The notes under the pieces were generated by a model. That model was not told the DNA's origin and ran no database searches. It saw only the letters and a list, made by a program, of their open reading frames with translations. From assembly GCA_029887795.1 (NCBI GenBank), contig JARXPE010000004.1, forward strand, positions 1-62,954: a stretch of 62,954 bases of DNA, read 5' to 3'. Below are positions 1 through 62,954 of the stretch, in pieces; the first letter of the stretch is position 1, and each line of letters opens with the position of its first letter. Origin of the DNA: Thermoproteota archaeon. Lineage in GTDB: Archaea > Thermoproteota > Methanomethylicia > Methanomethylicales > Methanomethylicaceae. The position numbers and the translations under genes were made by a program.

Positions 1-241
1 TGAGGTCATCATATGTTGGTCCGAGTCCGCCAGTTGTTATAATGAGGGAGGGGCGCCTAGCAATGGATTCTGAAATTGCCCGTGAGATCTCATAAACACT
101 ATCCCCCACTATTGAGATCCTTGAGACCTCAATACCGATAGATATTAATTTGGACGAGATCCAAACGGCGTTTGTGTTTTGTGTTCTTCCAATAAGCAGC
201 TCCCTACCTATGCTAATGATCTCGGAGATTATCCTGAACAC
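1..241 (-). CDS. CinA-like molybdopterin-binding domain protein, N-terminal part (runs off window)
   Basis: Manual translation from GTG at 241: IISIGRELLIGRTQNTNAVWIS...IVGD...IITTGGLGPTYDDL, the CinA/MoCF-binding motifs; absent from the ORF track because it is truncated. Confidence 0.85.
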   Translation of the reverse strand, partial: MFRIISEIISIGRELLIGRTQNTNAVWISSKLISIGIEVSRISIVGDSVYEISRAISESIARRPSLIITTGGLGPTYDDL

Positions 242-454
242 CTGCCTAATCCTTACTTTTTGCTTCCACCTTCTTCTTTACTTTCTCTTTTCCTTTTTTA
301 CGTCTTTTCTCCTCGTTCTACATAGTGATTTTATTTTTTCTATTTTCTTTGTTCTTAATTTTCAGCCTTCTTTCTTAAGCCTTAATTCTTTTGTGCCGTC
401 TACCTTTAACGCTTTATCCTTAACCTTTTTCATCTTTAGTTCGTTAGCAATTTC

Positions 455-652
455 TCATTTCTTGGTTGACCACCATTTGAGGTACTCTTTTCTTAGCCTT
501 TCCTTTTCGTCTTCCGCGGCTGTGACGGCATATTTTGCCTTAATCTCGTCTATCTCGTCCCTAGTAAGCGAAAGACCGCAACTTAGACAGACGTACCTCC
601 TTTGAGAAGGCTCAAACTTTAATTCCCCTCCACATTCAGGGCATACTGCCAT
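455..652 (-). CDS. small zinc-ribbon protein (CPECGG...CLSCG)
   Basis: 65 aa, two CxxC pairs and a helical tail ending YLKWW. Confidence 0.75.
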   Translation of the reverse strand: MAVCPECGGELKFEPSQRRYVCLSCGLSLTRDEIDEIKAKYAVTAAEDEKERLRKEYLKWWSTKK

Positions 653-728
653 ATAATCTTCAAACTCCTAAGTTTACTTAGAGGAGTTATTATTAATAAG
701 GATAGTTTTCGAAGGGATATGACGAAAA

Positions 729-1840
729 TTAGGTTATCACGTTAGATAGCCCTAAAGAGTCCGCCATTTGAAGGGCGAGCTTCCACTCCGAATGGCTAAG
801 GCGCCTAGTGATCTCAGGGGCTTCTCTAGCTCTCCAGTGCGGAGTGTATTGATCCATGAGGTTTACGCGCGTGTCTCTACCCAACTCTTTGGCAATGAAC
901 TCCAAGATCTTGGAGAGGCAGCAATCAAGATGATTCGGGAGGACCAGTATGCGTATTATCAGCTCGCCATGCTTTTTTGCCAGTTTCAGGTTTCTGGTGA
1001 GAACATCCCAGTACCTAGGGGCATCAGATATGCGCTCAGCACACCGGTCGTTGCCGTACTTAAAGTCTATTTTATATATATCCGCAACCCCTCTCAGGAG
1101 CTCGGAGGACTCAATAGAGTAGTGACCGTTGGTGTTGAAGAATACTGGCATATTCTCTTTCTCGTGGAGTAGGACTCTAAGCCAGAAGGGTATGTGTGGA
1201 ATAGGGTCTCCGCCGACCCAGTTCTGGTTCCTGCACCCTCTCCTCCTAGCGTCATCTATCAATAGTGCCAACTCTTTCTCCGAGTATAGGTCCCCTCGCT
1301 CTATCTGCTGGCTTATGCCCCAGTTCTGGCAGTGGAGGCACCTGAAATTGCATCCCAAGCTAATTCGGCCGACTTTTGGTCGTATACCGTAAAGCTGGGA
1401 ACGATTTCAGGTTCCTCCCCCATGTGGTCAAAGCAGGAAGACACATACATGTCTTTCCCTACTTTGCAGTATCCGAGTTCACCATGAAGCCTGTCCTTCA
1501 TGCATCTGCGCTCGCATAGGACACAACTTTCCATGATCTTATGCGCAATGACGGACTTTAAGTGAAGGAGAGATGACCTCGGAACGTCCAGATCGGAGTA
1601 GCGGACTTTTCCTTCATCGAGTGACCTCTCTAGTTCAGATTCTTTTTCTAGTGCTTCGCTATGCAGCCGCCAAAGCTCGTCTATTGACAAGTCATCTGAG
1701 AACTCAACGGGAATTACTCTGGAGATCCTGAATTTTGCTATACTTTTGTTCTTAACAATGTTAACGTACCTAGGGAGTGAAGAGAGAACCTTAGGATCCT
1801 CCAGTGCGGAGGCGGCATCTGGTCTCAGGAAGTACCAGAT
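729..1840 (-). CDS. PflX-like radical SAM protein, two exons (1840..1384 and 1363..729), probable AUC start, 363 aa after splicing
   Basis: ORFs 1313..1690 and 729..1358 are two halves of one protein (CVLCERRC...HMGEEPEIVPS / GCNFRCLHCQNWGISQ, WVGGDP, NLMDQYTP). The first frame is open upstream to ATC at 1840 behind SD GGAGGTGA. Removing 1364..1383 joins the frames. Confidence 0.85.
1364..1383 (-). other. 20-nt bulge-helix-bulge intron in a protein-coding gene
   Basis: mRNA: CCCAGCUUUA-CGGU-AU^A-CGAC-CAAAA-GUCG-GCCG-AA^U-UAGCUUGGG; a 4-bp helix flanked by two 3-nt bulges; excision restores the frame. Confidence 0.85.
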
Positions 1841-1860
1841 ATGGTGTCACCTCCTCTCAA

Positions 1861-2868
1861 TCAAATAACAATATTGATTTCTTCACCACAAAATGCGCAT
1901 TTTTTACCTTTCAGGCGGGTATGTATAACATCAAAGCCAAATCGCTCAATCAATATCTTATTGCACCTTGGACAGTAAGTGTTTTCGTACTTGTGACCAG
2001 GGACATTCCCGAGGTACACGTATTTGAGCCCCTCTGATTTTGATATCCTCCAGAGTTCCTCCAGAAACGATATCTGAGGCGGAAGGCTGTTGGTGTAGAT
2101 GTAGCTAGGGAAGAAGCGGAGAATGTGAATCGGAACATCGTCCCCTAAATTGTCGATTATCCACCTAATGAGTTTAAGGAAGGCGTCTTTTGAGTCTCCT
2201 CCCCCTGTAACAATCAGGTTTGTTATCTCTATGAAGATCTTCTTCTCTTTCATCTCTAAGAGGGACTGGTAAATGGGCTCTGTGTTGGGGACCTTGCAGA
2301 AAGATCTATAGAAGTCTGGATCGCCGCTACCCTTGAAGTCCACCGTCGCTGCGTCGAGGTAGCCGTTAATGGTGTCAACAGCCTCGGGGGTCATGTAGCC
2401 ATTGGTCACGAAAGTATTGTAGAGGCCTTCCCTGTGGGCAATTCTCGCAGTGTCATAGGCATACTCGAAGAATATTGTGGGCTCAGTATACGTGTAACTG
2501 ATGGACAGGCATCCGGCTTGTTTTGCCATTGAGACTACTTCCTCAGGCGGCAGATCTTCCCCTTTTATTTCACGGTCTTGGCTTATGCTCCAATTGTCGC
2601 AGAATATGCATTTAAAATTACAACCCACAGTCGCAATCGAAAAGGCAGTGCTGCCTGGGTGGAAGTGGTAGAGTGGCTTCTTCTCGATGGGGTCTACAGC
2701 GTAGGATATCGCCTTACCGTAGACTAAAGAGTGAAGGATGCCCCCCCTGTTCTCTCGGACGCCGCATATGCCTCTCTTGCCTGATTGAATGGTACACCGC
2801 CAGCCACAGAGGTTGCACTTTACTGCAGAATTCAGCTTTTGATAGAGCATGGCTTCCAATACAACCAC
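1861..2868 (-). CDS. amrS: AmmeMemoRadiSam system radical SAM enzyme
   Basis: CNLCGWRC, GICGVREN, DPIEKKPLYHF, GCNFKCIFCDNW, TYTEPTIF, YVYLGNV, CPRC. Confidence 0.92.
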   Translation of the reverse strand: MVVLEAMLYQKLNSAVKCNLCGWRCTIQSGKRGICGVRENRGGILHSLVYGKAISYAVDPIEKKPLYHFHPGSTAFSIATVGCNFKCIFCDNWSISQDREIKGEDLPPEEVVSMAKQAGCLSISYTYTEPTIFFEYAYDTARIAHREGLYNTFVTNGYMTPEAVDTINGYLDAATVDFKGSGDPDFYRSFCKVPNTEPIYQSLLEMKEKKIFIEITNLIVTGGGDSKDAFLKLIRWIIDNLGDDVPIHILRFFPSYIYTNSLPPQISFLEELWRISKSEGLKYVYLGNVPGHKYENTYCPRCNKILIERFGFDVIHTRLKGKKCAFCGEEINIVI

Positions 2869-2905
2869 TCCATAAAACTCTTAAGAGAAGCTTAAAGATA
2901 AGAGT

Positions 2906-3796
2906 TTGGAGCGATTTGGTATGATTGTCGTGCCAGGACCTTCGTCAACAAAACTCGGGGGCAAAGTTGCCGAGATACTAGGCGTAAGAAAGGTTGATGT
3001 GGAATACAAGAATTTTCCGGACGGCGAGTCCTATTTAAGGCTATCAGAAGCGGTGAGTGGTGAGGAAGTGGCGCTAATACACACCACTTACCCCCATCCT
3101 GACAAGAGGATTTTGGAGCTTCTACTCTTGATAAACACGTTGAAGGACCTTGGGGCACGCCACATCACCGCGGTGGTGCCGTATATGGCGTATGCCAGGC
3201 AGGATAGCAGGTTCAGGGAGGGAGAGGCCATAAGCATAAATACTATATTCAGGCTGATAGAGGGAGCAGGTGCCGACGAATTCATCACGGTTGATGTTCA
3301 TAAGGAGTTCTCCCTTAAGGTATTTGGGATTGAAGCGAAGAACATCCGGGCGGCAGAAGCTATAGCGGAGTATCTGAGGGGCATGGATCTTGTGAGGCCT
3401 TACATACTTTCACCTGACAGGGGCGCACTCAAGATAGCCCAGAGTATAGGGGAGAGGTTGGGTGCAGAGTATGGTAACTTCGAAAAGACTAGGGACAGGA
3501 TAAGCGGAGCCATTACTGTCAAAGGGGAGAGAGTTGAGGCGAGGGGCAGAGACGTAGTCATTGCTGACGACCTCATCAGTACAGGTGGAACGATTGCAAG
3601 TGCGTCCAAGATAGTCAAAGGGGAGGGTGCGAGGAGAGTAATAGCCGTGTGTACGCACCCACTTCTGGTCGGAGACGCTCTTCCAAAGATGAGAGGAGCA
3701 GGTGTCGACGAAGTTATAGGGACTGACACAATAGAGAGTGAGGTTAGTAGGATCTCGGTGGCACAGCTCATCGCGAAGGAGTTAAGCAAAAGTTGA
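2906..3796 (+). CDS. prs: ribose-phosphate pyrophosphokinase
   Basis: FPDGE, PYMAYARQD, DDLISTGGT motifs. Confidence 0.95.
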   Translation: MERFGMIVVPGPSSTKLGGKVAEILGVRKVDVEYKNFPDGESYLRLSEAVSGEEVALIHTTYPHPDKRILELLLLINTLKDLGARHITAVVPYMAYARQDSRFREGEAISINTIFRLIEGAGADEFITVDVHKEFSLKVFGIEAKNIRAAEAIAEYLRGMDLVRPYILSPDRGALKIAQSIGERLGAEYGNFEKTRDRISGAITVKGERVEARGRDVVIADDLISTGGTIASASKIVKGEGARRVIAVCTHPLLVGDALPKMRGAGVDEVIGTDTIESEVSRISVAQLIAKELSKS

Positions 3797-4890
3797 TCGG
3801 GAAGATAAGGGGGATGGAAGAAGAAAAAGATCCAGAAAGGAGAATAGGAGTTAGCAAAAGGAATAGAATCTTGCTCCTCCTTTCAGGGGAGCATCCTTCC
3901 CTACCCTATTCTGAGGTTTATGCAGTGCTTGAGGGTGAAGGTGTTGAGTTTGTTGAGTTGGAGCGGTGCGATCAGGTACTGGTTGTAGAGGGAGACGAGC
4001 GAATAGGAAGACACTTGGAGAGAAGGGCAGCCTACGTGATGGAGGGAGGGGCGTTGATACTCCAGTCAAAGCCGTCGGTAGGAGAATTGCTCCAAGCATG
4101 TAGTCGTGCAGACTGGAGTTTTTTGAAGGGACAGAGTTTTGGCGTTAGGATCTCGAGAGTCAAAGAGTATTGGAGAGAGATCTCTTCATCTGAAGTTGAA
4201 AGGTTGGTGGGAGGTGCCATAAAGGACTTAACTGATTCTCGCGTGGATTTGGAGTCGCCAGAAGTATGGATTAGAGGGGTTATTACCAACTGCGGGATTT
4301 CACTTTATAGACTTGACTTTAGGACGGATAGAAAGGCATTCGTAAGAAGGAGGCCCAAGAGCAGACCTTTTTTTCATCCTGGAGTGCTTGAGCCTAAGAT
4401 AGCCAGAGTCTTTGTGAACCTCTCGAGAGTTAGGGAGGGAGAGAGATTTCTAGATCCCTTCAGCGGAACTGGTGGTTTTCTCATAGAAGCTGCTCTTTTG
4501 GGGCTCCACACCTACGGAGCAGACCTTGATATAAGGATGGTTAAAGGTGCAGCTAAAAACCTGAGATATCACGGACTTGATGCAGATTTAATACTTGGGG
4601 ACGCGAGAAATCTTCCCTTTAATGAAGTTGATGGTATAGCCACCGATCCGCCGTATGGTAGGGGAACCTCCACAAAGGGCGAGAGTGTTAAAGAGATTCT
4701 GACTGATTTTATGAGGGAAGCGCACGGGGTTATTAAAGAGGGAGGGTTCATGTGCATCGCAGCCCCCCAAGAGGTTGCAATACAGGAGATTGCTATTAGT
4801 TCTGGCTTTAAGCTTCACGAAATGCATACTATGAGGGTTCATAAGTCACTTACGCGCTCTATAGTTGTGGTGGAGAGGGTTGCAGGTTAG
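3793..4890 (+). CDS. trm11: THUMP-domain tRNA (guanine-N2) methyltransferase, Trm11/TrmG10-like
   Basis: LSGEHP N-terminus, THUMP region, RPFFHPG, LDPFSGTGG, TDPPYG, VHKSLTR. Confidence 0.88.
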   Translation: MIGKIRGMEEEKDPERRIGVSKRNRILLLLSGEHPSLPYSEVYAVLEGEGVEFVELERCDQVLVVEGDERIGRHLERRAAYVMEGGALILQSKPSVGELLQACSRADWSFLKGQSFGVRISRVKEYWREISSSEVERLVGGAIKDLTDSRVDLESPEVWIRGVITNCGISLYRLDFRTDRKAFVRRRPKSRPFFHPGVLEPKIARVFVNLSRVREGERFLDPFSGTGGFLIEAALLGLHTYGADLDIRMVKGAAKNLRYHGLDADLILGDARNLPFNEVDGIATDPPYGRGTSTKGESVKEILTDFMREAHGVIKEGGFMCIAAPQEVAIQEIAISSGFKLHEMHTMRVHKSLTRSIVVVERVAG

Positions 4891-5791
4891 AGTCGTAGTA
4901 CTCGGTTCGTCCGGAGGGCTGCCGACCCCCGAGAGAGGGCTCCCGGCCGTGATTTTGGAGGGGGGCGGATGGATCATTTTGATGGATTGTGGAGAGGGGA
5001 CTCAGAGGCAGATGATGAGGGCGGGCTACAGCCTCTGCAAGAAAATGAAGGTTTTCATCACACACCTACATGGCGACCATGTTTTCGGGCTTCCAGGCAT
5101 GATACAGAGCATGAACCTGCTGAACAGGATCCATCCCCTTGAGGTTTATGGACCGAAGGGGCTGAAGGACTTCATAGAAGATACTACGATCTCGACGATG
5201 TCGGAGCCCAATTTTGATCTTTCAGTTTTTGAGGTGGAGGAGGGAGAGATCTTTTCTAGCAGAGACCTGGTGGTTAGGGGAGTTTGGGCTGATCATTCAA
5301 GAGCGAATATGTCTTACAGGGTTAATTTTGGGAGGAATCAAGGTAAGTTCCACCCGGAGAGAGCTAAGGAGCTGGGAATTCCCGAGGGACCCTTATGGGG
5401 GATGCTCAAGTCTGGTAAAAGTGTAATTCTTGAAGGAGGGAGGGTTGTGGAGCCGAAGGAAGTGCTTGGGGAAATAGTCCCAGGAATAAGCGTGGTATAC
5501 ACTGGCGACACCCGATACTGTGAGAGGGTCGTGGAATTGGCCAATGGAGCAGACCTTCTTATACATGAGGCAACTTTCGGATCAGACCTCGCAGAAAGAG
5601 CGAGGGAGGAAGGACACTCCACAGCAGAAGATGCTGCCATGGTTGCTTCCTCTGCGGGTGTGAAAAAACTGATCCTTACGCATATAAGCAGCAGATACCC
5701 AGACGCTAAAATTCTTGAAGATGAGGCGAGGAGGATCTTTCAGAACGTAGAGGTGGCAAGGGATCTAGGAGCCTATGACCTGAAGAGTTGA
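4880..5791 (+). CDS. rnz: ribonuclease Z
   Basis: DCGEGTQRQ, THLHGDH, GIPEGP exosite, YTGDT, HEATF, GHST, THISSRY. Confidence 0.95.
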   Translation: MQVRVVVLGSSGGLPTPERGLPAVILEGGGWIILMDCGEGTQRQMMRAGYSLCKKMKVFITHLHGDHVFGLPGMIQSMNLLNRIHPLEVYGPKGLKDFIEDTTISTMSEPNFDLSVFEVEEGEIFSSRDLVVRGVWADHSRANMSYRVNFGRNQGKFHPERAKELGIPEGPLWGMLKSGKSVILEGGRVVEPKEVLGEIVPGISVVYTGDTRYCERVVELANGADLLIHEATFGSDLAERAREEGHSTAEDAAMVASSAGVKKLILTHISSRYPDAKILEDEARRIFQNVEVARDLGAYDLKS

Positions 5792-6543
5792 ATCGCTCTT
5801 TCAAAGGATCGCCTTGCGTCTTCAAGGTTGTTGTTCTCTACCACAGCAGAAACCTTATTTTGGCGGATCCTTTCCCTTAATAATGACCAGTTCACGGTGC
5901 CATCTCCTATGATCCTGTGCTCGTCATCTTTGCCGTAGTTGTCGTGAAGGTGTAGGTGAATAATACGGTCGTTTAATTTTGATAGGAAGGCTTCAAGCTG
6001 TGATGTGGTATTCGCATGACCAACATCTAACGCGATGTAAATCGAGAGACCATTCTCCATGAGGGAAAAGAACTCTTCAGTCCTTTGGAGTAGGCATGGG
6101 GTGTTCGCTGGCATGTTTTCTATCGCGACCTTCAAACCTATCTTCTCTCCGTAGCTCACTATTTTTTCTAGGGAATACAAGTTTAGAGAGCTGTTTACAT
6201 TGGGCACAAGGTTCTCCAAAGGAGTTCGGAGGCCTGGGTGGACAACGTAAACTTCGGCGCCTATATCATGAGCCCTCTCCATGGACTCAAGGATAAGCTT
6301 CAGTGCACATGTCCTCACCCTAGGGTTTGAGGACGCAATGTTAAGGTCAAGGATCGGTCCATGTACTGTGTACTTCAGCGGGAAAGATGCGCAGAGCTCA
6401 TTTAGGACCTTGACCCTTGCCTTTGTGAGACGATCCTTCCATTCGTCTAGAACTTCAAGAAGACCTATTTTGAGCGAGAGGAGCTCGTCCATTACCTTGA
6501 ACGTCTTTCCGACTGTGCAAAGTGTTGAGATCCCGATTTCCAT
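5773..6543 (-). CDS. sugar phosphate isomerase/epimerase (AP endonuclease 2 TIM-barrel) family protein
   Basis: VHGP, VVHPG, IENM, LDVGHA, HLHDN...DEH. Confidence 0.85.
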   Translation of the reverse strand: MEIGISTLCTVGKTFKVMDELLSLKIGLLEVLDEWKDRLTKARVKVLNELCASFPLKYTVHGPILDLNIASSNPRVRTCALKLILESMERAHDIGAEVYVVHPGLRTPLENLVPNVNSSLNLYSLEKIVSYGEKIGLKVAIENMPANTPCLLQRTEEFFSLMENGLSIYIALDVGHANTTSQLEAFLSKLNDRIIHLHLHDNYGKDDEHRIIGDGTVNWSLLRERIRQNKVSAVVENNNLEDARRSFERAIQLFRS

Positions 6544-6959
6544 AGCTCATCGACGGGAACTCCGTCTATCGTCTTTGTGGCTAACCAGTCTATTAACAAC
6601 TTCGGATCCTCTGTCTTTATGTGGAAAGTTATGGGACCCAAGGGTGACTCGCCCTCTGGCATGCAGAAGCTAACATGACCGGCGTAGGCGACCTGCTTGT
6701 TTAAGTGGAAGGTTATTGTAGAGCCTTCAACCCCGGCCAACATAACCTTCCGTGCCGCGTCAAGTATGCGCTCTCTCCTCAACAACGCCCTCAGTTTTGA
6801 GAGAAGTGAGGCATCACCTTCTAGGACTATGTAAGCACGGTTTCCATGGGCGTGCTTCGTGAAAGATGGAACATCAATTAGATTTGAGAGTGCCCTAATG
6901 ACCTTCGACTCATCCTCGGTTGGGTTTAACTCAACCTGGACTATTACTTTGGCCTCCAT
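6492..6959 (-). CDS. UPF0201-like RNA-binding protein
   Basis: PTEDESKV, RERILDAAR, LNKQVA, ESPLGPI. Confidence 0.85.
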   Translation of the reverse strand: MEAKVIVQVELNPTEDESKVIRALSNLIDVPSFTKHAHGNRAYIVLEGDASLLSKLRALLRRERILDAARKVMLAGVEGSTITFHLNKQVAYAGHVSFCMPEGESPLGPITFHIKTEDPKLLIDWLATKTIDGVPVDELWKSGSQHFAQSERRSR

Positions 6960-7491
6960 GGATCTCCCTCGCAAAGAACTCCTTCACAGAATTGATTAAC
7001 TCTTCCATGGTCCCCTCATTGATGAACACCTTATCGGCCAGGGCTATCACAGACCCTATGCCGACCTGAAGCTCGCGCATGTCCCGTTCGTTAAAGGTCT
7101 CTAGGTCTTTTGGATCGTCGGGCCTTCCTCGTTTTAGTAGCCTCTGAAACCTTGTATTTGGGGAGGCGTGCACCGCCAAAAGGCATACTTTGGCATTTCT
7201 CCTGAAGAAGTTCAGCTCATCTAGACTTCTGATGCCCTCTATGACGGCTACACTTGCATCAGAAACTTTTGAGAGGCATCTCTTTGCGACTACGTCATTT
7301 CCCTCCTCTTTGCGGAGTGCGAGCATCAGCTCGCCCAGAGACCCGGGGGTCTTTTTGATGCCCCTCGCTTCGGCTTCCTCCCTTATTATGTCGCCCATTA
7401 CTATAACTTTTAGACCGAGCGATCTTGCAGTCTCCGATATTACGGATTTTCCTGAGCCTGGCATGCCGGTAATGCAGAATAAAAATACCAT
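6931..7491 (-). CDS. UPF0200 P-loop nucleotide kinase-like protein
   Basis: GMPGSGKS, MGDIIRE, EGIRS, RGRPDDP, RDMREL. Confidence 0.85.
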   Translation of the reverse strand: MVFLFCITGMPGSGKSVISETARSLGLKVIVMGDIIREEAEARGIKKTPGSLGELMLALRKEEGNDVVAKRCLSKVSDASVAVIEGIRSLDELNFFRRNAKVCLLAVHASPNTRFQRLLKRGRPDDPKDLETFNERDMRELQVGIGSVIALADKVFINEGTMEELINSVKEFFAREIHGGQSNSPG

Positions 7492-7564
7492 GCAAGAGAT
7501 TAATTATTACCAAGGATATAACGATTATCTGGTCGTGGGCTCCTTGGGAGGAGGGTGTGATGGT

Positions 7565-8122
7565 ATGGAAAGAGTGAGGGCATTCCTTGCGATCGATATA
7601 ACTGAAGAAGTCAGGCAAAAGATCGCAGAGTTTGAGAGGGAGATAGACCTGGTCGGAGCGGATATAAAGCTGGTTGAAGTGGAGAATTTGCATGTGACAA
7701 TGAAGTTTCTTGGCGAAGTTGACTCGGGGATTTTGGAGAAAGTATATGATGTAATGAAAATGGTGAAAGGAGAGAGTTTTGCCATGAATGTGGAAGGGGT
7801 AGGGGTTTTTCCCAACTGGAGGATGTTTCGAGTTGTCTGGGTTGGCATAGGGGAAGGGGGAGATAGAATCGCCAAAATTCAGAGAGAGCTCGACGCAGGG
7901 TTGGCTAAGCTTGGATTTGAGAGGGAGAGAGACTTTGTCCCGCACATCACCGTAGGAAGGGTGAGGACACCAAGGAACAGGGACAGGTTGCTACAACTGC
8001 TGGAGAAGTACAAGAACCATCAGTTTGGCAGATGTAAAGTGGAGAAGCTGGTTCTCAAGAAGAGCACGCTTACGCCTAAAGGACCCATATACTCAAATTT
8101 AAGAGAGGTTGATCTTGCCTAA
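7565..8122 (+). CDS. thpR: RNA 2',3'-cyclic phosphodiesterase (2'-5' RNA ligase family)
   Basis: RAFLAIDI, two HxT motifs (HVTMKFLG, PHITVGR), STLTPKGPIY; start re-called at ATG 7565. Confidence 0.92.
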   Translation: MERVRAFLAIDITEEVRQKIAEFEREIDLVGADIKLVEVENLHVTMKFLGEVDSGILEKVYDVMKMVKGESFAMNVEGVGVFPNWRMFRVVWVGIGEGGDRIAKIQRELDAGLAKLGFERERDFVPHITVGRVRTPRNRDRLLQLLEKYKNHQFGRCKVEKLVLKKSTLTPKGPIYSNLREVDLA

Positions 8123-9516
8123 TGCATACCATTCAAGAAGTGCTTACAGAGGTCATGAAGAGAGTTAAGCCGAGCCCAGAGGACCGCGAGAGAGTCATGA
8201 GGGTAGTAGACAAAATAAAGGGCAATATAGAGAAGGCGGCGAGCGCCAGAGGGCTAAAGCTCAGAATAGAGGTAGAGGGTTCTCTAGCTAAGGACACATG
8301 GGTAGCCACGGACAGAGACATAGATCTATTCATAATATTTCCGCATGGGACTTCGAAAGACTTTGCCCAAGAGATTGGGCTCGAACTCGCAAAGTCTGGT
8401 GTTGGAGAGGGATGGAGGCTTGGTTACGCGGAACACCCTTATGTGGAGGCTTCTGTGGATGGATATACCGTCGACATCGTTCCAAGCATTGAGATTGGGG
8501 AAGGGGAGAGACCTGTCACCGCTGTGGATAGAACGCCTCTGCATACGAAGTTTGTTTTGAAAAAACTGGACGAAAAAATGAGAGATGATGTGAGGCTCTT
8601 GAAGCAGTTCATGAAAGGGATAGGAGTATACGGAGCAGAATTGAAAGTGGGAGGCTTTTCGGGCTATCTATGTGAGCTTCTTGTTATCAATTACGGTAGC
8701 TTTGAGAAGGTGTTAGAGGAGGCTTCCAAGTGGAAGAGTAGAACCGTAATAGACTATATGAAGTACTACAAGGAGGGTGAGGCCGAGCAATTATTCAACT
8801 CTCCTTTAGTGATGATAGACCCTGTGGATCGGAGAAGAAATGCAGCAGCTGCGGTCTCCCTCCAATGCTATGCAACTTTTATAGCTGCAGCTGGACGCTT
8901 CTTAGAAAATCCAAGTAGAGAATATTTCTTTCCCCCAAAAGAGCAGGTAGAAATCAATAAAACGCTTGAAAAATTGAAGGAAAGAGGATCTTCATTGGTA
9001 GTTGTAAAAACCGGATGCCCAAAGCTTCCTTCAGATGTCTTGTGGGGGGAAGTACAGAGGAGCCTGATGAAGGCTGTCGGGCTTTTGGAGAGATATGACT
9101 TCGTGGTTTTAGATCAAAAGGCTTGGAGTGACGAAGAAAGACATGTGCTCTTCATTTTGGAACTTGAGATGAGAAGGCTTAGGAAAGGGAAGGTTCACCA
9201 AGGACCAAAGGTGTGGTATCAAGAAGATGTGAAAAGATTCCTTGAAAAGCATCTGAAAGGGGAGAATGTTTTAGCGGGACCTTCAATTAAAGGAGATCGT
9301 TGGTATGTTGAGCTTAAAAGGAAGTACACAGAAGCCAAGGAGCTTCTGGAGAGAGAGTTTGCTAAGTTATCACTGAGCAAGGACATGATGGAAGAGGTCA
9401 AGAAAGGCTTCAGTGTTTACGTGGATGAAGAGATCGAAGAGCTGTTCATAGAAGAGCCCAGACTGCTCAGCGAGGTCAATGCTCTTGTAAGGAAGAGACC
9501 TCTATGGTTGAAGTAA
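8122..9516 (+). CDS. cca: archaeal CCA-adding enzyme
   Basis: GSLAKDTW...DIDLF, YAEHPY, VDRTPLH, GGFSGYLCELL, DPVDRRRN. Confidence 0.95.
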   Translation: MHTIQEVLTEVMKRVKPSPEDRERVMRVVDKIKGNIEKAASARGLKLRIEVEGSLAKDTWVATDRDIDLFIIFPHGTSKDFAQEIGLELAKSGVGEGWRLGYAEHPYVEASVDGYTVDIVPSIEIGEGERPVTAVDRTPLHTKFVLKKLDEKMRDDVRLLKQFMKGIGVYGAELKVGGFSGYLCELLVINYGSFEKVLEEASKWKSRTVIDYMKYYKEGEAEQLFNSPLVMIDPVDRRRNAAAAVSLQCYATFIAAAGRFLENPSREYFFPPKEQVEINKTLEKLKERGSSLVVVKTGCPKLPSDVLWGEVQRSLMKAVGLLERYDFVVLDQKAWSDEERHVLFILELEMRRLRKGKVHQGPKVWYQEDVKRFLEKHLKGENVLAGPSIKGDRWYVELKRKYTEAKELLEREFAKLSLSKDMMEEVKKGFSVYVDEEIEELFIEEPRLLSEVNALVRKRPLWLK

Positions 9517-10244
9517 TTCCAATAGATGACGAGAGGTTAAAGAAGGTTCTTTCATATCCACATTTTTCGGAAAGTCATTATTGTAAGGTCCTTAGTGACT
9601 TGAGAGAAATAGGTGTGAGAGGGGTCATCTCACAGGGAGGAGTTGATCTTGCTAATTTTAAAGTACTTGGCAAGGGCTGTGTGGGAGTGGTTTTGTTGGG
9701 TTTATTAGGAGAGAATAGGGTCGCATTGAAGGTTCTCAGGTCAGATGCCGACAGAAAATCGCTCCGTAAGGAAGGAGAGATATTGAAGGAAGTTAATATG
9801 GAACAGATAGGCCCTAGAACTGTAGCAGTGAGAGATAACGTTATTGCCATGGAGTACATTAGTGGTGATTTTTTATCGAAGTGGTTGAAGACCCAAAATG
9901 ATGGATATAAGGTAAGAGTAGTTGTGAAGGAATTGTTAAGGCAATGCTGGAGGTTGGATGAGATGGGGATAGACCACGGAGAGTTGTCAGATGCTAAGAA
10001 GCATGTGCTAGTAGATGGGCAAGGGGTCCCAAGAATAATAGATTTTGAGACTGCGAGTAAAGAAAGAACATGTAGGAACGTGGTTTCAATAGCGGGCTAC
10101 CTTTTTTTCAAGAGTGGGATTGCAGATTACTTGAGACCACACCTTTCATGGAATGATAACAACCTGAAGGAGTTGCTCAGGCAGTACAAGAGAGCCCGCT
10201 CCCCTGAGGTTTACAGAGAAATTCTTGAAGAATTAGGGCTTTAG
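9504..10244 (+). CDS. atypical Ser/Thr protein kinase (RIO/Bud32-like)
   Basis: LGKGCVGVV, VALK, IDHGELS, IIDFE. Confidence 0.85.
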   Translation: MVEVIPIDDERLKKVLSYPHFSESHYCKVLSDLREIGVRGVISQGGVDLANFKVLGKGCVGVVLLGLLGENRVALKVLRSDADRKSLRKEGEILKEVNMEQIGPRTVAVRDNVIAMEYISGDFLSKWLKTQNDGYKVRVVVKELLRQCWRLDEMGIDHGELSDAKKHVLVDGQGVPRIIDFETASKERTCRNVVSIAGYLFFKSGIADYLRPHLSWNDNNLKELLRQYKRARSPEVYREILEELGL

Positions 10245-10280
10245 TGCGCATTTCAAAAGTAATGGTTGTTTATTTGAGTT

Positions 10281-11599
10281 GTCAACTACCCATGAATAAA
10301 TTCATGGGCTTGTCTCGGAGATGATTAACATGTTGCAAACACTTCAAACTCATCTCGTCATGGACAAGAACCCCTCCGTTGACCGAGAGGTTTCCCTCAG
10401 AAAACTGGGCGAAGGGACCGTTGGTCTTGGGATCGTTTATGCCCGCTCTGAGGGCGATGTTTACGGATGCGTTTCTATCCGCGTTTCCCTCATATCCGCA
10501 GTTTGGACATTTGAAGATTGCCCCGTTTCTTACGCCTTTGCTTCCACATCTGGAGCAAGTGTGCGATGTTCCTCTTGGACGGACTGCAACCACAAGCCTT
10601 CCGTTTTGCCCAGCCACGCTCAAAGGCGCCGCTCTGAGCTTGGCGTAGGGCATCCTTTTGGCTTTGCGGTTGCCTTTCCTATTACCTTTAGCGTTTATGA
10701 GTCCATTCAAGTCTTCTATGGCGATGAAGGCATTATACTGTTCAGCGAGTTTAACTATCTCATGGGCTACTTGCCAACACCTTGTTGTAGTGTAGTCGCT
10801 TTCTTTTCTCTTAAGCCGTTTGAGGGCTTGTCTTGCATATCTGCTTCCCTCATCAGCATAACTTTGCAATATGCTCCGTCTGAGGCAAATGTCTCTTTGG
10901 CGGTCTCCAACATCCTCTCCAAGATAAAGCTGCTTCAAGACCTTGCCCTCTCTGTTAATTATGGAAACTGTAGCCAGCCTCTTAACCCCGACGTCCACTC
11001 CAAGAACGGCATCATACCTTTCCTTAATTTGATATTGCTTTTTGAGAACTACATGGACTCTTCCATGATTAAGCCTGAAGAAGGTTGTTTTGTATCCTTC
11101 ATTCAAGTAGTCCTTGTATCTTCTATAAGCTCCATCCATAGCGATGGGAACAGCAACTCTCCCATTAAGGGCTACGAAGCAGACTACTGGTTTCCCCCTC
11201 TTTGTCAAAGCAAAGCTTCCGCTCCTCGGAATGTTGAAGGGTACAGTAACATTACGCTTAACTTTCCCAACATTATTCAAAATCGCAACAGCGTCCTTGA
11301 ACAAGTCATTAGCAACTTGACTGTGGAGACCATACCCTCTAACTTGTTCATAAAAGAGGCTTTGAAGCTTCATCCTATGGGCTAAGATGTTTTGAGAGAC
11401 TACGAAGGAGAGAGCCTCTCGATAAGCGCGCATAAGGTTATCTATTGCTTCCTGCTTAACCTTTGTAGGCTCGAGGACGTTCAAGGTTACGGTTTTAACG
11501 ACTTCCATCCAAGACCGATAGAAAGGTAAACCTTCAAGTATTTAAAGCTCTCCAATTCCTCCCACGATTAAAATCGTGAGCTTCCTTGGAGAGGAGGCT
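10281..11599 (-). mobile_element. IS200/IS605-family (IS1341-type, tnpB-only) element
   Basis: tnpB flanked by subterminal hairpins CACGATT-AA-AATCGTG (11563..11578, inside CTCTCCAA/TTGGAGAG) and CCCATGAAT-AA-ATTCATGGG (10289..10308) followed by TAGTTGAC on the minus strand; no tnpA; exact ends inferred. Confidence 0.8.
10282..11508 (-). CDS. tnpB: RNA-guided endonuclease TnpB
   Basis: RuvC I LGVDVG, RuvC II IAIEDL, Zn finger CSRC...CPNC, RuvC III NADRNASVNI. Confidence 0.92.
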   Translation of the reverse strand: MEVVKTVTLNVLEPTKVKQEAIDNLMRAYREALSFVVSQNILAHRMKLQSLFYEQVRGYGLHSQVANDLFKDAVAILNNVGKVKRNVTVPFNIPRSGSFALTKRGKPVVCFVALNGRVAVPIAMDGAYRRYKDYLNEGYKTTFFRLNHGRVHVVLKKQYQIKERYDAVLGVDVGVKRLATVSIINREGKVLKQLYLGEDVGDRQRDICLRRSILQSYADEGSRYARQALKRLKRKESDYTTTRCWQVAHEIVKLAEQYNAFIAIEDLNGLINAKGNRKGNRKAKRMPYAKLRAAPLSVAGQNGRLVVAVRPRGTSHTCSRCGSKGVRNGAIFKCPNCGYEGNADRNASVNIALRAGINDPKTNGPFAQFSEGNLSVNGGVLVHDEMSLKCLQHVNHLRDKPMNLFMGS

Positions 11600-11670
11600 G
11601 TGAATGTTCCGAGTGGGCATGTTTATAATAAATCAACATCAATGTCAATACAAATGGTGATAGGCCTACA

Positions 11671-12102
11671 CTAATGTTTTAAATTTATGACCTCAAAGCC
11701 GAGAGATGAAAGTTTCTCTGTTATGTACCGGCGGTGGCACCTTTTAAAGTCAGGTTCCAAGCAGAGTAAGCATAGATTACCCTTCTCGGAGAGCGAGATT
11801 AGAGAACGGATGCCTTCCTCAAAATCCTGTGAATTCATATACTGCTGATACCCACCTCTTCTGAATCCTCCCAGTTTATCACCGAGCCAGAGATATTTTA
11901 TTCCAGCGTCCTGAAGAAAGGATTCAAGATTCTCTTTTTTGAAGTGTTCAATCTTTGAAGTTGGCCAACGTCTGACGTCTACAACTATGTTGATATTATG
12001 TTCACTCATAATTGAAAGGAAGCGCTCCTTGGAAAGGGACCCGTAGCCGATACTCCATATCTTTAAGGTTCTTAAAGGAAGTTTTACTTCTGTTTCTGAC
12101 AT
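11671..12102 (-). CDS. DUF488 family protein
   Basis: SIGY, VDVRRWP, LGGFR, LLCLE...CHR. Confidence 0.85.
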   Translation of the reverse strand: MSETEVKLPLRTLKIWSIGYGSLSKERFLSIMSEHNINIVVDVRRWPTSKIEHFKKENLESFLQDAGIKYLWLGDKLGGFRRGGYQQYMNSQDFEEGIRSLISLSEKGNLCLLCLEPDFKRCHRRYITEKLSSLGFEVINLKH

Positions 12103-12172
12103 CGTATTATAAGAACTTGCAGCAACTTAATTTGCTTACGTATGAAAGAGAAAATGGCAATTTTTAAGCTAT

Positions 12173-12231
12173 GCCAAGGATGGGCGCCCTACAAAGGGGT
12201 TCCTAGTAGACAGGAGAGGGCGCCCCTTGGC
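12173..12231. other. GC-rich stem-loop in AT-rich intergenic DNA (candidate ncRNA or MITE remnant)
   Basis: GCCAAGG/CCTTGGC, GGCGCCCT/AGGGCGCC and TCCT/AGGA pairings. Confidence 0.45.
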
Positions 12232-12408
12232 GTCGGACGGGTAACTTTGCACAAGCCAACATAAAAATTTTGCTGATTATCAAAACGGCAGATCAGTAGA
12301 TTTTTAATGATCCGGAGGTCGAATTGTGCCCAAAGTTTTGCTTACAATGGGATTATGTATGCTTTAAATTGAGAAATGTTCTTAATGATTTTGTTGAGCT
12401 GAAAAAGA

Positions 12409-13389
12409 ATGTCGTTTCATGAAAAGGGAGAATATATGTCCATGTTTGAGGTAAAATTTAATGATTATCTTGAGTACCTAAAGTATCATAAGAAGATTTT
12501 AATCGAGGGTTCAGAGTTAGAGATAGGCATCAAGAAAAGAATCGAAAGATACCAGCCTGAAGAATTTAAGCTTGAAGAGACAACCGTTTGGTCCTTTCCG
12601 GAGAGGGGAACCTGGGCAACTCACCGGGGCGATTATAGGGGAAACTGGCCCCCGCAGCTGGTAAGAAATTTAATATTGAGGTATAGTAGACCAGGAGAAA
12701 TCGTACTAGACCAGATGTGTGGTGGAGGAACTACCTTAATAGAGTGTAAGCTGTTGGGCAGGAGGGCAGTTGGTGTTGACATTAATTTTGAGGCACTGAT
12801 TTTGTGCTGGGACAGGTTGAACTTTAATATTGGTGGTGAAGGGGTGTCACAAGCGGATATTAAACTATACCAAGGGGACGCTAGAAACCTGAACCTGATA
12901 GAGGATGAAAGTGTGGACCTGATAGCAACGCATCCACCATATGCAAGCATAATTAAATATTCGAGGAATAGGTCATCTAATGGTGACCTTTCAAAAGTAT
13001 CTATAGAAGGCTTTCTGGAAGGTATGAAGGAGGTTGCAAAAGAGAGCTACAGAGTCTTGAAGCCAGGCAGATATTGCGCTATATTAGTGGGCGACACAAG
13101 GAGGCACAGACATTATGTGCCATTGGCGTTTAGGGTTATGCAAGGCTTCTTGGATGCGGGATTCATATTGAGAGAAGATGTCATAAAACACCAGTGGAAG
13201 GTTAGAAAAAGCGGTGAGAGATGGAAGGGACTGGCCAAGACTGCTGAGGAGTGTTGGGCAGAGGAACCGTTTGGTAAGAGATACTGGACAGATTTTTTAC
13301 TTATCTACCATGAACATTTATTCGTTTTCAGAAAACCAAAGAAAGGAGAAGTGTTGGACAAATTGAGTAATAGCATGAAGTGGTGGTAG
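12409..13389 (+). CDS. orphan SAM-dependent amino-methyltransferase (N4/N6 DNA methylase or Trm11-like family)
   Basis: WSFPERGTWATH, YRGNW, LDQMCGGGTT, THPPY, HEHLFVFRK. Confidence 0.85.
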   Translation: MSFHEKGEYMSMFEVKFNDYLEYLKYHKKILIEGSELEIGIKKRIERYQPEEFKLEETTVWSFPERGTWATHRGDYRGNWPPQLVRNLILRYSRPGEIVLDQMCGGGTTLIECKLLGRRAVGVDINFEALILCWDRLNFNIGGEGVSQADIKLYQGDARNLNLIEDESVDLIATHPPYASIIKYSRNRSSNGDLSKVSIEGFLEGMKEVAKESYRVLKPGRYCAILVGDTRRHRHYVPLAFRVMQGFLDAGFILREDVIKHQWKVRKSGERWKGLAKTAEECWAEEPFGKRYWTDFLLIYHEHLFVFRKPKKGEVLDKLSNSMKWW

Positions 13390-13656
13390 TATTTATTTGT
13401 TGAACTTAATTAGTTCACTTTTTTCTTGTCCAAAAAATTGTGAATAACACAAAGCAAAACTTTTTCTATTTTGTTAAAAGTAAGGGAAAATGCGTATTAA
13501 TATTGCCAAAGGACGGAAAATCTGCGAGAGCTTTTTAAAGCGAGAAAAGAACGAAGATGCTAAGGCGACATCTTCACTAGTTCTAGAGGAATTCTCGTAA
13601 TCCAAAAATATTAATTGAACGCTGGGGAAATAGGCGTACTTACATGTTGGAAATAT

Positions 13657-14466
13657 TTAAGGCCCTGTTGGCTTCATTTGGGGCATGGCCTTGACTCTGA
13701 ACATGCAGACGTGGTCGCCCTTGGCTATGCACTCCTCCTCCACGACGTTGAAACCGTAGCCGAAGAGCTCAGCCAATATGCCAGCGATTATCCCCCTAAC
13801 GAACTGGCTGTAGACGGTCGCGCTGTTCTTCCCGAGCTCGCACTCGAACGAGTCTTTGACCACTATCACCCCGCCGTCTGCAGTCAACTCCTCGACCTCC
13901 AAAATGCCGAATCCCGCCCACTGGAACATCGCCGCGCTTATGTTCTTATATGTCTGAACTGGGTCCTTAATTCCTATCTTTTCTGCCAACTCCTTGTGGA
14001 ACGATACATGGCCCATACCAACTCGGTACCCGATGTGATATAGAAAGTCCTCGCCGCTCCTTCCAAACCATTCGCGAATACCTAGTAAGAATTCCTCATA
14101 GCCAGGACTCCTAAGGAGTATAGTTCTGTATTGTCCAGCAACGAGCGGGTGTGAAGCTCTGTCGATTATGAAACCGTCTACGGGCGATTTTATGATCATC
14201 TCGATCTTGATCAGGCCAAGAGCTTCCGAAGTCTTCCCTATCTCATCGACGGGCACAGTGGAGTCAGTAACGTCCAAGAATGCCAAGATTCTGGCGCACT
14301 CGCCGTCGAAGCTAGCAAAAGCCTTGCATATCTTGATTTGTTCCCTTTCCATGAGCGAAAATAGGCGGGCAACAGCATCGGACTTCATGTTTACCTTGCC
14401 GATTATTGCCATTAAGCGCCTGCCAGGGAGAACAAGGAAGCGACTTAAATCCAACTGGTAGACCAT
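13657..14466 (-). CDS. V4R domain protein with N-terminal ACT-like region
   Basis: GFG...DSFEC...RGIIAG...EEECIAKGDHVCMF V4R signature. Confidence 0.85.
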   Translation of the reverse strand: MVYQLDLSRFLVLPGRRLMAIIGKVNMKSDAVARLFSLMEREQIKICKAFASFDGECARILAFLDVTDSTVPVDEIGKTSEALGLIKIEMIIKSPVDGFIIDRASHPLVAGQYRTILLRSPGYEEFLLGIREWFGRSGEDFLYHIGYRVGMGHVSFHKELAEKIGIKDPVQTYKNISAAMFQWAGFGILEVEELTADGGVIVVKDSFECELGKNSATVYSQFVRGIIAGILAELFGYGFNVVEEECIAKGDHVCMFRVKAMPQMKPTGP

Positions 14467-14689
14467 TATATATCACTCAATATAAACAACTATTTACTAT
14501 CTAATAAATGGGTGAGTAAATCTGTAATTTTTACCTAGCATTAACTTTCAACTCGCCTAAATTCTTTATGCAAAAGTCCATAAATGGTAAACACTCATGA
14601 TTATAATCCAAAGCAGCATAGAACTCAGGCGGTTTTGGCGGAAGACGTTTGAGAGGCACATCCGCTCGGTTGAACTTAGTTCAGCAGAA

Positions 14690-14888
14690 CCTTAAAGAAC
14701 ATTGCGTAAGCCTTGAAAACTTTGAGCCAGCTGGTGAAGGTTTGTTGTTCTTCATATTAGAGAGGTGCGGATCGATTTTTCGTTAAAATCGAATTTGTTC
14801 AAGAAATTGCTAATGCACTTAGTATAAAGAGCCACAGTACTGTGGGAAAGACGTAAATCCACCTAACAGAAGCCTTGAATTCGTCCAA
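14690..14888 (-). pseudogene. decayed N-terminal fragment of a tyrosine integrase
   Basis: Frameshifted pieces LDEFK / VDLRLSHSTVALYTKCISNFL / TFTSWLKVFKAY immediately downstream of the tRNA-Pro 3' end; boundaries approximate. Confidence 0.5.
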
Positions 14889-14979
14889 ATGCGCCGTAAA
14901 CTTGGGTTTTGAGTGCCCTACATGTTTTGCGTTTACTTAAAAAGCGTCTTTCTTGATCAAACTTTGAAAAAAGTTTGCA

Positions 14980-15058
14980 TGGTGGGGCCGTCGGGATTTG
15001 AACCCGAGATCACAAGCGCCCCAGGCTTGCATCCTAGTCCAAGCTAGACTACGGCCCC
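14980..15058 (-). tRNA. tRNA-Pro(GGG), CCA encoded
   Basis: GGGGCCG...CAAGC-CTGGGGC-GCTTG...GGGTTCAAATCCC...CGGCCCC-A-CCA. Confidence 0.96.
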
Positions 15059-15298
15059 ATCTGTAAAGACTCCCAATAGCAATTCTCCCATATATCTGCT
15101 ATCTTCCTAAATATTTTCCTCACATGAAGCGATTAAAATCAGAGTATTTTGGTTTATAAATACGATTATGGAGAAATGTTGTTTTAAAGCCAATTCTATC
15201 ATAATTTGTTTACTAAATTCATGATTAAGAAGTTAGAAGAAAATAATTACAGAAGTGGGTTCAAAGATATAGGCATTCCATCAAAGGCTGAGAGGTAA

Positions 15299-15658
15299 TT
15301 ATAAGGTCCCTTCGGAGTCAGAAGTTCGTCTTTGTGTTCCATTACAGCTTTTGTAATGTTGTATACAAGACCCTCTGGAAGGGTTTATTGACAAAGAAGA
15401 AGTAGGGTGGGTCAGCGTAGTAAAAGTATAATTGACTCCCATGTATGAGTTTGAAGGGATCTCTCCCTTGAGGAAGAAAGGATACTTAGAAGTTAATTTA
15501 CTGATGGCGTCGTCAGGAAAACTTATTATTTTTATATCTCTTACTTGCGACAAGTCCACAATCCACTGAACTGGTACTCCGCTGCCCCCTACGATTGATG
15601 CTTGAATTCGTCCATCCTTGAGGGCATCCGCGATGTCAGCCTGCGTCAGTCCGACCAC
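15299..15658 (-). pseudogene. TAXI-family TRAP solute-binding protein fragment
   Basis: ADALKDGRIQA...KYPFF...IPSNSY; continuation LPEGLVYNITKAVMEH lies in another frame; N-terminal half missing. Confidence 0.7.
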
Positions 15659-15943
15659 ATTTATCTTGTTTTATAGACCTAATTCTTGAAGGACTATTTG
15701 GGCGAGAATTTGAGATGCGGAGTCCGGAGGACCGATATCTACCGTTTTACCTTCCAAGTCATAAATACTGTTTATGCCGGAAGATTTTGGAGTGATAAGG
15801 TGGAATTAGTTTATTTCACATACAAAAATTTCCCGAAGATTTCGAGATGTCTGCTTAAACCACGGTCTATCGTTTGGGTTTAACCGTAACGGAGAGTTGT
15901 TCATAATTAATGCTTAAATTGTAGAAAAAGTTTACTTTAAAGT

Positions 15944-16423
15944 ATGAAAAAATTAGTAGTGTTTTACTCAAGAACCGGGACTACAAGTCTTGTTGCCCAA
16001 AAAATTGCGGAGAAGATCAATGGGGATCTTGAAGAGATAAAGGATGCTAAAAATCGAGCAGGAATTATTGGATTTCTGCGTTCTGGATACGAAGGTGCGC
16101 GCCGAAAGCTTACGATAATCGCCGAAACTAAGTATGACCCAGCCCAGTACGATCTTATTGTTATAGGAACCCCTGTTTGGGCGGGAAACATGTCTTCCCC
16201 GATTAGAACCTACATTGTTAAAAATAGGGAAAAGTTCAACAAGGTAGCATTCTTCTGTACGCTTTCCATGAAGGATGCACCAAAAATCTTCCAAGATATG
16301 AGCGAAACCTGTCAGAAAGAACCTGTCGCCACCGCCATGTTTAGGCGAAAAGAGGTAATAGGCAACGAATTTGCCAATAAACTGAACGATTTTGTGTCAA
16401 AAATAGAGGCGATGGGAAATTAA
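15944..16423 (+). CDS. flavodoxin family protein
   Basis: YSRTGTT, IGTPVWAG, AFFCT. Confidence 0.9.
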   Translation: MKKLVVFYSRTGTTSLVAQKIAEKINGDLEEIKDAKNRAGIIGFLRSGYEGARRKLTIIAETKYDPAQYDLIVIGTPVWAGNMSSPIRTYIVKNREKFNKVAFFCTLSMKDAPKIFQDMSETCQKEPVATAMFRRKEVIGNEFANKLNDFVSKIEAMGN

Positions 16424-16854
16424 CAGGTACATTCATTGGTATATAAATATGAGAGTGCCACAATTTCTTTCCAATTCGGCGTGGTGCCGCTTCCCAGACC
16501 GGGGCATTGGTCATCGTATGTTATGAAGTAGGTTGAACCTTCATATTTAATTCTTACAGCACTTTTAGGAATTTTCACCTTTAGGGCAATTAGATCCTCC
16601 TCAGAGATTGCAAAGAAAGGGTAAACCCTACAGATCTTGGGTCTTTTTTCATATACCATGCATATGTTACCATCCAAGAAACAACAAACAGGCACGTCAT
16701 CTTTAACAACTTTCTTTGTGGTGCGCCACTTGATGTCAACATTTTCGCCGAAGTTTTGAATTTCTTCATTGGTCAGTGAAACATCAAAGGAGCAGCACTT
16801 CGCACACCTTATGCATTGGAATTTTGTCGACGTAGATGCAAAACACATGCGCAT
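16420..16854 (-). CDS. YkgJ family cysteine-cluster protein
   Basis: FQCIRCAKCC, CCFL...CMVYEKRPKICRVYPF, CPGLG; start re-called because the longer ORF overlaps the tRNA promoter. Confidence 0.82.
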   Translation of the reverse strand: MRMCFASTSTKFQCIRCAKCCSFDVSLTNEEIQNFGENVDIKWRTTKKVVKDDVPVCCFLDGNICMVYEKRPKICRVYPFFAISEEDLIALKVKIPKSAVRIKYEGSTYFITYDDQCPGLGSGTTPNWKEIVALSYLYTNECTC

Positions 16855-16924
16855 ATTTCTAACCATACAATTAGAGTAAATGGAAATAAAGAATAAAAGC
16901 TCTTGGTTTACGGAGATCGTTAAG

Positions 16925-16933
16925 TATTTAAAA
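16925..16933 (+). promoter_or_regulatory. probable TATA box of tRNA-Gly
   Basis: TATTTAAAA ending about 24 nt upstream of the mature tRNA 5' end. Confidence 0.55.
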
Positions 16934-16956
16934 GCACGAGGTCCTCTAACCATTGA

Positions 16957-17052
16957 GCGGCCGTAGTCTAGCGTGGTCTAGGACGTCGGCCTTCCATGGA
17001 TAAGATCCGGAGAGCGCCGAGGACCCGGGTTCAAATCCCGGCGGCCGCACCA
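16957..17052 (+). tRNA. tRNA-Gly(TCC) with 18-nt canonical 37/38 BHB intron (16997..17014)
   Basis: GCGGCCG acceptor; TCGGC-CTTC-CA^T-GGATAAGATCC-GGAG-AG^C-GCCGA; T arm GGGTTCAAATCCC; ACCA end. Confidence 0.95.
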
Positions 17053-17264
17053 ATGTAGTGCTTTGCACATTATTTAATTTTGAAACATGTAATGTAAGTC
17101 AATTTGTGGAAAAATCGACTAAATTTTTACGGAGATGGCTATTAAAAAGATACTTGTAAACTTTCCACGCATAAAAGGTGTGGGCTTACTTGAGGTGTAG
17201 TAACGCATAAAAAGTCATAAAAAATAATTTTTTAGGACTGTTTGATTTGCCTCATTCATTAGGA

Positions 17265-18539
17265 TTATTTAGCGCGAAACGCGTTAAAGCCCGCATAATT
17301 TGCATCAGAGCCTAACATCTCCTCAATGCGTATCAGTTGGTTGTATTTGGCGACGCGTTCACCCCTAGCGGGGGCGCCTGTTTTTATCTTTCCAGTGCCT
17401 AGCGCCACTGCGAGGTCTGCAATATAGTGGTCCTCTGTCTCCCCAGACCTATGGCTGACTACTACCCCATATTTATTTTCAAAAGCGTATTTGGCAACAT
17501 CAATAGCCTCTGTTAGAGTTCCGATCTGGTTGACCTTGAGGAGTATGGCGTTTGCGGCACCCATTTCCACGCCTTTACGGAACCTCTTGATGTTAGTCAC
17601 GAATATGTCATCACCGACAATCTGAACCTTTTTGCCCAGTTTTTTAGTTATATCCACAAAGGATTCGTAGTCCTCCTCGTGGAATGGATCCTCCAAGAGG
17701 ATTATGGAGAAATCTGAGATCAATTCAGAGTAAAAGTCGATAAGTTCTCCGGGAGAGAGCTCCTTACCATCAATAAGGTACGAGCGCTCGCTGTAAAAAC
17801 TTGATGCTGCAGCATCCATAGCAAGTCTTACTTCCTTTTTCGAATAACCAGCCTCTTCTATAGAGATATCAATTGTGTCTAGAGCGTCCCTTGTGCAGGA
17901 TATTGGGGGGGCAAATCCGCCTTCGTCGCCTATATTTACTGAAAAGGGACCGTATCTCTTCCTTAGGCGTTTCTTCAGTTGCATGTAAATCTCACAACCC
18001 GCCCTTATAGCATCCTTGATAGAGTCAAACCCGCCAGGGACTATCATGAACTCCTGTATTGATAGATTACTACCAGCGTGTTTTCCACCGTTTATAATAT
18101 TCATTAGGGGGACGGGGAGTAGTGATGCGGACTGATTCAAGTATTTAAAGAGAGGAAGACCGGCGGTGCAGGCTGCTGCCTTGGCAACGGCGAGCGATAC
18201 GGCTAAGATCGCGTTTGCACCGAGCTTGGACTTGTTCTCGGTGCCATCAATTGAGATCATCTTCTCGTCTATTTCCTTAAGATTGCGCGAGTCCATCCCT
18301 ACGATCGCAGGACCGATCACTTCATTAATGTTGTGGCATGCCTTAAGGACGCCTTTTCCCATGAACCTCTTGTCACCGTCCCTGAGTTCAAGAGCCTCAT
18401 GCGTCCCCGTAGATGCCCCCGAAGGGACTGAGGCTCTTCCAAAGCCGCTACCAGTGAAGACGTCTGCCTCGACTGTCGGATTCCCGCGGGAGTCAATTAT
18501 CTCTCTGGCAAGGACTTTTTTTATTGTGAAGTCGGCCAT
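17265..18539 (-). CDS. eno: enolase
   Basis: DSRGNPTVE, PSGASTG, GDEGGFAP, LLKVNQIG, SHRSGETED. Confidence 0.97.
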   Translation of the reverse strand: MADFTIKKVLAREIIDSRGNPTVEADVFTGSGFGRASVPSGASTGTHEALELRDGDKRFMGKGVLKACHNINEVIGPAIVGMDSRNLKEIDEKMISIDGTENKSKLGANAILAVSLAVAKAAACTAGLPLFKYLNQSASLLPVPLMNIINGGKHAGSNLSIQEFMIVPGGFDSIKDAIRAGCEIYMQLKKRLRKRYGPFSVNIGDEGGFAPPISCTRDALDTIDISIEEAGYSKKEVRLAMDAAASSFYSERSYLIDGKELSPGELIDFYSELISDFSIILLEDPFHEEDYESFVDITKKLGKKVQIVGDDIFVTNIKRFRKGVEMGAANAILLKVNQIGTLTEAIDVAKYAFENKYGVVVSHRSGETEDHYIADLAVALGTGKIKTGAPARGERVAKYNQLIRIEEMLGSDANYAGFNAFRAK

Positions 18540-18545
18540 AACAAA

Positions 18546-19745
18546 TCACTCCAACTCGTAGTGCTCGAGTTGTTTGAGAACGTAGTCCCTTATGAGCTTG
18601 GGGGGTTTCAGTTCTCCGACGACCTTGCCATTCTCAATGTATTTTTCCAAAATTGGAAAGGTTTTGACGCCGCATGACGGACAATTCGGCGGATCTGAGT
18701 TGAATGGTGTGACCTGCCAGGTGTAGCACCTTTCGCAGCGCCATGCTTGCTTCCTTCCACTGAATTTTCCCCTCTTGGAAAGGGGCTTTCCCTCCACCTC
18801 AACTATGTCCATAGAGAAGTCTATGGTAGGGGCGTTGGATACGGATGTTCCTACGCCGAAACCATCGACAGGACCCTCTGCCAGTTTCTTCACAGAGTTT
18901 TCGTCTAACCCACCTGAGACGTAGATCTTGACGTGTTTGAAGCCGCGAATGTCTAATTCCCATCGCACCTCTCTCACGATTTCTAGAAAGTCGCCGCGCC
19001 TAGATCCTGGTGTGTCCAAACGGACTCCGCTTAGGCGGTCTCGAAGGGTATCAGCCGCGAGTATGGACTCAAACTTCTCGTCGTAGAGGGTATCAACCAA
19101 TGCGATCCGGGGTACTGATGGCTCGATCACTTCATCAAATGCCTTCCAAGCTGAGACCTGATCCCCAAAAATGAGTATCAAAGGGTGGGGCATTGTGCCC
19201 GAAGGTGTGATCCCGATAAGTTTTGCGCCGAGAACTCCTGAGACTCCGTCAAACCCCCCGATGTATGCTGCTCGGTCGAGCATTGGTGCGAGGGCGGGAT
19301 GCATTCGCCTAATGCCAAATGCAAATACTTCCTTTCCTTTGGCAGCCTTCTTCACCCTGGCCGCAGCAGTGGCGACGCCGGAGGCCTGGCAGAGCAGTCC
19401 TACAGTGGCAGTCTCCACACTTATGAAGGAGCCATAAAGACCACCAATTGACATCTGTGGAACCCTAAAGCCGTTGATGTCCTTGGTGGGGAATATTGTC
19501 CCCTCTGGCATCGCATAAAGGTCAACAGGCATACCTTCGTAGAGGGCGACAACCTCCTCGAGACCACAGAATACCCCCCATCGCCAGTTTTCCGGCAGTT
19601 TTCCGACGGTAACCTCCGCCACGACTCTTTTGTCCAACCCTTTGCTCTCAATAATCTTCTTAGTTCTAAGATAATATATGTCAGAAGTCTGACCAGACCT
19701 AATCTCTTCGTCGGTAGCAACATGAAAATGGCGCATTGTGACCAC
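18546..19745 (-). CDS. pncB: nicotinate phosphoribosyltransferase
   Basis: SDIYY, FGIRRMHP, GTMPH, LVDT, VRLDTP, SGGLD, GFGVGT. Confidence 0.92.
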   Translation of the reverse strand: MVTMRHFHVATDEEIRSGQTSDIYYLRTKKIIESKGLDKRVVAEVTVGKLPENWRWGVFCGLEEVVALYEGMPVDLYAMPEGTIFPTKDINGFRVPQMSIGGLYGSFISVETATVGLLCQASGVATAAARVKKAAKGKEVFAFGIRRMHPALAPMLDRAAYIGGFDGVSGVLGAKLIGITPSGTMPHPLILIFGDQVSAWKAFDEVIEPSVPRIALVDTLYDEKFESILAADTLRDRLSGVRLDTPGSRRGDFLEIVREVRWELDIRGFKHVKIYVSGGLDENSVKKLAEGPVDGFGVGTSVSNAPTIDFSMDIVEVEGKPLSKRGKFSGRKQAWRCERCYTWQVTPFNSDPPNCPSCGVKTFPILEKYIENGKVVGELKPPKLIRDYVLKQLEHYELE

Positions 19746-19942
19746 TTGTGAAGAATTATCTCAGCGCCCTTAAATATAATTCTTGAGCTGTAGTCACAAA
19801 TAAGACTGAATGTTAGTTCCTAATCGGGTACTAATTTCGCATACTACTTCATTTAGTCATTTTTATTCTGGTTCTAGTATTGAAAGAGTTTATTTCAGTG
19901 CAGTTTAGGGTTTTGCTCATAATTTTTAAATTGTGTTGAAAT

Positions 19943-22900
19943 TTAGTATTCGTCTATGGAGAGTTGTTTTGAAGTTCTCTTGGATTTTATGAGTGACCAT
20001 TCCTCCTTGGAGACTGTCCCGCCGACCTGCTCTTTTATCAGTCTGGCGGTCTCGTAGCCTATTTGTGGGACCTTTATGAGGTCTGAGGGGGACGCTGCGC
20101 GGAGATCCTCCAATGTCCTGAAACCTGCTGAGTAGAGAGCCCTCGCTCTAACTCTCCCAACGCCCCTGAGCGAGACTAATGGGAGTAGTTCCTCCTTGAC
20201 ACCGTTTTCTATGCGCAGGTAAAGGTTCCTGAGAGGTCCTATGGACTCGGTAAAACCAAAGAGTCTCGCGAGCTCGTGTGTCGAGTGAATCAACCACCTC
20301 GCTGATTCGACGAAGGAGTAAATGTCGCCAGAGCCAACATCAAACCTCTCCACGATGCTGTCCTCAGGGGACTCCTCAATCCAGTCCTTCAGCAGCAGGG
20401 CGGTCTTTACCTCCTCCAAGAGTGACTCGTATTCAGGGTCGTCCTCGTCAGAGACCTCAAAGAGGAATAGATCGGAGTTCGATTCGATGAATGAGGACAA
20501 AGGCTCGATCTCCCTCTTTCTGATATAGAGTTTGGGCATGTCAGGGGTGTGGCATATGAGTGTCAAGTAGCTTATTGGGGGCAAACCCGACCTGCGGAGC
20601 TTTAGGGCATCCCTTATTATCACGGCAGAGACCGGATCAATGTAAAGCTCCGCAACCCGCATGCCGAACCTAGTAGGGATGATTTGGTGGTTCTTATATT
20701 CTACAAGACCTTCTTTTGTGAGCATCTCGAGAGACTCAGCAACCTTCTTCTTGAAGGAATGGAGGCCGTATTGGTGGGCGAAGAGCGTCCTGCCGAAGAA
20801 CTCAAAGAGGTCTTCTTCACTATGTGCTAACCCCGTGGTAATGGTTGCGAGGGTGTGGGACCTGAGTGAGGATGCCGCCCCAAGTTTGGACCAGATCTTC
20901 TCAGGCTCGGATAGGACGTACTCCTCTAAAAGGAAGTCGCGCTCAGCCTCACTCCTCGCCAACAGTATTGCCTCGCCCTCCTTGTCGTACTTGGGCCTTC
21001 CAGCCCTTCCAGCCATCTGCTTCTCCTCGAGAATGGGGATGTTTGTTTGACCGTAGCCAGGCTCGAACCGCCTGTACTCATAGATGAGGACGCGCCTGGC
21101 GGGGAGGTTGACTCCCGCTGAGTTATGTACGGAGAAAGAACCTGTATAACTGGAATCCCCATCTACTTCCAAATTATAAACTAGCCCTTTATAGTCAGTT
21201 TGTCTAATTCTTTTTACGACCATATAGTAATTATCATCGTCTATAAAGTTTATGTTGTAATTTCTGTTGCCTTTTAGGGTGAGAGGGCGATTCAGTATCA
21301 GTCTCCCAAAACTTGCTAGTTGTTTTCCTGAGAGCTTAACTTCATAAAGATCATGCTTGCCCACAATGGCATGGCTCTTATCAGATCGTCTTGTTTTCGA
21401 AATTGATGGCATAAATCCGAGCTTTACCAAAATTGCGAATAACTGTTTAGCTAGGAGGGGTGAAATAGTTGAATAACTAACACATGGCGTCGAACGGTCA
21501 TTATCCTTATAGATCCAACCGTCCCCCATCCACATACCACGAACCAAAGGAATGAGTTTCTCCTTTGGTAAAAGGAGAAAATAATCAGGCAGGTGTTTAT
21601 TAAATGCGCTATCCCCAAAGAGCTCACGAAGTTTTGATGCCAATTGTTTGGAACAGGCCCTTATGATTCTTCTGTTCCTCTCAAAGTCTTTGATCGCGCA
21701 CCTCAACCCTAATGAGCTTAATACGTCAACAATATTTTTTGTTAAACTTTCCTCCTTTGAATTGAGGGCAAACATGATGGCGCCGTTCTTCCCGCAATAT
21801 CCCTCGGCTACAAACAGACCAAATAATTCAAGATACTTTTCTGTCATCGGGATCTTGTCGGTTTTTATCCTTGTCCAGTGTTTACCCACGATACCAAACT
21901 GATTGGCCAATAATCCGGGAGGCGGCAGGTCTATGAATTCTAGGCTAAATTCGGTCTTTATTCGCGGGAATATGACCAAATCCCCCTTCTTGAGATACCT
22001 TGCCTCTACCCATTCTGGTTTTGTGTATTCCCACCAGTGGATGTTATGAGTACGATTATGTATGGAGCGGCGGCGCCTTTTTGCACGAAGCACCTTGTGT
22101 TCAGGTGTCATCCTCATAGGGAACTGACCATAAGTGCTTATCTCCAATAATTTGCCGGCGTAGGGTCTCTGGATTTTAGCGAATACTGTTTTAAATTGAC
22201 CGTTGTGAGTCAGAACTTTATCCCCTGGACTCAGTTCTTCAATTTTTTTTGGACCCCCCTCACAAAATATCTCCTCGTCCCCGGGAAGACATAGGGTAGG
22301 GGTGGCGCATATGCACTTTATTAAAAAAGACCTGAACGCTTCCTCAATCGCCTTCCTCTGCTCGTATGTCAGACCGGCGTGGTGGAATGCAACGCCATGC
22401 GAGACAGCCCTAGAGAGCATGTCGGAGATCCTAGTGCGCTCACCCATTCTAAGTATAGCGGAGGAGAGCTCCAAGAGGTGCTTCTCTTCCTTTCTCTTTA
22501 GAAGGCGCCTGACATGTTCTGAGAGGCGCTTGGCCAGTGAAACAGCAGAGAGCCTGCTGCCGGTGAATATGAGCATCTGGCCGCCCGATTTGATCACATC
22601 CAAGGTGAGGAGGGTGACGGGATCTTTATCTGGTCCGTCGATCCGTACGACGCTACCATCCTTGAAGAAGACCGAGTCGCGGAAGCACACGCCCTCCTTT
22701 AGGGGGACAGGCCTCCAGTCGCTGGTGACAAGCAGCGCATCCAGCCACTCCGCGATCTCGGCGGCGTTCTTTATGGTCGCGCTGAGGGCGAGGAATTGTG
22801 CTTTAGGGTTGGTGATTCTGAGGGCGGTGAGCAGAGCCTCAAGCGTCGGGCCCCTTGACGGCTCACCCAAGAGGTGAACTTCGTCGGCGACGATTAAGGA

Positions 22901-23317
22901 GATCTTATCGATCCATTGTGGTCTGTGCCTTATTATCGAGTCAGCCTTTTCGTTTGTTGCGATTATTAGGTCGTATTTCGCGAGGGAGGGATCCACGGTG
23001 TCAAAGTCCCCCGTAGAGAGTGCCACTTTTATCCCTAGATCCTCAAGTAGTCTGAATTCTTCGTACTTCTCGCTGGCCAAAGCCTTTAGCGGGACTAAGT
23101 AGAGAACCTTACCCTGCCTTTCCATAATGTGCTTTATTGCGCAGAGTTCAGCAACGAGGGTTTTTCCAGAAGCGGTCGGGACTGAGAGTACCAGGTTTTT
23201 ACCTTCCAGAACCCCTGCTCTAATTGCCTCTTCTTGTGGAGGGTAGAGTTCCTGTATGCCCGTCTTCAGTAACGCTTTTTTAGCGGCATCAGGTATTGGG
23301 AGATCCTCAACCCTAAT
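19943..23317 (-). CDS. hel308: Hel308/Ski2-like DNA helicase precursor with intein; probable AUU start
   Basis: Frame open upstream of the called ATG through the Q motif (LYPPQ) and Walker A (PTASGKT) to ATT at 23317 behind GGAGG; DEVH, ALSAT, FHHAGL, QMAGRAGRP, C-terminal HhH. Confidence 0.92.
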   Translation of the reverse strand: MRVEDLPIPDAAKKALLKTGIQELYPPQEEAIRAGVLEGKNLVLSVPTASGKTLVAELCAIKHIMERQGKVLYLVPLKALASEKYEEFRLLEDLGIKVALSTGDFDTVDPSLAKYDLIIATNEKADSIIRHRPQWIDKISLIVADEVHLLGEPSRGPTLEALLTALRITNPKAQFLALSATIKNAAEIAEWLDALLVTSDWRPVPLKEGVCFRDSVFFKDGSVVRIDGPDKDPVTLLTLDVIKSGGQMLIFTGSRLSAVSLAKRLSEHVRRLLKRKEEKHLLELSSAILRMGERTRISDMLSRAVSHGVAFHHAGLTYEQRKAIEEAFRSFLIKCICATPTLCLPGDEEIFCEGGPKKIEELSPGDKVLTHNGQFKTVFAKIQRPYAGKLLEISTYGQFPMRMTPEHKVLRAKRRRRSIHNRTHNIHWWEYTKPEWVEARYLKKGDLVIFPRIKTEFSLEFIDLPPPGLLANQFGIVGKHWTRIKTDKIPMTEKYLELFGLFVAEGYCGKNGAIMFALNSKEESLTKNIVDVLSSLGLRCAIKDFERNRRIIRACSKQLASKLRELFGDSAFNKHLPDYFLLLPKEKLIPLVRGMWMGDGWIYKDNDRSTPCVSYSTISPLLAKQLFAILVKLGFMPSISKTRRSDKSHAIVGKHDLYEVKLSGKQLASFGRLILNRPLTLKGNRNYNINFIDDDNYYMVVKRIRQTDYKGLVYNLEVDGDSSYTGSFSVHNSAGVNLPARRVLIYEYRRFEPGYGQTNIPILEEKQMAGRAGRPKYDKEGEAILLARSEAERDFLLEEYVLSEPEKIWSKLGAASSLRSHTLATITTGLAHSEEDLFEFFGRTLFAHQYGLHSFKKKVAESLEMLTKEGLVEYKNHQIIPTRFGMRVAELYIDPVSAVIIRDALKLRRSGLPPISYLTLICHTPDMPKLYIRKREIEPLSSFIESNSDLFLFEVSDEDDPEYESLLEEVKTALLLKDWIEESPEDSIVERFDVGSGDIYSFVESARWLIHSTHELARLFGFTESIGPLRNLYLRIENGVKEELLPLVSLRGVGRVRARALYSAGFRTLEDLRAASPSDLIKVPQIGYETARLIKEQVGGTVSKEEWSLIKSKRTSKQLSIDEY
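21122..22291 (-). mobile_element. intein with LAGLIDADG homing endonuclease (390 aa) in helicase motif V
   Basis: ATPTL|CLPGDEEIF...MTPEHKVL...LFGLFVAEG...RGMWMGDG...VYNLEV...SVHN|SAGVNLP; DNA visibly AT-richer than the host gene. Confidence 0.93.
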
Positions 23318-23330
23318 TTTCGGCCCTCCG

Positions 23331-25400
23331 TTAGGCCTTCTTTATGTAACCAGGCTTCGCCTCGTATATTATTCCCTCGTTGGTCCACTTTGCAAGAGCA
23401 TTCTCTACAAAGCTCCTGTTGAAGCCCTCCACCTCTGCTCTGGATATGAAGGACTCTCTCTTTATTGGACCCATCTCGTTCTCCCTTTCCATTGCCATTA
23501 GGAGGTCGAAGAGAGCTGCAAGCTTGTCGCTCGCAGACTTTGGTCTGCCGACCATTATGGTGTCGATGTCGACCTTGCCTGTTGTCCTGTCGATGCCTAC
23601 CTGCATGAGGTATGACTTCATAAGCTTCGTTACGGGCTCCACGTCTTCCTCCGTGACCTCCTCCTTAAGAGCCAGTTTGGCTCTAGCCTCTGCGAGCCTG
23701 ATTACCGCCTCAAGCTGCCTCATGGTTATCGGGACCGGCGAGTCTGCGCCCTCTCCCTTGCTCCTCATCTCCAAGAAGAACTCCTCGATCTTCTTGCTGG
23801 CGCCTGGACTCAGTTTGGGGTTGGCGTTTTTGCGGACGTAGTAGAAATACTTCTTGAGGAGGGACGGGTCTATTGTGGGAAGCTTCCCAGAGGGCATTCC
23901 CTGGTGTAGCGCAAGTATGTGCTCAGTCATTGCCCTGTCCCTAGCCTCTTCTGGACGGTCTATCAGGACGAATATCAAGTCGAACCTAGAGATTATGGTT
24001 ACAGGCAACTCGGATATGTTCTCGGATATGGAGCGCTGAGGGACGTAGCGACCGAAGGTCGGGTTGGCAGCCGCGAGTATGCTCGTTCTAGCGTTCAGCT
24101 GAACAACGATCCCGGCCTTGGCTATGCTTATAGTTTGCTGTTCCATCGCTTCATGTATTGCAGATCTGTCCTCTGGGCGCATCTTGTCGATCTCGTCAAT
24201 GCAGGCGACGCCCTTATCAGCGATCACCAAGGCACCAGCCTCAAGGAAGAATTCATTCGTGTTCTTGTCCCTTATCACCGTGGCGGTGAGACCAGCTGCG
24301 GTTGAACCCTTCCCCGACGTGTAAATGCCCCTCGGAGCGACTTTGGCTATGTATTGAAGAAGTTGGGACTTTGCCGTGCCTGGGTCTCCGACGAGGAGGA
24401 TGTTGATATCACCCCTTATCTTTATGCCATCAGGCATAATCTTGGTAACGCCACCGACTAGCTGGTATGCGATCGCCTCTTTGATCTCCTCGTAGCCGTA
24501 TATGGAGGGGGCTATTGAGGAGAAGATCTTCTGGTAGAGAAGGGGGTCCTTGGAGAGCTCCTTTATGGCTCTCTCGTCTTCAGGGGTGATCTGGATCTCC
24601 TCAGTGCCCTTCTCGGAGATCTCGATGTAGTTTGTGTCTATACCAGTTGAGAAAGTTGCTAGCCTGAAACCTTTTGACGTGAACTCCTGCTTCGCTTGGA
24701 GAATCCCTACCACATAGACCCTGTCGCCTGGACGGGTGACGTCGACAATGTCTCCCTGCAGGACGCACTCTATGGATCGTGGTAGCTGACCGGGCGGTAG
24801 CTCCTCGGGCCGCTCCTGGAGCTGTATCATCTGCCAGTCCACAAAGGTCGATTCCTCTGGTATTAGCCTGAAGAAGCCCTTTCGGGCACAGTCAGGGTTA
24901 GTGCACTGCGGGGGCATGACAAGCACGGTGCCAGTCTGCTCCATCTTTATCTTCTCTCCGCACTTAGGACATTGGAAGACCGCGATCTTGAGGAGTTGCT
25001 TTATGACGGAGGCCCTAGTGATTATGCCCTCCACCATTATGAGCTTGCCCATGAAGGAGGACTTGAGGGCGCGGAGCGGTATTACCTCGTCCAGCTTTCT
25101 GAAACGGGCCTTAAACTCCTTAACCTTGGCGGCGTAGTCCATGTTCTCTGCGCGCATGGCATCAGATATGGCCAGGTTAGCCTTGGGCAGCACAGCGGCG
25201 GGCTTTTCCTTCAACTCGGCCGCTAGGTCCGGATCAAAGGATATCAGATCATCGAAGTCTATAATCAAGGATGTCTTTCCAGAGGAGGCCATCTGGGCGA
25301 TCGCGTCCCGGTACTTAAAGGCGCCCCTCTTATCCTGAAAAGACTTTAAGAAGTTTACGAAACGCTCCCTATAATCCATTGTTTCTTGGAGTAGTTCCAT
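23331..25400 (-). CDS. mcm: MCM replicative helicase
   Basis: Zn finger CPKC...C..PDC, GDPGTAKSQ, IDEIDKM, SRFD, RQLEAVIRL; no intein. Confidence 0.97.
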   Translation of the reverse strand: MELLQETMDYRERFVNFLKSFQDKRGAFKYRDAIAQMASSGKTSLIIDFDDLISFDPDLAAELKEKPAAVLPKANLAISDAMRAENMDYAAKVKEFKARFRKLDEVIPLRALKSSFMGKLIMVEGIITRASVIKQLLKIAVFQCPKCGEKIKMEQTGTVLVMPPQCTNPDCARKGFFRLIPEESTFVDWQMIQLQERPEELPPGQLPRSIECVLQGDIVDVTRPGDRVYVVGILQAKQEFTSKGFRLATFSTGIDTNYIEISEKGTEEIQITPEDERAIKELSKDPLLYQKIFSSIAPSIYGYEEIKEAIAYQLVGGVTKIMPDGIKIRGDINILLVGDPGTAKSQLLQYIAKVAPRGIYTSGKGSTAAGLTATVIRDKNTNEFFLEAGALVIADKGVACIDEIDKMRPEDRSAIHEAMEQQTISIAKAGIVVQLNARTSILAAANPTFGRYVPQRSISENISELPVTIISRFDLIFVLIDRPEEARDRAMTEHILALHQGMPSGKLPTIDPSLLKKYFYYVRKNANPKLSPGASKKIEEFFLEMRSKGEGADSPVPITMRQLEAVIRLAEARAKLALKEEVTEEDVEPVTKLMKSYLMQVGIDRTTGKVDIDTIMVGRPKSASDKLAALFDLLMAMERENEMGPIKRESFISRAEVEGFNRSFVENALAKWTNEGIIYEAKPGYIKKA

Positions 25401-25401
25401 A

Positions 25402-25971
25402 TCATCTCATCCCTTCTGAAAGTATCCTCTGCCTCCACTCCTCTATCTCAGAGCGGAGGGTGTTGAAGAGGGCCAGCTCCTCCGGCTCCAGCATCTCTAT
25501 CGAAGGTTTTGAGGGCACCCTTTCGAATGACAGCCGGAGGATCTTCTGGAGTCTACAGTTTAGTAGGTCTAGTGCCTTGATAGAGACCTGCCTCTGCTCG
25601 TTGAGGGCGGCAGGGGTGGGGTTCTTCTTAATATTATCGTTTAGTGACCTGAGGAGCTCCCTCAGCCTCGGATAAAAGTTGGGAGGGAGCTTCGAGAGGG
25701 ATTCCGACCTTTCCTCCTTCCAAGAGAGTTTTATGACGTCGTTGGACTTTAGCTGCAGTTCCTCCTTGGTCTTGATCTTTACGTAGCCTTCCTCCTCCAA
25801 TGCCTTTGCTGCCCAGAGCGGGATCTTCAGCTCTGAGCCCTCCACCGGGGAGCCCATGTCCTCCCCACCGATCTTCAGCTGGGGGAGGGGTTTCTGGAAG
25901 ACCACCTCCACAGGACCCTCCTCGTAAAGGAATTGTGAGAACCTTATTTCGTCAGGGGGTCTGGGGGGCAT
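25402..25971 (-). CDS. GINS complex subunit (Gins23 type)
   Basis: N-terminal beta domain (IPLWAAKAL), LSKLPPNFY, RLQKI; directly upstream of mcm. Confidence 0.85.
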   Translation of the reverse strand: MPPRPPDEIRFSQFLYEEGPVEVVFQKPLPQLKIGGEDMGSPVEGSELKIPLWAAKALEEEGYVKIKTKEELQLKSNDVIKLSWKEERSESLSKLPPNFYPRLRELLRSLNDNIKKNPTPAALNEQRQVSIKALDLLNCRLQKILRLSFERVPSKPSIEMLEPEELALFNTLRSEIEEWRQRILSEGMR

Positions 25972-26002
25972 AGTAATATCTCTCTCCCGCTAGGGATTTT
26001 AA

Positions 26003-26722
26003 TCATTTGGTAAGCCTCAAAGCCTTCAGCGAATTGTAAGCCGGAACCGAAACAATTATGCCCACAAGGACCTGACCTATATTGAACGGAACCTCGGCGA
26101 TGGCGACGTAGCCCAATACGAACTGTTCGTAAAGATAGTATCCAAGAACCATAAGGCTACCGGATATGGAGCACGACAGCACGAGCCAGCCGACCTCTGG
26201 GCGGACCATGAATGAGATCACCATCAGTGCAACAAAGGATGCGACAGCCAATACCGCCCAAAATAGTTCGGTTAGAGCGATATTCAGAGTCGAGGAGATC
26301 CCTGGGAGCCCTATCGAGAGTTCGGAAGATCCCACGTAGTATCCCCTCCCGATGAGAAATACAGAGGCTGAGAGTAGGAGCGCCACGCATGTTGAAAGGA
26401 GGCGCCAGCTCCGATCTGAGAGGTTCGGAGCTTTTTTTGCAAGAATGCCAAGCACCCCACCCTCTAGACCCTTAATCACGAGTGTGGCAGGTGCAAAAAA
26501 GAGGTAGCCAAGGGAGATGTCGGCTAGCATTGAACCGACTCCACCAGCGAAGGCACCAACGTAGGGACCTGCCAAGAGTGCCACAAGGTAAACCGCGGAC
26601 TCGCCGATGTTGAAGTAGCCACGGGTGGCGGGCACGTATACGGTGAATATGAGGGTCGATATCGTGACAAGACCTGTGTAGAAGGCTACGAGTGGAATGG
26701 TCCTAGCCCTAGGCATTTGCAC
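26003..26722 (-). CDS. ECF transporter S component
   Basis: PATRGYFNIGE, GVGSMLAD, PATLVIKGLEG, multiple TM helices. Confidence 0.88.
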   Translation of the reverse strand: MQMPRARTIPLVAFYTGLVTISTLIFTVYVPATRGYFNIGESAVYLVALLAGPYVGAFAGGVGSMLADISLGYLFFAPATLVIKGLEGGVLGILAKKAPNLSDRSWRLLSTCVALLLSASVFLIGRGYYVGSSELSIGLPGISSTLNIALTELFWAVLAVASFVALMVISFMVRPEVGWLVLSCSISGSLMVLGYYLYEQFVLGYVAIAEVPFNIGQVLVGIIVSVPAYNSLKALRLTK

Positions 26723-26916
26723 ATCCCCAGAGTTTGTATTCAGAAGACGGCAGACCGTTATTTAGTGCTTTCTGTACATATTTGATGCTCGATTTTAAGA
26801 TAGTACATACCTTATTTGGTCAGCGCAGGTCTGAAGATAAGGACGAAGATCTGTGAATCAATCCTCCTTAGAGTTAAATATCCGACCTAGCTAAGAAGAT
26901 AGAAGGGTGTAACGTA

Positions 26917-27900
26917 ATGTCGGTGGTCCGTCCTGAGATCCGAGAGGTAATGTGGGCCGAGAAGTACCGCCCAAAGACTCTAGACGAGATAGTCAACCAA
27001 GAAGAGATCGTGGAGAGGTTGAAGAGGTTCGTTAAGGAGAGGTCTATGCCCCATTGCCTCTTCGCTGGACCTCCTGGAACTGGAAAGACGACGGCGGCCC
27101 TTGCATTGGCAATGGACCTCTTCGGAAAGGAATATCATAAGAATTACCTTGAGCTGAACGCCAGCGACGAGAGGGGGATAGACGTTATCAGAACGACTGT
27201 TAAGGATTTTGCCAGGACTGTAAGCATGGGAGACGCCCCTTTTAAGATACTAGTGCTGGACGAGTCGGACAACATGACGACAGAGGCCCAACAGGCGCTC
27301 AGGCGGACAATGGAGATGTACACGAATACATGCAGGTTCATATTGGCCTGCAATTATTACACAAAGATCATTGAGCCCATCCAGTCGAGGTGTGCCTTCT
27401 TCAGGTTCACGCCACTGAAGGCAGAGGACGTTAAGGCGAGAGTAAAATACATCTGCGATATGGAGGGAGTGGAGATAACTCCAGAGGGTTTAGAGGCGCT
27501 AGTATACATAGGGGGAGGTGATCTCAGGAAGGTCATAAACACGCTGCAGGCGGCGGCAGCTCTAGGAAATAAGGTGGATGAAAAGGTCATTTACAGGATC
27601 GCTGGCAGGGTAAGCCCCAAGGAATTGAAGCTCGTCCTAGAGAGGGCCCTTGATGGGGACTTCGCCTCTGCTAGGAACGAAGTGATGAGACTCATCACAG
27701 AGTATGGGCTTTCTGGGCTCGATGTGGTTAAGCAGATTCACAGAGAGGTACTCTGGCTCGATGTTGATGAGAAGCTGAAGCTAAAGATAATAGACCTGCT
27801 GGGCGAGACCGAGTATAGACTTCTAGAAGGCGGAAGCGACGAGGTCCAGCTGAACGCCCTGATAGCCAAGATAGCAATGGTTGGCAAGGGCGGAACCTAA
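26917..27900 (+). CDS. rfcS: replication factor C small subunit
   Basis: WAEKYRP, GPPGTGKT, ELNASDERG, AQQALRR, IQSRC. Confidence 0.96.
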   Translation: MSVVRPEIREVMWAEKYRPKTLDEIVNQEEIVERLKRFVKERSMPHCLFAGPPGTGKTTAALALAMDLFGKEYHKNYLELNASDERGIDVIRTTVKDFARTVSMGDAPFKILVLDESDNMTTEAQQALRRTMEMYTNTCRFILACNYYTKIIEPIQSRCAFFRFTPLKAEDVKARVKYICDMEGVEITPEGLEALVYIGGGDLRKVINTLQAAAALGNKVDEKVIYRIAGRVSPKELKLVLERALDGDFASARNEVMRLITEYGLSGLDVVKQIHREVLWLDVDEKLKLKIIDLLGETEYRLLEGGSDEVQLNALIAKIAMVGKGGT

Positions 27901-29119
27901 GGAAAGTTTGGTGGGAGCCAAGTTGGGCGCCCCTTGGTCTGAGAGTTACAAGCCAAAAACTCTGCAGGAGCTCGTCGGGAATTACGATTCGGCAGAGGAG
28001 CTATTGAAATGGGTAAAGGAGAGCATCGCGGGGAGGGCTGACAAGAAAGCGGCGCTCGTATGCGGACCACCTGGCACGGGTAAGACCCTTGCAGTAAATC
28101 TGATTGCGGATGCCTTGAATTTAGAACTAATAGAAATGAACGCGAGTGATTTTAGGACTGAGGAGGCTGTGGAGAGAGTCGCGGGAGGCGCGACTTTGCA
28201 AGGCTCACTGCTGGGTAAGAAGGGAAAACTGATATTCTTTGACGAGCTCGACGGGATATCAGGTAAGGAGGACAGGGGAGGGCTCGGGGCCATTATGAGA
28301 ATAATAAAAGAATCCAAGTACCCTGTAGTGCTCGCGGCGAACGATCCCTGGGATCCGAGGTTTAGGCAGCTGAGAGACGTCTGCCAAATGATAAAGTTCA
28401 AGAGGATAAGGGCGCCTAGCATAGTGGTTAGACTCAGGAGGATAGCGCAACTGGCAGGTGTGAGTGTGGAGGATGAGGCGCTGAAGAAGATAGCGGAAGC
28501 AGCAAACGGGGACATGAGGGCTGCTGTGAATGACCTGCAGATGCTGGCCGAGGGTAAGAAGATCCTGAGAGCGGCGGATGTGGGGAGGTTGTACTCTAGG
28601 ACTCAGGAGATGGGAATATTCGATGTTATGAAGGAGATCTTCTCGGCTAATACCATAATGGAAGCTAGGGCGGCAGCAGAGAGTGCCTCTGTGGATCTAG
28701 AGATGCTGCTCCAGTGGATCAACGAGAACATACCCAACCAGTACAACGACCCACGCGAGAGGGCGGAAGCCTACGACTGGTTCTCAAAGGCAGACATATT
28801 CATGAATAGGGTGAAGAGAAGGCAGATGTGGGATCTAATCAGTTATGCGGTGGAGCTGGCAGTGGGCGGAGCTGCACTGGCGAGAAGAGGACCATACAGG
28901 TTCACGAAATACTCGTTCCCAACGAGAATAGGCATCCTAAGCCAGAGCAAAGAGACTAGGGGAAAGCTGATGGAAGAATACATGACACTCGCGAAGGAAC
29001 TGCACACCTCCGTTAAGAAGGTCAGGACAGAATATCTACCCTACATAGAGATACTTGATGAGGCAGGGCAGAGACCGTTCTTCAGGTCTGTCGGGAGTAG
29101 TAGGGAGAGCGGAGGCTGA
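27881..29119 (+). CDS. rfcL: replication factor C large subunit
   Basis: WSESYKP, GPPGTGKT, EMNASD, DELDG, GDMRAAVNDLQ, WINEN. Confidence 0.93.
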   Translation: MARAEPKESLVGAKLGAPWSESYKPKTLQELVGNYDSAEELLKWVKESIAGRADKKAALVCGPPGTGKTLAVNLIADALNLELIEMNASDFRTEEAVERVAGGATLQGSLLGKKGKLIFFDELDGISGKEDRGGLGAIMRIIKESKYPVVLAANDPWDPRFRQLRDVCQMIKFKRIRAPSIVVRLRRIAQLAGVSVEDEALKKIAEAANGDMRAAVNDLQMLAEGKKILRAADVGRLYSRTQEMGIFDVMKEIFSANTIMEARAAAESASVDLEMLLQWINENIPNQYNDPRERAEAYDWFSKADIFMNRVKRRQMWDLISYAVELAVGGAALARRGPYRFTKYSFPTRIGILSQSKETRGKLMEEYMTLAKELHTSVKKVRTEYLPYIEILDEAGQRPFFRSVGSSRESGG

Positions 29120-29993
29120 CCGCCTTCAGAAAGAGTGCCCTCAGGTCGTCATCTGAGGTCCCGCACCTCATCGGGCCCAAGAGGTCCACGAGGTTGTCAG
29201 AGCGCATCAGGCAGGGCTTTATCTTCCCGTCACTCGTCACCCTTATCCTTGAGCATCGGGCGCAGAATTCTGGGTTGTTGGTTGGGCGGACCACCTCCAC
29301 GGGTGTGCCACCGACTATGTAAATGCGCCTTTGGTTCATATCCTCCCTTAGCAAGACGCGCTCAGCCATTTTTTGTAACATTAATTCAAGTTTAGAGAGA
29401 TCCAAGTAATGGGTGCTGAAGAAAGAGTCGTCCAAGTTGAGGTTCTCTAGTTCAATAAACTGCAAAGAGCCGTTTACAGCAGATGCGAGTTCTATGAAGC
29501 GGCGGACCTCCCCCTCGTTCACCCCCTTCATCAGCACAGTGTTGATCTTTATGTTTATTCCGCCCTCGGCAGCCTCTCCTATTCCGCTTATTGTTCTCGA
29601 GAGATCCCCACCTGTAAGGGAGAAATAGAGCGACGGGTCCAAGCTGGGGATGGAAACGTTCATCCTTTTGAGGCCTGCCCTCGTAAGTTCCGGGATCCTT
29701 CCCTTCAGAAGTGTGCCGTTTGTGGTTATTGCCACATCCTCTAGCCCCATCGCGACAGACCCCTTTATGATCTCAGAGAGATCATCCCTAAGGAGGGGCT
29801 CACCCCCAGTGTATTTGACTCTCCTGATACCTAGGGAGGATGCGATCTTGAGTATCCTCAGAACCTCGCCAGCAGTCATCTCCTCGGATGTCCTACCCTC
29901 TCCCTCGTGGTGGCAGTACCTACAGTTGAGGTTGCACCTCTGCGTGAGGCTTATCCTAAGACCGGTGATCCTCCTTCTGTAAGGGTCAATCAT
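29082..29993 (-). CDS. moaA: GTP 3',8-cyclase
   Basis: LRISLTQRCNLNCRYC, TGGEPLLR, FCARCSRIRVTSDGKIKPCL. Confidence 0.95.
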   Translation of the reverse strand: MIDPYRRRITGLRISLTQRCNLNCRYCHHEGEGRTSEEMTAGEVLRILKIASSLGIRRVKYTGGEPLLRDDLSEIIKGSVAMGLEDVAITTNGTLLKGRIPELTRAGLKRMNVSIPSLDPSLYFSLTGGDLSRTISGIGEAAEGGINIKINTVLMKGVNEGEVRRFIELASAVNGSLQFIELENLNLDDSFFSTHYLDLSKLELMLQKMAERVLLREDMNQRRIYIVGGTPVEVVRPTNNPEFCARCSRIRVTSDGKIKPCLMRSDNLVDLLGPMRCGTSDDDLRALFLKAVSLRSPYYSRQT

Positions 29994-30511
29994 GGTGCAC
30001 CACAGCCTCTAATGTAGGAGAGGATGAAGCTAGCAATAGTTGATGGATCCTTATTAAGAACCGGGACTTTTAATCCTAGTCCTATTTCCCCTTGAGTAGG
30101 AGCGTCAAATATGATGCCAATCACGCCCTCCAGTGCCTCGATCCTTTGGAGCTCCTCGGTGGACTGTGCGATGACCAGTTTTGGGTAGGGCGATGATTTG
30201 AAGCCCTCGCAGAGAATCAAATCCACTCCCAAGTGCGATATTATGGAAATCAGGTTGTTTAGGGAGGACTTTGATAGGTATAGAACGCCTTCCCCTTCAT
30301 TAGTAAGGACGGCTGAGGCGAGTGCGCCAGACGCCATGAAGCGGTCCGTGTCCTTCCCTGAGTCGCCTCTTATATGATGAACCGAGTGTTTAATGACGGA
30401 AACCCTCACACCCTTTGATGCTAGAATCTTTGTGATCCCTTGAATAATGGTTGTTTTTCCATATTTTCTTCCGAACGCAGTGATGCAGATCACAGGAGGG
30501 GCATAACTCAT
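29990..30511 (-). CDS. mobB: molybdopterin-guanine dinucleotide biosynthesis protein B
   Basis: GKTT, VIKH, GKDTDRF, CEGFK. Confidence 0.85.
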   Translation of the reverse strand: MSYAPPVICITAFGRKYGKTTIIQGITKILASKGVRVSVIKHSVHHIRGDSGKDTDRFMASGALASAVLTNEGEGVLYLSKSSLNNLISIISHLGVDLILCEGFKSSPYPKLVIAQSTEELQRIEALEGVIGIIFDAPTQGEIGLGLKVPVLNKDPSTIASFILSYIRGCGAP

Positions 30512-30755
30512 GAAGGACACGATCTCCAAACCTCGCAAACAGTCTTAAATCTTAGCCTGTTACAAGGCGCCTGTGTCTGGTATAGTAAATTTAGCCCATC
30601 TCTCATATTCCTCAACTTTAAAATTTTGCATTTTACTTTTTACTTCATTTTGCATTTACATGTTCCCTATTATTTTGATTTTCTGATAGGTAGTCTGGTA
30701 TTCTGACGTTCTGGCGTTCTGATATTTCGACCATAATTTTTATCGTCCGACCTTA

Positions 30756-31289
30756 TCAGGCGTGGGTAGAACCACGAACCATCTTTACAAGGTGGGGAGA
30801 CTCTGGGAGAATAATTTTATCAATTGCTAACTTTACAGCGTCCGGCGATCCCGGTAGTGCGAATACGACAACTCCATTTATTACCCCAGCTGTGGCGCGG
30901 GAGGCTATGGCGGGGGTCCCCACTTTTTCGTAGGACATCTGCCTGAAAAGTTCCCCAAAGCCAGGGAGCTCCTTTTCGAATAGTGGTCTAATAGCCTCAA
31001 CAGTCACATCCCTTGGACCAGGCCCTGTTCCTCCACTTATCAATATGATGTCTGCCATCCCTTTCAGGGCAGCACCCCTAATCGCCTCTCTTATGAGAGA
31101 TATGTCGTTGGGCAGGTAGAGGCGGTCTACGACGGTGTGTTTGGCTGCCTTTATTGAGTTTATTGCAAAATCGCCACTCTTATCCAAGAACTGTTCTCCT
31201 TTAGAGATCTTATTCGCTATACTGTCGCTGGTCACCACTACCAGAAAGCGTAGGTTGCGGGGGAGGTCTGAATGATGGTTCAATATCAT
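30756..31289 (-). CDS. moaB: MoaB/MogA molybdenum cofactor biosynthesis protein
   Basis: DKSG, SGGTG..PRDVT.EA, GFGELFR, SRA.AG, LPGS. Confidence 0.92.
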   Translation of the reverse strand: MILNHHSDLPRNLRFLVVVTSDSIANKISKGEQFLDKSGDFAINSIKAAKHTVVDRLYLPNDISLIREAIRGAALKGMADIILISGGTGPGPRDVTVEAIRPLFEKELPGFGELFRQMSYEKVGTPAIASRATAGVINGVVVFALPGSPDAVKLAIDKIILPESPHLVKMVRGSTHA

Positions 31290-31727
31290 CTACCCTTTCA
31301 GCTTCTTGGTCACCCTTATCTCCTTTATGAGGGTTGTGGGATACTGCCCGGAGGCGTCCTTCTCATACTTTTTCGTCATGTCCCAGATGGTCAGGAGGGC
31401 GATCGAAACTCCTGTGAGCGCCTCCATCTCCACGCCCGTCTTGGCTGTTGTCTTGACCGAGACCACCGCAGAGATTTCGCGCTCACCAACCTCAAAGTCC
31501 ACTGAGACATGCTCCACGGGTATGGGATGGCAGAGCGGAATAATTTCAGAGGTGCGCTTTACGGCCTGTATGGCCGCAACCCTCGCGACGGCAAAGATGT
31601 CCCCTTTTTCGATTGCGTTCTTTTTTATTAGTGCGATGGTCTCCTCTTTGAGGGAGATGGTGCCGGACGCCCTCGCCTCCCTTATGGTAGGATCTTTGCG
31701 GGTTATGTCAACCATCTTAACACTCAA
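31290..31727 (-). CDS. moaC: cyclic pyranopterin monophosphate synthase
   Basis: MVDITRK, IPLCHPI, TGVEMEAL, IWDM.K. Confidence 0.95.
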   Translation of the reverse strand: MSVKMVDITRKDPTIREARASGTISLKEETIALIKKNAIEKGDIFAVARVAAIQAVKRTSEIIPLCHPIPVEHVSVDFEVGEREISAVVSVKTTAKTGVEMEALTGVSIALLTIWDMTKKYEKDASGQYPTTLIKEIRVTKKLKG

Positions 31728-31740
31728 ATTTTCATCCCTC

Positions 31741-32016
31741 TTAATTTTTCATTCCCTTTTTGAACGAGTCGAAGAGGGTCTGTATCGCCCATGCGCGCGG
31801 ATCTTCCCTCTTAAGGCGGAAGATCCTTATCCTTCCGAACCTTTTCTCCTCGACGATCCCAAGTTCGCATAGCCTCTTGAGGTGGGAAGATGTGGTGGCG
31901 TGGTTCAGGCTAGCCCTGCGCGTAATGTCAGAGATGTTGAGTTCTCCCCTCTCAGCCAAAACCTTTAGCACCTTGATCCTCCCCTTTGAAGATAAGATCT
32001 CCTCCAAGGACATCAA
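31741..32016 (-). CDS. ArsR-like winged-helix protein translationally coupled to cdc6
   Basis: SSKGRIKVLKVL...ELNISDI...HLKRL...KRFGRIRIF. Confidence 0.85.
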   Translation of the reverse strand: MMSLEEILSSKGRIKVLKVLAERGELNISDITRRASLNHATTSSHLKRLCELGIVEEKRFGRIRIFRLKREDPRAWAIQTLFDSFKKGMKN

Positions 32017-33197
32017 ATACCACCCGATAGTACAGATTCTAAAGCCTCTGCAGGCATATTCATGAGCCCTATCAGTGTGGTCTTGCCCTTAAAACCAGAC
32101 CCAGAGATCTTCGTCTGGAGGATGCCTAAGTTCTTCAGATTTTGGAGGTATTCCCAGAATTGAGTGTGCTTCCTTGGCTCGATGGACCTCGTCTCGCAGA
32201 CAACTCTGTACACGGACTCTACTTCACCCATGGTGACGTATGCAGACTTGCTCTTCCTTAGAGCCCTCGCGACTGAGAGTAGGAATAGGCGCTCGTGGAG
32301 GGGGAGGTCCATTATTATGTGTATAGGGAATTGGAGGACGTCTGACTGGGCTCTCCTTACGTGCTCAGGAAGGATCTTGCTGGACCCCTCGGCGTCGGCG
32401 TATTTGCCAGACCTCCAAAGGAGCTCCAGCGCGTACCTTGCGTCCCCCCGCGGACCCGCTATCTCAGCTATCATGGAAAGGACCTCGTCGCTCACCGCGC
32501 CCTCCTTTATGGATTCCTGGCTCCTCATCTTTATAATGTCATACAATTCTTCTGATGTGTACCTATCAAAGCGTATAATGTTGTGGAGGAGGGTACTCTG
32601 GACACTTCTGTCCAGATCTGATATGAAGTCTAAGTTCCGAGTGATGAGAATCAAGCTCAGGCGCTGCGGCCTGCCTATGTACTCGTCGGCCACCCTAGTG
32701 AGAAAGTATAGCGGGGCGTCTTTCTCGTTAGCCACGAGGAAATCTATCTCATCGAGTGCGAGCAATAGGTAGGAATTCTCGCCTTCAAGCGTCTGCCAGA
32801 CGGTTCCAAAGAGCTCCTGTGCTGAGAACCCCCTCTCCGGGAGACCTGGTATGAGTTGCTGTGCCACTTTCCTCACTACGAGAAAGAGCGTCCGATCCTT
32901 GTAGCAGTTCACGTGGATGTACCTGAGGTTAAGCCCCCTCTCCTTCGCGAGCGACTCCACAGTCGAGCCGAACCTCTTGGCGACTGCAGTTTTGCCTACA
33001 CCGACATCGCCGACGAGTGTGACTTTCTGCGAGACTGAGCCGGGGGATTCGAATATGACCCGAAATATTCTGCCCAGAGACTTGAGCTGCGGCTCTCGGT
33101 GGACAAGGTTCGTTGGTACATGATCAGGGAATAGTGCAGACTCCTCCTTGAAGACGGTCGGCCGTCGCATCTCCTGGGCGATTATGTCATAGGCCAA
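32013..33197 (-). CDS. cdc6: Orc1/Cdc6 replication initiator
   Basis: HREPQ, GDVGVGKT, HVNC, LDEID, GDARYAL, C-terminal wH domain. Confidence 0.93.
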   Translation of the reverse strand: MAYDIIAQEMRRPTVFKEESALFPDHVPTNLVHREPQLKSLGRIFRVIFESPGSVSQKVTLVGDVGVGKTAVAKRFGSTVESLAKERGLNLRYIHVNCYKDRTLFLVVRKVAQQLIPGLPERGFSAQELFGTVWQTLEGENSYLLLALDEIDFLVANEKDAPLYFLTRVADEYIGRPQRLSLILITRNLDFISDLDRSVQSTLLHNIIRFDRYTSEELYDIIKMRSQESIKEGAVSDEVLSMIAEIAGPRGDARYALELLWRSGKYADAEGSSKILPEHVRRAQSDVLQFPIHIIMDLPLHERLFLLSVARALRKSKSAYVTMGEVESVYRVVCETRSIEPRKHTQFWEYLQNLKNLGILQTKISGSGFKGKTTLIGLMNMPAEALESVLSGGI

Positions 33198-33374
33198 CGC
33201 TTATACCCACAGACTAATAGGGCATGGGTTGATTTATGGTTTTTGTACTTTAGAAAAAACATAAAGCGGAGACAAGAGTGAAAGTAATAGCTTGGCTGGT
33301 TTGGTAGACTTATTTCAGAAGAGACGGAATTTTTCAAAAAGCCGTGTGTGAAAGAATTACGCAGACTCGGTAAT

Positions 33375-34373
33375 TTACTTTACACCGCGCCAGAGTTCGT
33401 CCGTCGATGGGGGCTCCAGTGGGAAGGTCATCCCTTGGAGGTCCATGTATTGTCTGCCCCCTGAAGCGGGCAACATCTCCCCGATCTGCGCATATGGAAT
33501 ACCAGATCTCTCCAAAGCAAGCTCTACTTGATGCTCCGAGCCGCGGGCGACGGTGAAAAGGAGTGACCCTGAGCTGATGAGCCTATAGGGGTCCAGCCCC
33601 AGCTCATTGCAGATTATTTGGGTCTCTCGGAGTACTGGTACGCGCCTCAGGTCTACGTAGACTCCGATGGAGGCTGCCTCAGCCAGCTCCCATACGCCCC
33701 CCAGAATCCCACCCTCGGTCAAGTCATGCATGGAAGTGACTCCCTCGATGTCCCTTAGGATTCGGCACTCTTTAACCACGCTTATGAGTGAGAGGAAGTT
33801 CTTGCAGGCGGATACAAAAGATTCTCCATAGCGGGATAGTATTTTTTTGTCTGAAGATAGTATGGCGGTCCCCTCAATTCCAGCGTATTTGGTCATGTAG
33901 AGCAGGTCGCCGGGTTTCGCGCCACCAGAAGTGAAGAAGCGGCTGTTTCTTACTATTCCTAGCATTGATCCGACCACAATTGGGCGTTCTATACCAGGTG
34001 TCACCTCGGTGTGACCGCCCACTATTGAAACGCCAATCTCCTTGGCGGCTGAGTCCATCTGTTGTGTGATTTTGTCAAGCGAATCGAGAGTTGAGCCCTC
34101 CGGGAGCAGTATGCACTGAAGGAACCACTTCGGCTCAGCCCCCCTGGTCGCGATATCGTTGGCGTTCACGTGGATCGCCAAAAATCCCAACTCTTCAATA
34201 GAGCCCGTAATGGGGTCTGACTTAAACGCCACAAGGTCTCCGCCTATCTTTATTATTGCGGCGTCCTCTCCGATGTTAGGACCGAGTAGGACAGACGGGT
34301 CGCCAGCTCCAAGGCGTGGGAATACGTAGTCCTTGAGAATCTCGTTAGGGACCTTACCTATATTGAGCCTCAT
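33375..34373 (-). CDS. AIR synthase/HypE-like family protein
   Basis: GEDAA, SDPIT, NANDIA, GGHTE, HDLTEGG, LISSG. Confidence 0.88.
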   Translation of the reverse strand: MRLNIGKVPNEILKDYVFPRLGAGDPSVLLGPNIGEDAAIIKIGGDLVAFKSDPITGSIEELGFLAIHVNANDIATRGAEPKWFLQCILLPEGSTLDSLDKITQQMDSAAKEIGVSIVGGHTEVTPGIERPIVVGSMLGIVRNSRFFTSGGAKPGDLLYMTKYAGIEGTAILSSDKKILSRYGESFVSACKNFLSLISVVKECRILRDIEGVTSMHDLTEGGILGGVWELAEAASIGVYVDLRRVPVLRETQIICNELGLDPYRLISSGSLLFTVARGSEHQVELALERSGIPYAQIGEMLPASGGRQYMDLQGMTFPLEPPSTDELWRGVK

Positions 34374-34894
34374 TGGATCATGCCCCTCAATTTTCTGGCA
34401 TACCTCTCAGGGGGTCCTACGGAGATCGTTGTCCATTCCCCTATTATATCTATCCGAACTAATGTCTCTGGAGACTTTATCTGGACAGTGTGCCCAATGG
34501 ATGCGAGGGCTGATCCTACGGCTGATTCTACGTCTTGGCTTGACTTTATGTGGCGTCCCCTCCTTTGGCACTCTATGCGGACTTTGGTCCGCATTTTTGG
34601 CATCAGTTGTAGCACTGCGCCAATTATTGAAGCGAGGTCTGACTTTATCATCAAATCTACGGGTATTATCTGGTGGACGTAAGCGGTTGGACAGTTTCTA
34701 ACAAGAGCTGCAGCCTCGTCAGAGGATAATCTGGTGTTAATTAGAAGCAGACCCTTGTAATCGTGGGGGATTAATGAGGGGGCAGAGTCGGCGTGGAGTA
34801 TACAGTCAAAGATTTCCAGTTTCGCCGCCTCTTCCTTGCCGCAGGGCGTAGTCACGAGAAGTAAACCCATAAAAATCACCTGTTGGATGCTCAC
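34370..34894 (-). CDS. stand-alone THUMP domain protein
   Basis: RIECQRRG...SQDVESAVG...VQIKSPETLVRIDIIG. Confidence 0.78.
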   Translation of the reverse strand: MSIQQVIFMGLLLVTTPCGKEEAAKLEIFDCILHADSAPSLIPHDYKGLLLINTRLSSDEAAALVRNCPTAYVHQIIPVDLMIKSDLASIIGAVLQLMPKMRTKVRIECQRRGRHIKSSQDVESAVGSALASIGHTVQIKSPETLVRIDIIGEWTTISVGPPERYARKLRGMIQ

Positions 34895-34955
34895 CGGCTA
34901 ACGATGTGTGTTCACTTAACCATCACCTAAACGGTAAAAAATCATTGGTGAGTTC

Positions 34956-35897
34956 TCATATCCAGCCAAGTTTCTTGAAGTATATCACCATAATGATGGC
35001 GGGCAGAAACGATATGATCAAGAGTATTATGAAGGTAGTGTAAGGTCCAAGGAAGGTCCAAGGTCCAGTTTCAATGCCACCTGGCAGGGGGATGTTCATG
35101 CCATAGAAGGTGCCAACAAGGGTGGCTGGTATAGTAATTGTAAATATCACTGTCAAGATTACAAGCGCCCTGTTCATCCTCTGCTGTCCTAAGGTAAAGT
35201 CTGTGTCCTTATATATCTCGACCAGTTCCCGGCACATATCGGAGAGTTCCCATAGCTTCTCTATGTGATCCTTAAGGTCTGAGAAGTAAATCTCGAGGTC
35301 CTCCCCAGTCTGATCGCTGAGACCGTCCTCAAGGTCAGGAACGACCCTTCTCAGCGGAGACAATACCCTTCTGATGTCAGATGTCGTCCTCCTGAGGTTT
35401 GTGATCTCCAACAGGACTTCCTTCCTCACACTGAAGATATCATCCTCGAGATCTTCTAGTCGTTCCAGAAGGTTTTCCATTATTGGGAATATCGAGCTGA
35501 CGATCTCCCGGAGTATCTTGTAGAAGAGGGGCCCAACACCCTCGAGCGCGAATTTTCCTGTCTCCTTATACTGGGTCTCACACTTCATGAATACATTGTT
35601 TATTGCTTCGACGGTGCCATCGTGGATCGTCACCAAGAAGTTTTTCCCCACGAAGAAAGATACTTGGGAGGGGGTGCATCCTCCCTTCTCGCAGAGTCGT
35701 GTGGGAAACCTCAGCACTGTGAACATATAATCCTTATATTTCTCGACCTTAGTGAGGACCCGCTTGGACAGCGTGTCCTCGAGACTTAGGACGTGAAATG
35801 GGAAAGAGTTAGCTAAGGACATTACCTCTTCTTTTGTCGGACGCTCCAAGTTTATCCAAGTGATCTCCTCGGTCCTTAGCTCTTTCATACCAATCAT
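34956..35897 (-). CDS. corA: CorA family Mg2+ transporter
   Basis: WINL, YGMN motif between two C-terminal TM helices, YFKKLGWI. Confidence 0.93.
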   Translation of the reverse strand: MIGMKELRTEEITWINLERPTKEEVMSLANSFPFHVLSLEDTLSKRVLTKVEKYKDYMFTVLRFPTRLCEKGGCTPSQVSFFVGKNFLVTIHDGTVEAINNVFMKCETQYKETGKFALEGVGPLFYKILREIVSSIFPIMENLLERLEDLEDDIFSVRKEVLLEITNLRRTTSDIRRVLSPLRRVVPDLEDGLSDQTGEDLEIYFSDLKDHIEKLWELSDMCRELVEIYKDTDFTLGQQRMNRALVILTVIFTITIPATLVGTFYGMNIPLPGGIETGPWTFLGPYTTFIILLIISFLPAIIMVIYFKKLGWI

Positions 35898-35979
35898 TAG
35901 CTTTTAAAGGACAGGATATTTATAAAGAAAGTGCACAGATCGTGCTCTTTCGCTGGAACAAAAACGACGATTCGAGGGG

Positions 35980-37080
35980 TTGGCGTTAATGGTTTCCGAG
36001 GTTTATTTCCTGGACCTGAGAAAGTGGAGGAATCCATTGAAGGGGATCGATTCGCTTCTGAAGACCACCATTGGAGATATAGATGCTGGCAAGAGCGTGG
36101 CGGTCAAAGTTCACTTCGGAGAGAGGGGGAATTACACTTACATCAGGCCTGCGTTTGTTAGGACGGTTGTGGATTTTTTAAAGGAGAGAGGCACCAGACC
36201 ATTTGCCACAGAGACCACGGCGTTATATCCCACTGGATTCAGGAGCAGTGCGGAAGAGGTCATAGAGACTGCGAGGTTCAATGGTTTCACTGAGGAAGGG
36301 TTGGGGTGTCCCATTGTGGTGGCGGATGGACCCTCTGGCGAGGATGGGGTTGAAGTTTTGCTTGAGAAGGTGTTCCGGGGGTGCCAAATCAGGCAGATTA
36401 GCGTGGCGAGGGGCATAGCGAATGCGGACGCTTTGGTGGTCTTGAGCCACGTCAAGGGGCATCTGCTCTCGGGCTTCGGAGGGGCAATCAAGCACCTCGG
36501 TATGGGTTGCACAACAAAGAGAGGCAAGAGGGAGCAGCATGCGGCACATGGGCTAGTGATCCATTATGAGAAGTGCACAGGTTGCGGCGAATGTGTTAAG
36601 GCCTGCAGGTTTTCAGCCATGAGCATGGAGGGCGGGCGACCAATAAGGGACGAGGATAAGTGTGTTTACTGCAACACGTGTATGTTTAGTTGCGATCAGG
36701 ATGCAATAACGCTTCTTGAGGACGGGAAGGAAAGGTTTCAAATAGCCCTAGCCCATGCGGCAGCGGGCGTTATGAGGGCGATGGTAGGAAAGCCTACGGT
36801 GTTCCTTAATTTTGTGCTGGACGTGACCGTTTTGTGTGATTGTGCGGCACCCGCCGGAAACATAATAACCCACAACGTAGGCATACTGGCGTCGAGGGAT
36901 CCTGTCGCCATAGATAAGGCCTCTCTTGACCTCATAGATATAAGCCCAATAATACCCGGGGTCAAGGCATCTTCTCCTGACCCGCTGGGTAAGCTAAATG
37001 GAACAGACAGTACGATACAGATCAAGGTAATGGAGGAGTTAGGTTTTGGAAGCACGGATTACAGGCTGATCGAGGTCTGA
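35980..37080 (+). CDS. DUF362 Fe-S protein with 2x[4Fe-4S] ferredoxin insert
   Basis: KVHFGERGN, HVKGH..SGFGGAIK, two CxxCxxCxxxC motifs, CDC, DPVAID. Confidence 0.88.
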   Translation: MALMVSEVYFLDLRKWRNPLKGIDSLLKTTIGDIDAGKSVAVKVHFGERGNYTYIRPAFVRTVVDFLKERGTRPFATETTALYPTGFRSSAEEVIETARFNGFTEEGLGCPIVVADGPSGEDGVEVLLEKVFRGCQIRQISVARGIANADALVVLSHVKGHLLSGFGGAIKHLGMGCTTKRGKREQHAAHGLVIHYEKCTGCGECVKACRFSAMSMEGGRPIRDEDKCVYCNTCMFSCDQDAITLLEDGKERFQIALAHAAAGVMRAMVGKPTVFLNFVLDVTVLCDCAAPAGNIITHNVGILASRDPVAIDKASLDLIDISPIIPGVKASSPDPLGKLNGTDSTIQIKVMEELGFGSTDYRLIEV

Positions 37081-37091
37081 GGGAAGGACTG

Positions 37092-37463
37092 ATGCCAGAT
37101 TTTGTGGTGCACGAGCATAAAGCTAGGAAGCTGCACTGGGACCTAAGGCTGGAGCTTGACGGTGTTCTCGCAAGCTGGGCTGTGCCTAAAGAGCCGCCAA
37201 ACAAGGCTGGTGTTAGGAGGCTAGCGATAAGGGTGGAGGATCATCCTATTGAGTATAAGGATTTTGAGGGGGTGATCCCCGAGGGTAACTATGGGGCAGG
37301 AACCGTGAAAATATGGGACCGCGGCGGGTACTCCATAATAGAAAGGGCGCCAACAAAGCTCGAGATCTTAATGGATGGTAAGATCCTAAAAGGAAAGTAC
37401 GTCTTGCTGAAGTTCGATAAGGGAGGAAAGGATGCTTGGCTTTTCTTTAAAGTGAGAGATTAA
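37092..37463 (+). CDS. stand-alone LigD-type 3'-phosphoesterase
   Basis: FVVHEH.A..LHWDLRLE, SWAVPK, RLAIRVEDH, FEGVIP..YGAG.V.IWD.G. Confidence 0.92.
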   Translation: MPDFVVHEHKARKLHWDLRLELDGVLASWAVPKEPPNKAGVRRLAIRVEDHPIEYKDFEGVIPEGNYGAGTVKIWDRGGYSIIERAPTKLEILMDGKILKGKYVLLKFDKGGKDAWLFFKVRD

Positions 37464-37549
37464 TTAGCATGAGTCCACAAAAGTTTTAAGCCAGCCAGAA
37501 TTCTCTGCCCAGATTGGCTGAAAATTAAGGTTGATAAATGTTCTTTGAG

Positions 37550-37663
37550 GGCCCGGGGCGGGGATCGAACCCGCGAGCTGGGGCTCTCCGCGGATGGGCT
37601 CCACAGGCCCCCGGGATAACCACTACCCTTCGGGGGTAGCGATTTCGCTACCTTACCCGGGCC
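37550..37663 (-). tRNA. tRNA-His(GTG) with encoded G-1, no encoded CCA, two BHB introns (9/10: 37629..37653; 37/38: 37586..37600)
   Basis: After removing both introns: G-GCCCGGG-TA-GGGT-AGTGGTTA-TCCC-G-GGGGC-CTGTGGA-GCCCC-AGCTC-GCGGG-TTCGATC-CCCGC-CCCGGGC-C. Confidence 0.9.
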
Positions 37664-37856
37664 ACCTAGGCCCTCAGCCCGAATTGGGCAGGATAAGATG
37701 CTCCAACATTATTATTTAACCCTGTCGGCAGAAATATCTTTGATTTTTAACTAAGAATTTTGGGCTTCTTTATCTTCATTTTTGTTAATAAACTGAGATC
37801 TAAGATATCTAAGCTTGAAACTAAAGGCTTTTTAGTTTACCTTTACATATGTAAAG

Positions 37857-38411
37857 GTGGGGAGGGGCTTGTTTTTAGAGATAAGGCTCCACGGAAGAGG
37901 GGGCCAAGGGGTTGTGACTGCTTCTGAGATGCTGGCGGAAGCCGCCATCCTAGAGGGCTATCATGGGCAGTCCATCCCGTACTTCGGAGCAGAGAGGAGA
38001 GGTGCGCCTGTGGTCGCCTCGGCGAGAATATCCGACAAGCCTATCAGGAGACACGGTCAGGTTTACACGCCCGATACCATATGCGTCTTCGATACCATGT
38101 TCGTCCTGAGGAAGGACGTAAGGGAGGGGCTGAAGGAGGGTGGAACGGCAATCGTGAATCACAAAAAGTTTCCGAAGATCGATAAATTCAGAGTATACGT
38201 CGTGGATGCAACGAAGATCGCAGTTGAGAATGGTCTGATGGTGGCTGGATGGGCTGTCGTGAATACTGCGATGGTGGGGGCGACAGCCAAGGTACTCGGC
38301 ATTATCTCAAAGGAGGTGCTGGAGAGTGTTGTCAGGAGGAGGTGGCGCGGTGAGCTAGGCGATAGAAACTTGCGTGCAACACTTAGGGCTTTCGAGGAGG
38401 TTAGAGGATGA
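37857..38411 (+). CDS. porC: pyruvate/2-oxoacid:ferredoxin oxidoreductase gamma subunit
   Basis: HGRGGQG, FGAERRGAP, VDAT.IA, NTAMVGA. Confidence 0.92.
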   Translation: MGRGLFLEIRLHGRGGQGVVTASEMLAEAAILEGYHGQSIPYFGAERRGAPVVASARISDKPIRRHGQVYTPDTICVFDTMFVLRKDVREGLKEGGTAIVNHKKFPKIDKFRVYVVDATKIAVENGLMVAGWAVVNTAMVGATAKVLGIISKEVLESVVRRRWRGELGDRNLRATLRAFEEVRG

Positions 38412-38674
38412 AGTCGATTCTGTCAAAGCCATCAGAAGGTGCCAGCGGGTTGACGGGGATGTGGAGGATAAAGAGACCGATCATGGATACGGATAAATGC
38501 AACATGTGCATGCTCTGCTGGTTATACTGCCCCGAGGGAACCATAACGAAGAGGGCGGGCGGAAAGCCGAGGATCGTTTACGAGTACTGCAAGGGTTGCG
38601 GCATATGCGCAGAGGTCTGCCCTTCGAAGGCGATAATTATGCTCAGGAGGGAGAAGGGTGCTGTTGACAGGTAA
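38408..38674 (+). CDS. porD: pyruvate/2-oxoacid:ferredoxin oxidoreductase delta subunit
   Basis: TGMWR, CNMCMLCWLYCP, YCKGCGICAEVCP. Confidence 0.92.
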   Translation: MKSILSKPSEGASGLTGMWRIKRPIMDTDKCNMCMLCWLYCPEGTITKRAGGKPRIVYEYCKGCGICAEVCPSKAIIMLRREKGAVDR

Positions 38675-39815
38675 CCACGCAGTAGCCTACGGCGTGAGGG
38701 ACGCCTCCGCAGAGGTAGTTGCAGCATATCCTATAACGCCGCAGACCCAGATCGTAGAGAAATTGGCAGAATTTGTGGAAAAGGGGGAGATGAGGGGCAG
38801 ATACATAAGGGTTGAGTCCGAGCACAGCGCAATGGCGGCGTGTATAGCTGCCGAGGCTTGTGGTGCGAGGAGTTTTACGGCGACCTCTTCCCATGGTCTT
38901 CTCTACATGAGCGAGATGATCTTCTGGGCGGGGCTTGGAAGCTTTCCCGTGACAATGGCTGTGGTGACAAGAACGCTGGCACCACCTTGGAGCATATGGA
39001 ACGAGCACACAGACATCCTCTCCCAAAGGGACGCCGGATGGGTGATTATGATGTGCGAGAGCGCTCAGGAAGCCTATGATACGGCTATACAGGCTTTCAG
39101 GATAGCGGAAGACGAGAGGTTGGTGCAGCCTGTGATGTACGGGCTGGATGCATTCTCTGTGTCGCATACCGCGGAAGAGGTTGATCTCTTAGAGAAGAAA
39201 GATGTCGAAGGTTACCTACCACCATTGGAGCCGTCTAGGCTCAGGGTTTACATGGACCCTGAAAATCCAGGAACATTCGGGAACTTGGTCGGTCCGGACA
39301 GGATGATGGAGATTAGGCACTCCATAAAGGAGGCATTTGATAGGGCGCGGGTTGTGATAAAGGATGCGGTGAGGGATTATGAGAAGATCAGTGGGAGGAG
39401 ACAGGTCGGGCTGATAGAGGAGTACAGGTGCAGCGATGCAGAGGTGGTAATGATTACAACGGGCGCCTCCAGCGGGGACGCGAAGGACGCAGCGGACTAC
39501 CTCAGGGACGAGGGTGTCAGGGCAGGGTTAGTGAGGCTTAGAGTCATCAGACCGCTGCCCCGTGAAGAGATCTCAGACGCGGTAAAGGGCGCGAAGGTTG
39601 TTGCCGTCGTGGACAGGGACTACTCCTTCGGGTACGGGGGTATATTGGCGGGAGAGCTGGAGGGATACATTGGAAAGAAAATGTGTAGGTTTGTTGCAGG
39701 GCTGGGAGGGAGGGACCTGACCCCAGAGGACTTTAAAGGGATAGCCATGAAGGCGCTTGAGATGGGGGAGAAGGGAGATGTAAGTAAAGAAATCTGGTGG
39801 GGGCTTAAGGGATGA
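38658..39815 (+). CDS. porA: pyruvate/2-oxoacid:ferredoxin oxidoreductase alpha subunit
   Basis: AYPITPQT, VESEHSA, TATSSHGL, GLGGRD. Confidence 0.93.
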   Translation: MLLTGNHAVAYGVRDASAEVVAAYPITPQTQIVEKLAEFVEKGEMRGRYIRVESEHSAMAACIAAEACGARSFTATSSHGLLYMSEMIFWAGLGSFPVTMAVVTRTLAPPWSIWNEHTDILSQRDAGWVIMMCESAQEAYDTAIQAFRIAEDERLVQPVMYGLDAFSVSHTAEEVDLLEKKDVEGYLPPLEPSRLRVYMDPENPGTFGNLVGPDRMMEIRHSIKEAFDRARVVIKDAVRDYEKISGRRQVGLIEEYRCSDAEVVMITTGASSGDAKDAADYLRDEGVRAGLVRLRVIRPLPREEISDAVKGAKVVAVVDRDYSFGYGGILAGELEGYIGKKMCRFVAGLGGRDLTPEDFKGIAMKALEMGEKGDVSKEIWWGLKG

Positions 39816-40726
39816 GCTCAGTATTGACAATTAAGGACCTCACCGAAGAAGAGTTTACGCTACCGGGGAACGCCGCATGCCCTGGGTGTGCGGCGGCGCT
39901 CTCCCTGAGGATAGCCCTTAAGGTTCTGGGACCCAAGACCATAATGATAGTTCCAGCGAGCTGTATCTCGGTGATCCAAGGATATTATCCCAAGACGCCA
40001 TGCAGGGTTCCAGTTCTTAATGTTGCATTCGCATCGACAGCTGCTGCGGGCAGTGGCGCGGTTGCCGCGCTTGAGCTTAAGGGGAAGAGCGGTGTTAAGG
40101 TCCTCTGCTGGGCGGGGGACGGCGGGACGGCCGACATCGGCTTGCAGGCCCTAAGCGGAGCGGCAGAAAGGAACGAGAATATGATATACGTATGCTACGA
40201 CAACGAAGCATACATGAATACGGGCACCCAGAGGAGCGGGGCAACTCCAAGGGCTGCCTTTACAACGACGACCGTCACTGGTAAGCTAGAGAGAAAGAAA
40301 AGTGTTCCAGAAATAATGATAGCCCACAGGATCCCGTACGTGGCGACTGCGTGCGCGGCGTTTCCGCTCGACTTTGCTAGCAAGCTGAAGAGGGCTGAGT
40401 CCATGCCGGTTAGAGGGCTGAAGTACATACACCTCCTTTCACCGTGCCCACCAGGGTGGAGGTTTCCAGCAGAAAAGACCGTGGAAGTCGGGAAATTGGC
40501 GGTAATGACTGGGATGTGGATTCTATACGAGTGGTACGATGGGGGATACAACCTCACTGGCCCATCCAAAGCGCTCTTGGAAAAGAGCAGGAGAAGGCCT
40601 TTAAAGGATTACCTATCGATCCAAGGGCGGTTCGGACATCTCAAGGAGGAGGATCTCGAATCCCTGCAGAGAGACGTTGATGAACACTGGGAGGAGTTCT
40701 CCAAAAAACTAGGGATTCGAGCTTAG
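39812..40726 (+). CDS. porB: pyruvate/2-oxoacid:ferredoxin oxidoreductase beta subunit
   Basis: ACPGC, GDGGTADIG, DNEAYMNTG, SPCPPGW, QGRF. Confidence 0.93.
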   Translation: MSSVLTIKDLTEEEFTLPGNAACPGCAAALSLRIALKVLGPKTIMIVPASCISVIQGYYPKTPCRVPVLNVAFASTAAAGSGAVAALELKGKSGVKVLCWAGDGGTADIGLQALSGAAERNENMIYVCYDNEAYMNTGTQRSGATPRAAFTTTTVTGKLERKKSVPEIMIAHRIPYVATACAAFPLDFASKLKRAESMPVRGLKYIHLLSPCPPGWRFPAEKTVEVGKLAVMTGMWILYEWYDGGYNLTGPSKALLEKSRRRPLKDYLSIQGRFGHLKEEDLESLQRDVDEHWEEFSKKLGIRA

Positions 40727-40768
40727 TCCACATCATCGACAGAGCGTACACCACTCTGACTTTTTCAT

Positions 40769-41797
40769 TCAAAGCATGAGGTTCCCGTCTTCCATTATTG
40801 TGAGACGCTCGCCGGAGGAGAGTTTCACCTCGACTGTGGGAGAAGATATGAGAAAGTCCATGTGTGTTGCAGAGTTGTTCATCCCACCAGGATAGTCAGA
40901 GTTGTGGCCAAAAGCGATATGTACAGTCCTGTAGACCTTTTCAGCTTCCAAGAAGTTCGCACTGAGGCGCGCCTTTTTGTTAAGACCGAAGGCGAACTCG
41001 CCAACATGCCTCGCCATTTCGTCAACGCTTAGGGCAGCGTCCACTCTTTTCCTGAGGACATCGTCAGAGGAGCTTATCTCCAAAGCCTTGCCGCCTTTAG
41101 CCCTTATCGTTATTGGGGACTTTATTGGGCCGATCCCTCCGACCGCCAGGTCGCAAACAAGGGTGCCATTCAGCGAAGACTCCACAGGTCCTGCGATGAC
41201 CTCCCCAGTCGGCAGGTTCAGCCACTTGAAGGCCTTCCAGTCGAATTGGGTGTCCGTAAAGAAAGGTCTGCCAGAGACTGAGAAAGATATGTCAGTGCCT
41301 GCTGGGTTTGTGACCCGAATCTCCTCGGCGCCTTGGAGGCGCATTAGCAGTCGATAAGCAGAATCTCGAAGTTCCCTGTGATCCTCGTGCGAGAGAGCCA
41401 ATGCGCCCTCCGTCAACATATCAAAAGTTATCCCTGGGCAGTGACCGAGCCGGTACTTTCGGTACCTCGTTATCAGACTGATTATCTTGACCCTAAACGG
41501 TGTTTCTTTCTCGCTCTCCCTGAATATGGTGACGAATATGTCTGCAGATCCTTTGGAAACCAATCCATATATCTCCCGTGGGATGTCCTGGCGGACCTCC
41601 GGACCTACTCTCAGCTCAAGAAGTCTAGACCAGAGCCCAAGTTCCAAGGCACCTTCGGCGAAAGCTCTTCCGACTTGTAGCAAGGGGGAGTCACATATCA
41701 CCACCAAACTCTCGCCCTCAACGGCGCCAAGGACGTACCGGAGGGCATTTTTTGCGGATTCAGATGCGTCCATTAAAGACCACATTATCATTATCAC
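40769..41797 (-). CDS. thermophilic metallo-aminopeptidase (M29-like)
   Basis: GTDISFS, NLPTGEV, GEFAFGLN, EKV..TVHIAFG, HMD. Confidence 0.88.
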   Translation of the reverse strand: MIMIMWSLMDASESAKNALRYVLGAVEGESLVVICDSPLLQVGRAFAEGALELGLWSRLLELRVGPEVRQDIPREIYGLVSKGSADIFVTIFRESEKETPFRVKIISLITRYRKYRLGHCPGITFDMLTEGALALSHEDHRELRDSAYRLLMRLQGAEEIRVTNPAGTDISFSVSGRPFFTDTQFDWKAFKWLNLPTGEVIAGPVESSLNGTLVCDLAVGGIGPIKSPITIRAKGGKALEISSSDDVLRKRVDAALSVDEMARHVGEFAFGLNKKARLSANFLEAEKVYRTVHIAFGHNSDYPGGMNNSATHMDFLISSPTVEVKLSSGERLTIMEDGNLML

Positions 41798-41900
41798 TTC
41801 AGAGGGTATTTATGTGATGCTGAAAGGGTTTAAGGGGGCATTCGAATGACCGTGCATGAATAAAAGCCTCAAATTTGTGGTATTTATAACAAAACGGATT

Positions 41901-42743
41901 TTACGTTATGCCCCCCACCAAGAGCGAAATTACTACAGAGATTATGACTAGGGCTACCGTCTCCACGAGTGTGACTCGCCAACGAACATTCATCTTTTTT
42001 GACCTGTACCGGGCCAAGAACACTCCTATAACAATCCCGACGAATATCAGTGAAGCAAGTATGCCAAAGGGAGGAGGTATTGAGACGAAAAGGGCAATAG
42101 GAATAATCCCGGAAATGAAAGTCGTCAGACCGCAAAGAAATGCAGAATAAAGGTTGGATTTGCTGATCTCTTTTTTCAGGACAGTGAATAGTCGCTTCAG
42201 AAGGACGAGGGACTTGTCACGCTCTTCACCGTCCTTTATGCCATTGATACTGTACTCCATAAGGTTTTTAAGGGATATCAGATCCGCCAAGTCTTCGGTT
42301 TTCCCACCTAGTATGAAGCTAGAGAAGTTCGTAAGAGAGACTGCGGAGAGAGTGAGGGCAGCGGCGAATATCGTGAGGGAGGAGCTAAGCCCCGCAAGGA
42401 ACGTGGAGAGGGTTACTATAAGGGCGGTTATTGATCCGTCTGTAAGTCCAGCCACTACCTCGAGGACTGGCTCGTCCTTGAAAAGGAGGTTCTTCATCTC
42501 ATCGCTTAGGTAATGACCTCTGTCAGTCAGGGCGATCTTCTCGCCGCTCCTCTTTATCAATCCCTCCGCCGCAAGTTCATTTAAAGCATGCTCAAACTCC
42601 TCGGGCTCAACGCATCTGGGGCAACCTATGAAATGCTCTATCTTGTGCCGCAACGGCTCGCGTTCGCACTCACAGCCCTTCTTAACGCTGAGGAGAACAA
42701 GTATCCTTATAATGTCACGTATCTCGCTGACCTCGAATGCCAA
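41901..42743 (-). CDS. membrane protein: Cys-containing winged-helix-like N-terminus fused to a VIT1/CCC1-like domain
   Basis: LNELAAEGLI...ALTDRG wing, then GLTDG and about 5 TM helices. Confidence 0.65.
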   Translation of the reverse strand: MAFEVSEIRDIIRILVLLSVKKGCECEREPLRHKIEHFIGCPRCVEPEEFEHALNELAAEGLIKRSGEKIALTDRGHYLSDEMKNLLFKDEPVLEVVAGLTDGSITALIVTLSTFLAGLSSSLTIFAAALTLSAVSLTNFSSFILGGKTEDLADLISLKNLMEYSINGIKDGEERDKSLVLLKRLFTVLKKEISKSNLYSAFLCGLTTFISGIIPIALFVSIPPPFGILASLIFVGIVIGVFLARYRSKKMNVRWRVTLVETVALVIISVVISLLVGGIT

Positions 42744-42896
42744 CGGTTTAAAGCCTCAGGAAAGGGATTGCAGATTGGATTTTTAAAGTTTTTCTAAGTC
42801 CGCCTTGAAGCTTAAACTGGGATTTTAAGAGGGTGGAGGGAGTGTAAAAGGTGATGGTTAAAGTTGAACGTATCAAATCATCAGCTTACTGAAGTC

Positions 42897-42956
42897 AAAT
42901 AATTGGGATTTTAAATACCAATAAGTATATAAATAATTGGGATTTTAAATACCAAT
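42897..42956. repeat. two perfect 26-bp direct repeats, each an imperfect palindrome, flanking a TATA box
   Basis: AAATAATTGGGATTTTAAATACCAAT at 42897..42922 and 42931..42956; 8-bp spacer AAGTATAT; ATG at 42958. Confidence 0.9.
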
Positions 42957-42957
42957 C

Positions 42958-44295
42958 ATGGACATTTGGGTACACAATCCTTGGTGGAAAGGCAGAGAGG
43001 GTATAAAAGAGGATGAAGACTTTAGAAAGTGGCAAGATAGCAAAATAAAATGGACGCCTCAAATCTTAGAAAATGTATTGGAGGCAATGTCACCATTTTC
43101 TGTCCATTTCATCTTCGGACCAAGGCAGGTCGGAAAAACAACTTTAATCAAGCTCTTGATAGCAAGGTTATTAGAAAGAAAAGACCCAAAATCAATCTTC
43201 TACTTTAGGTGCGATCAACTCTCCGATTATAAAGAGCTGGACGAAGTTTTAAAAAAATACTTAAAAATTAAAGATATCGAAAAAATAAAGAGTTCTTATA
43301 TTTTCCTCGATGAAATAACTTTTCCAAGAGAATGGTACAGAACGTTGAAATGGCATATTGACATGGGAAACTTCAAGAATGACGTTATTGTGCTTTCTGG
43401 TTCCCTAAGCACGTCCGTAAAGGGAGAAACCGAGACTTTTCCTGGTAGGAGGGGGCATGGCAGGGACTTCATAATGTATCCTTTGAGCTTCAGGGAGTTT
43501 GTTAGGGTAGTTAACAAAAGCATTTTTGAAAGATTAGAAAAACTTGAAAATTTAGATGAGAGAGAGATTAGGGAAAAAACAATTAATGCCATGCCTTGGC
43601 TAGATGAACTGAACACTCTTTTTGAGGCTTATTTAAAGTGTGGAGGTTTTCCCTTATCCATAAAGTCCCTGTTTGAGAGAGGGAAAATAATCGATGAGGT
43701 TGTAATAACATACCTGAGCTGGATTAAAGGAGACATAATGAAGCTTAGAAGAAGCGAGGCCATAACGAAAAGGGTTCTTAAGGCCCTCATAGAAAAAGTG
43801 CCCTCTACGCTAAGTTATCACAGTATAGCGAAAGAGTTCGAGGTGCCATCTCACAAAACAGTCTTCCAACACATAAACCTCTTAGAAAAGCTTTTCTTGG
43901 TCAAGGTTCTCAACTTTATCGATCCAAATAAAGGAATTGAGGTCTTTCGCAAACAAAAAAAGATCCACTTCTTGGATCCTTTTTTGTATGAGATCTTTTC
44001 TTATTGGTGTTTAACCAAAAAGCCTGAAGATCCGGTAATGGTCGAGAGCGTGGTAGCGGCACATCTGGCAAGGAAGTTTAACATTGGTTACTGGAAAAAT
44101 TCTAGCGAAGTTGATATAATGGTCTTACATGATGAGAAAATTGTCGGAATAGAAGTAAAATATAGAAAGAAAGCAGAGGCGGCTAGGTTAAAATTAGGTA
44201 GGATGAAACACATGATAACTCTTTCCATAGACCGATTTGAAGATCAACCACTGATAGTGCCAACTAGCATATTTCTGGCATTACTTGAAGTATAG
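42958..44295 (+). CDS. AAA_14/DUF4143-type ATPase with C-terminal PD-(D/E)xK-like domain
   Basis: NPWW, GPRQVGKT, FLDEI, SGS, GGFP, KKIHFLDP, EVD...IEVK; AT-rich. Confidence 0.88.
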   Translation: MDIWVHNPWWKGREGIKEDEDFRKWQDSKIKWTPQILENVLEAMSPFSVHFIFGPRQVGKTTLIKLLIARLLERKDPKSIFYFRCDQLSDYKELDEVLKKYLKIKDIEKIKSSYIFLDEITFPREWYRTLKWHIDMGNFKNDVIVLSGSLSTSVKGETETFPGRRGHGRDFIMYPLSFREFVRVVNKSIFERLEKLENLDEREIREKTINAMPWLDELNTLFEAYLKCGGFPLSIKSLFERGKIIDEVVITYLSWIKGDIMKLRRSEAITKRVLKALIEKVPSTLSYHSIAKEFEVPSHKTVFQHINLLEKLFLVKVLNFIDPNKGIEVFRKQKKIHFLDPFLYEIFSYWCLTKKPEDPVMVESVVAAHLARKFNIGYWKNSSEVDIMVLHDEKIVGIEVKYRKKAEAARLKLGRMKHMITLSIDRFEDQPLIVPTSIFLALLEV

Positions 44296-44626
44296 GAGAG
44301 GGGATTGATCTTCCAAATCTTTTGGATCCACCACTCCACGACCAACGTCAGCAGTTTGCTTAAGATATTTTGAGAGGTTTATTAGTTAGGTGGCAATATA
44401 AAGATGCTATGACCGAAACTTTCGCAAGAATTTACTGATAAAGGCTAGAAGCATTAGATGTGCAAAAATTCGAAATGAAGTATGATAGTAACTTCGATCG
44501 TTCACCAATTAGTCCAATGGTTAAGTCCTACGGGATGGAGAGCATGGTACACCGGAACTCAGGCTAGGCTGAAAATATCTTCCAGCAATAAAGCACTCTG
44601 TGTGTGGATCTTGGCAAAAAATAAAA

Positions 44627-44704
44627 TGGTGCTCCGGACGGGATTTGAACCCGTGTCACTGGCTCGAGAGGCCAGTATACTTGACCGGACTATACTACCG
44701 GAGC
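44627..44704 (-). tRNA. tRNA-Glu(CTC), CCA encoded
   Basis: GCTCCGG...CTGGC-CTCTCGA-GCCAG...GGGTTCAAATCCC...CCGGAGC-A-CCA. Confidence 0.96.
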
Positions 44705-44801
44705 CCGTCATATTTCCAAAGAAATTGGCAATTAAAGTTTTCGGATGTTCTTACAACTCTGATTACGTAATCACTTCGATATTTGATGGTTTACCTTCGA
44801 A

Positions 44802-45953
44802 TCATCGCCTTAGAAGGCTAGTGGACAGAAATGCGCCGATAGCTGCTATACCAGCACCGAGGAGATAAATGAAGTACGGGGATTGCTCCATGATTAGACC
44901 GCCAATCGATATGCTAGCAATTCCGCTTAGCATGCTAAGGGAGAGTAAAAGGCCGTAGGAGGTCCCAACTATGCTGGCGGAGGTCGCCTCACGCATTAGC
45001 AAGTAAAGAGCAGGATATACTCCCCAGAGCGCAATGCCCATTAGGAATATGAAGGCTGCGGCAGGGAGGATAGACCTGACGAAATAAGAACATGCCAAAA
45101 GTATAGAAGAGGACAGGAAGAAGGCTAGCGTCATATGTTTTGCGCCGTAACGATCCACCATTTTCCCTCCGAGTATTCCGCCGATAATTCCCGCCCCCAC
45201 TAGGACCGCGGTGATGGAATCGGCGAGCCCTATTTCAATTCCCTGGAAGAATAACACCGTTGGGAGGTATGTATTTATCAGCCTTTGTGCGGCCCCCAGT
45301 ATGGCGAAAAGGACCATTATGAGGATGGCCTCCCTTTTAAGGAGCAGAGATAGTGTTGAGACTTTCAGATCACTTGCTGAGATACGCTGAGGCGATTTTT
45401 GCTCGAGCGCATCTCCCTTAAATATGAAGATCAATGATGCCACCAAAAAAGACGAGATACCTAGACCGCCCCAAAATAGAAATACCAGACGCCACCCGCC
45501 AATCGCAATCAGCGGTCCGGCTGTCAGTAGGGCGGCAAGTATACCCATATCGCCGGAGCTACTCTGAATTCCCAATGCGGTGCCAGTGCCGCTGTTTCGG
45601 ACAATTTTGGCTGTATATGCGTAGCCCACTGGGTGGTAAATGCTGCCGCCTACTCCTATCAAAAATAGGGAAGGGATGAGTAATGATGGGGAGAGGGCTG
45701 CGAGAAATGCGCCAATTGAGACAACTAAGATCCCAATCCTCAGCAGAAGGGTGTTGGGATAGCGGTCTGAGACGCTTCCTATGGGGGTTTGTAGGACTCC
45801 GAGGCAGAAGGGGATTATTGAACTCAGAAGACCAGCAGCACCGAAAGATAGCCCATATTCAAGGATAATAAGGGGTAGGACGGAAGGTAACAAAAATACT
45901 GTCCCGTCGTTCATGAAGTGAATCATGAGGTTGGCATAGTATCGAGCGTCCAT
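44802..45953 (-). CDS. MFS transporter
   Basis: About 12 TM helices; HFMND, GSVSDRY, GSIYHP, GKMVDRYG. Confidence 0.9.
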   Translation of the reverse strand: MDARYYANLMIHFMNDGTVFLLPSVLPLIILEYGLSFGAAGLLSSIIPFCLGVLQTPIGSVSDRYPNTLLLRIGILVVSIGAFLAALSPSLLIPSLFLIGVGGSIYHPVGYAYTAKIVRNSGTGTALGIQSSSGDMGILAALLTAGPLIAIGGWRLVFLFWGGLGISSFLVASLIFIFKGDALEQKSPQRISASDLKVSTLSLLLKREAILIMVLFAILGAAQRLINTYLPTVLFFQGIEIGLADSITAVLVGAGIIGGILGGKMVDRYGAKHMTLAFFLSSSILLACSYFVRSILPAAAFIFLMGIALWGVYPALYLLMREATSASIVGTSYGLLLSLSMLSGIASISIGGLIMEQSPYFIYLLGAGIAAIGAFLSTSLLRR

Positions 45954-46162
45954 GGTTAGAGCACAGAAGTTCCGTAGGAACGACTGTTATTTAAAATAAT
46001 TGCACAGCTGTTAAGTTTCTGTTCAATCACCGCAGAACCAAAGCTCTATGCTTTCCGTGCACCCATCTGATAAAATATATTGCTATGGATGTGCGTTTAT
46101 AGTGCAAATTCCTAGCTATCCAGAAAAGGCCGTGATATTGTTGATTATTTTATTCTTCAGGA

Positions 46163-47773
46163 TCATAAGTAACCCGTAATCTCCTTCTGCCCCTTCTCTG
46201 GCATTCGGGCGAGATCCTCCTCCCTTACAAATTGCGTGAATCCGTAGACTTTCTCGACCCTCCTCATCACAGAAAGCAATTTCCGCCTTTCGTGTGTCAT
46301 CAGGCTTATAAGAGCATATATACTTGCAACCTTCTTCTTACCAGAATGGCGGAGGATCCTCCCGAACCTTTGAATCCATTTCTTTGGATTGCTCGGAGGA
46401 TCCATCCAGACCTCTAGATCCGCCACAGGTATGTCCAATCCCTCTTCGCCTATACTCGTGCTGACCAAAATTCTAGCTCTCTCCTTGAATTGCAGAAGGG
46501 CCGAAGCCTGCTGCTCCATGGACATACTTCCCTTTCCAACAAGTACCGCCACATCTTCCAACCCATAAACTCCGTGGAGAATTGTCCCGAGTTGCTTTGC
46601 GCATTCGACAGATTCTACGAACACAATAGCCTTCTCGAAACTCTTTCTTTTTAAGATCTCCTTTGTAGCGGCGAACTTGTGGTTAAAAGATGATTTTAGC
46701 GCCTCTCGGTACAAATCGTATATACTCCTCCCGCCGAGTTCCTTCAAACTCTGTCTTAACTCCCTCACCCGCCATATGCCGTAGTTCAGTACGCTGCTCG
46801 CGCCGTCTTCTACGATCCTCGACCTCATTATTCTGAGGGCAAGTAAAGATACACAAAGGGGGTGCTTCTTGCAGTATCCCTTCAGGTGCTGAGATCCGTA
46901 GGCGCTTTTTACTCTTTCTCTATAATCCCTTATCACCTTAGCGAGCTGGTTATAGACCATTAGGAGCTTTTGGGGCACATACAGCCTGACGATAGTTATG
47001 GACCTCTCCGGTAGGAAGGATCTTATATCGGGATCGTTTATCGAGAAGACCTCTATTTGACCAAAAATTCTTTTCAACTCGAGAAGTCGGGAGGGAGCGT
47101 GAAGTTGCGGAGTGGCGCTAAGTGCGAGAATCTTCGCCCCACAGGCCTTAGCAGAGAGGAGTATGGAGTACCCGTCAGTCTCCCCTATGTAACCATGGCA
47201 CTCATCGGCGACAAGGATATCGAAAGGGAACTTGTAGGCAGGCATAAACTCTCTCAGAGCACTAACAGGATCCTCGGACTTCTTTGCCTGGCGGATCTCC
47301 TGTTCATGTTCAGCCAGAAAATCATTGAAGAATGTCTGTGGGGTTGTGACGATGTAACCAGCGTTCCAGACACCCAGCGATTTACGCCTCCCCGGGGGAA
47401 GAGTCCCAGATATTAGATAAGCTTCTTGAACGCCCAGGTTATTTCGTGCGAAGAGGGTTTGTTGTACGCCAAGAGGTATCGAGGGGGTTAAAAATAGGAT
47501 CCTCTTAGGATATTGAGCGGTTTCGCGTGCTAAGAAGGCGCCTGCAACGTAGGTCTTACCAAGCCCCGTGGGCAATCCTATGATTAGCGCGTCTCCCATA
47601 ACCCTATCTAGGATCCTCTGCTGGAAAGGGTATAAGGAATAGCCGATTTTCACCGCAACTCTCTGCTCTTTTTCGATTTTATAGCGGGGCGCAAGGCTTG
47701 AAGCCAGAAGTTCGGTGGAATAAAGGCTGTTGCCTAAGAACTCCAAGTATTTTCTCCAGCCGTTTCGGAGCAT
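46163..47773 (-). CDS. SF2 DExH helicase, Hef/FANCM-like, no nuclease domain
   Basis: LPTGLGKT, TTPQT, DECH, LSATP, STSIGEEGLDI, IQRFGR. Confidence 0.85.
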   Translation of the reverse strand: MLRNGWRKYLEFLGNSLYSTELLASSLAPRYKIEKEQRVAVKIGYSLYPFQQRILDRVMGDALIIGLPTGLGKTYVAGAFLARETAQYPKRILFLTPSIPLGVQQTLFARNNLGVQEAYLISGTLPPGRRKSLGVWNAGYIVTTPQTFFNDFLAEHEQEIRQAKKSEDPVSALREFMPAYKFPFDILVADECHGYIGETDGYSILLSAKACGAKILALSATPQLHAPSRLLELKRIFGQIEVFSINDPDIRSFLPERSITIVRLYVPQKLLMVYNQLAKVIRDYRERVKSAYGSQHLKGYCKKHPLCVSLLALRIMRSRIVEDGASSVLNYGIWRVRELRQSLKELGGRSIYDLYREALKSSFNHKFAATKEILKRKSFEKAIVFVESVECAKQLGTILHGVYGLEDVAVLVGKGSMSMEQQASALLQFKERARILVSTSIGEEGLDIPVADLEVWMDPPSNPKKWIQRFGRILRHSGKKKVASIYALISLMTHERRKLLSVMRRVEKVYGFTQFVREEDLARMPEKGQKEITGYL

Positions 47774-48021
47774 ATTGTACCCTCGGAGATCCTTAAGTTT
47801 ATGTTGTTATATTTGGTGAGGTCGTATATATGGGAAGTCTATCCCTAGATTCAACGGAAAAAATGGACCTTTGAACTCTATGTGCTACCCTCCATGGCTC
47901 CGGATTTGCCAAGATGGACATTTGGAGGACATGGTTGTCTTCGCACTATGCCCCCTCTTGGCTCTCATCTCAGAGCGTTGAACATAATTTCTCTGCTTCA
48001 GGAGGAGGGGCTTAAGGAGGT

Positions 48022-51000
48022 TCAAAGTGCCCAAACGTCTAACTTTATTTGGTCTGCGTTGAAATCGAATGGGCTTTGCTCATTTTTGAAGGCGTAGATC
48101 CGCAGTCTCGACTCGCCTGAGCTTATGTACTTCAAGAAGTCAGAGGTTACGGTTATCGATGCTATTTCAGGAGTGTTTGCTGGGCCCGATATATAGTTTA
48201 TAGAGTAAACGGTGCTCCACGAGGAAGTAGAGTAGTCCCACAACTGAAAGGTCACATTTACTGAGGTCATATTAAATAGGGAAGTAATGTTATACGTCAT
48301 GTTGAATATTGTCCCTACAACTACATTTTGAAATACGAAATAGGCGTCTATTTGCTGCTGCGAGACCAAAGTCGGTGAGTAGAGCATGTAGTCGCTGAGC
48401 ATGTAAAACTGTCGGCCCACTTTTGTGGCACTTATAAGAATCTTCCAATTCCCAGAGGCGTCCTTAAAATCTCCAGGGCGTTCTGTTGAGCTCTGGGAGA
48501 AAGACTCAAATGAGAATGGGGAATTGGAGGATGTGTAGCTCAAGTACCCGAACCCCGAGCTCTGGTAGGATCCCGCCGTATAATTGTAAAGTTGTATGGT
48601 GACCTCGACTGAGGGGACACTGAAGGCCTGTGTCGAGTTCCAGAGCAGAGAGATCCATTCGAGGGTGTCGCTAGTGCCCTCGAACTCCACCGAGACTGAG
48701 TGTACATTCACCATTGGGATAAAGTTCAGCATGTTCAAGCCAAATTTTAATTCATTAGAACCGCAGGCTAGGCTTATGGAGATATTCCAGCTGCCCGAAG
48801 CATCCCTAAAGCTGTTTGCTCCTGAAGCTATCTCCAGTACCCTATTCTCTTCAGACAAGTTCTGGTAGGTGAAGTTGAAGTATCCCTGCTCGCCAAAGAC
48901 AGGGTACCTGCCCAGATCGAAGTTGTACACACGCACAACGCATTCTGTGGGCACCGTTGTAACGTTGGAGGTCATGTTTACCAATATCTTGGACCATTCG
49001 TCTGTGTCGGAGGTTCCGGAGAACTCCACGTTGAGAACTGCCGAATACCCGATGAATGAGATCCCCACATCGTCAATTCTTGTTGTTATGTGGGATAGGT
49101 CTGAGGGATCAGAGCAGCTGATATTGAAGAGGACCTTGAGCTGGTAATCTGTATTTTGCTGCATGGGGTAATTCACGGATATGTTAGTTCTATATAAGTA
49201 ACCAACGGAGAGCCCAACCCACCCATTTCCATAGTTGTCGTCTAGGTACAATACGGCGAGATCGTTCCCACCCGAGTCCGCCAGCACCAAGGCAACTGAG
49301 TCCAGCTTGACGTGGCTGTAGTCGCCGTAGTTATATTTTCGGGTTGGGGTGAGATTAAACTGCCAAGCAAAACTCGCCTTAGCCTCTTCCCAAGAAGAGG
49401 GCGAAGTAAAATTCGTAAAGTAAGAAACTATAAACCTATGGAATGAGTAATCAAAGTGTGCATCGTCGATATCAAAGGAGAGCGAGCCCCCACCACTGCC
49501 GTAGGGATTGCCATTCGCAGGATCGTAGTTCGGGCCTACGGTCTTCGCGAGTCCAGTCGGGAAGATCGACCCGTAGAGTATAATTTCTGTCCTATCCAGC
49601 CATACAAAGTCCACAGAAGAGAAGGAGGGCCTATAAATGGAGTTGGGTAGGGAGTACTGAGTGCCAGCGTAATAGAGATACTCGCCAGACCAAGACCCGT
49701 CGTAGTACCTGTAATAGATCCGAGATTGATCCGTATACAGGATGTAGATCCTGCCCGCGATGCAGGTTAATGTAGGATATCGCATAGATGTGGATGGAGG
49801 GCTGATGTTAATTTGAGCGTTTGCTGATGTGAAGTAACGGACTTGTGTGTAACCCGTGTTGAGCACGAAGGCAAATACCACGTAATTATTATAAGGCTCC
49901 GGTGCCGAGGAGAACTCGGCATAATTCACACCGGACGTTATTGTGGTCGAACCGCTTATCGCGCCCCAGTTCCCTGTATCGGGGTTCCACCTGTAGACGC
50001 GCCTGTAGATGATATTCTGCTGATCTGCGCGGGTGAATATAAAGTATATGTTATTGGTATTCGGCTGGAAGGTCATTGAGACCCTAGTCTCTCCAGTTGC
50101 GGTAACTTGGTATATATTGTCAGGGGTGTTGCTGCTGCCTGCATAGTTGTACCAGCTGGGGGTTAAAGAAGGATCGAGACCAGGGCGGCACCTTATGAAC
50201 ATGACTCTCAGTCTGCTTGTGCCCGTGGGAGCTTGGTAGTACCAAGAGAGGGCGGGTCGTTCGTCCTTCGAGGCATAGGTGCGGAATGAAAAGTCCCATG
50301 CCTGAGGAGTCCATGTCTGCCCACCGTTGGAACTGCTGGCGGCATTCCCATTAGGATAACCATCACTAGCGCTCCGATACCATATCCAATATGCTGACGA
50401 ACTCGAGCCCGGCGAGTAGACCACGATCCAGTAGGTCTGCGAAGTATCAAGATAAGCGGGCAGCGCGAATATGCAGTCAAACCATTGGGCAGCCGCTACG
50501 TCTATTACCCTCCCGTAGTCTATCCTGCCGGAGGCGAGTATACCAGAAGAGGACATGTCTGGGGAGGTTCCGTTGTTCTTCCTTATCTCGACATATAGAT
50601 GGTCGCCCGGCGATCCCAATCGGTACAGGTAGAGCATAATGCCGCTTAGGACATTAGAAGATGGTACAAAGGACTGGGCGTAGTAGTTGCTCCCGTAGAC
50701 AGAGATAGACGACGCAGCGGAGTAGAACTGCTGATCCTGCGACGTTAGATAGGGGTAGGTGGCAATAACGGGTCTCTGCAGGAGGATGGTGCTTGGAACC
50801 GAGTAAATTGTAATTGGAGAGGACGAGGTCCAGCCAACCCAGCCGGGTATTCTGAGGCAGAAGTTGTAATGCGGATATGTTAACCATGAAGTCATGTTGT
50901 AGGACCAGCCACCTAGGCTGCCTGCGTAGGAAGTGGTGGTGTACGCCCATTGGAATGAACCGTTAGTGCTCAGAACCACTGCGTATTGAGATCCTTTGTT

Positions 51001-52506
51001 TAAAGGCACCTCTTGAGGGAACTCCGCGTTGACCCAAGCAAAGGAACTGGTGGGCACGTTTGAGATATTCACACTTGCCACTAAACCAGATAAATTCAAG
51101 TCTGGAGTCCCGTCAATAAGGATCTTTCTAATTTCTAATTTCAGCCAAGAAGGGGATGTGCTGGCGTTTCTAAGATAAATTTCGATGGTAGGAAGTTCCG
51201 ACTTCATTGCTACAAAGTGAGATGCCCACCACATGCTTTGAGAGATCGTCTGGTAAGATGTTGAAGTCCTAGGGTTCCCTCCGTAGCTGGAGTTGTATGT
51301 GAAAAGGACATATTTTATCTGGTTAAGGGTTGCAGTATACCCTTCGTAAGTTATGTGTATGTTGTTGTTGATGTCTGAGGCTATGCTCGGGTTCCTTCCT
51401 TGCTCATACCAAGAGCCGTTGCTTATTCTTGGAAAGCCATACCAAGCAAATGAGAAACCGTCATTGACACTCATCGAGTAGGTAATAAAAACATCGTAAT
51501 TGTAAACCGCAAAAATGGTTTTGTAGGGGTCTCCAGTTCTTGCCAAAGCCCTCTGATTGGCAGAGACTAACCCCGAGGCTTTAGTAGATACCTCCGGAGG
51601 TGTGGAGGGGCGGGGCGGCGAATACTCGGAGAGGTCGCCGTACCAACCTGAGCTATTTGAAGTGAAGTTCATGTTGCTTATTGGGAAAGTGGTTTGCTGC
51701 GATATGTTGGCTGAAAATACCATCCTTCTTTCATCTTCAGCGTAAGTATCTTCTAAGGATCCGCTCTCCCAAGATCCGTTAATCATGGTATAAGATGAGG
51801 CATTATACCTCCTAAGTATCTGAGTCAATGGAGAGCTCAGGAAGTACATGGACTGGGAGTCCTGAAGTTGCAGTAGCGAAACCGAGCCGTTGACATAAGA
51901 CCCCTGATAAACCGTGAAAGAGGACGGATGATACTCGTAGCTATCGAAGGAAGGAGAGGATGCGATGGTATAGTAGGACCCGTCGACGCTCTCGACCGAA
52001 GATGGTAGTGAGCCACTTACATAACTTCCGGTAATTATGTTGCATAGAGAGGGGTAGTAGGTCAATAGTGAAGGCATCGTTGGAATAATGTTGTATTTGA
52101 CGAGTTCCAATGATGAGGCAATTGTGCCCCTTTTGGTGGCGAGCTTAAAGTTCAGTGGTGCAGAAAGGTCAAGACCTCCTCTTGGGATGGCAATTCTCAC
52201 AATTTCTCCAGCAGAGACGTTATAATAAACCGGTACGCGCATTAAAAACGTCCCTGAGGGGGCTTCCACGTATACGCTGTCTACAACAGCGTCAATCCCT
52301 CCCCTGTTAAGCGTGTATATGTAGACGTGATCGCTGTCGGCAGCAACATTAATAATCTTGAGGTCCTCAAGAAGGTCTGAGGTTTGATACGGCCCAGTAG
52401 CTGTGAGTCGGGTCACCGAGCTGTATATGACTGAGGCGGAAGCCACAACTATCATGATAAGGAGTATGGAGGCGAATATTGGCGATACTCCTTTCCTATT
52501 TGCCAT
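48022..52506 (-). CDS. 1494-aa type IV pilin-like protein, probable adhesin
   Basis: Class III signal peptide RKG|VSPIFASILLIMIVV, pilin-like domain, then S/T/Y/N-rich beta domains; no C-terminal anchor. Confidence 0.8.
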   Translation of the reverse strand: MANRKGVSPIFASILLIMIVVASASVIYSSVTRLTATGPYQTSDLLEDLKIINVAADSDHVYIYTLNRGGIDAVVDSVYVEAPSGTFLMRVPVYYNVSAGEIVRIAIPRGGLDLSAPLNFKLATKRGTIASSLELVKYNIIPTMPSLLTYYPSLCNIITGSYVSGSLPSSVESVDGSYYTIASSPSFDSYEYHPSSFTVYQGSYVNGSVSLLQLQDSQSMYFLSSPLTQILRRYNASSYTMINGSWESGSLEDTYAEDERRMVFSANISQQTTFPISNMNFTSNSSGWYGDLSEYSPPRPSTPPEVSTKASGLVSANQRALARTGDPYKTIFAVYNYDVFITYSMSVNDGFSFAWYGFPRISNGSWYEQGRNPSIASDINNNIHITYEGYTATLNQIKYVLFTYNSSYGGNPRTSTSYQTISQSMWWASHFVAMKSELPTIEIYLRNASTSPSWLKLEIRKILIDGTPDLNLSGLVASVNISNVPTSSFAWVNAEFPQEVPLNKGSQYAVVLSTNGSFQWAYTTTSYAGSLGGWSYNMTSWLTYPHYNFCLRIPGWVGWTSSSPITIYSVPSTILLQRPVIATYPYLTSQDQQFYSAASSISVYGSNYYAQSFVPSSNVLSGIMLYLYRLGSPGDHLYVEIRKNNGTSPDMSSSGILASGRIDYGRVIDVAAAQWFDCIFALPAYLDTSQTYWIVVYSPGSSSSAYWIWYRSASDGYPNGNAASSSNGGQTWTPQAWDFSFRTYASKDERPALSWYYQAPTGTSRLRVMFIRCRPGLDPSLTPSWYNYAGSSNTPDNIYQVTATGETRVSMTFQPNTNNIYFIFTRADQQNIIYRRVYRWNPDTGNWGAISGSTTITSGVNYAEFSSAPEPYNNYVVFAFVLNTGYTQVRYFTSANAQINISPPSTSMRYPTLTCIAGRIYILYTDQSRIYYRYYDGSWSGEYLYYAGTQYSLPNSIYRPSFSSVDFVWLDRTEIILYGSIFPTGLAKTVGPNYDPANGNPYGSGGGSLSFDIDDAHFDYSFHRFIVSYFTNFTSPSSWEEAKASFAWQFNLTPTRKYNYGDYSHVKLDSVALVLADSGGNDLAVLYLDDNYGNGWVGLSVGYLYRTNISVNYPMQQNTDYQLKVLFNISCSDPSDLSHITTRIDDVGISFIGYSAVLNVEFSGTSDTDEWSKILVNMTSNVTTVPTECVVRVYNFDLGRYPVFGEQGYFNFTYQNLSEENRVLEIASGANSFRDASGSWNISISLACGSNELKFGLNMLNFIPMVNVHSVSVEFEGTSDTLEWISLLWNSTQAFSVPSVEVTIQLYNYTAGSYQSSGFGYLSYTSSNSPFSFESFSQSSTERPGDFKDASGNWKILISATKVGRQFYMLSDYMLYSPTLVSQQQIDAYFVFQNVVVGTIFNMTYNITSLFNMTSVNVTFQLWDYSTSSWSTVYSINYISGPANTPEIASITVTSDFLKYISSGESRLRIYAFKNEQSPFDFNADQIKLDVWAL

Positions 52507-52850
52507 AGAACTCGATGTAATTTTATTCCTTTAAATGTTTAACTTTATCGGTGCGAATCGGCTAATAGAACATATTATTCCCCATATAAATCTAGTAGGT
52601 CGAGCCCTCATAATAGCGAGTTAAGGGCTGTCCAAGCTGGTTTTTATCCTGAAGATGTAGTCCATGATCCGCTTTATTGCTCTTGCAGCCTGCATGACAA
52701 GAAATCCCAGTTTGGGAATCTGGAGCTTCCTCGTCCGATTAAAATGGGCATTCATTCAGTGTGGGACTTCCCGATATTAATGCAGAGAGCACAACTAACT
52801 CAAAACGTCTTATATATTTGGCACGATATTATTTCAGTGTTGACCCGTAT

Positions 52851-53282
52851 ATGTCTAGAGGTATAAGCGAGATCGTTGCAACATTAATGATTATAACAAT
52901 AGTCTCCGGGATAAGCCTGAGCATCTATGTTTACAGTCTAGGTTACTTTACTGGAACAGCCTCGGCTTTCGGGGAGATCGTGAAGATGAACACTAACACT
53001 TTGAGAGAGAGATTTGCTGTGGTGGATGTGATAATAAGGAGCTCTACTGAGGGTACAGAGGTCTCGGCTGCGGTATACAACTACGGGAAGACAGAAATCA
53101 CCCTTAGAACGATGTTTTTAAACGGCACTGAGCTGAGCGTAGGGGGCCCGAAAGAAATCCTTCCTTCAGAGGTCGCATGGTTCAACGGGAGCATGTCAAT
53201 CGCATTAGTTAACGGGTCCATTTGTTCCTTGAGAGTCGTTAGTGAGTTGGGGAACTTCTATGAGACTACGGTGGTCTATTAA
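52851..53282 (+). CDS. archaeal type IV pilin (minor)
   Basis: MSRG|ISEIVATLMIITIV; VYNYG; VVSELGN. Confidence 0.85.
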   Translation: MSRGISEIVATLMIITIVSGISLSIYVYSLGYFTGTASAFGEIVKMNTNTLRERFAVVDVIIRSSTEGTEVSAAVYNYGKTEITLRTMFLNGTELSVGGPKEILPSEVAWFNGSMSIALVNGSICSLRVVSELGNFYETTVVY

Positions 53283-54114
53283 GACTAGGGATAAAGCGGT
53301 TGGCACGATTATAGGCGCAACGATCTTCCTAGGAATTTTCTTAGTATCTGTGTCCCTCTTGTTGTTTTGGATGCAAAGCTACGCGAACTACGCGGGAGCG
53401 GCGTTAAAAGAGACGGGATTTGAAGTGGAAAGGGCGAGGGAAGATCTGGTATTGACATTTTTAAATTCCACGGCGAAGCTTAAAGTGATCGCAAGAAACC
53501 CAACGCCGTACACAATTATAATAACCCAAGTATGGTCAAACCACTCGTTTCTGACCGGGGAGTGGGTCGTGCCCGCAAAGGGGAGTGCCGAGATCAATAC
53601 TACGCTTGATTATGCAGGGATGGCTCTATGCAAGGTCGTAACAAGCAGGGGTAACATATTCTCAGGCCCCCAGACCGTTGGTGAGGACTTGGAGGAGTAT
53701 ATGATAGAGGAGGGGAGGTGGTATGTTCAATGGTACAACCTCTCCGCCAGACGTGTCTTTGATATGAAACTGGGAGAGAGCTACTGGCAGAGCCTGAGCA
53801 TATCGTTCCAGTGGGGGTCTGCACAAAATGATCCTATATTCGGAGGGTACACGAAGGTCGGCTTTAATGCGACAACGCGCGTGGTGGCATTTGGAACTAA
53901 GATGTACATAAACTGGTATGTGAATGAGGATGCGAGAGTGATAATAAAGGAATTGAACATAGACTCTGGCTGGCAGACTGGAGCAGGGTATGTTGAGGCT
54001 AACGTTTCGCCAGGAGGTGCCTACACAGTCACAGTACTCTACAGCAGGTGGACGGGCGCGCCCTTCATGACTCTGAATGTGGTGAATGCCGACTTTATAA
54101 GTTCGGTCAGGTAA
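53260..54114 (+). CDS. pilin-like protein (minor pilin) with C-terminal beta domain
   Basis: RDKA|VGTIIGATIFL hydrophobic segment; KVVTSRGN. Confidence 0.7.
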   Translation: MRLRWSIKTRDKAVGTIIGATIFLGIFLVSVSLLLFWMQSYANYAGAALKETGFEVERAREDLVLTFLNSTAKLKVIARNPTPYTIIITQVWSNHSFLTGEWVVPAKGSAEINTTLDYAGMALCKVVTSRGNIFSGPQTVGEDLEEYMIEEGRWYVQWYNLSARRVFDMKLGESYWQSLSISFQWGSAQNDPIFGGYTKVGFNATTRVVAFGTKMYINWYVNEDARVIIKELNIDSGWQTGAGYVEANVSPGGAYTVTVLYSRWTGAPFMTLNVVNADFISSVR

Positions 54115-54182
54115 TAAAAAGTTACCTAAAATAAAAAATTATTATTTAAATAAAAAAATAAAGAAATAAAAAAATAAAAAAA
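54115..54182 (-). terminator. long T-rich tract, probable terminator of the pilin gene
   Basis: Repeated poly-T runs on the minus strand right after the 54183 stop codon. Confidence 0.45.
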
Positions 54183-54680
54183 TTATTTCCTCACCGCAAA
54201 CTCAAGGGTCGTTCCATCCTCGCAAACTATGCGAATGGTTTGGGTCCTGGCAGCAGGGTTCGAAGACTCTATATATAAGGTTCCAACTGAGGCGACATCC
54301 AAGGAAGTAGTGGGTGTACCAGCAACAAAGAAAGCCCATTCCAGAGTGGTATTAACAGCCAGTTGGGTCCAGATTTGAGATTCGCTATTAGCCGTACTGT
54401 TATATGATATTTTTACTCCATCGACGTACACAGAATTTAATACGACAGCCTTTCCACCGGTGTTGCGTATGTATGCAGTAATTGAGCTGCTGGTTGTGCC
54501 GTTGACCGAGTAGGAGTCGTAGGTAAGTTGACCTTGAACGTTAGTGGAGGTCTGAGTGCCTGTGCCTACGAACCCCATGACAAAGGTGTAGGTCACAACT
54601 ACTGCTGCTACCGCGATGACTATGAGAAGCAAAGTCGCAATTATCGGTGAGACTCCTCTTCTATCTAAATTTATATTCAT
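54183..54680 (-). CDS. archaeal type IV pilin (probable major pilin)
   Basis: RRG|VSPIIATLLLIVIAVAA, YIRNTG, VYVDG. Confidence 0.9.
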   Translation of the reverse strand: MNINLDRRGVSPIIATLLLIVIAVAAVVVTYTFVMGFVGTGTQTSTNVQGQLTYDSYSVNGTTSSSITAYIRNTGGKAVVLNSVYVDGVKISYNSTANSESQIWTQLAVNTTLEWAFFVAGTPTTSLDVASVGTLYIESSNPAARTQTIRIVCEDGTTLEFAVRK

Positions 54681-54889
54681 GAATTAATGTTGAATTTGAC
54701 TTTAATATAAATATTTCCTTTTTATTTTTGCGATATTGGGAGTTTTGAGGTTCTCATGGTAAGTCGAGCATCCACTATGAACGGGGCTTCCATAACCGAG
54801 TCCGCCAATCGCATCGCCTGTTAAAATCCAAAAATTACCCTTCCCTTTTATATATGAAAAAGTAAAATATTCCAATAGATCACTAATTA

Positions 54890-56380
54890 GTGATGCAAAT
54901 GGAAGACATAGAAGTTCAGTTCAAGACTACATATCCTATCGAGGAGCCCTATGCTTATGCGGCAATCTTAGAGGATCCCCAGACTAAAGAGATCACATAT
55001 AAAGTGATAGAACCCACGCTTACGCCACAGGACAGATCCTTATTAGAGAAGATAAAGAAGATATTTCTTGACGAGCTTGACGTGGATGTTTCAGAACTGA
55101 ATAAAGAGAAAGCTCGCAAGATCATAGAAGAAAGAGTAAGAAAAATTATAAAGAACTATGAAATGAACCTAGACGAGGGAATGGTAAGAAAATTTCTCTA
55201 TTTTATAAATAGGGATTTCCTTGGATTCGAGAAGATCGATCCTTTGATGAAGGATCACTATATTGAAGATATATCATGTGATGGTGTAGGCGTGCCCATA
55301 TACGTCTGGCATCGGGAGTACGAATCGATCAAGACCAATCTCGTTTATGATAATGAGGAGGAGCTAAACAGGTTCGTTGTGAGGTTGGCATACCTTTGTG
55401 GAAAACACCTGTCTATAGCGGATCCGATTTTAGACGGCTCGCTCCCAGACGGTAGCAGGGTTAATGCCACATACAGCTCAGAGATCTCAAGGCGCGGGAC
55501 CACATTCACCATTAGGAGGTTCAGGGCAGATCCTCTTACGATTGCAGACCTAATCAATTTGGGCACGATCTCTTTGGATATAGCCGCATATCTTTGGTTC
55601 GTCATTGAGAATAAGAGTTCCATATTAATAGCCGGAGAGATCGCCTCAGGAAAGACTACTCTCCTCAACTGCACCTCGATGTTCATAAGGCCAGATATGA
55701 AGATAGTTTCCATAGAAGAGACGCCCGAGCTAAACCTCCCTCACATAAACTGGATACCGATGAACACCAGGACAGGCTTCGGTAGGAAGGGAAGCGATGT
55801 CACTCTATTCGATCTTTTAAAGAACGCTCTCAGGCAGAGACCTGATTACATAATCGTGGGCGAAGTGCGAGGGCAGGAGGCATTCACACTCTTCCAAGCA
55901 TTATCCACGGGTCACGGTGTTCAGGCGACAATCCACGCCGACACGCCGGAAAAGGTAGTAAGCAGGCTCGAGTCGGAGCCCATGAATGTGCCAAGACCAA
56001 TGATAGGACTGCTAGACATCATAATAGTACAGGGGAGGGTAAGGATTAATGAGAAACCTGCCAGAAGGACGTTATATGTAACAGAGGTCAAGGACTACGA
56101 TAGGGAGAACGATGAGATTCTGCTCAATGAGATCTCCAGATGGGAGCCTGCCAAGGATGAACATATCAAAACAGGAGAGAGTGTGCTTTTAAAGAAGATA
56201 GCTGAGAGAAAAGGATTTTCAATGGAAGAGGTCATGTCGGAGATAAACAAAAGAAAGGTCGTGCTGAACTGGATGGTCAAAAAGGGAATGAGGAGGTACA
56301 TGGAAATCGGGACCATGCTTCGGGAGTACTATGCGGATAAGGAGAGGACTTTCAAGAGGGCGCTGGTGGAGAGTTTATGA
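54890..56380 (+). CDS. type II/IV secretion (pilus assembly) ATPase
   Basis: IEDISCDG, LPDGSRV, TFTIRRF, GEIASGKTT, LRQRPDYIIVGEVRG, TGH...TIHA. Confidence 0.94.
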   Translation: MMQMEDIEVQFKTTYPIEEPYAYAAILEDPQTKEITYKVIEPTLTPQDRSLLEKIKKIFLDELDVDVSELNKEKARKIIEERVRKIIKNYEMNLDEGMVRKFLYFINRDFLGFEKIDPLMKDHYIEDISCDGVGVPIYVWHREYESIKTNLVYDNEEELNRFVVRLAYLCGKHLSIADPILDGSLPDGSRVNATYSSEISRRGTTFTIRRFRADPLTIADLINLGTISLDIAAYLWFVIENKSSILIAGEIASGKTTLLNCTSMFIRPDMKIVSIEETPELNLPHINWIPMNTRTGFGRKGSDVTLFDLLKNALRQRPDYIIVGEVRGQEAFTLFQALSTGHGVQATIHADTPEKVVSRLESEPMNVPRPMIGLLDIIIVQGRVRINEKPARRTLYVTEVKDYDRENDEILLNEISRWEPAKDEHIKTGESVLLKKIAERKGFSMEEVMSEINKRKVVLNWMVKKGMRRYMEIGTMLREYYADKERTFKRALVESL

Positions 56381-57264
56381 AGAGGAGGCGCCTCTCTTTT
56401 CCTGATATATACTATATATCATATAGACTCCTTGGAAGATGGGCAGAGCTCGTTCTGCCGTACTTTGAGGATCTTGAGAAGGATATAAAGCGCGCGGGTA
56501 TGAAGGTTTCGTTGAATAGATACGTCAGCAATATGTTGTTGGTCACATTCATCGCGTTCATATTGGGTTTTTTGTTACCACTGCCTATCCTGATCCCTAG
56601 GACGGCGGTCTTCTATGCTTTGACGGCGAGTCTAGGAATTGGGCTTTTGGCATCAGGGATATCATTCTGGATAATGTATGTAATCCCAAATGTACGTGCC
56701 AGTACCAGGAAAGATAGGATAGGGAGGGCTTTAAGCTTCGTAGTGAATTACATGGCAATATTGTCAACGGCGGGCGTAGTGCCAGAGAGGATCTTTAAGA
56801 GCATGTCCAGTTCCGATATAGACCCCATTTTAAGAGAAGAGGCCTCAGAGGTGGTGAGGGGGTTCGAGATCTTGGGGGAGGACTTCTATTCGGCGCTTCG
56901 GAGGAGATGTGATGAGACTTCTTCGAAGCAGTTCTCTGAGCTCCTAAGGGGATTATCAATGGTCAGTTTGGCTGGGGGGGACTTGACTAGGTACCTAAGG
57001 ACACAGGCAAAGTATTTTATGAGGATGAGGAGAGTGGCTCTAAGAAAGGGGCTGGACCAGCTTGGAGTCTTGGCAGAAGTCTATGTGACTGCAGGGATAG
57101 TCATGCCGATGGTGATAATCATAATGCTCTCTACCATGTCACTCATTGGAGGAGGGCTTATGAACGTTATTCCTTGGCTTTACTTGGTAACCTTCTTGAT
57201 TATACCAGTTGTATCCATTTTACTCATTATACTTATAGACACCATGGTGCCAAAGGAGGAGTGA
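56377..57264 (+). CDS. TadB/TadC-like pilus platform membrane protein
   Basis: T2SSF-like layout: TM pair, YMAILSTAG, GGDL..YL, C-terminal TMs. Confidence 0.88.
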   Translation: MKRRRLSFPDIYYISYRLLGRWAELVLPYFEDLEKDIKRAGMKVSLNRYVSNMLLVTFIAFILGFLLPLPILIPRTAVFYALTASLGIGLLASGISFWIMYVIPNVRASTRKDRIGRALSFVVNYMAILSTAGVVPERIFKSMSSSDIDPILREEASEVVRGFEILGEDFYSALRRRCDETSSKQFSELLRGLSMVSLAGGDLTRYLRTQAKYFMRMRRVALRKGLDQLGVLAEVYVTAGIVMPMVIIIMLSTMSLIGGGLMNVIPWLYLVTFLIIPVVSILLIILIDTMVPKEE

Positions 57265-57266
57265 TT

Positions 57267-58094
57267 ATGCCCTACGTCAAAAAGAACGAGAGATATATCT
57301 TATATGCGATATCCTGTGGCTCAGGGATTATTCTAGGGATCTTAGGCTACTACATAGGAACAAACAACGTCAGGCTCGGGGATTATATAATTGTAATAGC
57401 GGTCATGCTAACGTTATTCCCGCCAGGCGCTCTCGACTACTTTGAGTTCAGATGGAAAAAATCCATCGAGAACAGGATGCCAGACATTCTCTACGACATT
57501 GCCGAAGGGCAGTTGACTGGCATGACTTTTATAAGAGCACTACAGACTGCAGCTACAAAGGATTACAGTGCAGCATCTAGAGAGCTCAGGAGGGTGCTTG
57601 CGCAGATCAGACTTGGAATGAGTCTGGAAGAAGCATTCCAGTCTTTTGCAAAAAGGGTTGACTCTGAGATTGTGAAAAAAGTAGGAATTGTAATATCCGA
57701 GACCAGCAAGTTCGGGGGAGACGTATCAAAAATAATAAGGAGCCTGGCAGATTATGTAAAGGACATAATACTTATTAATGAAGAGAGAAGGGCTACTATG
57801 CGAATGTATATAGGGGTCACATACATAGCTTTCGGCGTTTTACTTTTTACGATAATGATACTTTTGAATAACTTCTTTGTGCCGATAATTCAGTTAAGCG
57901 GAACTGTGATCTTTGTATCACAAGCGCCCTACGAAGAGTACAGAAGAATTTTCTTTTATTTATGTGTTGTACAGGCCATCTCTTCAGGACTTGTTGCGGG
58001 AAAGATGGGGGAGGGGACGATGTCTGCCGGGTTGAAACATGTAGTTATTATGCTCTTCTTGACACTATTACTCTTCTCAATCTTCATAATGTGA
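57267..58094 (+). CDS. TadB/TadC-like pilus platform membrane protein
   Basis: MPDIL.DIAE...GM, LGMSLEEAF, GGDV, SGLVAGKMGEG..SAGLKH. Confidence 0.9.
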   Translation: MPYVKKNERYILYAISCGSGIILGILGYYIGTNNVRLGDYIIVIAVMLTLFPPGALDYFEFRWKKSIENRMPDILYDIAEGQLTGMTFIRALQTAATKDYSAASRELRRVLAQIRLGMSLEEAFQSFAKRVDSEIVKKVGIVISETSKFGGDVSKIIRSLADYVKDIILINEERRATMRMYIGVTYIAFGVLLFTIMILLNNFFVPIIQLSGTVIFVSQAPYEEYRRIFFYLCVVQAISSGLVAGKMGEGTMSAGLKHVVIMLFLTLLLFSIFIM

Positions 58095-58207
58095 AGGCTA
58101 TGCCATGGTAGCCTCAATCTTTCTTCCTTATAAATTGATATAATAAAAATTACTAAACATTGGGGAAGTTTTGGATTTTTCGGAAAACTTGCAAAAGATA
58201 CAGGCTA

Positions 58208-59218
58208 TTACGCCAAGACTTTGAGGCTTGTGGAAATAATGGACTTTAGAGGCGCCATTATGTCTGATACGGAAGTCCCTTCCACTATTTTTATTCCGTA
58301 AAGCGGGGCTAGTTTCTTTGCACCTTCCTGGATGCCCGGTATACAGACCAATATTGTGTTTGTTGGGTTGGTGTCCAATACTTTGACGAACAAGTTCATA
58401 ACAACAGATTCGTTAATTGGTTCTTTGGATACTGCGACATCCACGGCAACGGTGTTTCCAGACTTATCGACGCCCACTACATCGAAGGGGTGAGAAACGC
58501 CAGATTTCCCCAGAAGGGTTCCTGGTGAGCTCACGACATATCCCTCCTCTCTAAGTGTGCTTACTATAGGGTTGATGGCGAGGTGTCGCCGGGAGAATTC
58601 TTCTATGGCAGCTTTGTTTATTACAATGCGCCCAACGGAGGAAATGATTAAGCCATGCGCAGTTACCTCCTTCTTGCATCCCCTGCAGAGGTAGGTTATC
58701 TTCGGCAGGTCCATCTGCCGATAGCATGTGAGGCACCTGTACCAGACGCCAACAGTCCTATAGTCTCTGCCCTCTAGGGACAATTTAGATCCGCAGCTCG
58801 GACATATCAGCGTCCCTGTAGGGTCTTTAAACTTGGAGATAGGACCGATCACGCCATCCCTTATGTGCTCCAATAGCAACTCTTTGTAAAGTTGTGTTGA
58901 GTTACAGAAGTGGCAGTGGAAATAGACGCGGATTTGCTCAGACCCGCAATACGGGCACCTAAGTACTTGATCATGGTATTCTCTAGTGCCTAGACCTAGG
59001 GAGATGATCTTGTTTACAACCTCGATGGACTCAGTAGGAGAGACTTTGCAGGAGTTTATTATATCAGGGTAGACATATCCAAAACAAGCGTCAAATTCTG
59101 GTAGGAGCACATCTTTATTCCCCCTAACGAGATGTTCGAAAAGGCAGACTAGCCTCTGATCGCTTGTAATCGCCGAGTAATAAGAGCTTGGAGGGAGGGG
59201 CGACGACAATGACTCCAC
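58208..59218 (-). CDS. multi-zinc-ribbon (TackOD1-like) protein with C-terminal restriction-endonuclease-like fold
   Basis: CPYCGS, CHFC, LEH, CPSC...DY, CLTC...P, CRGC, then GKSGVSHPFDVV. Confidence 0.7.
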   Translation of the reverse strand: MESLSSPLPPSSYYSAITSDQRLVCLFEHLVRGNKDVLLPEFDACFGYVYPDIINSCKVSPTESIEVVNKIISLGLGTREYHDQVLRCPYCGSEQIRVYFHCHFCNSTQLYKELLLEHIRDGVIGPISKFKDPTGTLICPSCGSKLSLEGRDYRTVGVWYRCLTCYRQMDLPKITYLCRGCKKEVTAHGLIISSVGRIVINKAAIEEFSRRHLAINPIVSTLREEGYVVSSPGTLLGKSGVSHPFDVVGVDKSGNTVAVDVAVSKEPINESVVMNLFVKVLDTNPTNTILVCIPGIQEGAKKLAPLYGIKIVEGTSVSDIMAPLKSIISTSLKVLA

Positions 59219-60265
59219 CTACTCGATAGTAGTTATCATAAACATTAACTCATGAATATAAACTATCAATCAAGTATATAAATAATCATATAGTATGATT
59301 AAAGCCTTATTATGAATTTTAGTGAGATATAATTAACTTTGGGGTGGTGAACCGCCCTACTTGAAGCGCAGTTAGCTTCGGTGTTAAAGCTGCTTGGGGG
59401 TTAATTCTACCGCCAGAGGCACTCTTAGTGGGCGAGTCAGAGCTGCCAGCTACCTTATCTCTTTATTGTCAAATCCCTCTGCCTAGCACGGATTTTTAAG
59501 GTCAGTAGTTCTGAGTCCCAAAAGGAGTGGACCGGTTTGGACTTGAACCAACAGTCATGGGTGGATCTCCCATCCTCTTTTTTCCTATAATTGCACACAT
59601 ACTGGAGAACAGAATTCTGTCTAAACAAAAATCCCACACTACGTCAAATAAATCCATACATATTCACCATCACCTGATAGTCAGATTTCGTTTTTATTTT
59701 ATCAGCCATTTGTCACACTTACATAAAACCACCATCACCTTCCATAAAGATCACCCATTTTTCGCAATAAATTTTCCATTAGTTTTTGAGGGCAAGTCCT
59801 AAAAAAGTGCGATATGTTAACATTATGACTAAGATGGACAAGACAATGGTGGACTTATAGTAGAAGCAACATAATGAACGGCTCACTTTTTTCTTGAATC
59901 ATCTAAACTACTACTTCTTTTATTAAGACAAAGCTATTGCAGGAGTGCACATTTTATTGGGTAACAACCTGACAGTCTGGTCGCGCTCGGCTTGAAAGTC
60001 ATTAGGAAAATTTTCAAGTCCGGAGCCAGAGAGAGCATTCCCCTATACGTGTCATGTCATTTAAAATTATTATATCTAAACTAATCTAAACTAAAATATA
60101 TACTTCATAATATTATTCATCTATAACCTCAACTTTCATGAGGCTAATACTTTTAAATCTAGATATCCAATATGTGAATTTAACACATTTAAAAATAAAA
60201 TCTTTAATTATAAAAAATATTATAATTTATTTTATAAAAAATAAAAATTTATTTGTTATGCGGTA

Positions 60266-62954
60266 TTACGGTTGTACCCTCCTTAGTATTAATATGATGG
60301 AGCCCAATGCAACGATTACCAAAATGACTATTATGTACAAGGTGTAGTCAACTGGAAGCTTGATTGTGAAGGACCAAGTGGCGGTTGCAGTATTTCCTGA
60401 GGTATCTTTTACAGTTAGAGAGACGATATGACTACCTTCTTCAAGCGTCGTGAAATAGGTTATGCTGACTGGTGTGACTATTGAGTATGCGGTCACATCC
60501 CTTCCATCCAACTTTAATGTTATTGATGTAGTATTTATTCCGACGTCATCTGAATAGGATGCATTAATTGTTATTGATTTAATGGAGAGGATTGTTCCAT
60601 TGAGAGGCGAGATGATGAATATCTTAGGAGGCGTAATGTCGGGAAGCTTGATTGTGAAGGACCAGGTGGCGGTTGCAGTATTTCCTGAGGTATCTTTTAC
60701 AGTTAGAGAGACGATATGACTACCAACATCAAATGTTGCTGCATATTCCACATAGGAGTTGTTCAGCTTAGTTGGAATTACTATACTGTCATCAATTGAG
60801 AGGATTATTGAAGATACATCGATTCCCACATCATCTGAGTAATGGGCATTAATTGCCACTGCTGTATCATATATGAGAGCTCCATTGGATGGATATACAG
60901 AATATATGGTCGGTGGTTTTATGTCGGGAAGCTTGATTGTGAAGGACCAGGTGGCGGTTGCAGTATTTCCTGAGGTATCCTTCACCTCAAAGTAGACTGA
61001 ATGGACTCCTTCGGAGATATCTGCGATTGGTGTATATATCACCATGGAGGAGTTTAGGATAGCCAAAGAGGTTACATCAACTCCATCAAGCAATAATCTA
61101 ATGCTAAATAGGGCTATTCCCACATCGTCCGAGTATTTCACTGTTATGAGGGGTCTCTTCTCGGCTACGGTCCCTTCTGGGGAGAACGAGGCTATTGTGG
61201 GAGGAGTGGTGTCTGGTGCGAGAGTTTTTGCACCTACGGCAAAGTATGAGAAGCCGGGCGAGACTGCCTCGAAGTAGTAGTAATCATCGTCCTGGGAGAC
61301 TAAGGATGTGGGGAGTCCGGTCCATGTGGTGTCAAGGCGGTAGAGCTGGACGGAGGAAGGATCGAGCCCCAGAGAGGAGAGAGTTGCCTTCGAGACCCTG
61401 AACTTGATGGTGGCTTGGGTGACGGCACCGGAGGGGACGTTGACCTCGATCTTTATGAAAGATGTGGGAGTTACTCCCGCCGGGAGCGGTACGGAAGTGG
61501 GGTTCTCAGAGTACTCCTCGGTGGTGACTTGGAGGGACGGGAATGACTCGTTCGTAACGAGTTCTATTGTCCTCACTGAAGCTGCGGGTGCCTGGGTGCC
61601 TACGTCCACAGTGGTGGGGGTGTTAGCGGCTATGGACAGGATTATGGAAGCGGTAGTGCCGGATACAGGTGTCGGTGCTGGAGGCGGTGGTGGAGGTGGT
61701 GGTGGAGGTGCGGGTATTGAGACTGTAAAGGACCAAGTCTTTGTCGCTTGGTTACCGACTGTGTCTTTCACGGAGACGTAGACTGTGTGGGAGCCCTCGC
61801 TGAGCCCTGCCGGGGTGTAAGTGAACCCGGTCTGAGTTACGGTGGAACTGGAAGTCACGTCAACACCATCCACCTTTACGATAACCGAGGCTGCGTCAAC
61901 GGCAACATTGTCGGAGAAGGAGGCGCTTATGGTGGGCGTAGTTGTAGTTACGGTGGAGCCGTCGGCGGGTGAGAGTGAGGATATGGTTGGTGGGACTGTA
62001 TCGGGTATGGCGACTAGGAATGTCCACTGAGTCGTCGCGCGGTTATTCAATGTGTCGTTCACGGACAGGTAGACTGTGTAGTAGCTCCCGTTAGTCAGGG
62101 CAGGCGGCGTATAAGTTATTCCAGATGCGGTGACGGTAGACGCCGAAGTGACGTCGCTACCATTGATGAGGATCCTGACTGACGATACAGATATGCCGTT
62201 TGGATCGGAGTAGCTGGCGGATATAGTGGGGGTAAGGGTCGTGATTGTGCTACCAGGCGTGGGTGTCAGGGAGTGTATGAGGGGCACACCCACATCAACA
62301 CCGAATGTCCAATTGGACCATGCCCTGTTGCCAGCAACGTCGCCGACCCAGAGGGCTATGCTGTGGGATCCGTCTGAGAGGTTGGCGGCGGGTGTGTAGG
62401 AGATCCCGGTCGGACCAACCGTTGCGAGTCCGGTGACGTCCACACCGTCCACGTAGAGTCTTATGGAGGGTACAGATATTCCAGAGACGGTGTCGGTGTA
62501 GTTGCAAGATATGGTTGGGCGGTTGTTTCCTGTAACGGTGTTGTTGGCTGGAGAAAGCGATGAAGTTGTGGGCGGGGTTGTGTCTACGAAGAAGATAATT
62601 GCGAAGGTGGCTGTGTTGCCCTGCGAGTCTGGTACGGTCACAGTGGCATTGTGGGGGCCGTCGGGGAGGGTTATAGTGTAGTTAATAGTCCATCCAGTCG
62701 CAGAGCCTCCCGAGACTGACGGAACCTTTGTGATGCCATCAACCTTGAAGACCACGCCAGCGGTGTTCACGGATGATACAGTGTCGTTCACCAAGAGTGT
62801 TATGTTGACTGAGTGAGTCGAGAGGTAGGAATTGTTAGCGGGCGTGTAGGAGATCAAGTATGGTGGCATCGAGTCTACGGTGAAGTACCATGTAGTGGAG
62901 TTCATGTTGTTGGACGTGTCGTTCACGGAGACGTATACGGTATGAGAGCCTTGT
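60266..62954 (-). CDS. large cell-surface protein with Ig-like repeats, poly-Pro linker, PGF-pre-PGF domain and C-terminal TM anchor (5' end outside window)
   Basis: Frame open to the window edge; repeated DTxPP...D..GN.A...WSF units; PAPPPPPPPPPPAP; SPGFSYFAVG; TM helix followed by RR. Confidence 0.88.
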   Translation of the reverse strand, partial: QGSHTVYVSVNDTSNNMNSTTWYFTVDSMPPYLISYTPANNSYLSTHSVNITLLVNDTVSSVNTAGVVFKVDGITKVPSVSGGSATGWTINYTITLPDGPHNATVTVPDSQGNTATFAIIFFVDTTPPTTSSLSPANNTVTGNNRPTISCNYTDTVSGISVPSIRLYVDGVDVTGLATVGPTGISYTPAANLSDGSHSIALWVGDVAGNRAWSNWTFGVDVGVPLIHSLTPTPGSTITTLTPTISASYSDPNGISVSSVRILINGSDVTSASTVTASGITYTPPALTNGSYYTVYLSVNDTLNNRATTQWTFLVAIPDTVPPTISSLSPADGSTVTTTTPTISASFSDNVAVDAASVIVKVDGVDVTSSSTVTQTGFTYTPAGLSEGSHTVYVSVKDTVGNQATKTWSFTVSIPAPPPPPPPPPPAPTPVSGTTASIILSIAANTPTTVDVGTQAPAASVRTIELVTNESFPSLQVTTEEYSENPTSVPLPAGVTPTSFIKIEVNVPSGAVTQATIKFRVSKATLSSLGLDPSSVQLYRLDTTWTGLPTSLVSQDDDYYYFEAVSPGFSYFAVGAKTLAPDTTPPTIASFSPEGTVAEKRPLITVKYSDDVGIALFSIRLLLDGVDVTSLAILNSSMVIYTPIADISEGVHSVYFEVKDTSGNTATATWSFTIKLPDIKPPTIYSVYPSNGALIYDTAVAINAHYSDDVGIDVSSIILSIDDSIVIPTKLNNSYVEYAATFDVGSHIVSLTVKDTSGNTATATWSFTIKLPDITPPKIFIISPLNGTILSIKSITINASYSDDVGINTTSITLKLDGRDVTAYSIVTPVSITYFTTLEEGSHIVSLTVKDTSGNTATATWSFTIKLPVDYTLYIIVILVIVALGSIILILRRVQP
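60354..60979. repeat. three near-identical intragenic repeats (60354..60436, 60642..60724, 60927..60979)
   Basis: GGAAGCTTGATTGTGAAGGACCA(A/G)GTGGCGGTTGCAGTATTTCCTGAGGTATC core, spaced 288 and 285 bp, encoding DTSGNTATATWSFTIKLP. Confidence 0.9.

What the first reader, a model, noticed from the sequence alone, without database searches (positions are those of the whole stretch)
1340..1400. Candidate bulge-helix-bulge intron in the mRNA of a radical SAM gene
Seen: the PflX-like gene is broken into two frames. On the mRNA the break reads CCCAGCUUUA-CGGU-AUA-CGAC-CAAAA-GUCG-GCCG-AAU-UAGCUUGGG: a 4-bp central helix CGGU/GCCG, two opposed 3-nt bulges (AUA, AAU), an inner hairpin CGAC/GUCG and an imperfect outer helix. 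Established: archaeal tRNA splicing endonuclease (EndA) cuts after the second nucleotide of each bulge. Applying that rule removes exactly 1364..1383 (20 nt) and gives UUU ACG GUA UUU AGC UUG GGA UGC = ...PSFTVFSLGCNFRCLHCQNW, a 363-aa intact protein with the junction four codons before the CxxxCxxC motif. The three tRNA introns in this window (15, 18, 25 nt) share the architecture and also have an A-starting 3' bulge. Unspliced mRNA would give a 175-aa product lacking the radical SAM cysteine motif. The well-established archaeal mRNA intron is in cbf5. Inference: this is a spliced mRNA in another gene family, possibly gating enzyme expression through tRNA splicing, and pipelines would miscall it as a pseudogene.
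Basis: partly seen in the sequence, partly recalled or inferred. Interest (0 to 1): 0.95.

Follow-up and report, generated by a model that had tools for sequence, protein, structure and literature searches.

The report
Spliced tRNA-type intron in enzyme mRNA
A 20-base insert that breaks a radical SAM enzyme gene in a methanogen-related archaeon is a tRNA-type intron that is cut out of the messenger RNA, which is rare in archaea and is misread by gene-finding software as a broken gene.

Summary
On the minus strand, window 1364..1383 is a 20-nt insert that splits a PflX-like radical SAM gene. It sits in a bulge-helix-bulge (BHB) fold: a 4-bp helix CGGU/GCCG, two 3-nt bulges and an inner hairpin. 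Cutting after the second base of each bulge gives a 363-codon frame.

The motif alone is weak evidence, because relaxed BHBs are common by chance. Three other results carry the case:
- **Conservation.** 25 distinct orthologous sequences from Methanomethylicaceae carry an insert at the same codon. Lengths are 20-33 nt, in all three classes modulo 3. The central helix is invariant and the inner helix covaries. In-frame inserts contain stop codons.
- **Intron-less relatives.** Homologues in other families and in Bathyarchaeia lack the insert and align across the junction without a gap.
- **RNA.** In one of three public RNA-Seq runs laid on the orthologue from Ca. Methanosuratincola petrocarbonis, the contig lacks exactly the predicted 23 nt.

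The genome has two EndA paralogues and RtcB. A second, canonical BHB intron turned up in the aIF5B gene (22 of 29 readable loci), while cbf5 is uninterrupted here. Ten literature searches found no report of either intron. This is a new member of a known kind. A regulatory "gating" role remains speculation.

The parts
1847..1854 (-). Shine-Dalgarno-like GGAGGTGA, ending 6 nt before the inferred start codon
   Evidence: Read. The same motif lies upstream in L001 and L003-L007; L002 has GGGGGTGA.
1838..1840 (-). Inferred non-canonical start codon ATC. It aligns with ATG, GTG or TTG starts in other genera.
   Evidence: ATC or ATT at this position in L001-L007 and L014, with a stop codon two codons upstream; ATG, GTG or TTG in L008-L012, L017-L019 and L021. 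The intron-less homologue L051 starts MWNLLRPD at the aligned place. This is an inference; it was not tested.
1384..1840 (-). Exon 1 (457 nt). It encodes the N-terminal Cys-rich part and ends after the first base of a Phe codon.
1364..1383 (-). 20-nt BHB intron; on the mRNA it reads A-CGAC-CAAAA-GUCG-GCCG-AA
   Evidence: The orthologous 23-nt insert is missing from an RNA-run contig.
729..1363 (-). Exon 2 (635 nt, stop codon included). It encodes the radical SAM core.
1386..1389 (-). 5' strand of the central 4-bp helix H (CGGU), made of exon 1 bases. It pairs with 1366..1369.
   Evidence: Invariant in 25 of 25 sequences, although it covers synonymous codon positions.
1366..1369 (-). 3' strand of helix H (GCCG), made of intron bases
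   Evidence: all four pairs are kept in 25 of 25 sequences.
1383..1385 (-). 5' bulge AUA. The cut is predicted after its second base, between 1384 and 1383.
   Evidence: Unpaired in 24 of 25 minimum-energy folds. The cut site is inferred from the BHB rule and agrees with the RNA contig of the orthologue.
1363..1365 (-). 3' bulge AAU. The cut is predicted after its second base, between 1364 and 1363.
   Evidence: The six strict tRNA introns of this genome also have a 3' bulge starting with A.
1370..1382 (-). Inner hairpin h' (CGAC / CAAAA / GUCG)
   Evidence: Covaries. Pair 25-46 is GC in 13 and AU in 12 sequences. Pair 26-45 is CG 15, AU 8, GU 1, UA 1. No sequence has either pair unpaired.
1355..1362 (-). 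3' strand of the relaxed outer helix (U, then AGCUUGG). It pairs with A1390 and with 1393..1399.
   Evidence: 84% of cells are paired. Two positions are mismatched in 19 and 13 of 25 sequences.
1390..1399 (-). 5' strand of the relaxed outer helix (CCCAGCU, a UU bulge, then A)
1329..1352 (-). CxxxCxxC radical SAM cluster motif (CNFRCLHC), in exon 2

Best explanation
Window 1364..1383 (minus strand) is a 20-nt archaeal bulge-helix-bulge intron inside the coding sequence of a PflX-like radical SAM gene of a Methanomethylicaceae archaeon.

The pre-mRNA folds so that four exon bases (CGGU) pair with four intron bases (GCCG). This helix is flanked by two 3-nt bulges on opposite strands and stabilised by an inner hairpin. 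The tRNA splicing endonuclease cuts after the second base of each bulge; the genome encodes two EndA paralogues. RtcB then joins the exons. The product is an mRNA for a 363-aa enzyme whose N-terminal Cys-rich part and radical SAM core are contiguous.

Shown:
- the fold, its conservation and its covariation;
- restoration of the frame in every orthologue;
- presence of the enzymes' genes;
- exact loss of the orthologous insert in an RNA-run contig.

Inferred:
- that EndA and RtcB are the enzymes that act;
- that the window's own transcript is spliced like its orthologue;
- that translation starts at AUC.

The intron was probably gained once at the base of the intron-bearing clade. There is no evidence that it has a function of its own.
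For: 1. Conservation. Orthologues in 20 of 25 genomes of the same family carry an insert at the same codon. The nine loci read from other families of the class carry none. Five further species carry it, giving 25 distinct sequences.
2. Insert lengths are 20, 21, 22, 23, 24 and 33 nt, that is all classes modulo 3. Removal by the BHB rule gives open frames of 365-413 codons in the 19 loci not cut by a contig end. The junction reads PSFTVFSLGCN, or PSFTVFSSGCN in one locus. The four in-frame inserts contain stop codons within 3-8 codons.
3. Structure counts on 25 sequences. 91.1% of cells are paired, against 6-52% when partners are slid. Helix H is invariant. Three of the five inner-helix pairs change on both sides. 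0 of 500 shuffles reach the covariation score. 24 of 25 unconstrained folds show the BHB core.
4. The spliced proteins align without a gap to 14 intron-less homologues. The 19 intron-bearing genes form one clade with 100/100 support (the two rows shorter than 300 aa were left out).
5. RNA. Four runs were laid on L047, titled Ca. Methanosuratincola petrocarbonis LWZ-6. In RNA-Seq run X2 a 10,363-nt contig matches 1,601 nt with 0 other differences and has 23 letters left out at place 1473. L047 1473..1495 is exactly the predicted intron, and the boundaries cannot be shifted.
6. Machinery. There are two EndA-family genes. One is close to crenarchaeal catalytic subunits (E 3e-47 to 3p1z_B); the other is a divergent paralogue. 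RtcB is present.
7. The size and layout match this genome's tRNA introns, e.g. 18 nt U-GGAU-AAG-AUCC-GGAG-AG.
8. A second mRNA, aIF5B, carries a canonical hBHBh' intron in 22 of 29 readable loci. mRNA substrates are therefore not a one-off in this class.
Against: - No RNA data were examined for the window's own organism.
- Two of the three RNA-run contigs (X1, X3) keep the insert. They may come from unspliced RNA or from DNA in the library. Contigs give neither proportions nor strand. Run X16 (raw reads) laid no reads, so it was no test.
- The exon-side helix is relaxed. Only one A-U pair closes the 3' bulge. Two outer-helix positions are mismatched in 19 and 13 of 25 sequences.
- Loose BHB motifs are abundant by chance: 17,678 in the genome, and 177 to 355 of them join open frames, depending on the minimum frame length.
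- Cleavage by EndA and ligation by RtcB were not tested.
- The start codon is an inference.
Confidence: 0.9

Rival explanations
1. The gene is a naturally split gene. The two halves are translated separately from unspliced mRNA (a 175-aa N part and a 209-aa radical SAM core) and assemble as two subunits.
For: In the window the C half begins with a TTG that could serve as a start, and it keeps the CxxxCxxC motif. Two of three RNA-run contigs keep the insert. Gene callers produce such halves.
Against: In 4 of 20 loci there is no ATG, GTG or TTG in the C frame upstream of the Cys motif. Where a start exists, its position varies. The unspliced N-part tails are unconserved and 2-27 residues long. 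This model explains neither the invariant exon bases at synonymous sites nor the covarying hairpin, nor the RNA contig that lacks exactly the insert.
Confidence: 0.04
2. Translational recoding: the ribosome frameshifts or hops over the insert on unspliced mRNA.
For: The gene is broken into two frames in the window, and a stable hairpin sits at the break.
Against: Insert lengths fall in all three classes modulo 3, and the in-frame inserts carry stops, so no single frameshift rule fits. No matching take-off and landing codons are visible by inspection. The insert is physically absent from an RNA contig.
Confidence: 0.02
3. The gene is a decaying pseudogene, or the 20 nt are an assembly artefact.
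For: A frame break is what a pseudogene looks like. Annotation pipelines call only halves.
Against: The same break occurs in 25 distinct sequences from independent assemblies across at least nine genera. Both halves stay open and conserved: the N part at 48-89% identity and the C part at 68-95%. The intron of an independent assembly of the same genus (L003) is identical.
Confidence: 0.01
4. The intron is real but regulatory. Splicing is conditional and sets how much active enzyme is made.
For: One RNA run gives the spliced form and two give the unspliced form. The intron has been retained across a whole family.
Against: Contigs cannot measure proportions, and unspliced forms may be DNA in the library. 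Retention is also expected for a neutral intron that can only be lost by precise deletion. No condition data were examined.
Confidence: 0.12

Closest known systems
BHB intron in the cbf5 pre-mRNA of Crenarchaeota (Watanabe et al. 2002; Yokobori et al. 2009, PMC2738675, passages read)
   Same: Both are short introns inside a coding sequence (cbf5: 16-44 bp). Both have a BHB or relaxed BHB motif and cuts between the second and third bulge residues. Both hosts have a hetero-oligomeric EndA. Both genes are misannotated as split or frameshifted.
   Different: The gene family differs (PflX-like radical SAM, not a pseudouridine synthase), and so does the lineage (Methanomethylicaceae). cbf5 itself is uninterrupted in 5 of 5 genomes of this family that were searched. 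Here the 5' half of the motif is canonical and only the exon-side helix is relaxed.
BHB intron in the 5' UTR of the HVO_1309 mRNA of Haloferax volcanii (Schwarz et al. 2020, PMC7714728, passages read)
   Same: An mRNA substrate of the tRNA splicing endonuclease other than cbf5.
   Different: That intron lies in the untranslated leader and does not interrupt the reading frame. Its cleavage was shown in vivo and in vitro, which was not done here.
Archaeal tRNA introns at canonical and non-canonical positions (Marck and Grosjean 2003, cited from recall and from passages)
   Same: The architecture and size are the same. This genome's tRNA introns of 18-54 nt have the same h-H-B-h' order. The tRNA-Lys(CUU) intron shares helix H (CGGU/GCCG) and the ends ACG..CGGCCGA.
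   Different: The host RNA is a messenger, so there is no tRNA body to help recognition. The splice must also keep the reading frame.
Unconventional HAC1/XBP1 mRNA splicing in eukaryotes (IRE1 cuts, a tRNA ligase or RtcB joins; recalled, and mentioned in passages)
   Same: Spliceosome-independent removal of a short intron from a coding mRNA. The removal changes the frame, and the exons are joined by tRNA-ligation machinery.
   Different: The endonuclease differs (IRE1, not EndA), as does the RNA motif (two stem-loops, not a BHB). That system is a proven stress-regulated switch; no regulation is shown here.

Membership tests
Archaeal BHB (EndA-dependent) intron in a pre-mRNA | Two 3-nt bulges on opposite strands, separated by a 4-bp helix | tested here: met
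   CGGU/GCCG with bulges AUA and AAU. The core is present in 24 of 25 unconstrained folds. Helix H is kept in 25 of 25 sequences.
Archaeal BHB (EndA-dependent) intron in a pre-mRNA | Flanking helices h (exon side) and h' (intron side) of the strict hBHBh' form | tested here: inconclusive
   h' is met: 4-7 bp by eye, and covarying. For h, only one A-U pair abuts the 3' bulge, followed by a 2-nt bulge and an imperfect 7-bp helix. This is a relaxed form. According to the review passages, relaxed forms need an (alpha-beta)2 or epsilon2 EndA.
Archaeal BHB (EndA-dependent) intron in a pre-mRNA | Cutting after the second base of each bulge restores one continuous, homologous reading frame | tested here: met
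   Met in all 20 loci, with no gap against 14 intron-less homologues.
Archaeal BHB (EndA-dependent) intron in a pre-mRNA | The host encodes a splicing endonuclease of broad specificity and an RNA ligase | tested here: met
   Two PF01974 genes. One is close to crenarchaeal catalytic chains and one is a divergent paralogue. RtcB is present. The subunit arrangement and the specificity loop were not examined.
Archaeal BHB (EndA-dependent) intron in a pre-mRNA | The spliced RNA exists | tested here: met
   Met for the orthologue L047 only: 1 of 3 RNA-run contigs lacks exactly the predicted 23 nt. The window's own transcript was not tested.
Archaeal BHB (EndA-dependent) intron in a pre-mRNA | EndA cleaves the transcript at the two bulges | not testable with these tools
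   This needs recombinant enzyme and a transcript.
Radical SAM superfamily (PF04055) | Radical_SAM domain with a CxxxCxxC cluster motif | tested here: met
   PF04055 with E 9.2e-19, 68.7 bits against a cut-off of 29.5. The motif CNFRCLHC is in exon 2.
Pyruvate formate-lyase activating enzyme (the name some sources give the halves) | Score above the curated cut-off of the PFL-activase models | tested here: not met
   TIGR02493 scores 20.3 bits against a cut-off of 231.75. TIGR02494 scores 26.2 against 174.35 (C half only). The name is a source's label. The enzyme's function is unknown.

The most novel reading that the evidence does not exclude
Splicing of messenger RNAs by the tRNA-splicing machinery may be a regulatory layer in Methanomethylicia. 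The radical SAM mRNA and the aIF5B mRNA (and perhaps others not yet found) would be spliced conditionally. Production of the enzyme and of a universal translation initiation factor would then be tied to the activity of EndA and RtcB. That would be an archaeal counterpart of HAC1/XBP1 splicing.
Probability: 0.12. Interest if true: 0.92.

Novelty: new member of a known kind. Interest (0 to 1): 0.8.

Why it matters
In the passages I read, only one archaeal gene (cbf5) was on record with a BHB intron inside its coding sequence, plus one 5' UTR case (2020 paper). Ten searches of the held library found nothing newer.

This finding adds a second gene family, in a different lineage that includes recently named methanogens. 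By the same scan it adds a third, the universal translation factor aIF5B. Three things follow:
- The tRNA-splicing machinery acts on mRNAs more widely than thought.
- Genome annotation in these lineages systematically splits or truncates real genes. Every database cluster for this protein at 64% identity or more is a half.
- Screens that combine frame breaks, BHB folds and comparative data should find more cases.

It also gives a tractable system for asking whether archaeal mRNA splicing is regulated, because public RNA data already hold both forms for the orthologue.

Tried and rejected
- **Motif-only statistics.** A genome-wide scan for BHBs was not discriminating. It gave 17,678 loose motifs, and 355 or 177 of them join open frames depending on thresholds. 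This intron ranks 11th of 177. I dropped the idea of proving the intron from the motif alone.
- **Further mRNA introns.** A tighter list of 75 compact candidates had the aIF5B intron at the top. The others were not followed up, so further mRNA introns in this genome are neither shown nor excluded.
- **tRNA intron detection.** ARAGORN with introns allowed and a very relaxed tRNA-intron scan of the window were too noisy to use beyond the cases named.
- **Rfam.** Rfam found three tRNAs in the window and nothing at the finding.
- **cbf5 in the window's genome.** It is cut by a contig end, so I looked in five related genomes instead.
- **Raw reads.** Run X16 laid no reads, so it was no test.
- **Rejected explanations.** Programmed frameshift, ribosome hopping, pseudogene, assembly error and a split two-subunit gene were considered and rejected for the reasons given under the rivals.
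- **Origin of the intron.** It may have come from the tRNA-Lys(CUU) intron, which shares helix H and both ends. This stays a lead: the pattern that found it was post hoc, and about five chance matches were expected for unconstrained sequence.
- **Closed or unavailable sources.** Supplementary files of papers were not opened. The papers describing the cultured Methanosuratincola strains did not appear in the searchable library, so I cannot say whether they or their supplements mention this gene.
Full report
**What is there.** The finding lies in a gene on the minus strand. Translating 1846..729 in one frame gives a conserved Cys-rich N-terminal part that runs into a stop at 1313. The rest of the protein, from LGCNFRCLHCQNW onward, lies in another frame at 729..1358. 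The C part matches the Radical_SAM family (PF04055, E 9.2e-19). No NCBIfam model reaches its cut-off, so the enzyme's specific function is unknown.

The order of elements is outer helix, 4-bp helix, 3-nt bulge, inner helix on the 5' strand, then inner helix, 4-bp helix, 3-nt bulge, outer helix on the 3' strand. That is the order found in archaeal pre-tRNAs. I checked it against the 18-nt intron of the tRNA at 16957..17052 in this window. There the anticodon-loop bases CUUC pair with GGAG of the intron, and cutting after the second bulge base leaves a normal anticodon loop.

The unconstrained fold of 1345..1405 contains the central helix, the 5' bulge and the inner hairpin. Its energy is -19.8 kcal/mol (z -2.87), and 4 of 200 shuffles fold as well. 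Removing 1364..1383 joins GUA U|UU AGC and gives a continuous frame.

**Is the motif more than chance?** Not on its own. A scan of the whole 1.25-Mb genome on both strands, for a 4-bp helix, two 3-nt bulges, an inner helix of at least 4 bp and at least one outer pair, with insert lengths of 13-60 nt, found 17,678 motifs. Ten were at least as good as this one. Of the loose motifs, 355 (or 177 with stricter lengths) would join two open frames, mostly at ordinary gene boundaries. This intron ranks 11th of the 177. The case therefore rests on comparison and RNA, not on the fold.

**Comparison with relatives.** I searched 41 related genomes with the C half. In 20 of the 25 genomes of the same family (the window's included) the best match is 68-100% identical and its open frame stops just upstream of the match (214-268 codons, or 147 where a contig ends). 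Fourteen of the 16 genomes from other families of the class have uninterrupted frames of 370-405 codons.

Reading the DNA shows that all 20 loci carry an insert at exactly the same place, between ACGGTAT and TTAGC. Insert lengths are 20, 21, 22, 23, 24 or 33 nt. The nine loci read from other families, and one distant homologue in the same family (L020), have none.

A scan of named genome records gave the taxon: the records are titled Methanomethylicaceae, Methanomethylicota, Methanosuratincola and similar. It added five species with the insert and four Bathyarchaeia homologues without it. In all there are 25 distinct insert-bearing sequences.

Removing each insert by the BHB rule gives frames of 365-413 codons in the 19 loci not cut by a contig end. 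The junction peptide is PSFTVFSLGCN, or PSFTVFSSGCN in one locus. These spliced proteins align without a gap to 14 intron-less homologues, which read PSGTIFFTSCN or PSFTIFTLGCN.

Insert lengths fall in all three classes modulo 3, and the four in-frame inserts contain stop codons after 3-8 codons. No frameshift or read-through rule can therefore serve all species. In a maximum-likelihood tree of 32 proteins the 19 intron-bearing genes form one clade (100/100), next to an intron-less Bathyarchaeia gene. Two rows shorter than 300 aa were left out of the tree. This fits a single gain.

**Structure conservation.** On the alignment of the 25 sequences I counted a structure that I wrote myself.
- 91.1% of cells pair, against 6-52% when the partners are slid by 1-3 columns.
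- The central helix is invariant (CGGU/GCCG in 25 of 25), although its 5' strand is made of exon bases that include synonymous codon positions. Neighbouring codons vary at their third positions.
- Three of the five inner-helix pairs change on both sides: GC 13 and AU 12 at one pair; CG 15, AU 8, GU 1 and UA 1 at the next. None is unpaired at these two pairs.
- 0 of 500 shuffles reach the covariation score. That control does not correct for relatedness.
- 24 of 25 unconstrained folds contain the BHB core.

The outer helix is weaker. Only the A-U pair next to the 3' bulge is invariant. It is followed by a 2-nt bulge and a 7-bp helix in which two positions are mismatched in 19 and 13 of the 25 sequences. 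The motif is thus canonical on the intron side and relaxed on the exon side. According to the review passages I read, only (alpha-beta)2 and epsilon2 endonucleases cut relaxed forms efficiently.

**Machinery.** The window's genome has two genes with the tRNA-intron endonuclease domain. One 185-aa product is close to the catalytic chains of the Aeropyrum pernix and Pyrobaculum aerophilum enzymes (E 3e-47 and 2.6e-37). The other, 177 aa, is a divergent paralogue with only weak matches to those chains and to their structural partners. By eye it lacks the catalytic histidine context of the first (an inference). This fits a heteromeric enzyme but does not prove one. RtcB is present.

Six tRNA introns with a strict BHB were found in the genome, 18-54 nt long. 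Four of them are at non-canonical positions, and all have a 3' bulge starting with A. The mRNA intron falls within this range.

**RNA.** Three RNA-Seq runs of one study hold 96-99% of its sampled words. Four runs were laid on L047:800-2400.
- Run X2: one 10,363-nt contig covers the whole stretch with 0 other differences and has 23 letters left out at place 1473.
- Runs X1 and X3: each has a contig that keeps the insert.
- Run X16 (raw reads): no reads laid, so it was no test.

L047 1473..1495 is ACGGG...GCCGAA, flanked by ACGGTAT and TTAGCC. That is exactly the intron predicted by the BHB rule, and the flanks do not allow the deletion to be shifted.

The complete genome has the insert and the contig is otherwise identical. 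The simplest reading is that run X2 assembled the spliced mRNA. The contigs that keep the insert may come from unspliced RNA or from DNA in the library. Contigs say nothing about proportions. For the window's own gene, splicing is inferred from this orthologue.

**A second mRNA intron.** Among the ten best BHBs of the genome, one lies in the aIF5B (IF-2 type GTPase) gene on another contig, G000:C4 32878..32904, minus strand. It is a 27-nt in-frame insert with two TAG codons. It separates a 38-codon exon that carries the P-loop (…GHVDVGKT…AREVGAM) from TQHIGAS… and 555 further codons.

Of 30 loci fetched from 41 genomes, one is cut by a contig end. Of the other 29, 22 carry an insert of 22-33 nt at this place and 7 have none. 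All 22 form a canonical hBHBh' motif:
- an outer helix of 5-6 bp;
- a central helix GCCA/UGGC or GCCA/UGGU;
- inner helices of 5-12 bp with quite different sequences;
- in-frame stops in every one.

The insert occurs in four families of the class. I had no RNA look-ups left to test it. cbf5, the classic intron host, is uninterrupted in 5 of 5 genomes of this family that I searched.

**Other readings.**
- **Split two-subunit enzyme.** This is unlikely. In 4 of 20 loci the C frame has no ATG, GTG or TTG before the Cys motif, the unspliced N-part tails are unconserved, and the model explains neither the RNA structure nor the RNA contig.
- **Pseudogene or assembly error.** This is excluded by 25 independent sequences with both halves conserved.
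- **Recoding.** This is excluded by the length classes and the in-frame stops.
- **Regulated splicing.** This is possible but untested.

**What is known.** From passages of PMC2738675: cbf5 introns are 16-44 bp, have mostly unconventional BHBs, are cut between the second and third bulge residues, and are linked to the hetero-oligomeric endonuclease. Introns in other protein genes had been predicted but not confirmed. From passages of PMC7714728: as of 2020 only cbf5 and the 5' UTR of HVO_1309 were known as mRNA substrates.

They covered combinations of BHB, mRNA intron, radical SAM, Methanosuratincola, Methanomethylic-, Verstraetearchaeota, aIF5B and RtcB, and found no report of either intron. 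The library lacks many subscription papers, and the papers on the cultured Methanosuratincola strains did not appear in it, so I cannot exclude a mention there.

Protein databases show no spliced form. The 25 best clusters (64-94% identity) are 177-226 aa. Clusters at 60% identity or less are mostly 354-365 aa (only lengths of 114-366 aa were searched).

**Verdict.** This is a BHB intron in a new host gene and a new lineage, that is a new member of a known kind, with comparative proof and one piece of direct RNA evidence from an orthologue. The suggestion that it gates expression is untested. The aIF5B intron suggests that mRNA splicing by the tRNA machinery is a habit of this class rather than a curiosity of one gene.

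Noticed in passing
G000:C4 32878..32904, minus strand (= L091, about 2079..2105); loci L092-L121: The aIF5B (IF-2 type GTPase) gene carries a 27-nt canonical hBHBh' intron with in-frame TAG codons, between the P-loop exon (38 codons) and the rest of the gene. 22 of 29 readable orthologous loci, in four families of the class, carry an insert of 22-33 nt there, with covarying inner helices. 7 loci are intron-less. No RNA test was possible.
   Followed up: yes
window 1838..1840 and 1847..1854, minus strand: The radical SAM gene seems to start at AUC (AUU in one relative), 6 nt after a GGAGGUGA motif. A stop lies two codons upstream, and the first canonical start is about 50 codons into the conserved protein. 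Other genera have ATG, GTG or TTG at the aligned codon.
   Followed up: partly
G000:C36 11657..11675, minus strand (L065, L066); loci L067-L081: tRNA-Lys(CUU) has a 19-nt intron in the anticodon stem, after raw base 31 of the tRNA as ARAGORN counts it. I place it at about 30/31 by eye. It shares helix H (CGGU/GCCG) and the ends ACG...CGGCCGA with the mRNA intron. It is present in some genera and absent in others of the family. It may be a relative or the source of the mRNA intron; the evidence is post hoc.
   Followed up: partly
window 37571..37671, minus strand: A tRNA-His(GUG) gene carries a 25-nt intron near its 5' end (37629..37653). It probably has a second intron of about 15 nt next to the anticodon (around 37586..37600). 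Rfam and plain ARAGORN miss this gene.
   Followed up: partly
window 16957..17052, plus strand: ARAGORN calls this tRNA Glu(UUC). After removal of the 18-nt BHB intron (16997..17014) it reads as Gly(UCC).
   Followed up: partly
window 1861..2868, minus strand: Directly upstream of the interrupted gene lies a second, uninterrupted radical SAM gene. It matches the AmmeMemoRadiSam system enzyme model above its cut-off (292 bits against 220). The same neighbour is found beside the orthologues (weak second matches).
   Followed up: no
L122-L126 (G004, G010, G012, G017, G018): cbf5, the only archaeal gene known to have a coding-sequence BHB intron, is uninterrupted in 5 of 5 genomes of this family that were searched. 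In the window's own genome it is cut by a contig end.
   Followed up: yes
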